DNA of 64,000 nucleotides from Eledone cirrhosa (Eukaryota), in contig CAXHJY010001173.1 in the NCBI GenBank assembly GCA_964016885.1, positions 124,001 to 188,000 on the forward strand, read 5' to 3'. Below the pieces are notes generated by a model. The model saw only the letters and a program-made list of their open reading frames with translations, made no database searches and was not told the origin of the DNA. The position numbers and the translations under genes are program-made. Shown in pieces: positions 1-64,000 of the stretch; position 1 is the first letter of the stretch; each line of letters starts with the position of its first letter.

Positions 1-1002
1 TACAGAGTTAACTATAGTATTTTTAACGGATCTGGGTGATTAGAGTTAAAATTGACGTAATTTAAGTTCTCATTTAGTTTGTGAAATGGATAATGAAGAC
101 ATGTGTTAAGATTTAGTGTTATATCTAGAAAATTAACAATTTTATGGTTATTCTCTATTTCTACTTTTAGATTAAGGTAATTAAAAAATTGTATAATTTG
201 TTTTCTTTTTCTATTTAGTTCACAGTTATTATTTTCTATAAGTAAAAGCATGTCGTCACGATATAAACCTCCGGTTATCTCAGGTATTTTTCTATGTAGA
301 GAATTAATTATAAATAGGCCCACAAGATCCGTTATCTTAGCGGAATCGGATGATCCCATAGTTATGTCGAAATTATTATTTCTATCTGCCCTAGTCCAGA
401 GTTGGTTATTAAATTCTATTAATGTTTTCCGTGCCGATAATATAATGTGCATTTCATTGCTAGTTAGGTCTGTATGTTTAAATGCGTAAGTTAGTGCCTT
501 ATTCAGTAGATTAGGAGTGATAGATGAGTAATAGTTAGCAATATCCAACTGAATAAACTTATTATTATAGTTATATTTAATTTCTTTAAACCAATCGATA
601 ACTTCACTAGTTCCTTTCCATAATTTTAAATAAGATAAATTCTTAATTTGTGGTATTATTCTGTCTAGAATATTTTTGCTAAGTCTGCCAAGGTCCGATT
701 TAGATGGTGCAATTAATCTGACTGGTAAATCAGTTTCGAAGTTCCTTTTATGATCCTTCATATTAATCTTAGGTTTCCTTGGCATGAAGGGTTGTGTCCT
801 ATTTTCAATGCCTAGTTCATGCATTATATAAGAGGCATCTGTATTCAAATTTTCAAGGTCGTCTTTATTTGCTACTTTGTATTTCTTCCTTAATTCCTTT
901 AATATAAGATCGTTATAATTGTCCTTTTGTATTCCGTAAAGATTATTGGTTTTGTCAGACTTGACTAGAATTTTCTCCGTTTTTTCCAAGTTTTCAATAT
1001 TA

Positions 1003-1008
<6 letters not shown>
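1..1008 (-). mobile_element. Penelope-like retroelement (PLE) reverse transcriptase fragment, YRDD type, frameshifted near position 30 and running off the window
   Basis: Motifs KSDKTNNLY, MKDHKRNF..RLIAPSKSDLG, QLDIANYYSSI, FDITMGSSDSA, GGLYRDD, VNFLDITL, SNHP. After NHP the plausible continuation (RSVKNTIVNSV) is in a shifted frame. Confidence 0.9.
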
Positions 1009-1085
<77 letters not shown>

Positions 1086-1089
<4 letters not shown>

Positions 1090-1540
1090 AAAGTTCTATT
1101 TAGATTGTTGGGATACAACAAGCAAATATTTTTATAACTGATATAAAGCACTCGACAAGTATTTGGAGTAAATATACGATATTAACAAATGGAAACTATA
1201 TTTATAAAACCATATCTATTTCATTATACATATTTCAAGGATACCATGTTAAATTATGGTATGCTTTCATCAGACAAAATACAATATATACCAGTTTTAT
1301 AAATAAATATTGACATACCCTTTCAAAATGCAACCGTTACTTTTGGAAGATATCACTATCCCTGATGTCTTCCAAAAGTAACGGTTGCATTTTGAAAGGG
1401 TATGTCAATATTTATTTATAAAACTGGTATATATTGTATTTTGTCTGATGAAAGCATACCATAATTTAACATGGTATCCTTGAAATATGTATAATGAAAT
1501 AGATATGGTTTTATAAATATAGTTTCCATTTGTTAATATC

Positions 1541-1546
<6 letters not shown>
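1086..1546. mobile_element. Family A hammerhead-bearing element, fold-back palindrome, embedded in (TA)n
   Basis: Apparently perfect inverted arms 1172-1350 / 1368-1546 with a 17-nt spacer. The extra tail 1086-1171 resembles the tails of copies at 9926-10033 and 44190-44310. (TA)n on both sides. Confidence 0.85.
1438..1500 (+). ncRNA. Type I minimal hammerhead ribozyme (mirror copy on minus strand at 1218-1280)
   Basis: ATTTTGT-CTGATGA-AAGCATACCAT/ATGGTATCCTT-GAAA-T-ATGT-A-TA-ATGAAAT. Stems I and II pair; predicted cleavage after A1493. Confidence 0.8.
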
Positions 1547-1614
<68 letters not shown>

Positions 1615-1623
1615 TATAAATAA

Positions 1624-1721
<98 letters not shown>

Positions 1722-1789
1722 TTATAAATATATATATATGCGCAAAGAAGACAAAATAAAATAAACAAACAAACAAATAAATAAATAAA

Positions 1790-2093
1790 TATATAAACAG
1801 ACTAAATAAAGATGGCGTAGAAATTCAATGCAACGGGATGAATCTATAGCACCACTGACGATGTTGCAGATATACAACGAAAGATTTATGATAAACTATA
1901 TATATGTGTTTGTGTCTATATTGTATCTGTATTACTTTTGACCTTTGGTCAGTCAATGGCAACATTGAGGACCGAATAAATTTGATTACCGATATAGAAG
2001 ACACAGAAGCGAAAAGCGAAAACCAACCAAACAGTGAGTGTGTTCTGTTATTAATTCAGGCAATATTACACAAATATGACCCTCCCCAAGTAT

Positions 2094-2099
<6 letters not shown>
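1790..2099 (+). mobile_element. Family C-related hammerhead element (core 1855-1882)
   Basis: CTGACGA-T-GTTG...CAAC-GAAA. Shares upstream ATGGCGTAG and the 3' end ATGACCCTCCC(C/A)AAGTATAACAA(TA)n with the 3042-3640 element. Confidence 0.65.
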
Positions 2100-2135
<36 letters not shown>

Positions 2136-2139
<4 letters not shown>

Positions 2140-2260
2140 ATAATAATAAATTTGAAGACTAAAATCCAAAGAGGGCTCGATAAGGATAAATATATATCAA
2201 ATATATAAGAACCGTAGAGCAAATATTTATTAAAATAACATTAAAGTTTAAGCAAAGAAT
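2136..2260 (-). mobile_element. Family D terminal segment (inverted pLTR-like piece) fused to a PLE endonuclease fragment
   Basis: Reverse complement matches 42890-42950 plus 43393-43440. The same inverted piece precedes the PLE fragment at 40225. Confidence 0.7.
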
Positions 2261-2686
2261 CGGGCTGATTGCCCCATATCCGGGAAATGCCTCTCTAGTA
2301 ACATTGTCTACAAATGTAAGGTTGTAACACCCACGTCCCGTAGGGCCTACATAGGGTTAACCGCCAATAGTTTCAAGCAGCGCCTTTACATGCATACCCA
2401 TTCTTTTCGTCACCCTCTAAGAAGGAATATGACGTCACTTTCAGCTTATATCTGGAGTCTAAAAGACAACCACACCCAATATAAGTTACACTGGGAGATC
2501 CTAGCTATGGCTAGATCGTATAACGGAAATAAAAGACCATGTGACCTCTGCGCCGCTGAGGCCCTGGAAATACTCTACTCCACAGACCACATCTTAAACA
2601 AAAAATCTGAGGCAATTTCGGCTTGTAAACATAAATTGCACAAAACTTTCCTGTATTACAGCCCCACGTTATACCCTAACGGATAG
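2261..2686 (+). pseudogene. PLE GIY-YIG endonuclease domain (5'-truncated)
   Basis: Open frame from 2261: CPISGKCLSSNIVYKC..RAYIGLTANSFKQR..HSFRH..TSLSAYIWSLK..CDLCAAE..LNKKSEAISACKH. Confidence 0.88.
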
Positions 2687-3041
2687 TACGATCTATACGT
2701 GGATATTTTACGTCTTGATGTGGGAGCTAAGTATATGTTTCGTTTATTCCTTTACTTATTTGCATAGGTAAGTATGTATTACCCGTTTGTTTTGTGAAGA
2801 TACGTATACCTTCTCGTACGTATATTTGATTGTTTTGGCGTATAATTTTATATATTCTGGTACATTGGGTTTGGCTATGTGTATACGGGAGTTTTGCGTC
2901 TGTGGGAGTATGCGGGTTCGTACGTATGGTGGGTGTGTGTATACGTGTACTTCTTGTTTTAGTTGACTTACGTCTCCGAACATTCGTGTATTTATATGTA
3001 AGTATGTGTGTGCGCTTGTTATATACGTATTTATTTATTTA

Positions 3042-6607
<3,566 letters not shown>

Positions 6608-6794
6608 GTTAGGTAATTCCAAAGGAAAAAACCAAATAAAGAGATATATGTATATACAGAGAAAGAAAGAGCCATATAGCTCTTTCTTTCGTTATTATAG
6701 CTCTAGATAAAGTCTATTGAGCTTGTTTATTGAGAAGCACAAAATTCTATCATACTTGATATGTTTTGATTCATTATCTGTGAGTGTATATATA

Positions 6795-7340
6795 TATTCT
6801 TCTCCCCATTTTTTCACATATATTTACCTAAACTGCGATTCTGTTTTTCTCTCTCTCTCTCTCTCTCTTACTGCTCCCTCGTTCTCTCTGTTTCTCCTAC
6901 TTTCTTTCGCCCCCTCTGTCATGTCAGTTAACTCTTCCTCACACTTCCACTCATTCACTCACTGTTTCTCCCCTTCTCACTTCACCCCGTTCGCGACGAA
7001 TACATTTTCCTTCTTTCTTACATTTGGATTCATCTCGAAAGGTCTTTTTTCTAAGCGCTCATATATTCACCTAGCTTATGCTAACAGAATAACTATGTAG
7101 CTTGTTCCCTTCCTCTCTACGGTTAGCTTTCCTCTTTGTTGTTTACTTGTCTCACTCGCTTTACGCGTTTTAATTGTCCTAATAACTTAATTTAGTTATT
7201 ATTGCACCGACGTGAGGTATATGATTTTTAATGCAATGAAATATCTATGATCGTCGGCAAATCACTGATGAGGGACTCATTTTATAACATGTTATCCATG
7301 TGCAACCTGCAGTATTCTTCTCCCCATTTTTTCACATATA
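6795..7340 (+). mobile_element. Family F element with direct terminal repeat, kink-turn hairpin (7207-7257) and degenerate hammerhead (core 7265-7271)
   Basis: TATTCTTCTCCCCATTTTTTCACATATA at both ends; colinear with 35050-35605. Confidence 0.75.
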
Positions 7341-7351
7341 TATATATATAC

Positions 7352-7408
<57 letters not shown>

Positions 7409-7529
7409 CATGTGAGAGCGTGTGTGTGCGTTTGAGAGCTAAAGTACGTGGGCATGTAGGCAGGCGTCTGTGGACGCGTATGTTAGTTATATGGTTGTGT
7501 GCGCGTGTGTGTGTGTGTATATATATGGG

Positions 7530-7566
<37 letters not shown>

Positions 7567-7941
7567 ATATATATGGGAATGTATGTATATGGGTATATGT
7601 GTGTGTGAGTAGACTTGTGAAATACCAAACCCAGCATGAATTCATTGAAGTGTGTCAGGCGGAGGGTAGCTGATGGCCAGTCTGACACTAGTTATTGGCC
7701 AGAATTTATGATGACGTAAAAAAACAACAGCCAACAGCAGGACAAGCGAGGAAGATGTTTTTTTACGCTAACACCCCAGTGAGAAAATTTGATCCGAAAT
7801 TATTGCCACTGTACGACCAACTTGCAGTTCTAGAATCAGACAGATCCATACAATGATCGTGTCTCGAGCTGTCTGCCGGGGAAACAATTGTAACACACAA
7901 TAAATTGAGTCCAGATGCATCACTGATTTTTCGTTTTTTTA

Positions 7942-7980
<39 letters not shown>

Positions 7981-7983
7981 TAT

Positions 7984-8392
7984 ATAAATGTAATCCGAGT
8001 TTTTCGAATATTAATAATAACATTCGATTCGTTTGCAATTATGCAAACAAGCCTCCTTTTTATAGCCATGTCAGTAGAATGAACACGTCATTCTTGCTCT
8101 TGTGTTGGCATGCGAATAGAACTGCAGACACTAATGTTTCTGGGTATCACCCTTCATCAGTACAGCTCACTGTTCATCTGCCAAACTAACAGAGCTAGTG
8201 AAAATATATGCTATTTTCAAAAATACACAGTGACTGATCGGCCTGATTTGCATATTAGCAGACTGACTGATCAGACATGGCTTTAAAATTGAGGCTTGTT
8301 TGCATAATTGCAAACGAATCGAATGTTATTATTAATATTCGAAAAACTCAGATGACATTTATTATATTCAGCCATGTAGAACGAAATTTTCT
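7984..8392. mobile_element. Inverted-repeat element enclosing a hammerhead
   Basis: Arms 7984-8072 / 8274-8362, (TA)n flanks; diverged relative at 53341-54000. Confidence 0.75.
8121..8167 (-). ncRNA. Type I hammerhead ribozyme, GUC site
   Basis: Minus strand: AGCTGTA-CTGATGA-A-GGG-TGATA-CCC-A-GAAA-CA-TTAG-TG-TC-TGCAGT(T). All three stems pair. Confidence 0.85.
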
Positions 8393-8411
8393 TATATATA
8401 TATATATATAT

Positions 8412-8636
8412 ATAGGAACCAGTAACACCCCGACGGCTGAGCTCAAGCCGTTTCGACGGCTAATTCTGGACTGAATTAGCCGTTTCGACGGCTAATTCTG
8501 GACAGAATTAGCCGTCGAAACGGCTTGAGCTCAGTCGTTGGGGGTCTTACTGGTTCCTATTACCCACTCTACTACCCTAAGTATTGAGTACTTTGGTGCG
8601 TTATGGTCCACCTGGTTCCTTACCACATTTCCTTCG

Positions 8637-8640
<4 letters not shown>
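8412..8640 (+). mobile_element. Family B fold-back element in (TA)n
   Basis: Palindrome centred on CTGGACAG, then tail ...ACTCTACTACCCTAAGTATTGAGTAC...TTCGT(TA)n. Other copies at 12941, 57495, 58030 and a fragment at 4277-4312. Confidence 0.85.
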
Positions 8641-8703
<63 letters not shown>

Positions 8704-8734
8704 CACACACACACAGGCACACATACATACACAC

Positions 8735-8768
<34 letters not shown>

Positions 8769-8939
8769 GCTGTGAAAGAAAATGTCTTGCTCTTGTTTAT
8801 CCTTCTACTTCTGTCTGACATTCTCTCATCCGATGAAAGACTAACATCTAAAACATTAAGGTTCCTATTAAATCAAGCATTAAACTAATACAAACCATAT
8901 TGTTCTTCTCTGTTGTTTTTTCTTGTTGACTTTCGTATG

Positions 8940-9014
<75 letters not shown>

Positions 9015-9264
9015 ATATATATATAAATATACACATGCACATACACACAAATACATAGACACCAGCACACACAAACACGCAAATTTAGAGCAAGGACACA
9101 CCCAAATTATTATATAGATGACTAGAGATATATATAGAGAGAGGGGTGGGTGGCGTGAAAGAGAGATAGTGGGGAGAGAGAAAGGGGGTGAGAGTGAGTG
9201 AGAGGCAGAGAGAGAGAGAGTGTGTGTGGTGAGAGAGAGAGAGAGTGAGGAGTGAGAGAGAATG

Positions 9265-9321
<57 letters not shown>

Positions 9322-9535
9322 GAGTGAGAGTAAGTGAGTGGAAAGTGAGAGAGAGTAGGGAGAGAAAGAGAGTGAGAGTGAGTGAGTGGAAAGTGAGAGA
9401 GAGTAGGGAGAGAGAGAGAGAGAGTGGGGAGTGAGAGAGAGAGAGAAAAAGAGAGAGTGGGGAGTTATGAGAGATGAGATAGAAATGGGAAAGTAATGCA
9501 GGCAAGTGTGTGTAAATATATACAGTGTGTATATA

Positions 9536-9575
<40 letters not shown>

Positions 9576-9717
9576 TGTGAGAAAAACCACAGACTCTCCA
9601 TCTCAACTCTACTTTTGAAAAGCAGAAGAACTGTGAAACCGGTAAAGGAACCAAATAAATATATATATTTAAAAAAAAAATAAGACTCCAGTTGCATTTT
9701 CGATTTCATCTTTTTTT

Positions 9718-9781
<64 letters not shown>

Positions 9782-9783
<2 letters not shown>

Positions 9784-10031
9784 ATTCAAAATATTAACAA
9801 AATAGATATTCTTGTGATCAAATATATTTTATTATACATATTTCAGAGGTACTGATTTAAGTTCAACAGTACGTCCTCATCAGATAAAATAAGATGATGC
9901 ATGACATAACCTGACATAGTAGATGGTTAATATTTTGAATTAATATTAATAACTCTGGAAACCCTTTTTCCTGTTGATTGCTTCCAATCTATTGTAAAAC
10001 TCATTCTTTGATGTATTCATTGAACCTTGTT

Positions 10032-10035
<4 letters not shown>
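9782..10035. mobile_element. Family A copy; hammerhead on minus strand at 9825-9891
   Basis: Minus: TATTTTAT-CTGATGA-GGACGTACTG...CAGTACCTCT-GAAA-TATGTA-TA-ATAAAATA, perfect 8-bp stem I. Plus-oriented tail 9926-10033. Confidence 0.8.
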
Positions 10036-10067
<32 letters not shown>

Positions 10068-10075
10068 TATATATG

Positions 10076-11452
10076 TATGATAAAGAACACAAGAGCGTCT
10101 ACAACATCAAACATTTTTTATTGGCTTACAATGTTTCTTCGTTACGTAACCGTAGGATTCTTCAGAGCTATAAAAGGGGTTTGATTGGTGTTATGGACTC
10201 TACCAACCAAACATTCAAGAACAAAGAGTAAAAAGAGTAAAGAGCAAAAGCAGGGGACAATAAGTCTAATTTTGGTGCGGGAGGGTGGGGTTTGGGTCCT
10301 TGTTTACTAGCTGTGGTCATATTCATTCCCGGGAGTCGAGTGGTTAGTGGAGCCATAGATGGGGTGGCGTCGATAGTAGGGTGCAGAGGGTGTGCAGAGG
10401 CTACACACACAAAGGGCATACAGTATATATATAATGGAGGAGAAAGTACATGAGGTAATTAGAAATGGAATAAGAATAATAATAATCTATAGTTAATAAT
10501 GTATAAGGCATAGGGAAGATTACACTATAATAAGGTATAAAAGTAAGAATAAGGTAAAATATAAAGGAGAATAAAAATGAAAATAAGAATAAAAAAATAA
10601 AAAAAATAAAAATAAAAATAAAAATAAAAATAAAAATAAAAAATATATATATATAAAAAATATATGGAGAATATATAAAAGATATATGCAAATATTAGAA
10701 AGGGAAAAACATAATGTAAAAAAACATGATATTTTTATTTGACAAAATCTGTTTTGTTACATTGTGTTTTCCCTTTCTAATACTTGCTTATATCTTTTAT
10801 ATATTCTCTATATATTTTTTATATATATTTTTATTTTTTTATTTTTATTTTTATTCTTATTTTCATTTTTATTCTCCTTTATATTTTATCTTATTCTTAC
10901 TTTTATACCTTATTATAGTGTAATCTTCCCTATGCCTTATACATTATTAACTATAGATTATTCTTATTCTTATTCCATTTCTAATTACCTCATGTACTTT
11001 CTCCTCCATTATATATATATTGTATGCCCTTTGTGTGTGTGTAGCCTCTGCACCCTACTATCTATGCCACCCCATCTATGGCTCCACTAACCACTCCACT
11101 CCCGGGAATGAATATGACCACAGCTAGTAAACAAGGACCCAAACCCCACCCTCCTGCACCAAAATTAGACTTATTGTCCCCTGCTTTTGCTTTTTATTCT
11201 CTTTACTCTTTGTTCTTGAATGTTTGGTTGGTAGAGTCCATAACACCAATCAAACCCCTTTTATAGCTCTGAAGAATCCTACGGTTACGTAAGGAAGAAA
11301 CATTGTAAGCCAATAAAAATGTTTTGAATGTTGTAGACGCTCTTGTGTTCTTTATCATATATACGGCTCTGCTCCAAAGCATAGAGCTAATTATTATGCT
11401 GCCAATACCTTAATGGGACACGGGTATACAATACCTAACTCCTATTAACCTA
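10076..11452. mobile_element. Family E element: long inverted duplication with a hammerhead in each arm
   Basis: Arms 10076-10726 / 10750-11362, unique tail 11363-11452, (TA)n flanks. Confidence 0.88.
11259..11318 (+). ncRNA. Type I minimal hammerhead ribozyme, GUA site (mirror copy on minus strand at 10116-10175)
   Basis: TTTTATAGCT-CTGAAGA-ATCCTACG-GTTA-CGTAAGGAA-GAAA-C-ATT-G-TA-AGCCAATAAAA. Confidence 0.78.
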
Positions 11453-11849
11453 AATATATATATATATATATACATACATGTATGATGTGTATATATAAAT
11501 GTGTGTGTGTGTACAAACTATATATTCAGATTTGGTCGCAAATGGAAGTAACTCAGTACATAGGTAGTGTGATTATATAGATATATAGATATATTTACAC
11601 ACACGCACACACACACGTGTGCGTGTGTCAAAATATACATACATATATGTATTTGAATTGAATTAGTAAGTTCTCCATATTAGAGAGAAGTCTAATACTA
11701 ACTGAACATATATACAGCTCTGGAATGGCAAGGGCATTACTATGGAAAGGAATAGAGCGAACTTATAGAGTGAACTTATTTCACAAGAATAACGGGGGTG
11801 GACAGATGGATGGACAGACAAATGAACAAACAGATAGATAGGTAGATTT

Positions 11850-12525
<676 letters not shown>

Positions 12526-12583
12526 TTCGTTTCTGAATTTGTTTAGCAAGATTCTTTATCTGAAAACATGTGTTGAAACCGAT

Positions 12584-12805
12584 ATTGTTATACTTTGGGA
12601 GGGTCATGTTGCCAATAAGAAACACACGCACCAGTTGCTTTCACTTCAATTGATTATAATAAATTTAATATAAATTTATAAATTTATAAATTTCTGGTTG
12701 GTTGGTTGGTTCCACAACCAGATAGTTGTTTATATATTGTCATAGTTCTTTCGTCACACACTCTGTGACCTCTTCAGTGACTGGGGATTCCTTTCTTTGT
12801 TTCTT
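12584..12805 (-). mobile_element. Family C copy; hammerhead at 12739-12781
   Basis: Reverse complement of about 3425-3640; GAAA-GAAC-TA-TGAC. Confidence 0.85.
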
Positions 12806-12829
12806 ATATATATATACACATATACATAT

Positions 12830-12884
<55 letters not shown>

Positions 12885-12940
12885 CATATATATACATATA
12901 TATATATACATATATACATATATATATACATACATATATA

Positions 12941-13125
12941 TGAAAACGTTTGACTCCGATTGCAGAGCTCAAGCCGTTTCGACAGGTATTTCAAGCCGTC
13001 GAAACGGCTTGAGCTCTTCCGTTGGGGTCAAACATTTTCCTATTACCCACTCTACTACCCTAAGTATTGAGTACTCTGGTGCGTTATGGTCCACCTGGTT
13101 CCACACCACACCCCCTTCGTTATAT
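12941..13125 (+). mobile_element. Family B fold-back element (diverged)
   Basis: GAGCTCAAGCCGTTTCGAC...GTCGAAACGGCTTGAGCTC plus the family B tail. Confidence 0.8.
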
Positions 13126-13183
13126 ATATATATAGTTCAGATCTAGCTGTTGAAACGGCAGGAGCTGAGGGTCCTGAATTTTT

Positions 13184-13231
<48 letters not shown>

Positions 13232-13234
13232 TGA

Positions 13235-13400
13235 AGTTTTGTGGTTCACCAGTGGATAGAACTGGTCATTCAGTATAGTTAATCATGGTGCAATAGTAGT
13301 AAAGCACTCAATGTACTGCAACTCAATCATCTTTGGTGTAAGATTCTGTTGGTGGTGCATGAATGGAGGGGAGGTCAGTCTAACCGAATGGATATAGGCT
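13235..13400. repeat. Unclassified interspersed repeat next to (TA)n (second copy at 55021-55150)
   Basis: Shared GTGGTTCACCA(G/C)TGGATAGAACTGGTCATTC and colinear downstream sequence. Confidence 0.6.
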
Positions 13401-13839
13401 GCCCCTGAATCAAATATCTCCAATTTTATCTATTGTCTCCGTGTACCCAGCTTGTGTTTACCATGAATCCTTTATAACTGTTATGCAACACACCTGATGA
13501 TATCACTGGAATTCTACTGGCCATTGAAATATATATAGAGTCTGAAAAAATAAAAACTCATAGGAATTTCAACTTTCTGGCCTCCTGCACTTTATTCAAT
13601 AATTATATATATAATTGTTTCTACTTTAGGCACAAGGCTAGCAATTACCCAGTGCATTACTGGTACTTTATTTTATCGACCCCGTAAGGATGAAAGGCAA
13701 AGTATATATATAATATATCTAAATTATATATACTTGGGGGAATATTGCCTATTATAACACACGTCTCTAATTTAAGAACGCCAACAAACTCACACGCACG
13801 CACATACACACACTGTCCTATTACCATTGAAAAGCTTTG

Positions 13840-14070
13840 GCCCGGGCAAATATCCCCTCAATTTAGCGAACCGTCAGCGTTGTCCAGAACTGAGAAGAAA
13901 AGACCTGACGGTCTAACTCTTGTGCTCCTGGTCAAGAGGCAGGTGTCTTACCTGGGACGACACAGTTAGTGACTCTTTAGCTTTTTCCCACATCCTGGAT
14001 GCAGCGAGAGCTACAGCATCCACAGCTGAACAGAACAAAATCCTAAAATACCCTGATCTGTCAGATGTAT
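13840..14070 (+). mobile_element. CRE-like non-LTR retrotransposon restriction-like endonuclease fragment
   Basis: EPSALSRTEKKRPDGLTL / SWSRGRCLTWDDTVSDSLA..ASTAEQNKILKYPDL, frameshifted. Confidence 0.78.
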
Positions 14071-17000
14071 GTATTACCTTCTTGTGTGTTGTATGTGGTC
14101 CTAGATGTGTGTATTACCTGCTTGTGTGTTGTATGTGGTCCTAGATGTATGTATTACCTGCTTGTGTGTTGTATGTGATCCTAGATGTGTGTATTACCTT
14201 CTTGTGTGTTGTATGTGATCCTAGATGTGTGTATTACCTTCTTGTGTGTTGTATGTGGTCCTAGATATATGTATTACCTTCTTGTGTGTTGTATGTGATC
14301 CTAGATGTGTGTATTACCTGCTTGTGTGTTGTATGTTGTCCTAGATGTGTGTATTACCTGCTTGTGTGTTGTATGTGGTTCTAGATGTATGTATTACCTG
14401 CTTGTGTGTTGTATGTGATCCTAGATGTGTGTATTACCTGCTTGTGTGTTGTATGTGATCCTAGATGTGTGTATTACCTGCTTGTGTGTTGTATGTGGTC
14501 CTAGATGTATGTATTACCTTCTTGTGTGTTGTATGTGGTTCTAGATGTGTGTATTACCTGCTTGTGTGTTGTATGTGATCCTAGATGTGTGTATTACCTG
14601 CTTGTGTGTTGTATGTGGTCCTAGATGTATCTATTACCTTCTTGTGTGTTGTATGTGGTTCTAGATGTGTGTATTACCTGCTTGTGTGTTGTATGTGGTC
14701 CTAGATGTGTGTATTACCTTCTTGTGTGTTGTATGTGATCCTAGATGTATGTATTACCTTCTTGTGTGTTGTATGTGGTCCTAGATATATGTATTACCTG
14801 CTTGTGTGTTGTATGTGGTCCTAGATGTGTGTATTACCTTCTTGTGTGTTGTATGTGGACCTAGTCATGTGTATTACATGCTTGTGTGTTGTATGTGGTC
14901 CTAGATGTGTGTATTACCTGCTTGTGGGTTGTATGTGGTCCTAGATATATGTATTACCTGCTTGTGTGTTGTATGTGGTCCTAGATGTGTGTATTACCTG
15001 TTTGTGTGTTGTATGTGGGCCTAGATATATGTATTACCTGCTTGTGTGTTGTATGTGATCCTAGATGTATGTATTACCTTCTTGTGTGTTGTATGTGATC
15101 CTAGATGTATGTATTACCTGCTTGTGTGTTGTATGTGGTCCTAGATGTATGTATTACCTGCTTGTGTGTTGTATGTGGTCCTAGATGTATGTATTACCTG
15201 CTTGTGTGTTGTATGTGGTCCTAGATGTATGTATTACCTGCTTGTCTGTTGTATGTAGTCCTAGATATATGTATTACCTTCTTGTGTGTTGTATGTGGTC
15301 CTAGATATATGTATTACCTGCTTGTGTGTTGTATGTGGTCCTAGATATATGTATTACCTTCTTGTGTGTTGTATGTGGTCCTAGATATATGTATTACCTG
15401 CTTGTGTGTTGTATGTAGTCCTAGATGTATGTATTACCTGCTTGTGTGTTGTATGTGGTTCTAGATGTGTGTATTACCTGCTTGTGTGTTGTATGTGGTC
15501 CTAGATGTGTGTATTACCTTCTTGTGTGTTGTATGTGATCCTAGATGTATGTATTACCTTCTTGTGTGTTGTATGTGGTCCTAGATATATGTATTACCTG
15601 CTTGTGTGTTGTATGTGGTCCTAGATATATGTATTACCTTCTTGTGTGTTGTATGTGGTCCTAGATATATGTATTACCTGCTTGTGTGTTGTATGTAGTC
15701 CTAGATGTATGTATTACCTGCTTGTGTGATGTATGTGGTCCTAGATGTATGTATTACCTGCTTGTGTGTTGTATGTGGTCCTAGATGTATGTATTACCTG
15801 CTTGTCTGTTGTATGTGGTCCTAGATGTATGTATTACCTGCTTGTGTGTTGTATGTGGGCCTAGATGTATGTATTACCTGCTTGTGTGTTGTATGTGGTC
15901 CTAGATGTATGTATTAACTCCTTGTGTGTTGTATGTGGTCCTAGATGTATGCATCATGTATTACCTGATTGTGTGATGTATGTGGTCCAAGATGTATGTA
16001 TTACCTGCTTGTGGGTTGTATGGGGTGGTAGATGGATTATTACCTGATTGTGTGATGTATCTGGTCCTAGATGTATGTATTACCTGATTGTGTGATGTAT
16101 GTGGTCCTAGATGTATGTATTACCTGCTTGTGTGTTGTATGTGGTCCTAGATGTGTGTATTACTTGCTTGTGTGTTGTATGTGGTCCTAGATGTATGTAT
16201 TACCTGCTTGTCTGTTGTATGTGGTCCTAGATGTATGCATTAACTGCTTGTGTGTTGTATGTAGTCCTAGATATATGCATTAACTGCTTGTGTGTTGTAT
16301 GTGGTTCTAGATGTATGTATTACCTGATTGTATGATGTATGTGGTCCTAGATGTATGCATCATGTATTACCTGATTGTGTGATGTATGTGGTCCAAGATG
16401 TATGTATTACCTGCTTGTGGGTTGTATGGGGTGGTAGATGGATTATTACCTGATTGTGTGATGTATGTGGTCCTAGATGTATGTATTACCTGCTTGTGTG
16501 TTGTATGTGGTCGTAGATGTGTGCATTACCTGCTTGTGTGTTGCATGTGGTCCTAGATGTGTGTATTACTTGCTTGTGTGTTGTATGTGGGCCTAGATGT
16601 ATGTATTACCTGCTTGTGTGTTGTATGTGGTCCTAGATGTGTGTATTACCTTCTTGTGTGTTGTATGTGGACCTAGTCATGTGTATTACATGCTTGTGTG
16701 TTGTATGTGGTCCTAGATGTGTGTATTACCTGCTTGTGGGTTGTATGTGGTCCTAGATATATGTATTAGCTGCTTGTGTGTTGTATGTGGTCCTAGATGT
16801 GTGTATTACCAGCTTGTGTGTTGTATGTGGGCCTAGATGTGTGTATTACTGGCTTGTGTGTTGTATGTGGTCCTAAATGTATGTATTACCTTCTTGTGCG
16901 TTGTATGTGATCCTAGATGTATGTATTACATGCTTGTGTGATGTATGTGGTCCTAGATGTATGTATTACATGCTTGTGTGATGTATGTGGTCCTAGACGT

Positions 17001-17340
17001 GTGTATTACCTGCTTGTGTGTTTATGTGATCCTAGACGTGTGTATTACCTGCTTGTGTGTTGTATGTGGTCCTAGATGTATGTATTACCTACTTGTGTGT
17101 TGTACGTGATCCTAGATGTATGTATTACCCAGTTGTGTGTCTTATGTGGCCCTAGATGTGTGTATTACCTGCTTGTGTGATGTATCTGGTCTTAGATGTG
17201 TGTATTACCTGCTTGTGTGATGTATGTGGTCCTAGATGTGAGTATTACCTGCTTGTGTGTTGGATGTTGTCCTAGATGTGTGTATTACCTGCTTGTGTGT
17301 CGTATGTGGTCCTAGATGTGTGTATTACCTACTTGTGTGT
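14062..17340. repeat. 40-bp minisatellite, about 82 copies
   Basis: Unit CTAGATGT(G/A)TGTATTACCTGCTTGTGTGTTGTATGTGGTC. Confidence 0.97.
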
Positions 17341-17639
17341 AACAACAAATAATGTTTGTGTGAAAATATGTATATTTGTGTGAATGTATGTCTGTGAGTG
17401 TATATTTTTTTAAGTGTGTCTGTGTTTGAATGATTAGTTACATACTCATACATATAAATGTATGTATATGCACACACGTACACACATATACCAGAAGTAT
17501 TGAAATTTGAATCTTTTAAAAGAAGTGAATCTTGAAATATGCAATAAAATTATTTATGTTTAATCGTATGCTACGAAATTTAGTACATAAATTAAGTAAT
17601 ATTCTTTCATTCAAAGTAATCCAACTTATTTTACCAACA

Positions 17640-17856
17640 GGATTTAAAAATATATTCTGGACGCAGTCCCGCACTCCTCCCTATACTATAGTTAAGGTTC
17701 TGCCTCCGTACCCACGCAAACATATATCTGTGCGTATATCACGACTTATAAACTGTTCACTTTCCTGACATTTGTACGTTATTCTATGTACTATACATGA
17801 ATATTTGATGAGTTGCAATGCACCTGAGCATTGTACAAAATAATCTCATTATTATT
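17640..17856 (+). mobile_element. Probable LINE 3' UTR remnant
   Basis: Ends GAGTTGCAATGCACCTGAGCATTGTACAAAATAATCTC(ATT)n, a stem-loop plus trinucleotide tail. Confidence 0.4.
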
Positions 17857-17870
17857 TTACATATATAAAT

Positions 17871-18062
17871 GGGCGGTGAATTGGCAGTATCGGTAGAGGG
17901 TCGGACGCCATGCTTTGTAGCATAGTTACGTCCCTTTACGATCTGAGTTCAAATCCCGCCGAGGTTAACTTTGCCTTTCATCCTTACGGGGTCGATAAAA
18001 TAAAGTACCAGTAATGTACTGGCTAATTTGCTGGCCTTGTGCCAATGGTAGAAACAATTATT
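17871..18062 (+). mobile_element. tRNA-derived SINE family 1 (Deu/Nin-like core), representative copy
   Basis: A box TGGCAGTATCGG, B box GAGTTCAAATCC, core GCCTTTCATCCTTACGGGGTCGATAAAATAAAGTACCAG, ATTA tail, TSD-like ATTATTTT(T)ACATATATAAA. Other copies: 13610-13702(-), 19173-19364, 23000-23152, 37465-37648(-), 41043-41316, 43515-43715, 50250-50580(-), 54070-54260. Confidence 0.9.
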
Positions 18063-18269
18063 TTACATATATAAAAACAAAACTGACTGTATGTCTGTCT
18101 GTGAGCAGTTGACACATTTCCTCAGTTCCCATTCAAATTTGATACATAGGTAATTTAGCTCCCAGAACATGTCAACATATAGTTTAAATTTTGCTCTCCC
18201 ATCAAACAATAGAGTTCCGGGTGATTTAAAGATGGACACGTTGAGGAGAGAGCAGGTATATATATATAT

Positions 18270-18960
18270 GTCATCATCATCATCATCATCATCAACGTTT
18301 AACGTCCGTGTTCCACGCTTACATGGGTTTGGATTGGGGTTTTCCCACTTGAGGCAAGAGTGATTGTCTTGCTCGCATAGGACTGTCTGGCGGGTTTTCT
18401 ACAGCTGGATGCCCTTCCTAACACCAACCACATTTACAGTGTGGGTCTGGGAGGTTTTTACCGTGTTGCCTACACGGCCACATTAGAGCGTGGACTGTCT
18501 GGCGGGTTTTCTACAGCTGGATGCCCTTCCTAACACCAACCACATTTACAGTGTGGGGCTGGGAGGTTTTTACCGTGTTGCCTACACGGCCACATTACAG
18601 CGTGGACTGTCTGGCGGGTTTTCTACAGCTGGATGCCCTTCCTAACACCAACCACATTTACAGTGTGGGGCTGGGAGGTTTTTACCGTGTTGCCTACACG
18701 GCCACATTACAGCGTGCACTGTCTGGCGGGTTTTCTACAGCTGGATGCCCTTCCTAACACCAACCACATTTACAGTGTGGGGATGGGAGGTTTTTACCGT
18801 GTTGCCTACACGGCCACATTACAGCGTGGACTGTCTGGCGGGTTTTCTACAGCTGGATGCCCTTCCTAACACCAACCACATTTACAGTGTGGACTGGGAG
18901 GTTTTTACCATGTTACCTACACGGCCACATTACAGTGTGAACTGTGTGTTTTTTGACGTG
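18270..18960 (-). mobile_element. SINE family 2-type 3' part with an internal 112-bp unit repeated about 5 times
   Basis: TTCTACAGCTGGATGCCCTTCCTAACACCAACC recurs every 112 bp; (TCA)n tail at 18270. Confidence 0.85.
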
Positions 18961-19364
18961 ACACCTACACGATCTCATTTGTTTCGGCCTGGATGTTGTG
19001 GCACCAACATAACTTTACATTGAAAGGGGCGGTGTGGATGAGTATTGTTTATCTTAGTTGTTACGTAGTAACTGAAGTCACATGAATAACCATGTTACAG
19101 AAATATATATAATGCAATAAACAATTATGGTGATTTAATCCTGTCTTAACTATCATTATGTATATATATATGAGGGCGGTGGATTAGCAGTATCGGTAGA
19201 GGGTCGGGGTGCCATGCTTTGAAGCATAGAGTTACCTCCCTTTATGATCTGAGTTCAAATCCCGCCGAGGTTAACTTTGCCTTTCATCCTTACGGGGTCG
19301 ATAAAATAAAGTACCAGTAATACACTGGTAATTGCTGGCCTTCTGCTAAAAGTAGAAACAATTA

Positions 19365-19457
<93 letters not shown>

Positions 19458-19544
19458 ACAGACAGTGAGGATGGGTGTGAGTGAAAGAGTTGTTATCCTG
19501 AAACGCAACATGAATGTAAAGTAAAGAAAATATTAAATAATGGT

Positions 19545-19932
19545 TGGAACATGTTGGTGTCACACCAGTGTGTTGGGGTGTAATGATAGGTACATGTTGG
19601 TGTCACACCAGTGTGTTGGGGGTGTAATGATAGGTACATGTTGGTGTCACACCAGTGTGTTGGGGGTGTAATGATAGGTACATGTTGGTGTCACACCAGT
19701 GTGTTGGGGGGTGTAATGATAGGTACATGTTGGTATCACACCAGTGTGTTGGGGGTGTAATGATAGGTACATGTTGGTGTCACACCAGTGTGTTGGGGGT
19801 GTGATGATAGGTACATGTTGGTGTCACACCAGTGTGTTGGGGGTGTAATGATAGGTACATGTTGGTGTCACACCAGTGTGTTGGGGGGTGTAATGATAGG
19901 TACATGTTGGTGTCACACCAGTGTGTTGGGGG
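19545..19932. repeat. 43-45-bp minisatellite, about 9 copies
   Basis: ACATGTTGGTGTCACACCAGTGTGTTGGGGGTGTAATGATAGGT with a variable G run. Confidence 0.95.
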
Positions 19933-20027
19933 TGAGGTGTGAGATATGGAGAGCACTACTGCAAGACAAAAAAAGAAAAGAAAAAAGAAACACTCAGGTA
20001 ATGGTTATTTAGTACTAACAGTTATGG

Positions 20028-20710
20028 TATTGGTGGATTGGCAGAATCAGTAGAGGGTCGGACACTATGTTTTGACGCATAGACTTACGGCCCTTTACGA
20101 TTTGAGTTCAAATGCCGCAGAGGTTAACTTTGCATTTCATCCTTACGGGGTCGATAAAACAAAGTACCAGTAATGTACTGGGGTCGATTTTATCAAATTT
20201 CCCCTCGCCCCCCAAATTGCTGGCCTTGTGCCTATATGAGAAACCAATATCATTGTTATTATTGGCGGTGGATTAGCAGTATCGGTATGAGGGTCGGACG
20301 CCATGCTTTGACTCATAGAGTTACAGCCCTTGCCATTCTGAGTTCAAATCCCGCCGAGGTTGACTTTGCCTTTCATCCTTATGGAGTCGATAAAATAAAG
20401 TACCAGTAATACACTGGGATAATTGCTGGCCTTGTGCCTAAAGTAGAAACAACTATTATTATTATTATTATCATTATTATTAGAAGTGGTAGGGTTGTGG
20501 ATTGTCAGTATCGGTAGAGCACCAGATAACATGCTTTGTGGCATAGAATAACGGCCCTTTACGTTCTGAGTTCTAATCCCGTCGAGGTTAGCTTTGCCTT
20601 TCATTCTTACATACAAGCTTGATAAAATAAAGTACCAGTAATGTACTGGGTTGATATAATTGACTTTTCCCTTCCCACCAAAATTGTTGGCTTTGTGCCT
20701 TTATGAGAAA
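20028..20710 (+). mobile_element. Three tandem SINE family 1 copies
   Basis: Head-to-tail copies at about 20028-20255, 20263-20455 and 20490-20710. Confidence 0.88.
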
Positions 20711-20838
20711 GTTTAATTAGAAGTGTTAGGAATCAAGCCCCTCACTATAGGGAGTGTGTCAGGTAGAAGGGTGGGGTAGGTTGTAGTGACAATGATGTTG
20801 TTGCAGCTGGTGATTGTGAAGGTGATGAAGGTGTGTAT

Positions 20839-20839
<1 letters not shown>

Positions 20840-20891
<52 letters not shown>

Positions 20892-21928
20892 CTTTACGTC
20901 CGCTTTTTCCCTGCTTGCAAGGGTGGGACGGGAACTGATTCTGGCTTGATTTCTACAGCTGGATGCCCTTCCTAACACCAACCTCATTTACAGTGAGTGC
21001 TGGGTGCTTTTTTTTCCATGTCACCTCCACGACCACTTTGCAGTGGAATGATATGGACCCCAGCCCCCATCATCTCATTTCTACAGCTGAGTAAACTGGA
21101 GCAATGTGAAATATACATATTCGCACCGTTTCCTTTCGCTATATGTCTCTCCACCACTCCCCTACACACCCTTTGAACTCTGTTCCCACACACTTCTCAC
21201 CTGAGGAAGGGCTTATGCCCGAAACGTCGTCCCCCCACCAACACCCCACTCTCCAGAGCGTGAAATTAATAAACATTCGTTGTACTGCCTCTCTGTTTTG
21301 TCCCTGTTCAAATTTTTCCATTATATATATATATATATATATATCATTTAAAGGTGATGAAGGTGTTTATATATATATATATATATATATATGTGTGGAG
21401 GCACATGGCTTAATGGTTAGAGCATTGGCCTTGCAATCGAAAGGTTGTGAGTTCAATTCTCAGACCGGGTGATATGTTTTTCCTTGAACAAGACACTTTA
21501 TTTCACATTGCTCCAGTTTACTCAGCTGTATTAATTAGTCCGCTTTTTCCCTGCTAGCAAGCGTGGGACGGGAACTGAGTCTGGCTTGATTTCTACAGCT
21601 GGATGCCCTTCCTAACACCAACCTCATTTACAGTGTGGGCTGGGTGCTTTTTGCTGTGACCCCTCCACGACCACTTTACAGTGTGGGCTGGGTGCTTTTT
21701 TGCCGTGACCCCTCCACGACCACTTTACAGTGTGTGGTGGGTGCTTTTTGCTGTGACCCCTCCATGACCACTTTACAGTGTGGGCTGGGTGCTTTTTTGC
21801 CGTGGTACCTCCACGACCACTTTGCAGTGGTCCCCATGAGATGATAGGGACCCCAGTCCCTATCATCTCATTTCTACAGCTGAGTAAACTGGAGCAATGT
21901 GAAATAAAGTGTCTTGCTCAAGGACACA
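20840..21928. mobile_element. Cluster of SINE family 2 fragments (minus 20840-21112, plus 21396-21530, minus 21538-21928)
   Basis: Match the full copies at 35625 and 36885; an internal unit of about 50 bp is repeated about 4 times at 21610-21830. Confidence 0.85.
21197..21232 (+). ncRNA. Penelope-type minimal hammerhead within a short element (about 21113-21320)
   Basis: CTGAGGA-A-GGGC-TTAT-GCCC-GAAA-CGTC with palindromic ACGT stem III; stem I only 2 bp. Decayed relatives near 8828-8860 and 39505-39535. Confidence 0.62.
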
Positions 21929-21978
21929 AATGATATATATATATATATATATATATATATCATTTAAAGGTGATGAAG

Positions 21979-22009
<31 letters not shown>

Positions 22010-22028
22010 ATCATTTAAAGTCTGATAG

Positions 22029-22061
<33 letters not shown>

Positions 22062-22062
<1 letters not shown>

Positions 22063-22254
22063 GAGATTCTACAGGACTAGAACTGTTTCATTCATTAGAA
22101 ATCATCAGGAATCCTGATGATTTCTGATGATTTCTAATGATTGAAACAGTTCTAGTCCTGTAGAATCTCATCTATATTAAAACTTTTATACTCTGCTATG
22201 TATTGAGTACCTTACTTACTGTGGTTACCTCCGATTCAACCCGGAATAACGTAC

Positions 22255-22256
<2 letters not shown>
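22062..22256 (+). mobile_element. Fold-back element with hammerhead core
   Basis: Arms 22062-22108 / 22124-22170; CTGATGA-TTTCTAATGA(A/T)T-GAAA-CAGTT; tail ACTCTGCTATGTATTGAGT; (TA)n flanks. Confidence 0.75.
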
Positions 22257-22312
<56 letters not shown>

Positions 22313-22323
22313 CATAGTAATAC

Positions 22324-22412
22324 AAGTGGTGGTGGTGGTGGTAGTAATGTTAATAGTAATATCACATATACTTCATGTTGTTGTGGGTGGTGGCAGCAGC
22401 AGCAGCAGCAGC

Positions 22413-22444
<32 letters not shown>

Positions 22445-22510
22445 CGACAACGACAACAACAACAACGACAACAACAACAACAACAACAGCAGCATCAGCC
22501 ACAACAGCAG
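22324..22510. repeat. Mixed (GTG)n, (CAG)n, (CAA)n trinucleotide tract
   Basis: Direct reading. Confidence 0.9.
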
Positions 22511-23376
22511 TGGGAGTGTCCATGACCTTTTCTGCATGCCCTAACAGTCCTCACATAAAGTGAGGACTGGTGGTGATAATACAGTCAATAGTCAGCCAGA
22601 AACATCTGCAGGTGTATGTGGGGTGGGGTGAGAGAGAAGAGGCTGAGAGAGAGGAGAGGGAGGAGGGGGTGGGGGTGGGGGAACGGATGTGGATAATTGC
22701 AACAGGGGGTGAACTTGCAGTAAAGCCACCTAAGTAAAGACCATGTGGCGATTGATTCGTGGGGGTGGGTGGTCTTAACAGTTTTCATACCAACCTGACC
22801 AAAACTTCCCCTGGTTCTATAACCCCCCCCCCCCCCCCCTCCACCTCCACCTCCACACCTACCTCCCATTATATAGGGGTCCTATTTAAATTAAAATCTT
22901 CCAACATAATTTTATATAAGAACAAATAATATGTTAAGTTACAGCCCTTAATTAATGAAATAATTATTTTTGCAAACCCCTCAAAATTCATTATTAATTA
23001 TTTGACGCATAGAGTTACGGCCCTTGCCATTCTGAGTTCAAATCCCGCCGAGGTTAACTTTGCCTTTCATCCTTACGGGGTCCATAAAATAAAGTACCAG
23101 TAATGTACTGGGTAATTGCTGTTGCTGGCCTTGTGCCAAAAGTAGAAACAATTAATTATTTGAAATGGTGTATTTCATAAGAAATATGGCCGATAACAAC
23201 TGGTTCCAAACCACCCATTTAATATCTTCCACTATGAATAAATATCAGAGCCATATATTACGTTACAATCTTAGTAATTAATAATTTTAGTAAATCCCTC
23301 CAAATTCATCATCAATTAATATTAATAGAGTTTATTTCATTAGAAATATGGTTGAAAAAGGGGTTAAGTTAAATTA

Positions 23377-23686
23377 TGTGTGCTGCATGTGACATGCCAT
23401 TTGAACCATGTGTGCTGCATGTGACATGCCATTGAACCATGTGTGCTGCATGTGACATGCCATTGAACCATGTGTGCTGCATGTGACATGCCATTGAACC
23501 ATGTGTGCTGCATGTGACATGCCATTGAACCATGTGTGCTGCATGTGACATGCCATTGAACCATGTGTGCTGCATGTGACATGCCATTGAACCATGTGTG
23601 TTGCATGTGACAGCCATTGTACCATGTGTGCTGCATGTGACAGCCATTATACCATGTGTGCTGCATGTGACAGCCATTATACCATG
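23377..23686. repeat. 31-bp minisatellite, about 10 copies
   Basis: ATGTGTGCTGCATGTGACATGCCATTGAACC. Confidence 0.95.
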
Positions 23687-24317
23687 CCTACAAGCCTCAT
23701 AGTTAGCACTAGTCATCTACTCCAGTTTTATGACTGAATGGTGAAAAATGAGTAAGATCTATCCTGCATACCACTATCACATGATAAGAACAAACAAGAG
23801 TAAACAAGATTTAGTCTTTGACCCCGAAGTAACCAATAAAATCCCTGCTCCACCTTTTTGTCAAACAAATAAATAAAACAGCTACCCACTAATCGTATAC
23901 ACACACACAGACACATGCATGCAGACACACACATAGAAAAGTGTGTGTCTGCACACACACATATACACAGACAAATGCATATGTGGATACATACACACAC
24001 AATGATGAAAAATCACTTTAGGAAAAGCTTGACAATGAATAACAATTTCGGAAGAGCCAGCAGGTCTATGAAACATGCTCCATCATGCTTTAGACAACAA
24101 GAATTTAGCAAATAGATGTTATCAGTTCTTTAGCCTTTTCATCACCATATTTCTAATGAAAGACACTGTCTATAGTTTTCTGTTTAATTTCAAAATAATC
24201 AAGAATGTAGAAGGATTTAATAAAATAACTAATTTTCTCATTATTAAGCTGATGTTTGGAACAACACAATTAACCTACATAAGATTAAGATGAAAGGTTT
24301 TTAGATAAATATAGATA

Positions 24318-24890
24318 GCCCACACTGTAAAGTGGACGTGTAGGCGCCACGGAAAAAAGCACCCAGCCCACACTGTAAAGTGGACGTGTAGGCGCCACGG
24401 AAAAAAGCACCCAGCCCACACTGTAAAGTGGACGTGTAGGTGCCACGGAAAAAAGCACCCAGCCCACACTGTAAAGTGGACGTGTAGGCGCCACGGAAAA
24501 AAGCACCCAGCCCACACTGTAAAGTGGACGTGTAGGCGCCACGGAAAAAAGCACCCAGCCCACACTGTAAAGTGGACGTGTAGGCGCCACGGAAAAAAGC
24601 ACCCAGCCCACACTGTAAAGTGGACGTGTAGGCGCCACGGAAAAAAGCACCCAGCCCACACTGTAAAGTGGACGTGTAGGCGCCATGGAAAAAAGCACCC
24701 AGCCCACACTGTAAATGAGGTTGGTGTTAGGAAGGGCATCCGGCTGTAGAAATCAAGCCAAATCAGTTCCTGTATGAGCAAGGCATGGTCAGCCGACCAG
24801 ACACTGCCCACAACAGGACAACCCGTCTAACCCATGTTAGCGTGGAAGAACGGACATAAAACAGTGATGATGATGATGATGATGATGACT
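24318..24890 (+). mobile_element. SINE family 2 3' part with a 50-bp unit repeated about 8 times
   Basis: AGCCCACACTGTAAAGTGGACGTGTAGGCGCCACGGAAAAAAGCACCC repeats run into GTTGGTGTTAGGAAGGGCATCC and a (TGA)n tail. Confidence 0.88.
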
Positions 24891-25244
24891 TTAAAATAAA
24901 CAGTTTTGTATCATAGAACCAGGGACGCTTTCAGGTGGTTTGGTACCAAATGTTTGAGGCAGTTTGGTTAAAAATAAAAAGAATTAAAAAGTAACAGCAG
25001 AATAATGGAGGAGAAGGTATCATTTATTTCTATCATTATGACAAGGGAAATGTTGAAAAGATTCCAATCTCCTGGGAATTTAAAAAAGTATTCTTTGCAA
25101 ACATGGGTATTAAATTTGACAGCTAATAATCTTTTGTGAGAGTAATTCATGATGACACCTGCTCAAATACAATAGAATACAGGTAAAAAAATATTCAATA
25201 AATATTTTCTATTCATCTAAATATATCTATTTTTTTCAATTTTT

Positions 25245-25415
25245 TCTTTTTACTGGTTTCAGTCATCTGACTGTGGCCATGCTGGGGCACGACATCCTTG
25301 TAATTTTTTTTACTAGTTTCAGTCATCTGACTGTGGCCATGCTGGGGCACGACATCCTTGTAATTTTTTTTACTAGTTTCAGTCATCTGACTGTGGCCAT
25401 ACTGGGGCACGACAT
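25245..25415. repeat. 60-bp unit repeated 3 times
   Basis: TTTTACTRGTTTCAGTCATCTGACTGTGGCCATGCTGGGGCACGACAT; a single diverged relative lies near 39222. Confidence 0.85.
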
Positions 25416-25655
25416 TGGATTTATTTGAACATAACTCCAGTATTTATATTTTTCAAGTCTGATGCTTATTTTATTGATCTATATTTCATTGAACTGTTAC
25501 ATACAAATAGACAGACACAAACAGACAGAAACACACACACACGCACAGACAAACACACACACACGTACACAGACAAACACACACACGTACACAAACACAC
25601 ACACATACACAGACACCAACACCAATTTTGTTGACTAAATAATTCCTACAAATTA

Positions 25656-25773
25656 GGTGGTAGTAGTAGTAGTGGTGGTAGTAGTAGTAGTGGTGGTGGT
25701 GGTGGTAGTGGTAGTAGTAGTGGTGGTGGTGGTAGTAGTAGCAGCAGCAGTAGTGATAGTAGTAGTAGTAGTG

Positions 25774-25805
<32 letters not shown>

Positions 25806-26335
25806 GTTGGTGGTGGTAGTAGTGGTGGTAGTAATAGTAGTGGTGGTAGTAGTAGTAGTGGTGGTAGTAGTAATAGTGGTAGTAGTAGTAGTAGTATTAT
25901 TATTAGTAGTGGTAGTAGTACTGGTGGTAGTGGTAGTAGTATTAGTAGTGGTGGTGGTGGTAGTGTTAGTGGTGGTGGAAGTGCTAGTAGTAGTGGTGGT
26001 AGTGGTAGTAGTAGTGTTGGTAGTGGTAGTAGTGTGGTGGTGGTAGTGTTAGTGTTAATGGTAGTAGTGGTGGTAGTTGTAGTGGTAGTAGTAGTGGTGG
26101 TAATGGTAGTGGTAGTAGTAGTGGTGGTAGTGGTGGTAGTGGTAATGGTAGTAGTAGTGGTGGTAATGGTAGTGGTAGTAGTAGTGGTAGTGGTGGTAGT
26201 GGTAGTAGTAGTGTTAGTGGTGGTGGTAGTGGTAGTGGTGGTGGTAGCGGTAGTGGTAGTGTTAGTGGTAGTAGTAGTGGTAGTGGTAGTAGTAGTGGTA
26301 ATAGTAGTGGTAGTGGTAGTAATAGTGGTGGTATT
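25656..26335. repeat. (GTA/GTG)n trinucleotide microsatellite
   Basis: Direct reading. Confidence 0.97.
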
Positions 26336-26339
26336 AATC

Positions 26340-29300
26340 ACAGGAAGGCTTTAGGAGTAAACCTTGTGGAAAATGTGGTGTCGGAGCCCCTAAGGCAGTT
26401 TGTCATTGTTGTGGCAGCTCCTGCAACAGTGCTGCTGCCAAACTGTAGCAGTTCCTTTGGACCCAGCAGCGTTGAGGAGAACGGCTGTATGTTGTATGGG
26501 CAACATCCGATCCTCCAAATCACATCGCCCACGTTTGCATCCAGCCACTCCATTCTACGCTGCACCACTCGTCAACACAACCTGCACCATACTTCTATGC
26601 TGCACCACTCGTCAACACAACCTGCACCATACTTCTATGCTGCACCACTCGTCAACACAACCTGCACCATACTTCTATGCTGCACCACTCGTCAACACAA
26701 CCTGCACCATATTTCTATGCTGCACCATACTTCTACGCTGCACCACTCGTCAACACAACCTGCACCATACTTCTACGCTGCACCACTCGTCAACACAACC
26801 TGCACCATACTTCTATGCTGCACCACTCGTCAACACAACCTGCACCATATTTCTATGCTGCACCATACTTCTACGCTGCACCACTCGTCAACACAACCTG
26901 CACCATACTTCTATGCTGCACCACTCGTCAACACAACCTGCACCATATTTCTATGCTGCACCATACTTCTATGCTGCACCACTCGTCAACACAACCTGCA
27001 CCATACTTCTACGCTGCATCACTCGTCAACACAACCTGCACCATATTTCTATGCTGCACCATACTTCTACGCTGCATCACTCGTCAACACAACCTGCACC
27101 ACTCGTCAACACAACCTGCACCATACTTCTACGCTGCATCACTCATCAACACAACCTGCACCATACTTCTACGCTGCATCACTCATCAACACAACCTGCA
27201 CCATACTTCTATGCTGCACCACTCGTCAACACAACCTGCACCATGCTTCTATGCTGCATCACTCATCAACACAACCTGCACCATACTTCTACGCTGCATC
27301 ACTCATCAACACAACCTGCACCATACTTCTACGCTGCATCACTCATCAACACAACCTGCACCATACTTCTATGCTGCATCACTCGTCAACACAACCTGCA
27401 CCATACTTCTATGCTGCACCATACTTCTACGCTGCATCACTCGTCAACACAACCTGCACCACTCGTCAACACAACCTGCACCATACTTCTACGCTGCATC
27501 ACTCGTCAACACAACCTGCACCACTCGTCAACACAACCTGCACCATACTTCTACGCTGCATCACTCATCAACACAACCTGCACCATACTTCTACGCTGCA
27601 TCACTCATCAACACAACCTGCACCATACTTCTACGCTGCATCACTCATCAACACAACCTGCACCATACTTCTACGCTGCATCACTCGTCAACACAACCTG
27701 CACCATATTTCTATGCTGCACCATACTTCTACGCTGCATCACTCGTCAACACAACCTGCACCATACTTCTACGCTGCATCACTCATCAACACAACCTGCA
27801 CCATATTTCTATGCTGCACCACTCGTCAACACAACCTGCACCATACTTCTACGCTGCACCATACTTCTATGCTGCACCACTCGTCAACACAACCTGCACC
27901 ATATTTCTATGCTGCACCACTCGTCAACACAACCTGCACCATATTTCTATGCTGCACCATACTTCTATGCTGCACCACTCGTCAACACAACCTGCACCAT
28001 ACTTCTATGCTGCATCACTCGTCAACACAACCTGCACCATACTTCTATGCTGCACCACTCGTCAACACAACCTGCACCATACTTCTACGCTGCATCACTC
28101 GTCAACACAACCTGCACCATACTTCTACGCTGCATCACTCATCAACACAACCTGCACCATATTTCTATGCTGCACCACTCGTCAACACAACCTGCACCAT
28201 ACTTCTACGCTGCATCACTCGTCAACACAACCTGCACCATACTTCTACGCTGCATCACTCATCAACACAACCTGCACCATATTTCTACGCTGCACCATGC
28301 TTCTATGCTGCATCACTCATCAACACAACCTGCACCATATTTCTACGCTGCACCATGCTTCTATGCTGCATCACTCATCAACACAACCTGCACCATATTT
28401 CTACGCTGCACCATACTTCTATGCTGCATCACTCGTCAACACAACCTGCACCATATTTCTATGCTGCACCATACTTCTATGCTGCATCACTCGTCAACAC
28501 AACCTGCACCATACTTCTACGCTGCATCACTCGTCAACACAACCTGCACCACTCGTCAATACAACCTGCACCATACTTCTACGCTGCATCACTCATCAAC
28601 ACAACCTGCACCATACTTCTACGCTGCATCACTCATCAACACAACCTGCACCATACACCTGGAGAGGACACTGCAACTTCACCTACAACGTGGACACAAC
28701 ACAGGGAGTAGCAGTTGCCGCTGATAAGCCTCCAATCATTTGGCATAAAACCAAGGTACCAGAGCTTGCTCCCGATGGTGCGAGAGATTTTCAGATCTCA
28801 TTGGACAGCTATTGCCCGCCTTAAACTGGTCAGCCCTCAGCCAGTGAGGTGCTGACCTGTCACAGTCTGCTTTCCTCATTGGGGGCATGAGGCTTAGGAT
28901 TCATGCGAACAGCAGACTGCAACCTTTACACCAGGTAAAACAACCAAGCAACAAAACTGGGAACATACTAAACATCAGTGATTTGACAGCATTTATGCCC
29001 CAACACTGTCCGCCACCTCAGACACAAAGGATAGGTTCTATGAGAACCTTGCATCCATTATCAGCAACATCCCCAACAGGGAACAACTCATTCTCCTTGG
29101 GGATTTCAATGTCAGAGAGGGTACAGATCGTGACTCATGGTCCCCCTGCCTTGGGCAGTTTGGTGTGGGGAAATTGAATGACAATGAATAGCACCTTCAC
29201 GATCTGTGCACTTATCATAGCCTGTACCTCACCAAGCTGCAACACAAGGTTTCCTGGAGACATCCACGCTCAAAACACTGGCACCAGCTGGACCTCATTC

Positions 29301-30212
29301 TCGTCAGACATACCACCATCAAGAACGTTCTCCATACACGCTCCTACCACAGTGCAGACTGTGAAACAGACCACTCCTTGGTGTGTTGCAAGATCAGGCT
29401 GCAACCGAGAAGATTTCATTGAGTCAATCCTTGATTTGATGTCAGCAAGATGTACCAACCAGAACTTGAAATGCAATTCATAGAGACTCTCAGGAAAGAG
29501 CTTCACACCTCTCAACCCGGGGACCCTGCCACAGATAAGTGGGAAATGCTGCGAAATATCATGCACAGCACAGCCTTGGCTACCTTTGGAAAGAGGGTTT
29601 CGAAGTCACATAACTGGTTTGAGGCCAAGTCCATCAGGATGATCCTTGTCATTGAAGCCAAGTGTGCTTCCCTAGCTAGTACAAACGATCGCCCAGCAAA
29701 AGGAACCCACAGATTCTCAGGGCTGCCAGAAGCAAGGTTCAACAGACTGCAAGGCACTGAGCTAATGAGTACTGGACACAGCTCAGTGAGGACATCCAGA
29801 CAGCTGCCGTAACAAGGAACATCAGAGGCATGTATGATGGCATGAAGAAGGCACTGGGACCGGTTCAGAGCAAGACAGCTCCCCTGAAACCCAACACTGG
29901 GGAAGTAATCCCTGACTGGGGCCAGCAGATAGAGAGATGGCCTTACAGCTGACCGGCCAAGATGGGAACACCCTGAATCAATGGCTCAAATCAGGGGAGG
30001 AGTGTTTGATGACTGCAACAGTAGACAGGAGAGCCCAGTGAAAGGAGCGCTATAGATCCAACAGACCAGAGACCATATACTGATGTGTTCAATGTGACAG
30101 AGACTGTCACCCACATATAGGTCTGTTTAGCCATCGGAGACACTACCCCAGCTGAGCTGACAACAGGATACTACCCATGGTCAGCCTTGATCAAAGGAGG
30201 CCTTAACTGAAC
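26340..30212 (+). mobile_element. RTE-clade LINE, internally deleted (no RT), with a minisatellite in its presumed 5' UTR
   Basis: APE motifs SIYAPT..KDRFYE..LLGDFN, SWRHPRSKHWHQLDLIL, SADCETDHSLV (about 28990-29410). Jumps after QQIERW (about 29940) to the C-terminal CVQCDRDCHPHIGLFSHRRH zinc finger. The 5' boundary is inferred. Confidence 0.85.
26555..28655. repeat. Modular minisatellite of 22-nt and 18-nt blocks (40-bp main period)
   Basis: A=TGCAYCACTCRTCAACACAACC and B=TGCACCATAYTTCTAYGC, arranged as AB, ABB and AA. Confidence 0.96.
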
Positions 30213-30249
30213 CTGTCATGTGAATTCCTTAACCATAATCCCATGTCTC

Positions 30250-32990
30250 TATCATCAGATCAGACGAAAGAAACAATGTTTCTATTGGTCTTTCTATTAC
30301 TGATACAATCTGTCAGTCACAACTCCTGACAGAAGAAAGGAGCTGATCATCAGATCAAACCAAAGAAACAATGTTTCTATTGGTCTTTCCATTACTGATA
30401 CTATCTGTCAGTCACAACTCCTGGCAGAAGAAAGGAGCTGATCATCAGATCAGACCAATGAAACAATGTTTCTATTGGTCTTTCTATTACTGATACTATC
30501 TGTCAGTCACAACTCCTGGCAGTAGAAAGGAGCTGATCATCAGATCAGACCAATGAAACAATGTTTCTATTGGTCTTTCTATTACTGATACTATCTGTCA
30601 GTCACAACTCCTGGCAGAAGAAAGGAGCTGATCATCAGATCAGACCAAAGAAACAATGTTTCCATTGGTCTTTCCATTACTGATACTATCTGTCAGTCAC
30701 AACTCCTGACAGAAGAAAGGAGCTGATCATCAGATCAGACCAAAGAAACAATATTTCTATTGGTCTTTCCATTACTGATACTATCTGTCAGTCACAACTC
30801 CTGGCAGAAGAAAGGAGCTGATCATCAGATCAGACCAAAGAAACAATGTTTCCATTGGTCTTTCCATTACTGATACTATCTGTCAGTCACAACTCCTGAC
30901 AGAAGAAAGGAGCTGATCATCAGATCAGACCAAAGAAACAATATTTCCATTGGTCTTTCTATTACTGATACTATCTGTCAGTCACAACTCCTGGCAGAAG
31001 AAAGGAGCTGATCATCAGATCAGACCAATGAAACAATGTTTCTATTGGTCTTTCTATTACTGATACTATCTGTCAGTCACAACTCCTGGCAGAAGAAAGG
31101 AGCTGATCATCAGATCAGACCAATGAAACAATGTTTCTATTGGTCTTTCTATTACTGATACTATCTGTCAGTCACAACTCCTGGCAGTAGAAAGGAGCTG
31201 ATCATCAGATCAGACCAATGAAACAATGTTTCTATTGGTCTTTCTATTACTGATACTATCTGTCAGTCACAACTCCTGGCAGAAGAAAGGAGCTGATCAT
31301 CAGATCAGACCAAAGAAACAATGTTTCCATTGGTCTTTCCATTACTGATACTATCTGTCAGTCACAACTCCTGACAGAAGAAAGGAGCTGATCATCAGAT
31401 CAGACCAAAGAAACAATATTTCTATTGGTCTTTCTATTACTGATACTATCTGTCAGTCACAACTCCTGGCAGAAGAAAGGAGCTGATCATCAGATCAAAC
31501 CAAAGAAACAATGTTTCTATTGGTATTTCCATTACTGATACTATCTGTCAGTCACATCTCCTGACAGAAGAAAGGAGCTGATCATCAGATCAGACCAAAG
31601 AAACAATATTTCTATTGGTCTTTCTATTACTGATACTATCTGTCAGTCACAACTCCTGGCAGAAGAAAGGAGCTGATCATCAGATCAGACCAAAGAAACA
31701 ATGTTTCCATTGGTCTTTCCATTACTGATACTATCTGTCAGTCACAACTCCTGACAGAAGAAAGGAGCTGATCATCAGATCAGACCAAAGAAACAATATT
31801 TCTATTGGTCTTTCCATTACTGATACTATCTGTCAGTCACAACTCCTGGCAGAAGAAAGGAGCTGATCATCAGATCAAACCAAAGAAACAATGTTTCTAT
31901 TGGTATTTCCATTACTGATACTATCTGTCAGTCACAACACCTGGCAGTAGAAAGGAACTGATCATCAGATCAGACCAAGGAAACAATGTTTCTATTGGTC
32001 TTTCCATTACTGATACTATCTGTCAGTCACAACTCCTGGCAGTAGAAAGGAGCTGATCATCAGATCAAACCAAAGAAACAATGTTTCTATTGGTCTTTCC
32101 ATTACTGATACTATCTGTCAGTCACAACTCCTGGCAGTAGAAAGGAGCTGATCATCAGATCAGACCAAAGAAACAATGTTTCTATTAGTCTTTCCATTAC
32201 TGATACTATCTGTCAGTCACAACTCCTGGCAGTAGAAAGGAGTTCATCATCAGATCAGACCAAAGAAACAATGTTTCTATTGGTCTTTCCATTACTGATA
32301 CAATCTGTCAGTCACAACTCCTGACAGAAGAAAGGAGCTGATCATCAGATCAGACCAAAGAAACAATGTTTCCATTGGTCTTTCCATTGTTGATACTATC
32401 TGTCAGTCACAACTCCTGGCAGAAGAAAGGAGCTGATCATCAGATCAGACCAAAGAAACAATGTTTCCATTGGTCTTTCCATTACTGATACTATCTGTCA
32501 GCACAACTCCTGGCAGAAGAAAGGAGCTGATCATCAGATCAAACCAAAGAAACAATGTTTCTATTGGTCTTTCCATTACTGATACTATCTGTCAGTCACA
32601 ACTACTGGCAGTAGAAAGGAGCTGATCATCAGATCAGACCAAAGAAACAATGTTTCTATTGGTATTTCCATTACTGATACTATCTGTCAGTCACAACTCC
32701 TGGCAGTAGAAAGGAGCTGATCATCAGATCAGACCAAAGAAACAATGTTTCTATTGGTCTTTCCATTACTGATACTATCTGTCAGTCACAGCACCTGGCA
32801 GAAGAAAGGAGCTGATCATCAGATCAGACCAAAGAAACAATGTTTCTATTGGTCTTTCCATTACTGATACTATCTGTCAGTCACAACTTCTGGCAGTAGA
32901 AAGGAGCTGATCATCAGATCAAACCAAAGAAACAATGTTTCTATTGGTCTTTCCATTACTGATACTATCTGTCAGTCAACTCCTGACAGA
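30250..32990. repeat. 95-bp tandem satellite, about 29 copies
   Basis: ATCATCAGATCAGACCAAAGAAACAATG... starts at 30441 and again at 30536. Confidence 0.97.
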
Positions 32991-33559
32991 TGAAGGTGGG
33001 ATTTCAATTCAGAAATATAAAGAATCAGAACAGACACCAGAAAACATCCTGTCGGAATCTTTAACAATGCTGTTGATTCATGGATTGGTGTTTTATTTAT
33101 TATATAACCCCAAAAAGAGAAAAGTAAAGTTGGGCACAATGTGATTTGAACTCAGAGCACAGTGAGTTGGAATAAATAACAAGGAATTTTAATCGAATAT
33201 CCTCATGGATCTGCCAATTTTCTGTCTTCAACCCACTTTTTGTAATCTAACACAGATATGACAAGAAATGAAAGATAACCTAATTAAGATAAAGGAAATG
33301 GGTGATAGTATTTATGCAAGAATGGTACAGTCCTAATCGTCCACCAACTGATACAATGGTACCACCCGTAACAAAGCTGTATTTTGAAGATAAAATTATA
33401 AAATAATACAACAGTTTGGCAGCAGAAATTTAACACCGAAATCGTGATAATTAATTCTGTATCCATTTGGGATCTTACCTCATTTATATGACCTGTCAAT
33501 ACACACACATACATACATACATACATACATACATACACACAAAAACATACAGAGACACA

Positions 33560-33832
33560 CAGTGTGTCACACACACAGAAACAAAATGGCGTAGGACAGA
33601 ACAAAGGGGAGGCACAAAAACAAAGAAAAGAATCCCCAGTCACTGAAGAGGTCCCAGAATGTGTGACGAAAGAACTTTGACAATATATAAACAACTATCT
33701 GGTTGTGGAACCAACCAACCAGAAATTTATAGATTTATTCCTAAATTTATAAATGTATTATAATAAATTGAAGTGAAAGCAACTGGTGCGTGTGTTTCTT
33801 ATTGGCAACATGACCCTCCCAAAGTATAACAA
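33560..33832 (+). mobile_element. Family C copy; hammerhead at 33639-33681
   Basis: Near-identical to 3375-3640, followed by about 1 kb of (TA)n/(TACA)n. Confidence 0.85.
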
Positions 33833-33841
33833 TATATATAC

Positions 33842-33936
<95 letters not shown>

Positions 33937-34191
33937 TATACATATATATATATACATATATATACATATATATACATACATATATATACATATATATATA
34001 TACATATATATACATACATATATATAAATATATATACATACATATATATACATATATATACATACATATATATACATATATATACATACATATATATACA
34101 AAAATATATATATATACATACACATATATATATATATACATATATATACATCTATATATACATATATATACATACATATATATATACAAAA

Positions 34192-34240
<49 letters not shown>

Positions 34241-34399
34241 TATACATCTATATATACATATATATACATACATATATATATACATACACATATATATATA
34301 CACACACATATATACATACACATATATATATATACATATATATACATACACATATATATACATACATATATATATATACATACACATATATATACATAC

Positions 34400-34516
<117 letters not shown>

Positions 34517-35049
34517 CATATATATATACATATATATATATATATACATATATATATTCACATATATATATATATATATATGTATGTATACATATATATA
34601 CATATATGTTCATATATATACATATATATACCTATATGTTCATATATATACATATATATATATACATATATCTACATATATATATATATACATATATGTT
34701 CATATATATACATATACATATACACATATATTTACATATATATATTTATATATAAACACATATACATATATCTACATATATATATATATACATATATATA
34801 TATTCACCATGGAAGTCCATTGTCACCCCACTTGTTGATCTACCCTGTGGCTCACATGAAATTCTCCTTCCAGTAATTATAACCTACCAAACAGCTGTCT
34901 CACCCTCCCTCTCTTGCAATGAACTTAACTATACAATTCAAACAGCCACCACCACCACCACCACACTGCCACTTCTTCTTTCCTTCTCTTACTTAATTCT
35001 TCATTTTCTCTTCCTTCTTCTGAAACATTTATACACCCCCCCCCCTCCC

Positions 35050-35605
35050 TTTTCTTCTCATGTTTTTTTATATATATTTACCTCAGCTGCGTCTGTCTGT
35101 TTCTCCTCTTACTGCTTCCCCGCTCTCTCTGTTTCTCTCACCTTCTTTCGCCCCCTCTGTCAGTTACACTTCCTCTCGACTGACCGCTTCCTCGCACTTC
35201 CACTCACTCACTCTCTGTTTCTCCCCTTCTCACTTCCTCCCGTTTGGCTAACAGTGGGTCTCTTCTTGCTTACATCTCACACACATCGACACGATCTGTA
35301 CCTCTCTCGCTCATGAAATCCACCCAGCTTATGCTGACCAGGACAACCATATTGCTTGTTTATTTTCCTATCTTCGGTTTGCTTTTATCCTTCTATGTTG
35401 TTTACTTGTCCCCCTCGCCTTACGCGAATTACTGGCCCCAATAACTTTTTTTAGTTATTGCTCGCACCAACCTGAGGTATCTGATTTTTAATGCGATGAA
35501 ATACCAATGATGGTTGGAAAATCACTGACGAAGGACTATTTTTATCATATGTAACCCATGTGCAAACCACACAGTATTCTTCTTTCTTCTCATGTTTTAT
35601 ATATC
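35050..35605 (+). mobile_element. Family F copy with kink-turn hairpin (35467-35517) and CTGACGA core (35525-35531)
   Basis: Colinear with 6795-7340; TTTCTTCTCATGTTTT at both ends. Confidence 0.75.
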
Positions 35606-35624
35606 ATTTCATCATCATCATTTC

Positions 35625-36104
<480 letters not shown>

Positions 36105-36250
36105 TATATATAAAAATCTGCCAAGAGTTTACGCATACCAGTATGCATACCAATTCTAACACATATATGTCCTAGAAACGATCGTTAAATAATGAACTTT
36201 TTTTGTTTAATATAAGGAGCTGTTTCATTGTTTTATTCATTATTTTTTTA

Positions 36251-36334
<84 letters not shown>

Positions 36335-36532
36335 AAAGGTTGTGCCTGACAGCTGAGATCACAGTTTCAAAGAGTTATCTATTTCCCATTGAAACCCTGT
36401 CAGCCCAGCTGTTACTCATTCTACTCTTTGCTCTACATGCACTCTCCTTTCACAAGTATTGCGTACTTAGCTGAAATGATTTTTTCCTGTCTGTCCTACT
36501 AGTCTAACTGGTAACTCACATTCCATTTCTCC

Positions 36533-36650
<118 letters not shown>

Positions 36651-36884
36651 GTGTGTGTTTTTAGGCTTCCATAAATACTAACGTTTTCCCCAAACATTTG
36701 AGTGCTTTTGTTTGCAATGTATATTTTTTCACTGCAATTCCTGGGCATGTAAAGTATAAATCTATTTGTGTTTAATCGATTCTGATGAATTTATATACTA
36801 ACAAGAAGGTAATATTTGTTAGTTTAACAAATCGGTTGTCAATTAATTAAATGATTAAATTTAAATCCTTATCTTGTTCTTTCA

Positions 36885-37227
36885 TCATTCATCATCATTT
36901 CATTTTACGTATACTTTTTCCCTGCTTGCAAGTGTGGGACGGGAACTGATTTTGGCTTGATTTCTACAGCTGGATGCCCTTCCTAACACCAACCTCATTT
37001 ACAGTGAGTGCTGGGTGCTTTTTTTGCCGTGGCACCTCTACGACCACTTTGCAGTGGAATGATATGGACCCCAGTCCCTATCATCTCATTTCTACAGCTG
37101 AGTAAACTGGAGCAATGTGAAATAAAGTGTCTTGCTCAAGGAAACAACAGATCACCCGGTCTGAGAATTGAACTCACAACCTTTCGATTGCAAGGCCAAT
37201 GCTCTAACCACTAAGCCATGTGCCTCC

Positions 37228-37228
<1 letters not shown>
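36885..37228 (-). mobile_element. SINE family 2, full length
   Basis: Highly similar to 35625-35950; another 5' fragment at 61283-61402 (+). Confidence 0.9.
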
Positions 37229-37261
<33 letters not shown>

Positions 37262-37275
37262 AGTAAGAATATTTG

Positions 37276-37330
<55 letters not shown>

Positions 37331-37964
37331 TAGAGAGAGAGAGAGAGAGCCATTCAAAAATTGTACCCATATAGGGCGATGATTTGAGACCTATATCAGG
37401 AGAAATCTGAAATAGGCATTCAAAGAGACATTTATACTGAAACGATAAAATAGTAAGTGTAATAAATGTTTCTACTTTAGGCACAAGGCCAGCAACTACC
37501 CAGTGCCTCACTGGTACTTTATTTTATCGACCCCGTAAGGATGAAAGGCAAAGTCAACCTCGGCGGGATTTGAACTCAGATCGTAAATGGACGTAACTAT
37601 GCTAGAAAGCATGGCGTCCGAGCCTCTACCGATACTACCAATCCACCGATGGAAGATATGAGCTCGGTGCACTCATTTGATCTGTCAAGCCTCAGGATGT
37701 GACAACTCATCTAACTGAGGCAATCATCAAGCTAGATGCAAAACTGATGATGATGATGATCTTTTACACACACTCACACACACACATATACTCGTTTTTG
37801 TTGGATCCCCCATTGGTTCCTACGACGAGTATTCTGATTTTATCCTCAATGGTACATCCTGCTCGGGAAATTAACTTTCAAATGGTTGAGTATTCCATAA
37901 ACACATATACACAATGATGAGCCATTAGCGATATTCAGAATAGCGTAGTTTAGCTTTTTTGAAT

Positions 37965-38460
37965 TCTTCTTCTTCTTTTCCTATCTTCGAAGCATGTGGT
38001 TATATGAGAGTTTCCCCATTTCTTTACACAGTCCTTTGCATTATTATTAAATTCTGCAAGATCTTTTAAGCTGCACTGGTTGGGTAGTAGAGGGCAAACA
38101 AGGCAGTGCTGCATCGTATGGTCCTCCTCTCCACATTAGCAGATGGTTGGGCCGCCGGTCTTGTAGCCCCATCTGGCCATAGCAGCTTTTGATCTCCCCA
38201 TTCCTGTTCTCAGGGGGTTGAGTGTCTTATGGTCCTCCTCTCCACATTCACAGATGGTTGGGCTGCCGGTCTTGTAGCCCCATCTGGCCATAGCAGCTTT
38301 TGATTACCCCATTCCTGTTCTCAGGGGGTTGAGTGTCTTCCACTGGACCCATGGTGCTTCTGAGCCAGGAGGGAGGGCTTCAGAAGGAGGGGAGGGGTTC
38401 CCATGTCAATAGGAGGGGAGTTATTCTCTAGCTTTCTAGTCCATAGCTGTAGTCTGGTTT
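37965..38460 (-). mobile_element. Non-LTR retrotransposon 3' end with CCHC knuckle (I/Nimb-group-like), internal duplication of about 110 bp
   Basis: LPPGSEAPWVQWKTLNPLRTGMG..MARWGY..C.CGEEDHTMQHCLVCP; (GAA)n tail. 38118-38228 is repeated at 38229-38339. Confidence 0.75.
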
Positions 38461-39603
38461 CTTTCTGTTTTTTGTTTTTTTTTAATTAGAGATACAACTA
38501 AATTTTCCAAACTAAGTAGACTGGATCAACATGAAATAAAGTGTGTTGCTGAAGGACACAACACATCAATGAGAATTAAACAGCCCACCATACTATCATG
38601 AGTCAAACACCTTTACCACTATGCAATACACCTTCACAATATATAAATTAGAGTGCATCAGAGACACATACAGCAACGATATATTTCAGCCAATAGTATT
38701 GATTTTTTTTTCTCCTTTTCTCTGTCTTATGAGTTCAAACCTTAGTATAGTTGAGACTCTGTAATTTCTTTGGATATCAATAAAATAAATAACACCAGTC
38801 TTTTATGGTTTAATCGGAAGGAAGAGGACAACAGCCTTATTCTGGGAATCTATAAAATGGATTTATGAACGTCTTTCACAAAACAATTGACCCTGTCCCT
38901 AAAATAAAATAGAATATATTTTGAAAAATCATAATGTATTGTATGACCATGAAATTATGTAAATGAAGAACATAGCTGTAACCATAGTAATATTTAAGCT
39001 GTAATCATAGTCACATTTAAAAATGAACTGCTGTACCCAACAACAGCACACCTGCACTCAAACACACCACACAAGTTCCCCCACCTCCTCATTAATAAAG
39101 TGAATGTTGTAGCCAATCAACAAAAAAAGTATCTATGTGGCTACATGACGTTAGAAAGAGCAGCCAAATCCCTCACTATATTTTAGTTTTTGTTCTGATT
39201 TTTAAAGGACGTATTTTATTGTCTTTTACTAGTTTCAATCATCAAACTGTCGACCATGTTCGGGAACTGCTTCTGATGGGTTTAGTCAATCATATTGAAC
39301 TGCCAGTACTTCTTGATTACTTTTAGTCAAAAAAGTTATGGGATAGAAGCACCAAACACTCACACACATATACAAATGTGACAGTGGCTATATTTATGTA
39401 CTGACCCCGTTTAACCCTTATTAGCAGGGAAAATGTACATTAAATGATGATATATATATATCTAACCTCCCAGACTTCCCTCTTTTTCTCCTAACTTCGC
39501 TATTTCTTGAAGAAAGACTTATGTCTGATACATTAAAACCCTCATTTACGTCTTCCCAAACATGAACCTAATAAGACTTTGTGTTTTCTTGCTTATTCTT
39601 TAA

Positions 39604-39809
39604 CCCTTTAGCATTTACATTACTTTATATATACTATTGTTGTGGTATAGGCTTTATCTTATATAATTATCTCAGATAATACCGAATCTATAAGATTTTG
39701 ATGTTATTTATTTTGAGAATAATACCTAAACATCAGTATGAGTGGGCAGTTATGGCTAGTTTGATTAGACAGAGGTGAGATAATTATGGCTGGTTTAAGT
39801 GCTAAAGGG
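39604..39809. mobile_element. piggyBac-type MITE
   Basis: TTAA|CCCTTTAGCATTTA ... TAAGTGCTAAAGGG|TTAA. Decayed relatives at 46885-47087, 47110-47345 and ending near 23363. Confidence 0.8.
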
Positions 39810-40224
39810 TTAACTATACATAAAGATATATTGCTTAACCATACAGCCATGTATGCATCTATATCTACAAGGTTCCATAAAGGAGAAAGAGGGGCAATAG
39901 ACAAAAGAGAGAAAGAGTGAGTGTATGTGAGACAGGGAGAAAGGGGGATTCGTAAAGCAGAAGGAAAGGTCAAGGACAAAAGAAGGCAAGAAAGGGAGAA
40001 AAAGAAAATAGACTTGAAAAATATACAATTGTCACCTTCCTATTTTAAGGCAGTAAGGTGTGGTTTAAGGGAATTTGACAGCTATTTCTAGCAGGTAAAA
40101 CGACTATATAGCGATTCCTTCATTTGCTGGTGGTGTGAGTACAGAGTACTTTTCTCCAGTTTCAATACCTAAAGCTATACACACATCTACATGCACATAT
40201 GTGTGTGTGTTTATTATAAGTACA

Positions 40225-41030
40225 GATTAAAGTTTAAGCAAATAATCTCTGCTTTCACCCTTTTATTATTATTACTATTTGGCGCCTTCGGTTGAGCATT
40301 CTTTAGACTTTGAACCAATATGCAAAAACATCTTAATATTTCTACGAAAATTATTCTAAACCTACCAGGAAGACGAATTTAAAAATACTCATTCAAAAGA
40401 CAGATTCATTCCTTAAAAGCATACGTTGGCGCGCCTTCTATTTCGACAACCATGATAAGTTTGATTTTAAAACATACAATAACATTCCTAGCCACCCAGC
40501 TTTGTTACCTTTCGAAAACGAAGTACTGGAACTCATACGGAGAATCAAATTTCGAAACAGAAACAATTCCTTCCAACATGACTTGAAGAATAGAATTCGA
40601 CTGATAAAGGATTCTAATGCAATGCATGTCCACTCTGACAAAACTGGTAATCTATACCAAGTAGAGAGGAGAACTTGCCATGAACTGCTACATAACGCTG
40701 TGACCAAGGATTACCGACAAACTGATCGGAGTGTTATTAACGGCATATACGACGCTGATTTAAAAATTACTTCAGAACTTAACATCAATGACCGGACTGA
40801 ACCTCTGGACCCTATTTCTCTTAATTTTACTCTCAAGGATCATAAACCAAATTTCGTTAACAACCCATCTATTTGGCTTATTAACCCTACTAAATCTGAT
40901 TTATGTAGACTTAGTGAAATAAATTGTATAGAACTTTCTTGTATTACAGCCCCACATTATATCCTAATGGATAGTACGGACAATACACGGATAATATACG
41001 TCATGATGTGGTAGCTAAGAATACTCTAAC
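40225..41030 (+). mobile_element. YRDD-type PLE deletion derivative: N-terminal region joined directly to the 3' end
   Basis: IRWRAFYF..LLPFENE..HSDKTGNLY..TLKDHKPNF..LINPTKSDL, then from about 40915 sequence matching 2625-2735. Confidence 0.85.
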
Positions 41031-41829
41031 TTTGTACCATTATGGTGGATTAAGTATCGGTAGAGGGCCGGACGTCATGCTTTGACGCATAGAGTTACGG
41101 CCGTTTCTATTCTGAGTTCAAATCCCGCCGAGGTCAACTTTGCCTTTCATCCTTACGGGGGTCGCTAAAATAAAGTACCAGTAATGTACTGGGTAATTTG
41201 CTGGCCTTGTGCCAAAAGTAGAAACAATTATTTATTGGCAGTATCGGTAGAGGGTCGGACTCCATGCTTTGCAGCTCTTTATAATCTGAGTTCAAATCCC
41301 GCCGAGGTTAACTTTGTGCAAGCACATTCAAATACATGGCCGCTAACATGTGTATAAGCATACATAGTTTTATATAAGATATCCTCGCTTACTCATGCTC
41401 CTACACTGGCCAGTGCATACTTATGCACGAGCTTAAATCCTATAACAATACTTTTAATGTTCTTATTACTTAATTTTACTATTATTAATAACTTCAGTCA
41501 TTTTCGTTTAATAATCTTATTTACATTATTTTCAAAATTTGGAGCTGGAAATTATTCGGTTATTCTAAATAGAATATTAGTCTAATGATTTGTTTTATAG
41601 CATAAATGTGTTTTAGTCTTTGCAAGAAATTGTTATTCTAACCTTTTATTAATAGAATGGTATGATAGTAGATGAATCACTACCTCCCTACGAACAAATG
41701 ACGCTGCACACCAGGTCTGAACACAGAAGAGCCGAACTCCCACTGTCATCGACTCCACCTCTCTCTCGCCCACCCCCATCTCTCTATTATAAGCAAATGG
41801 GGTCCCTAATGCTGGCCGCCCCACGGCCC

Positions 41830-42690
41830 CGGCGGACAGAATGGAGAAGGCGTTTGTTTCCCCGGAGGATGGAAAGGAAGATGCATTGGAAGAGCCATTC
41901 ATTCCATCTCGCGAGGCTCACGCCTGCGGCTAGTCAGCTCAGCGCCTATAGTGGTGAGTAGGGAAGAGGCCCTAGGGCCAAGGGCACCAGATGTATCTAC
42001 TGCTAGGGGTATGACCGATACTTGGAGAGTTTGCCTTCCTCAGCCCGAAGTGAACCTGGGTTAGACGCGCAGACTGCACCAGGTTGCCACTGGAGAATCT
42101 GTCGCTGCATGTGGCATCCCAGACGAGGTATTTACCCACCGCGCGGAACGAGAAGATGGTCATACCGTCTGGTATTTTGCCGTCCCCTCTGTCTAGTCCC
42201 ACCGGCTGCTCGAGTTGGAAGGGGAAGCCTGCAGCATCCAAGTCATGCTTTATGGCCTCCTCGTTGAGAGCAGCATGGCATGGAAGGCAGCTGGCACTGT
42301 AGCGGGAGGAGGGGGGGGGGGGGAGAGTCGATGGTGGATCCACAGCGACATTTTAATGGCTCGCAGATCCGGAGGCCAAGCCTCAGGGAAATTCTGATGC
42401 ACAGGCTATCATTGTCTAGCTGCGTGCCAGTAGAGAAGGAGGGTAAGACATGGAGTCAGGCACCGCTGTGGGGTTATGAGGCCGCGCGAAAACATGCAAG
42501 GCGGTGCTGGTTGAGCTGGCGCGCTAGCCTGTTTCACAGGATGGTATCCCAAATTCTCTGGGGCCTTGACATCAGCAGGGGGAGAATGAGGGGACACACC
42601 GACTGGGCTAAGTCCAAGCCGGTTCCACATCTCGCAGGTGGCCTCACGTTCCTCGTTCACAGTGGGTTCCATTGTGTTTAGAAGAACCTT
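41830..42690 (-). mobile_element. CRE-like non-LTR retrotransposon 3' portion (zinc knuckle and RLE), decayed
   Basis: HSGA.LHVLP..GTQLDND..LRLGL..KCRCG; HAALNE..PVGLDRGDGKIPDGMT..GKYLVWDATCSD..AEEGKLSKY. Confidence 0.85.
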
Positions 42691-42849
42691 GTTAAAGAGG
42701 ACGCGGATTCTCGCTCAACATGATGACGTAATTATCCTCCCATATATTTCGTCCATCACGAGAGAATGTCTTCACGAACCAACGTTATGTCTTCCTGTTT
42801 TTCTTTGTAACGTTTTATGAAAAATTTACTTCTGTCTTCGCAGATTGGT

Positions 42850-42943
42850 TTTTTCAGTTTCAGAAGATCCCTGTATAAGGGTGAAAGCAGTGATTCTTTG
42901 ATTAAACTTTAATCTGTTCTTATTACAAATATTTGCTCTACGG

Positions 42944-43004
<61 letters not shown>

Positions 43005-43151
43005 TATACATATACACACACACATATATATATATACACACATATATATATATATACACACACACACATATATATACACACACATATATATATATACACA
43101 CACACACACATATATATACACACAAATATATATACACACATATATATATAT

Positions 43152-43182
<31 letters not shown>

Positions 43183-43218
43183 CACATATATATATATATA
43201 CATACACACACACATACA

Positions 43219-43278
<60 letters not shown>

Positions 43279-43319
43279 CACACACATACATATATATATA
43301 CACACACATATATATATAT

Positions 43320-43396
<77 letters not shown>

Positions 43397-43442
43397 CATT
43401 ATCGAGTCCTCTTCGTATTTTAGTCTTCACATTTATTATTAC
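42850..43442 (+). mobile_element. Family D element with degenerate hammerhead (about 42860-42895) and an internal microsatellite of about 440 bp
   Basis: C(A)GAAGA-T-CCCT-GTATA-AGGG-T-GAAA; both flanks of the microsatellite match contiguous parts of 2136-2260. Confidence 0.7.
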
Positions 43443-43751
43443 CATATATAGGCATATGTATGTATATATATCGGGCCGTTTCTTAACAAACGAATTGAAC
43501 ATTACTATTACGGAGGGTGGTGGATTAGCAGTATCAGTAGAGGGTCAGACGTCGGACGCCATGCTTTGCAGCATAGAGTTACGGCCCTTGCCATTCTGAG
43601 TTCAAATCCCGCCGAGGTTAACTTTGCCTTTCATCCTTACGGGGGTCGATAAAATAAAGTACCAGTAATGCACTGGGTAATTGCTGGCCTTGTGCCTAAA
43701 GTAGAAACAATTATTAGTGTTCGATATAACCCATGCGTACATATGTATATA

Positions 43752-43819
<68 letters not shown>

Positions 43820-43894
43820 TATGTACGTATGGGTTACATCGATTAAATTGACCCCAGTATGTTATATATATATGTATATATATATATATTAAAA

Positions 43895-44310
43895 TATAAA
43901 TATTAATAAAATAGATGTTCTTTTGATCAATTACATTTTATTATACATATATCGGATGTACAACAGTACGTCCTCATCAGACAAAATATAATGATACATG
44001 ACATACCCTGAGATGTTAAATGCTTAAGATTTAACTAGACTACCTTGATTAAATCTTAACCATTTAACATCTCAGGGTATGTCATGTATCATTATATTTT
44101 GTCTGATGAGGACGTACTGTTTGTTGTACATCCGAAATATGTATAATAAAATGTATGATCAAAAGAACATCTATTTTATTAATACTTATATTTTAATATT
44201 AATAACTCCTGAAAATTTTTATTTTTTATTTTCACTGTTGAGTGCTTCCAATCTACTGTAAAACTCATTCTTTGACATAATCATCGAATATTGTTTAACA
44301 ACTTAATACA
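43895..44310. mobile_element. Family A fold-back element; hammerhead on plus strand at 44095-44153
   Basis: Arms about 43901-44034 / 44049-44184. TATTTTGT-CTGATGA-GGACGTAC/GTACATCC-GAAA-TATGTA-TA-ATAAAATG. The mirror copy has GATA in place of GAAA. Confidence 0.85.
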
Positions 44311-44654
44311 TATATATATATATGTGTGTGTGTGTATGTGTACATACTTATATTTACACACACACACACACACACACATACAACACGCTTACATGCACAC
44401 ATAACTTCCTATATAATTTCAGATAGCAAGAGGAGGAAGGGGGGAGGGGGCGAGACAAAAAGATAATGTAGAGGAGTGACAGGAGGAGGAGGAGAGATGA
44501 CTAGAGAGGAGGGGGGGGGAGGAAGTGTCTCCCTCCACCCCTCCCCGGAAACGGACCTGAAATCCTCTGTGAAACATCTTGTGTCTTCTTCCTCACTGTT
44601 TAGATGGTATTTACTTTGGTGAAGTTTAATGCCAGTGCAAAACCAGGCATTGCA

Positions 44655-46012
44655 TCACCACCGCCTCCACCTTCACCCCCACCACCACTTCAGTTGACAT
44701 CACCACCACCACCACTTCAATTGACATCACCACCACCGCCACCACCACCACCACCACCACTGGCATCACCACCACCACCACTTCAATTGACACCACCACC
44801 ACCACCACCACCACCACTGGCATCACCACCACCACCACTTCAATTGACATCACCACCGCCACCACCACCACCACCACCACCACCTCCACCACCACTTCAA
44901 TTGACATCACCACCGCCACCACCACCACTGGCATCACCACCACCACCACCACTTCAATTGACACCACCACCACCACCACCACCACTTCAATTGACATCAC
45001 CACCGCCACCACCACCACCACCACCACTTCAATTGACATCACCACCACCACCACCACCACCACAACTGACGCCACCACTACCACTGCAACTGACACTAAC
45101 ACCGCCACCGCCGCCACCACCACCACCACTACAACTGACAACACCATCACCGCCGCCGCTGACACCACCACTACCACCGCAACTGACACCACCACCACCA
45201 CTAGCACCAGTGACACCACCACTACCACCACAACTGACAACACCACCACCACCGCGGACACCACCACTACCACTGACACCACCACTACTACCGCAACTGA
45301 CAATACCACCACCACCACCACCACCATAACTGACACCACCACTACCACCACTACAACCGACAACTCCACCACCACCACCACTATAACTGACACACCATCA
45401 CCACCACCACCACCACTGACAACACCACCACTACAACCAACACCACCACCACCACCACCACTGACAACACCACCACTACAACCAACACCACCACCACCAC
45501 CACCACTACAACCGACAACACCACCACCACCACCACTATAACTGACACCACCACCACAACCAACAACGCCACCACCACCACCACCACTACAACTGACACA
45601 CCATCACCACCACCACTACAACTGACACCACCACTACAACCAACAACGCCACCACCACCACCACCACTACAACTGACACACCATCACCACCACCACTACA
45701 ACTGACACCACCACTACCACCACTACAACCAACAACGCCACCACCACCACTACAACTGACACACCACCACCACCACCACAACCAACAACGCCACCACCAC
45801 CACCACTACTACAACTGACAACACCACCACCACCACCACCACTGACAACACCACCACTACAACCGACAACGCCACCACCACCACCACCACCGACAACACC
45901 ACCACCACCACCACTACAACTGACAACACCACCACCACCACCACCACCACCACCACCACCACCACCACCACCACCACCACCACCACCACCACCACCACCA
46001 CCACCACCACCA
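44655..46012. repeat. Complex (CCA)n repeat with CAAYTGACA interruptions
   Basis: Direct reading. Confidence 0.95.
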
Positions 46013-46226
46013 CTGCAACTGTCACTGACCTCACCAACACCTACTGGAGCTACCTTTTATATATGCATGTGTGTGTGTGTGTGTATATATACATGCCTAT
46101 GAGTGTATGTATACACATACACGTACATACATACACAAACACATACATATGTGTATGTATATATGTATATATATATATATATTATATATACAAATATGTC
46201 ATGTGTACATGTGTTCATACATGTAT

Positions 46227-46282
<56 letters not shown>

Positions 46283-47581
46283 ATTTATCTAAAATTAAAT
46301 AGAACACTTTCTATTTGTGAAAACTGACTAAAGTTTGTGAGAGGGGGAGGAGGAGGAGGGGGAGAGAGAGGTGTTAATATGAGGAAATGGGGGAGGGGGG
46401 ACACAAAAACAACAACAATGACACCACAAGGGTGGCAGGGTAGGAAATAATGGAGAGAGAGGAATGGGGGGGGGGGGCAAGAGAAGAAGAAACAGAGAAG
46501 CAGACAGAAGAGTTAGAGAGAGAGAGAGAGAGAGAGAGAGGAATAAAATAGAGAGTAAGAGGGATGAAATAGAAAGAGAGAAAAATAAATTGTGAAAGAG
46601 GGATAGAATAAAAAAAATGGAGAGAGAGAGAGAGAGAGATGGGGATGAGACAGAGAAAGGATGTAACAATGTATAAGTCAGACATTTTAATTTGAGTAAA
46701 GCAGTAGAATTGAGATAGATTTGTGGTTTAATGGTTTGTATCAACAATATACTTGATACAATGTTTAAAACAAGTGGAATAAATAATTTAAGATTGAAAA
46801 TAGTTGATTTTAAAAAAAAATCCAATTCTAGAATAGAATATCTCTCTTCATATGAAGCCACCCAGCACAATTTCCTCATTTTAACCCTTTAACAAAACCA
46901 CAAATTTAAGGATTCTCATTGAAATTAAAATCATTCTGCATAATTTGATATGAGAACTATTTATTAAGTTATGTAACAAATTACATTTTAATAATGAAAT
47001 AATTAATAATTTTAGTAAATCATTCAAAATTCTCCATGAATTAATTGAAATCAGAGTATATCATTTGAAATAAAGCCATGAAAAGGGTTAGTGTTAATAT
47101 CTAAATTAATTCTTTTGACATCAAACTGCCAAGAAGTGCTCCTCATTCTACAACACAAAACTGTTTGTTTTAAAGTGTTTATATTTGTTTCAAAACCTTC
47201 AATCATAATTTTATTTAAGAATCTTTAAGTTGTTTGAAACACAATCTTAATAGTGAAGAAGTTATATAAGAAAATTCATTATTTTTTAAATGATTTGAAA
47301 ATCATAGGGTGTTTTTAATTAGGAATAAATATGGTAACAAAAGAGTTAATTTTCTATTCATTACATTTAAAAAAAAAAGTTTTTGGTCAGTGGTTAAATG
47401 GGGAGTGGGTCAACGCCCATGATCCCTAATTTTTTCAGGGCCTCTGAATACTTGCGACATAGTGAACTTCATTAAAGGAACCAAGGTATCCAAGGTAGAT
47501 GGATTAAATCTGCCAAACAAGAATATGGAATGCAAAAGTCAACAGAACAAATAGCACAATGTGTCTTGTCTGATGCTCTAG

Positions 47582-48148
47582 CTAATCTGACTGCCACCCT
47601 GGACCAGTACTCTAATCTGTCTGTTTACCACCCGGGCTCAGTACTCTAATCTGTCTGACTGCCACCCTGGACCAGTACTCTAATCTGTCTGTTTACCACC
47701 CGGGCTCAGTACTCGAATCTGTCTGTCTGCCACCCTGGACCAGTACTCTAATCTGTCTGTCTGCCACCCGGAGCCAGTACTTTAATCTGTCTGTTTACCA
47801 CCCGGGTTCAGTACTCTAATCTGTCTGTCTGCCACCCAGGCTCAATACTCTAATCCGTCTGTCTGCCACCCTGGACCAGTACTCTAATCCATCTGTCTGC
47901 CACCCTCGATCAGTACTCTAATCTGTCTGTCTGCCACCCGGGCTCAATACTCTAATATGTCTGCCCTCCTGGACCAGTACTCTAATCCGTCTGTCTGCCA
48001 CCCTGGACCAGTACTCTAATCCATCTGTCTGCCACCCTTGATCAGTACTCTAATCTGTCTGTCTGCCACCCGGGCTCAATACTCTAATCTGTCTGCCCTC
48101 CTGGACCAGTACTCTAATCCGTCTGTCTGCCACCCTCGATCAGTACTT
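47582..48148. repeat. About 34-bp minisatellite abutting a SINE family 1 remnant
   Basis: CTGTCTGTCTGCCACCCTGGACCAGTACTCTAAT; the last unit runs into AGTACTTTATTT...GGATGAACGGCTAAGTTGACCTC. Confidence 0.9.
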
Positions 48149-49084
48149 TATTTCGTTCTACCCAGAATGGATGAACGGCTAAGTTGACCTCAACTTACAG
48201 TACAGCAGGCTGGAATAATACAAGCTGTTTCATCTGACACTAACAATTCCACATTTTCCTGGTCAGGTACTTTATTTTATTATACTTGGAAGCGTGAAAG
48301 GCAGATATGACCAGACCAGGATTTGAAAACAGAATCCTACATTGTGACAACTTGGTCAATTTGCTAGAGTTAAATTCTAATATTCTAAAAATCCAAACTA
48401 TTTATCAATTCAATACTCTGTAAAAATATTGTCTTTTCTGGATCTCTAACAGGAACTTTAGATTCTTTAGCTATTCCAAATAATTTGATGGTGTTAAAAC
48501 ATTTTTCAGGTTCAACAAACCCCTGCTATTACTATGGCTATCTAATACTATTTTTTGCTTGTACTATATTGTTGACGGCAAAAGCATTATTTCTGGTGAT
48601 TTAAAACTACCATGAAACAACAACCATCCACTCTCCATTACTGTTTTTGGTTTGCTAGCCTAGATTTTTTTAAAGCTGAAATTTTACCAAAACTAATTTT
48701 GTTTTCATGCCTCCCTGGTCTATGAAATAAACATCAAGGTAAAAAATCATCTTGATAACAAAAGCATTTTTATTTCTAACATATCACTGTTGCTACAACC
48801 GCAACAACAATAACAAATAATGACTTATAACATTATCAGAAGGCCAGCAATTTGTCCGGAGGGCAAAAACGATTATATTGAATCCAGTACTTTACCGGTA
48901 CTTTATTTTATCAACCCCAGAAGAGTGAAAGGCAAAATTGACCTCAGCTAGCTCATTTTGTCTGATGCTTTACTGATTCTGTCAATCTATCACCATAACA
49001 ACAATATGAATTATGGTAATAATAATAATGGTTTCTAATTTAGGCACAAAGCCAGTAATATGGTGGGAAGGAATAAGTCAGTAA

Positions 49085-50022
49085 TTGAGAGATCACAGCT
49101 CCGATACTACAGACATGTGGTTAGAATGTCTCAGGAAAGAATCACTGGATTGAGAGATCACAGCTCTGATACTACAGACATGTGGTTAGAATGTCTCAGG
49201 AAAGAATCACTGGATTGAGAGATCACAACTCTGATACTACAGACATGTGGTTAGAATGTCTCAGGAAAGAATCACTGGATTGAGAGATCACAGCTCTGAT
49301 ACTACAGACATGTGGTTAGAATGTCTCAGGAAAGAATCACTGGATTGAGAGATCACAACTCTAATACTAGGACATGTGGTTAGAATGTCTCAGGAAAGAA
49401 TCTCTGATTTGGGAGATCACAGCTCTGATACTATGGACATGTGGTTAGAATGTCTCAGGAAAGAATCTCCAAATTGAGAGATCACAGCTCTGATACTACA
49501 GACATGTGGTTAGAATGTCTCAGGAAAGAATCACTGGATTGAGAGATCACAACTCTGATACTAGGACATGTGGTTAGAATGTCTCAGGAAAGAATCTCTG
49601 ATTTGGGAGATCACAGCTCTGATACTATGGACATGTGGTTAGAATGTCTCAGGAAAGAATCTCCAAATTGAGAGATCACAGCTCTGATACTACAGACATG
49701 TGGTTAGAATGTCTCAGGAAAGAATCACTGGATTGAGAGATCACAACTCTGATACTAGGACATGTGGTTAGAATGTCTCAGGAAAGAATCATTGGGCAGA
49801 TTTTATAGGCAAAAATCAACTGGCAAAAGACCCAAGAGTAGACCCCAAGCAAGATGGTTGGGTAACATTCTTGAGCTTGGCTGGTCATGCTTGGGGATCC
49901 AGCTGGATCAGTTGGAAACTGTTGCTTCTGACATGACCCACTGGAAGGAATGTTTGAGGACTTTGCCCCTACAACCCTCCCAGGAATAAGTGGGAAAATA
50001 AGAAGATGAAGAAGAAAAAGAA
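49085..50022 (+). mobile_element. RTE-like LINE 3' end with a coding segment of about 65 bp amplified about 11 times
   Basis: Unit encodes IERSQLRYYRHVVRMSQERI; continues into GKRPKSRPQARWL..WKECL and a GAA-rich tail. Confidence 0.82.
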
Positions 50023-50874
50023 GTAAGTCAATAAAATTGACACCAGCAGTTGATTGGTATTATATTTCATCAACCTCAGAAGGATGAAAGGCAAACAATA
50101 ATATACAGCATACAGAAAACATCACTACTAGACACTATGTACATAGTACTTTCAATATAATAGAAACAGCAACAGCAAAACATAATGCTGCACATACCCA
50201 AGGTACACAGAGCTGTGCTCAGTAAAACCGTGATAGCATGCAATAATAATAATTGTTTCGACTTTTGGCACAAGGCCAGCAATTATCCAGTGTATTACTG
50301 GTACTTTATTTTATCAACCACGTAAGGATGAAAGGCAAAGTTAACCTCGGCGGGATTTGAACTCAGAATGGTAAGGGCCGTAACTCTTTGCTGCAAAGCA
50401 TGGCGTCCGACCCTCTACCGATACTGCCAATCCACCAATGGTTTCAAATGTTGGCACAAGGCCAACAATTTTGTGGGGAGTGATAAGTCAAATACATCAA
50501 CCCCAGCATTTAACTGGTACTTTATTTTATCAATCCCACAAGGATGCAAGGCAAAGTTGACCTCAGTGGCATTTGAAATCAGATACTTTTTATTGGTGAG
50601 TGATGTAGTACATTAAATCGACACCAGCATTTCACTGGTACTTGTCTCATATCTTTTGATACACACACCAGAATGAGGAGAGGTAAAAATAACCCTTGGT
50701 GTAATTTGAAGTTGGAATAGTAAAAGAATGTACAAGATAATGCAAGGCACTTTGTCCAGTGCTCTACCAATTCTACTATCTACCACCACCACCATAATGA
50801 TAATAATAGCAACAATAATTTCATTTATTGGCCACATAAAGCACGCAGGGTTCCTATGAAGAAAACATTAAGGA

Positions 50875-52802
50875 TAGTATAAGAGGATACAGTATAGTAC
50901 AGTATAGTATGATACAGTATAGTATGGTACAGTATAGTATAGTATGGTACAGTACAGTATAGTATAGGATCGTACAGTATAGTATGGTACAGTATAGTAC
51001 AGTATAGTATAGTATGGTACAGTATAGTATAGTACAGTATAGTATGGTACAGTACAGTATAGGTACAGTACAGTATATTACAGTGCAGTATAGTATAGTG
51101 CAGTATAGTATGGTACAGTATAGTAGGGTACAGTATAGTATAGTATAGTATAGTGCAGTATAGTATAGTGCAGTATAGTATGGTACAGTACAGTATGGTA
51201 CAGTATAGTATGGTACAGTATAGTATAGTACAGTAGAGTATAGTATGGTATAGTACAGTATAGTATAGTGCAGTATAGTATGGTTCAGTATAGTAGGGTA
51301 CAGTATAGTATGGTACAGTATAGTAGGGTACAGTATAGTATAGTACAGTATAGTATGGTACAGTATAGTATGATATAGTACAGTACAGTATAGTATAGTA
51401 TAGTATGGTACAGTATAATATAGTACAGGATAGTATGGTACAGTACAGTATAGTATAGTATAGTATGGTATGGTACAGTATAGTACAGTACAGTATAGTA
51501 CAAGTACAGTACAGTATAGTATAGTACAGTATAGTTCAGTATAGTACAGTACAGTATAGTACAGTACAATATAGTATAGTACAGTATAGTATGGTACAGT
51601 ATAGTATAGTACAGTACAGTATAGTACAGTATAGTACAGTACAGTATAGTATAGTACAGTATAGTACAGTATAGTACAGTACAGTATAGTATGATATAGT
51701 ACAGTACAGTATAGTATAGTACAGTATAGTATGGTACAGTATAGTATAGTACAGTATAGTATAGTACAGTATAGTATGGTACAGTATAGTATAGTACAGT
51801 ACAGTATAGTACAGTACAGTATAGTATAGTACAGTATAGTACAGTATAGTACAGTACAGTACAGTACAGTATAGTACAGTATAGTATAGTACAGTACAGT
51901 ATAGTATAGTATAGTATAGTACAGTACAGTATAGTATAGTATAGTACAGTATAGTATGATATAGTACAGTATAGTATAGTACAGCATAGTACAGTATAAT
52001 ATAGTATAGTATAGTATAGTGTAGTACAGTATAGTATAGTATAGTACGGTATAGTATAGTATGGTACAGTATAGTATGATATAGTACAGTATAGTATAGT
52101 ATAGTATAGTATGGTACAGTACAGTACAGTATGGTACACTATAGGATGGTACAGTATAGTACAGTATAGTATAGTACAGTATAGTACAGTATAGTATAGT
52201 ACAGTATAGTATGATACAGTACAGTATAGTATGGTACAGTACAGTAAAGTATAGTACAGTATAGTACAGTATAGTACAGTACAGTATAGTATGGTACAGT
52301 ATAGTACAGTACAGTATAGTGTGGTACAGTATAGTATAGTACAGTACAGTACAGTATAGTATGGTACAGTATAGTACAGTACACTATAGTATGGTACAGT
52401 ATAGTACAGTATAGTAAGATACAGTATAGTATGGTACAGTATAGTACAGTACAGTATAGTATAGTACAGTATAGTATAGTACAGTACAGTATAGTACAGT
52501 ATAGTACAGTACAGTATAGTATAGTACAGTACAGTACAGTATAGTACAGTATAGTATGGGCTAGTATAGTACAGTATGATACAGTATAGGTTGATACAGT
52601 ACAGTATAGTACAGTAAGTATAGTATAGTACAGTACAGTACAGTACAGTACAGTATAGTACAGTGTAGTACAGTACAGTATAGTACAGTGTAGTACAGTA
52701 CAGTATAGTATAGTACAGTACAGTATAGTACAGTACAGTACAGTACAGTACAGTATAGTATGGGCTAGTATAGTACAGCATAGTATAGTATGATACAGTA
52801 TA
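50875..52802. repeat. Pentanucleotide satellite (TAGTA/CAGTA/TGGTA)n
   Basis: Direct reading, about 1.9 kb. Confidence 0.97.
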
Positions 52803-53340
52803 GGATTAAAAAGTGTGGATATTTCATGTAAAAACTCTAACAAAACAATAAAATATGAAAATATCAAACAAGAAAATCTTTAATAATGGGGTGAGGGGTA
52901 GGGGTGACTTCCAAGGATCAAAAGGTATAAATAATTGTTTCTACTTTTGGCACAAGGCCATCAAAAGGTATAAATAATGTTTTATAATAATTTACGCAGC
53001 AAGTCAACAGTTTTGTTGGGAAGAGGAATGTCAATAACCTGGACTCAAATACATGTTATATTGACCACAGTAAGATGTTAGGCAAACTTAACCATGACCA
53101 GATTTGAATTCACAATGTAAAGTGCTATAATTAAATGATAATAATATTAATTTTTTCTACAAGGCCAGCAATTATCCCAGTGTATTACTGGTGTATTACT
53201 GGTACTTTATTTTATCGACCCTGTGAGTACAGTAGAGTATAGTATAGTATAGTACAGTGTTTGAGTCCATGTTATTGACATCCCACTCTCCAACAAAACT
53301 GTTGACTTGCTGCCTAAATTATTATAAAACATTAATACTT

Positions 53341-54000
53341 ACATGAGTTTTATATTGAATAATAATTGTTTCTACTTTTGGCACAAGGCCAGCAATAACC
53401 CAGTGTATTACTGGTACTTTATTTTATCTACCCCCGTAAGGATGAAAGGCAAAGTTAACCTCGGCGGGATTTGAACTCAGACCGTAAAGGGACGTAACTC
53501 TATGCTGGAAAGCATGGCGTCCGACCTTCTACTAATACTGTCAATCCCCCGCCCTAAATTGAATAATAATAATATTTGATTCGGTTGCAAGCAAACAGCC
53601 TCATTAAGCAACATTTTTTAGACAACCATCGTCAGCCTTTTGTTCTAGCGGAGAAAGAGAGTAATAATCGACAATATTGTTTCTGGATTATTGCCCTTTG
53701 TCAAGATTGTCATCTAAACACACATAGTGTAATGAGGTTGTTTGCTTGTAAATGAATCGAATAATATTATTATTTGATATAAGGCGGTGGATTGGCAGTA
53801 TCGGTAGAGGGTCGGACGCCATGCTTTGACGCATAGAGTTAAGGCCCTTGCCATTCTGAGTTCAAATCCCGCCGAGGTTAACTTTGCCTTTCATCCTTAC
53901 GGGGGTCAATAAAATAAAGTACCAGTAATGTACTGGGTAATTTCTGGCCTTGTGCCAATAGTAGAAACAATTATTATTTGATATAAAACTCACGAATGCA
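53341..54000. mobile_element. Inverted-repeat element related to 7984-8392, each arm interrupted by a SINE family 1 copy (53366-53553 minus; 53783-53970 plus)
   Basis: 16-bp TSDs at 53350-53365/53554-53569 and 53767-53782/53971-53986. Decayed hammerhead on minus strand at about 53663-53712. Confidence 0.8.
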
Positions 54001-54961
54001 TTTATGTATCTGCTCTAACATAGCAGATAACCAAACTTTAACTATTAATACTATTAGTATCATTATCACGGTGGATTGGCAGTATCGGTAGAGAGTCGGA
54101 CACCATGCTTTGCAGCATAGAGTTACGGCCCTTTATGGTCAGAGTTCAAATCCCACCGAGGTTATCTTTGCCTTTTACCCTTACAGGGTTGATAAAATAA
54201 AGTACCAGTAATACACTGGGATAATTGCTGGCCGTGTGCCAAAAGTAGAAACAATTATTATTGAGTAAATTAAGGAATAACTAATGTACATATAGGAGGG
54301 AAAAAGAATGTTAAATAATAATGATGATGATATATTTAATTATTCAGAATAGATAAACTAACATATGTGATGAACCTTTGCTAATTAACATAACCACATG
54401 GTGTTGAGTAACTTCACCACATATATCTAATAGATCCACGATAGTTTTATATGACAAAAGTTCCACTTGTTACCTCCGCCCTCTCATTGAATTGCAGACA
54501 TATGTACCCTTAAGATAATCCTTGTGTGACAGAGCTGACCTTTCAATTACAAGCACAATCCATCTGACAGGAGTCTTCACAGTTTCCGCCTACCAAATTT
54601 CACTCTCCATGGCTTGGGTCAGCTTAAAGCTATGGAAAGAAAACTTCGCCAAAATACAACACTCTGGGAATCAACCCACATCCTCGGGATTGCAAAGCAA
54701 AAAATTCTTAACCAGTTCGGTACACGTGCATACACACAAATACATAAAAACACATAATTATAGTTATACATTGGCTTTGATAAACTGGTAAAATTTAGAA
54801 GAAAGCAGTCACTATTAATAACAAATATCATATTGACTCTATATACAGTATATGAGTCCTTCATTTAGTGTATGTTTAGTGTCTTATTCACACAAATCCA
54901 TTGAACTTATTGAGTATCTTTTTTAACTGAAGTTACTCCTCAACACCCCTTGGGAACCTAC

Positions 54962-55020
<59 letters not shown>

Positions 55021-55233
55021 TTAGTGGTTCACCACTGGATAGAACTGGTCATTCCGTTTATTTAACCATAATGTAATAGTAGGAAAACACTCTACGTTAC
55101 GCAACTCATCCATCGTTGAAGTTAAATCCTGTGGTTTGCGCAGGAACAGAGTTAAATATTAGTTTGATTAAAACAAAAGGAGGCCGGACTGCTGACGTTC
55201 CATTAAAGTTTTATTGTTGCAAAACACTATATA

Positions 55234-56491
55234 CAGGGGTTGGACAAAATAATGGAAACACCTAACATCATAGCATCATAATTTTGAAATATCTATAAAA
55301 CCATCAAAAGCTTGTTTATTTTTATGTTTTTTGATTTATTATTAGTGTTGCTTAATAAGTTTTGTTAAAATTGCTGTTTCTTTTCAGATATCATCAGAAA
55401 AAGGTAATTAAAATTCATTAAAATGACAGATCTATCGGACTTTCAAAGAGGTCAAATTGTTGGTGCTCGTATGGCAGGCGCTAGCGTAACAAAAACAACC
55501 GAAATGTTTGGTGTATCAAGAAGTACTGTCTCGAAAGTAATGACAGCCTTTGAGAAAGAGGGAAAAACCTCCTCATCGAAACAAATCTCCAGAAGAAAAC
55601 CAAAACTTTCAGATAGGGACCGTTGGACTCTTACGCGAATTGTTAGAAAGGATCACAAAAGTACAGCTCCCAAAATTACTGCAGAGCTTAATGACCACCT
55701 CGAGAACCCAGTTTCCACAAAAAAGCCGGATTTCACGGGAGGGCTGCAATCAGAAAACCACTACTTTCAAAAACAAACATTGCAAAGCATTTAGAGTGGA
55801 GTAAAAACCTACAGAATTGGTCCCTAGAGCAGTGGAAGAATGTTATTTTCTTGGACGAGTCATCCTTTACCATATTTCCGACCACCGGCCGAGTATACGT
55901 GTGGAGACGGCCAAAAGAAGTATTTGACCCAGACTGCCTTCTTCCAACTGTTACACATGGAGGAAGATCTGTGATGATCGGGGGGGGGGGGGCTATATCT
56001 TGGAAATCCGCCGGCCCAATGGTTTCCCTGCATGGCAGAATTAATAGTCAAGACTATTTAAGCATTTTATCTGATCAAATTCATCCTATGGTTGTGGAAC
56101 TGTTTCCGGAGAGAAACGCAATCTTTCAGGATGATAATGCACCAATTCACACAGCTAAAGTTGTTACTGAATGGCACGAGGAACATTCTAGTAAAGTTGA
56201 ACATCTTATCTGGCCACCTCAGTCCCCAGATCTCAATATTATTGAACATTTATGGTGCATTTTAGAAAAACAAGTAAGGAATCGATATCCTCCACCATCA
56301 TCACTACAAGAACTAGAGACTGTTTTAGCTGAAGAATGGACAAAAAATTCCTTTGGAAACAATTCAAACTTTGTACGAGTCCATACCTCGTAGAATTCAA
56401 ACTGTAATTACTGCCAAAGGCGGTCCTACCCCATATTAAAATAAATTTGTTTGAAATTTTAAGGTGTTACCATTATTTTGTCCAACCCCTG
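55234..56491 (+). mobile_element. Tc1-like DNA transposon, full length (1258 bp)
   Basis: TA flanks; 30-bp TIRs CAGGGGTTGGACAAAATAATGG(A/T)AACACCT with one mismatch. Confidence 0.96.
55423..56439 (+). pseudogene. Tc1-family transposase, DD36E spacing, frameshifted near 55720 and 56345
   Basis: N-terminal HTH region, AIRKPLL, IFLDES, FQDDNAPIH, WPPQSPDLNIIEHLW, GGPTPY-stop. Confidence 0.93.
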
Positions 56492-57494
56492 TATATTCCT
56501 ATGGCTTGGTTATGTAAGAACCTGGCGACATCATCAAGTCTGTATTGCATAATTTGTTAATCAATAAAGGAATTATTTGATTCAGGGATGGCCTGCAAAG
56601 TAGGTGTTATTGTTGCTACAAGCTCATCAATGCAAGGCATAGTGGATTTGGTTGGCACAACCAAGATGGCAACATTTATTCTGTTGTTATAGATACAACA
56701 ATGCCATTAATCTTCAGCATGTTGCGGGCGAAAAAATGCACCATATGAGTAATCTCCCCTTAATAGATAATGCAGTGTCAAGGGAAACAACTCATAAAAA
56801 TTACTAGCATGCTAAAGGTTATTGATAGCTACTCAGACTGCAGCAAGAGAGTTGAGGGACAACAGATTCTGTGTAAATATGTACTGGCCGAAATCAGTTA
56901 AGTGTGACAGTGGAGAAAATCAGATTAAACTAAGATATGTTCTATGGAAGTTAGGTTATACAAATCTATAAATTTATAAAACGTTTCAAAAAGTATAATC
57001 AAAGTTGTGTTGAATTTCGTATTAAATAAATGAAAAAATTTAATTATGAAAAGTGCATTATGTACAAAGTACATTAAGCAAAAGTTATAAATAAAAAAAA
57101 TGTAAATTAGGGGTAAATATAGATAAAATATAAATATGTATTATTTATAGCCAGTGTTTTGTTAAAAAAAATAGATCCAGTTCTAATTTATATGTGTGTG
57201 TTTGTATTGTGAAGGAAGGAGTGTGGTGTGGTGTTCTATACCAACAGACATAATGACTCCCCTAGTCTCTGCAAGGTCTGGAGAATGATATACAAGTACG
57301 GAGTATATTATTCATATATTGAAGAAGGGGAAATATTTAATTCCCATCATTCTAAGAATGGAGACAAATTAGAGCATCTTGTGAGTAACTCGGAAAGTCC
57401 TCAGATCGTTTGTTGGTGATGTAATGCATACCAGATAATTATTAATAGCAGTGAAACAAACCATCTTGGAGATATATATATATATATATATATA

Positions 57495-57674
57495 TAACGA
57501 AGGAAATGTGGTAAGGAACCAGGTGGACCATAACGCACCAAAGTACTCAATACTTAGGGTAGTAGAGTGGGTAATAGGAACCAGTAAGACCCCGACGGCT
57601 GAGCTCAAGCCGTTTCGACGGCTAATTCTGTCGAAACGGCTTGAGCTCAGCCATCGGAGTCTTACTGGTTCCTA
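57495..57674 (-). mobile_element. Family B fold-back element
   Basis: Reverse complement of the 8412-8640 layout; centre TTTCGACGGCTAATTCTGTCGAAA. Confidence 0.85.
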
Positions 57675-57746
57675 TATATATATATATATATATATACATA
57701 CACACACACAAACATATTTAAATATGTATATATATATATATATATA

Positions 57747-57939
57747 CAGTAGTGTGCAGGGGGAGGGGGGCATGGTGCTTTGGCCCTGGTCATCCTTTGG
57801 ATGGGGGCATCATTTGGGGGAAAAGAACTTAATAAATTTAATTAATTTATATTAAAATCGAATATAAGGCCTTATACTTGAGTCTTTGGGGCATATAATC
57901 AAGATTTGCCATGGGCATCACCAGAGCTCTGCTCGCCAC

Positions 57940-57941
<2 letters not shown>
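57747..57941. mobile_element. Possible small MITE
   Basis: Imperfect TIRs CAGTAGTGTGCAG / CTGCTCGCCACTA within (TA)n. Confidence 0.4.
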
Positions 57942-58006
<65 letters not shown>

Positions 58007-58029
58007 GTATATATGTATATATATATATA

Positions 58030-58218
58030 TGAGTAAGTAAGACCCCAACGGCTGAGCTCAAGCCGTTTCGACGGCTAATTCTGTACAGAATTAGCCGTCG
58101 AAACGGCTTGAGCTCAGCCGTCGGGTTCTTACTTACTCCTATTACCCACTCTACTACCCTAAGTATTGAGTACTTTGGTGCGTTATGGTCCACCTGGTTC
58201 CTTACCACTTTTCCCTCG

Positions 58219-58222
<4 letters not shown>
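58030..58222 (+). mobile_element. Family B fold-back element
   Basis: Palindrome centred on CTGTACAG plus the family B tail. Confidence 0.85.
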
Positions 58223-58256
<34 letters not shown>

Positions 58257-58375
58257 CCAAAGAGTAGTATGGTTCATTGATTACTCAACGAATACAATTT
58301 TACAATAGATTAGAAGCACTCAACAAACTGGAATTGAATGATCAAGGCCGTAGCAGTATGTCATATGTCAAATCA

Positions 58376-58445
58376 TATATTTTCTCTGATGAGGACGTAC
58401 TGAAAAAACAACACACTACCTTTGAAATATATATAATAAAGTATA
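58376..58445 (+). ncRNA. Family A hammerhead, stems partly decayed
   Basis: CTGATGA-GGACGTACTG...CACTACCTTT-GAAA-TATATA-TA-ATAAAGTATA. Confidence 0.6.
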
Positions 58446-58489
58446 TATTTTGATTATGAGAATATTTTTCATTTGTTAACATTTCGAAT

Positions 58490-58675
<186 letters not shown>

Positions 58676-58687
58676 ACAAACTCCTAC

Positions 58688-58832
58688 CTTTTTGATTGAT
58701 ACACAATGAATGTATCGCACTTATTTCTCAGCTATACACAGAGATATTTGTAAGATCCAATCAATATGTAAATCAGTAGAAAGTGCTGGAATTACTTACC
58801 TGTAAAGAGAAAAACAGAAGCATTCGTTAAAT
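58688..58832 (-). promoter_or_regulatory. Candidate recursive splice site with a 112-nt RS-exon
   Basis: Minus: TTTAAC (branch-like)..GCTTCTGTTTTTCTCTTTACAG|GTAAGT at 58800/58799; downstream donor AAG|GTAGGA at 58688/58687. Confidence 0.6.
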
Positions 58833-60669
58833 GTTTGAATAAAATATACATTTGAGAAAAAAATTAAACAAACAAAGATACTAAACTGAAAATATTTGTT
58901 ATCCTCATTTGCCATTAACCCTTTGAACAGACAGCCAATCATATGTAAAATTTCTAATGCACGTCATAGACACAAAAATAATTGAAAAAGAGACAGTTGT
59001 TAGTTAAATCTGTAAAAAATACAATAAGTATAGGAACTTAACAAAAATCATTGCCAAAGAACTTAAATTCAATAATGCTGAAAAACTATTGCTGATTATA
59101 TTTACAATCAGTAAGAGGGGGAAAAATATTAAAAAAGTTGTAAACAAACACTACATCCTTAGCTGCATCCAACAGATAAGATGGTGAAAGCATTGCCATG
59201 TGGAACAGCCAGCAGTACCCACTGCATCAGACATTACAACTTGCAAGGTTCTTTCTTCAGATGAGATGCCCTTCTTTCGAGTTGTCAGAGGAAAATAGTA
59301 TTTGGAAGACTGAGGATGACAGAGGGTGGCACCAAATTACCAAGTTGAAAGCAGTGAAACATGTTTTCTTTTGCTGATGCAGTTATATATATAATGATTT
59401 ACATAATAAATGACCACCTAGTATATGCTGTAAAGACATAGAAAACTTGCCAAACAAAGAATCAAGAAGACATTGAAGCTGTTGTAGACATGACAAATTT
59501 CCTAGTGTTGGAGCCATGATAAAATACATGTGGTAATGTGTATACATGTATGTAGGGCTCCCAGCCTTCCTCTAGGTGGAGGCTCCATTTGAGTACTGGT
59601 TAGTATATGACAACATGTCCAATCCTTGATAGAATGTAAAACAGATGTTAAATGGCGATGATATATATGCCTGCATATATAGATATATATGATATATATA
59701 TATATTTATAATATATATATAATATATATATATAATATATATATATATATAATATATATATATATATTTATAATGTATATATAATATATATATATATATA
59801 TTTATAATATATATATAATATATATATATTTATAATATATATATAATATATATATATATATAATATATATATATATATATAATATATATATATATAATAT
59901 ATGTTTTTTTTGTTTTTTTTAATAAAAAACTGCGATAATATTGCATTTTGCTGAACTCCTTACTGTAGAGTTTTTTTTTCAGAATGTTTTTGACTGTTGT
60001 TTCTTGTAAACAAACATTCGTCTCATTCTGACGTCAATAGCCATGTATTTCCTCATGTGCATTTTTCGTGATCACGCATGATGTTGGACTGGCCCGCTTT
60101 AAGATTCCCTTTTTGGCATATTAATCTGCGAGAATTCTGGTTATCGAGTTGAGCTCTGCTGATGATGAACTCCAACCGTGACCATCTCCGCTGAAAGTTT
60201 TCATGAAATAGTCTTACGACTATACAGAGCATTTGAAGTTTTTCCAAATTGAAGGATAGGTATCTTGAACTTTATTTCATCATGAGTTAAGGCTCTACTG
60301 ATTTTTCCCTGGATTTCAATAAATTCTGTGGATGAATTTATATCCTGATTCTGTTTAGGATGAGTTTAAATTATTTTTCCCACATCTTACGTTAACTATT
60401 TTTCTATAAACAGGTTCAGAATGGGGTGCCACTCCTTATGTTTAAGTTTCTCTTAAGCTAACAATGCCTAGATTTCAGGTCTCTATAAGATCTTAAGGGG
60501 TCAGTCATGGTTGATGGATTTAAAGAAAAAGCTAATTCTTTAAAGTTCGACTTAGAGTGACAATGGCCAGGAGAATTCTATAGACCAGTTCAAAATATTG
60601 AGTGCCTATCATACCATTATCTTCAAGTTTCTCTTAAGCTATATTCCAAATGTCAACAGACATATTAAC

Positions 60670-60687
60670 AAACACACACACTCACAC

Positions 60688-60720
<33 letters not shown>

Positions 60721-60731
60721 CATACACACAT

Positions 60732-60773
<42 letters not shown>

Positions 60774-60853
60774 ACTCATACATACATATACATACATACA
60801 CACATATATATATACACATATATATATGCATATATACATATATACATGTATGC

Positions 60854-60942
<89 letters not shown>

Positions 60943-61570
60943 CATATATACATATATACATGTATGCATATATACATATATATATATATATATAAATATA
61001 TATATATACATACACAGACATACACACATACTAACATACATACATATACACACATATATATATTTATATATACATACACATACATACATGTATACATACA
61101 CACACATATACACATATACACATATACACATATACATATATACACACATATACATACATATCCATACATAAATACATATATATATACGTATATATATACA
61201 CGCATATATATACATACACACATGTATACATAAATCTATACACACACATATACACATATATATATATACACATATATGTCTAGTGAAGGCGTGTGGCTGA
61301 GTGGTTAGAGAATTGGATTCGCAATCGTAAGGTTGTGAGTTCGATTCCTGGACCAGGCGATGCGTTATGTCCTTGAGCAAGACACTTTATTTCACGTTGC
61401 TCCTTCTACCTGGAGTTGCGACCGATAGATAGTATTAGCAATTGGAAAGACCAATGGAAACATTGTTTCCTCGGTCCGATTTGACGAAAGTCGATCGATT
61501 AAAAAATATGTCTATATATATATATATATATATAAATACACATATATATATATATACATACATACACACA

Positions 61571-61607
<37 letters not shown>

Positions 61608-61846
61608 CATATATATACATATACACACACATACATATACATACACACACATACATATATATATATACACACACACATATACATATACATACATATACAT
61701 ATATATACATATATATATATATATATAAACATACATATATATATACATATACATATATACATACATATACACATATATATATACATACACACACATACAT
61801 ACATGCATACATATACATACATATACACACACATACACACACATAT

Positions 61847-61877
<31 letters not shown>

Positions 61878-62696
61878 CATAGTTATGTAATAAACAACAT
61901 AAGGCAATTATTCCATTTACCAGTGGTTTCTTAAAAGCAAAAAATGTTGCTTTCAATCCTCAGAATGAAAAAATCCTGGTCTATGTATGTGTGGTCTATG
62001 TATATCCTGTTTATGTATGTGTGTATGGCTATGTATGTGTATGTGTATGCATGTATATATATATATTTATATTTATATATATATATATGTGTGTGTGGTT
62101 GTATATATGTATGTGTATGTATGGATGTGTTGATATTTATGTGCGTATGTATGTAAGTGTATATGTATGTGTATGTGTGTATTTATATACATGTGTATAT
62201 GTGAGTGTGTATGTATGAGTGTATGTATATATATATATATATATATATATGTAAATATGATAATAATGGAGCTGCGGCGCTGCAAATGGGTTACATATGA
62301 AAAAGTTTGTCCTCATCAGTGGCCTTCCAACCGTCGTAGGCATTTCGTCGCATGTGTGTGTATGTATGCTTTTTTGTGTGTGTGTGTGTGTGTGTTTGCG
62401 TGTGTAGTTTTATTTTATTTTTCCTTTCCTTCTTCCTTCTCCAGCCTCACTTTCATATAGATTGCATTTTTGTTTTTAAAATCCAAATTCAATAAACAGA
62501 CCAGGATTTTTTCATTCTGAGGATTGAAAGCAAAATCTTTTGCTTTTAAGAAACCACTGGTAAATGGAATAATTGCCTTATGTTGTTTATTACATAACTA
62601 TTAAGCTCTGTTGCCTACATAGAGCACTCTTTTTTCCTAGACTTTTCCGATGGAATTACTTCATATATATATATACATATACATATACATATATAC

Positions 62697-62748
<52 letters not shown>

Positions 62749-63087
62749 ATACACACACACATACACATATACATATATACATCATACGTATATGTATATA
62801 TATATATATATACATACATATATACATATATATACATATACGCACATATATACACATATCCACACATACACATATATATATATACACACATATACATATA
62901 TATATACACACATATATATACATATATATACACACATACACATACACATATATATATACATACACACACACATATATAATTATATACACATATATACAAA
63001 TATACACACATATATATACACATATACACACACATATATACACAAATATATACACATATACATACACATACATAAATAAACACATAT

Positions 63088-63152
<65 letters not shown>

Positions 63153-63296
63153 CATATATATACAGATACACTCACATACACACACATATAAATACATACA
63201 TATAAATACATACATATACACATACACACACACACATACAAATATATATATACACACACATACATACACACACATATACATATATATATATATAAA
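60670..63296. repeat. Mixed (TA)n/(CA)n microsatellite field
   Basis: Arrays at about 60670-61277, 61512-61880, 61983-62250 and 62662-63296. Confidence 0.95.
61879..62663. mobile_element. Inverted-repeat element with GCTC...GAGC tail
   Basis: Arms about 61879-61982 / 62498-62601; tail GCTCTGTTGCCTACATAGAGC..., then (TA)n. Confidence 0.7.
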
Positions 63297-63396
63297 TACT
63301 GTGTGCTTCTTGCTCATAATAATTTCTATACTTTTCATTTATATATATATATATATAATAAATAAATAACAAAGAACGCTTATAGCATATGCATAT

Positions 63397-63454
63397 CTTT
63401 ACTTGCTAACATTGTTTCATCCGCACTATAAGTGGGACTCATCAGAGCATAAAG
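63397..63454 (-). ncRNA. Type I minimal hammerhead, GUU site, family E-like architecture
   Basis: Minus: CTTTATGCT-CTGATGA-G-TCCCAC-TTATA-GTGCGGA-T-GAAA-C-AAT-G-TT-AGCAAGTAAAG. Confidence 0.78.
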
Positions 63455-63599
63455 GTTAATTACATACCATACAAGCAATAACAAATCCAAGACATTGAAG
63501 AATGAAAGGTAATAATAGACGATAGAGGATAAGAATAAAAATAAAAGTAAAAATAAAAATAAAAATAAAAATAAAAATAAAAATAAAAATAAGAGGTGC

Positions 63600-63880
63600 T
63601 ATCAGTCACAGTTGGGCGGGGTGCTGTCAACATATAGTTGCTTTAACATATGCTTGCTTTAACCTCACCTCGCTTGCTAATGCACGTGAATTCTTCTACC
63701 TCCTTCGATGCACCTCTCTCTGACCATTTGACTCCTGCCCGTGTGTGAACCGGTTTGTGATTACCCCACCGCTCAACTGTGTGAATGCACACCCATGACT
63801 TTCGAGTGAACTTTCGAGACTGCCCAACCTGGGACGCCTCCATTGCCTTGCAATGGTCAAGTGATACTGGTGACTGTGAC
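63600..63880 (-). pseudogene. Possible decayed PLE GIY-YIG end upstream of the 63397-63454 hammerhead
   Basis: CKAMEASQVGQSRK loosely resembles CxxCxxxYVGQT; position and orientation fit a PLE 3' end. Confidence 0.35.
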
Positions 63881-64000
63881 ACTTAGTGCCTTCGTGGGCC
63901 CCTGATGTTTTCAAGAAATATATTTTAAAAAATTGGTCAAGTGATACACATAACTGTGACATTTAGTGCCTTCGTGGGCCCCTGATATATTCAAGAGATA

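Follow-up and report, generated by a model that had tools for sequence, protein, structure and literature searches.

A predicted hammerhead ribozyme with rearranged blocks and a k-turn in a (TA)n-flanked repeat family of Eledone cirrhosa

Why should a hairpin of the kink-turn (k-turn) type stand immediately before a hammerhead core in a dispersed repeat? The question is raised by a 64,000-nucleotide stretch of Eledone cirrhosa DNA (hereafter the window), in which the original prediction placed a double k-turn hairpin directly upstream of a CUGAYGA core in two copies of a repeat, family F. Both 51-nt hairpin strings (7207-7257 and 35467-35517) are present as quoted, with eight differences between them, and the 7-nt spacer between hairpin and CUGAYGA was verified in both copies. 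The picture of a hairpin lying upstream of a separate hammerhead did not survive analysis, however, as the hairpin itself supplies stem III, the cleavage site, GAA and a strand of stem I. Read in this way, positions 7176-7276 carry every conserved hammerhead base, in a scrambled order, and the RNA is predicted to cleave itself at 7221/7222 as a monomer, with the k-turn acting as a hinge (probability about 0.6). That a rewired hammerhead fold is present and works in one mode or another is quite probable. The features are collected in Table 1.

Table 1. Family F copies and the parts of the predicted ribozyme, in window coordinates.
Feature	Position	Strand	Remarks
Family F copy 1	6795..7341	+	518-nt non-coding unit plus 29-nt terminal redundancy, flanked by (TA)n runs
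5' terminal repeat copy	6795..6823	+	identical over 29 nt to 7313-7341
Pyrimidine-rich body	6824..7175	+	263 of 356 nt are C or T (counted over 6824-7179)
Stem II partner strand GUCC, ends in C11.1	7176..7179	+	predicted; detached from GAAA; best duplex partner in copy 1
Hairpin V	7180..7201	+	8/8 bp in copies 1 and 2; U-A closing pair replaced by C-G; predicted junction arm
Strand P	7202..7206	+	partner of P' 7232-7236; A7201-U7237 as alternative sixth pair
NC helix 5' strand and non-bulged UGA	7207-7212 and 7213-7215	+	box D-like CUGA in copy 2
Block S	7216..7227	+	stem III 5' strand 7216-7220, position 17 at 7221, stem I 5' strand 7222-7227
UUAA linker and strand P'	7228-7231 and 7232-7237	+	P' lies directly before GAAA
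G12-A13-A14 and stem III 3' strand	7238-7240 and 7241-7245	+	7241-7245 doubles as the C helix of the k-turn
Bulge, G1b-A2b-U3b and NC helix 3' strand	7246-7248, 7249-7251 and 7252-7257	+	
Block C	7259..7276	+	stem I 3' strand 7259-7264, CUGAUGA 7265-7271, extra base 7272, GGAC 7273-7276
Palindrome	7284..7295	+	12 nt in copy 1, 6 nt in copies 2 and 3; possible dimer contact
3' terminal repeat	7313..7341	+	continues into (TA)n
Family F copy 2	35051..35598	+	period 532; ribozyme 35435-35536; position 17 is C35481; CUGACGA at 35525
Family F copy 3	62245..62353	-	5'-truncated; begins at strand P', about 10 nt beyond the predicted cut

Copies 1 and 2 of family F are 74% identical over 540 nt, and the terminal repeat of copy 2 is exact over 16 nt. 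Copy 3, recovered by nhmmer (E 3e-12), has stem I and stem III strands of its own, unlike those of copies 1 and 2; their pairing partners are lost, and the UH strand is missing owing to the truncation. No reading frame common to the copies was seen in the pyrimidine-rich body. In public DNA runs the family is present in high copy: alignments from run X1 number 1433 contigs and those from run X14 3284 reads, 194 of which continue into a TA repeat beyond 7332. Two other organisms contributed 10 and 5 matching contigs. Runs X7-X12 hold a small family share, X8 being the only one aligned among them. Among the 40 of 121 variant rows covered, both copy-1-type and copy-2-type alleles occur at high share, and the lack of core variants among these 40 is weak evidence. 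The earlier description of a retroelement RNA is supported, since family F is a dispersed non-coding unit with a terminal tail repeat, a (TA)n microsatellite target and a 5'-truncated copy.

The window itself is (TA)n-rich and contains remnants of Penelope-like elements that, judged from their sequence, look Hydra-like. One of these is a reverse transcriptase (RT) frame at 12-1181 (-) with the motifs DKT, LWK and YRDD, Hydra-like by the published description (PMC8557442); it adjoins an inverted repeat (1009-1709) in which minimal hammerheads of type I stand at 1273(-) and 1445(+). Another Penelope-like fragment lies at 40337-41014(+). Two RT-like frames gave no Pfam match, and the best hit in a PDB sequence search was a retron RT at E 0.45. 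Minimal hammerhead motifs of type I also occur in short elements flanked by (TA)n, at 9883(-), 44103(+), 43980(-) and 58386(+), of which 9883 and 44103 pass the type I scan; stem II of all four starts with GGAC, the bases of the family F stem II strand. Copy 3 is flanked by an inverted type I-like pair (62517(+)/61963(-)) with the core CUGAGGA, a 7-bp stem I and a 10-12-bp stem II. A tandem array of 95-nt units at about 30200-32950 (-) contains CUGAUGA and two GAAA per unit, and no hammerhead order within it passed the scans; another tandem array, with a period of about 80 nt, spans 14063-17340. The frame at 55695-56393 (+) presumably represents a fragment of a Tc1/mariner DDE transposase.

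Within the hairpin, stem III is formed by GGUAU (7216-7220) and A7241-C7245 (AUAYC), giving 5 bp, and stem I by UGAUUU (7222-7227) and AAAUCA (7259-7264), giving 6-8 bp. The CUGAnGA, GAAA and UH (H not G) parts of the core are complete in copies 1 and 2, with A at position 17 in the former and C in the latter. The blocks run in the order site, GAAA, CUGAnGA (S-G-C) in both copies, which is non-circular and unlike the circular orders CGS, GSC and SCG of types I, II and III. This assignment also changes how the inner part of the hairpin is understood. The supposed k-loop (UGA...UGA-A) has no k-turn geometry in that register and corresponds to the first bases of stem I together with G12-A13-A14, so that there is one k-turn rather than two, and it is built upon hammerhead stem III. 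Likewise, of the three differences among the eight that had been taken as unpaired, 7221 is hammerhead position 17 and 7235 pairs with 7203 in a change affecting both sides.

When both strands of the window were scanned for all block orders, the site-GAAA-core order was found only at copies 1 and 2, and a looser scan added three matches at two unrelated loci, none of them with a k-turn. Dinucleotide shuffles that held the core fixed produced the order in 2 of 20000 trials per copy and the order together with a k-turn in none (0/20000). The 10 differences between the copies over 7207-7271 avoid all 11 core positions and all 7 k-turn positions, leaving the conserved core bases identical, and the free core positions 17 (A/C) and 7 (U/C) both differ. 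Among 200000 random sets of 10 changes, the core and stems I and III survived in 1080, and the k-turn as well in 34. Reading the 518-532-nt unit head-to-tail revealed no conserved alternative set of cleavage site and GAAA for CUGAnGA, and no GAAA lies 3' of CUGAYGA within the unit. Copy 1 does hold one weak alternative in canonical order (4/4/4 bp, GAAA at 7037), for which a counterpart was not found in copy 2. In copy 1 the stability of stem III is low (-0.7 kcal/mol), and within family F no covariation is seen in stem I.

Stem II would be assembled from a distance. A contiguous stem II right before GAAA would have 1 bp only; the strand that precedes GAAA pairs best with the upstream strand P and not with the strand that follows CUGAnGA. 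The predicted stem II partner instead lies 60 nt 5' of GAAA, connected via hairpin V and one more helix, P. In copy 1 the duplex of GGAC (7273-7276) and GUCC (7176-7179) comprises 4 bp at -7.3 kcal/mol; copy 2 retains three of the four pairs, with an A.C mismatch, and has a better partner in a GUCC about 27 nt further upstream. Because the partner strand is detached and joined through a hairpin and a helix, the GAAA block would be split, and a block split in this predicted manner falls outside the six permutations described by Eckert et al. 2023 (PMC10085705). The predicted four-way junction, lying between C11.1 and G12, would bring stem II, hairpin V and helix P together with the core. In copies 1 and 2 alike, P' pairs best with strand P, and the pair U7203-A7235 is C-G in copy 2. 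A first model of stem II, either contiguous or with P' paired to UGCA at 7301-7304, was abandoned because strand P is the better, covarying partner of P'. Strand P (7202-7207) is also the target of a competing pairing with GUGCAA at 7300-7305 (-6.2), which could represent an off or product state.

In the resulting fold there are six helices (II, V, P, NC, III and I) whose ends abut. Of the 68 cells that 34 pairs give in the two full copies, 67 pair, and both-sided changes affect four pairs, as against 22-52% pairing and no both-sided changes in slid controls. These covariation values are equalled by 28 of 500 shuffles (two informative rows), a modest degree of support; the structure was partly derived from the same sequences used to score it, and the covariation reflects few events because the two full copies stand for two subfamilies. 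When the 5' flanks were shuffled, 68 and 53 of 20000 trials contained the II-V-P set. An improbable alternative is that the fold is shaped like a hammerhead and is catalytically silent or very slow, having been kept as a recognition signal for the RT or for a host protein. This would be consistent with the imperfect stem II of copy 2, with the uncut site held by genomic copies, and with a discontinuity at 11.1/G12 that lies outside the permutations so far tested. Against it, the catalytic bases are invariant, and in family F and the Naiad elements parsed below, changes at positions 7 and 17 stay within what cleavage permits, G never being found at 17.

For the outer motif, the claim of k-turn geometry was correct, and the k-turn is a standard one in both copies: a 3-nt bulge (UAU/AAU, U-terminated), tandem G.A/A.G pairs, U.U at 3b.3n and a 6-bp NC helix. 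The compensatory changes that had been reported were also confirmed at 7209/7255 (G-C to A-U) and 7212/7252 (G-C to C-G), as was the replacement of G.U by G-C at 7244. In public runs 7209A and 7255T rise together, with equal depth (8.29) in X5 and, in X14, counts of 182/209 and 371/393 for + mates and 100/297 and 107/438 for - mates. The k-turn bulge of copy 3 ends in C, not U, and this copy has C at L3 and 3b. A U at L3 and U.U at 3b.3n belong to the box C/D consensus. The family F motif shares these, along with the 3-nt bulge, the tandem G.A/A.G pairs and, in copy 2, CUGA and AUGAUG boxes, with box C/D k-turns (PMC5061560), and differs from them in sitting in a ribozyme arm, in lacking a guide or C'/D' pair, and in its box order, which is the reverse of that in guide snoRNAs.

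The position of the k-turn suggests what it may do. At the far end of the NC helix, strand P and the 3' strand of stem I are attached through linkers of 0 and 1 nt; since both pair with the loop at the opposite end, the helix would have to turn back. In a toy geometry, which is rough, the distance from the NC end to the stem I end is 10-16 A for a 50-60-degree kink at the best azimuth, 29-46 A at other azimuths, and 56 A when the helix is straight. Ions by themselves do not fold the k-turns of box C/D and U4 RNAs, but binding of L7Ae does (PMC5061560), so folding here likely needs tertiary pairings or 15.5K/Snu13; it is plausible, by analogy, that the outer k-turn is an L7Ae/Snu13 site.

Other identities for the hairpin were weighed. 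SECIS elements have a GA quartet that opens onto an 11-13-bp apical helix with unpaired AA; this candidate was rejected, as the GA pairs here are oriented toward the hairpin base, 5 bp make up the apical stem and there is no Rfam match. Box C/D snoRNAs carry box C at the 5' end, box D at the 3' end, and a guide sequence. Capture of a fragment of such a snoRNA is the least probable of the explanations considered: the likeness to snR66 in Rfam is weak (18.8 and 22.3 bits, E 4.2 and 0.6, against a gathering score of 65), no window sequence reaches any Rfam gathering score, and matches at E up to 10 are of chance level. Moreover, the D-like box precedes the C-like box with the hammerhead between them, and the octopus Naiads retain the fold with other sequences. 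In the copy-2 type, CUGA (35481-35484) and UGC-GAUG (35492-35498) can be drawn as an inner k-turn within 35481-35499, with a 2-bp stem, which would mask the cut site; the copy-1 type does not offer it. Only slightly less remote than snoRNA capture is a stand-alone double k-turn hairpin that recruits an L7Ae-family protein beside a separate, ordinary hammerhead. The hairpin is indeed the minimum-energy fold and the inner register of the copy-2 type could be an off state, but the unit holds no conserved GAAA or cleavage site elsewhere, the inner register is absent from the copy-1 type (A7221, A7235), which is common in the runs, and 7235 is accounted for by its pairing with 7203.

The Naiad clade of Penelope-like elements offers a comparison. 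The Naiad reading frame comprises an N-terminal GIY-YIG domain, CxC and RT. No Naiad reading-frame motif was found in the 64-kb window. According to Craig et al. 2021, canonical hammerheads are absent from Naiads, for which only the flags 'HHR_core' and 'HHR_half_core' are given, one 'half core' being flagged in Naiad_Ovul (PMC8557442). Their consensus file (PMC8557442 File S5) was searched for core words, and matches were parsed by eye, without computation; the places listed covered 58 of 62 for CTGATGA, 15 of 23 for CTGACGA, 15 of 25 for CTGAGGA and 29 of 43 for CTGAAGA, words split by line ends probably being missed. Its Naiad part, with 54 families, contains at least 19, 14, 9 and 18 places for the four words, respectively. 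Among the places listed, the family F layout was recognized by eye in 9 + 0 + 2 + 0 = 11, each with the sequence of parts II', V, P, return helix, site, P', GAAA, III', return', I', core and II. About 8 of the 11 are independent, because three Acropora and two Octopus places are near duplicates. One of the 11 has a 2-bp stem I and another a weak P, and in several of the 9 non-octopus places the junction has 0 or 1 unpaired base. Complete, textbook type CSG hammerheads were read by eye at 2 + 3 + 1 = 6 of the places listed, all in the nematode section of the Naiad file; that type was described in 2023 from two sequences. At one further listed place the parse by eye gave type SGC, the sole insertion being a hairpin at 11.1/G12. 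No hammerhead was parsed at 8 of the 19 CTGATGA, 10 of the 14 CTGACGA, 6 of the 9 CTGAGGA and all 18 CTGAAGA Naiad places listed.

Two octopus Naiads share the k-turn as well. By eye, the order of parts recurs at the 3' ends of the Naiad_Obim and Naiad_Ovul consensus sequences, where stem III again has 5 bp and the U.U k-turn is kept (UGA with AAU- or AGU-GAU). Their stems I (CUGCCC/GGGCAG) and III (AUGGU/ACCAU), P (GACACC/GGUGUC) and NC (CGGAU/AUCCG) all differ in sequence from those of family F, yet the layout is kept. These are the 2 of the 11 places with a k-turn, the other nine having bulges or a three-way junction. Like the Naiad clade (PMC8557442), family F shows (TA)n insertion, 5' truncation and a terminal repeat that resembles the 30-40-bp 'tail' of Penelope-like elements, and the parses by eye add the ribozyme layout near the 3' end; unlike the Naiads, family F has no reading frame. 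On the RNA layout that the two share, parsed by eye, family F is likely to be a non-autonomous, (TA)n-targeting element of the Naiad type. It is a more tentative suggestion, and a rather doubtful one, that the rewired architecture is the missing ribozyme of many Naiads in ctenophores, cnidarians, arthropods and cephalopods, and that the octopus type closes only when 15.5K (Snu13) folds the k-turn.

Together, these features allow a mechanism to be proposed, its steps following models in PMC7761336, PMC7229834 and PMC8557442. With the four-way junction (II, V, P and core) inserted between C11.1 and G12, the k-turn would serve as a hinge allowing a single molecule to close its active site, a bend of about 50 degrees turning the NC helix back toward stem I, and folding could be aided by tertiary pairings or by host 15.5K/Snu13. 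The ribozyme would most probably cut read-through or tandem transcripts into unit-length RNA, possibly then ligated into a circle, and a Penelope-like RT of the Naiad type would prime at (TA)n near the tail and copy one unit plus about 30 nt. Such a course would account for the redundant ends, for the junction with TA repeat at the 3' end and for the truncation of copy 3. Depth in X1 is about 220-310 thousand over 7217-7311 versus 130-190 thousand over 7141-7216, and this rise past the cut, with the start of copy 3 about 10 nt beyond it, would fit copies templated by cut RNA; contig depth was judged too noisy to count as evidence on this point.

The serious rival to the monomer hinge is dimeric action, in which the same rewired hammerhead is assembled between two copies, as tandem units or as two molecules. 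The II-V-P part, the stem I 3' strand and CUGAnGA of one hairpin would dock on the loop of another, and the k-turn would be a protein site or tuning element and dispensable as a hinge. This is unlikely for family F, though clearly less so than a silent fold. One of the Naiad places has an extension of 10 bp, a 1-nt bulge and 5 bp with 2-nt linkers, and this nearly straight 15-bp arm looks too straight for a monomer, favouring dimeric assembly in at least some Naiads. Penelope-like elements also form tandems, minimal hammerheads have been reported to act as dimers (PMC7761336), the palindrome at 7284-7295 could serve as a contact, and one X8 contig passes from the 3' tail into the start of a unit, its evidence for a tandem junction being a single letter. 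On the other hand, all three window copies are single units, no unit-unit joints were listed in four public runs, and the 5 bp of stem III that precede the k-turn are common to family F and both octopus Naiads, which is what a required angle would predict.

If this reading is true, non-circular hammerheads would extend from metatranscriptome contigs to high-copy animal retroelements. All rearranged ribozymes of Eckert et al. 2023 came from metatranscriptomes, and the three hammerhead blocks were assumed to be uninterruptible (PMC10085705), an assumption that a split GAAA block would break. The same authors placed distal stem III close to the stem I/II side and left this unexplained (PMC10085705); a sharp bend would answer the puzzle. 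Hammerhead-free Naiads have been used to suggest that ribozymes merely parasitise Penelope-like elements (PMC8557442), and this published view of hammerhead-free Naiad spread would need revision; descriptors for types I-III are blind to these block orders. Should the octopus type depend on 15.5K (Snu13) as suggested, it would be a natural hammerhead gated by a host snoRNP/U4 protein. The 100-nt RNA, with its predicted cut site, six mutable helices and box C/D k-turn, makes these ideas directly testable.

A literature search, with subscription journals largely outside its reach, found neither the layout nor a natural hammerhead with a k-turn nor permuted Naiad hammerheads, and the words 'kink' and 'k-turn' occur nowhere in the accessible text and supplement of PMC10085705. 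Hammerheads with extra helices are mentioned in PMC13725137. The family pattern gave three matches in metagenomes, all in unrelated sequence reading as prokaryotic coding DNA, and none in viral or in GTDB contigs. A general site-GAAA-core plus k-turn pattern gave at least 120 loci in viral contigs, and of 123 loci parsed, 2 showed a loose SGC pairing and none a k-turn.

The nearest described relative is type SGC, members of which (HRIMA-1, SGC variant) cleave in vitro (PMC10085705). Family F is like it in the order of site, GAAA and CUGAnGA, in the short linker after the stem I 5' strand, in an optional extra base after A9 and in a pseudoknotted core. In type SGC, a 4-5-bp stem II lies directly before GAAA and a helix flanks block C (PMC10085705), whereas in family F block C begins one base after the NC helix and no helix joins its flanks. 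Family F was not filed as type SGC because both the contiguous stem II and the helix around block C are missing; it also differs in its predicted detached stem II partner, its predicted four-way junction and its k-turn, and its host, an animal genome repeat. Finally, metazoan non-LTR retrozymes, whose mobilisation by Penelope-like elements has been proposed, share with family F a non-coding ribozyme unit of a few hundred bases and a low G+C content (PMC7229834; 10.64898/2026.07.22.740005). Retrozymes carry type I hammerheads in tandem arrays, with circles shown, while the family F copies seen are single units bearing a predicted, permuted ribozyme.
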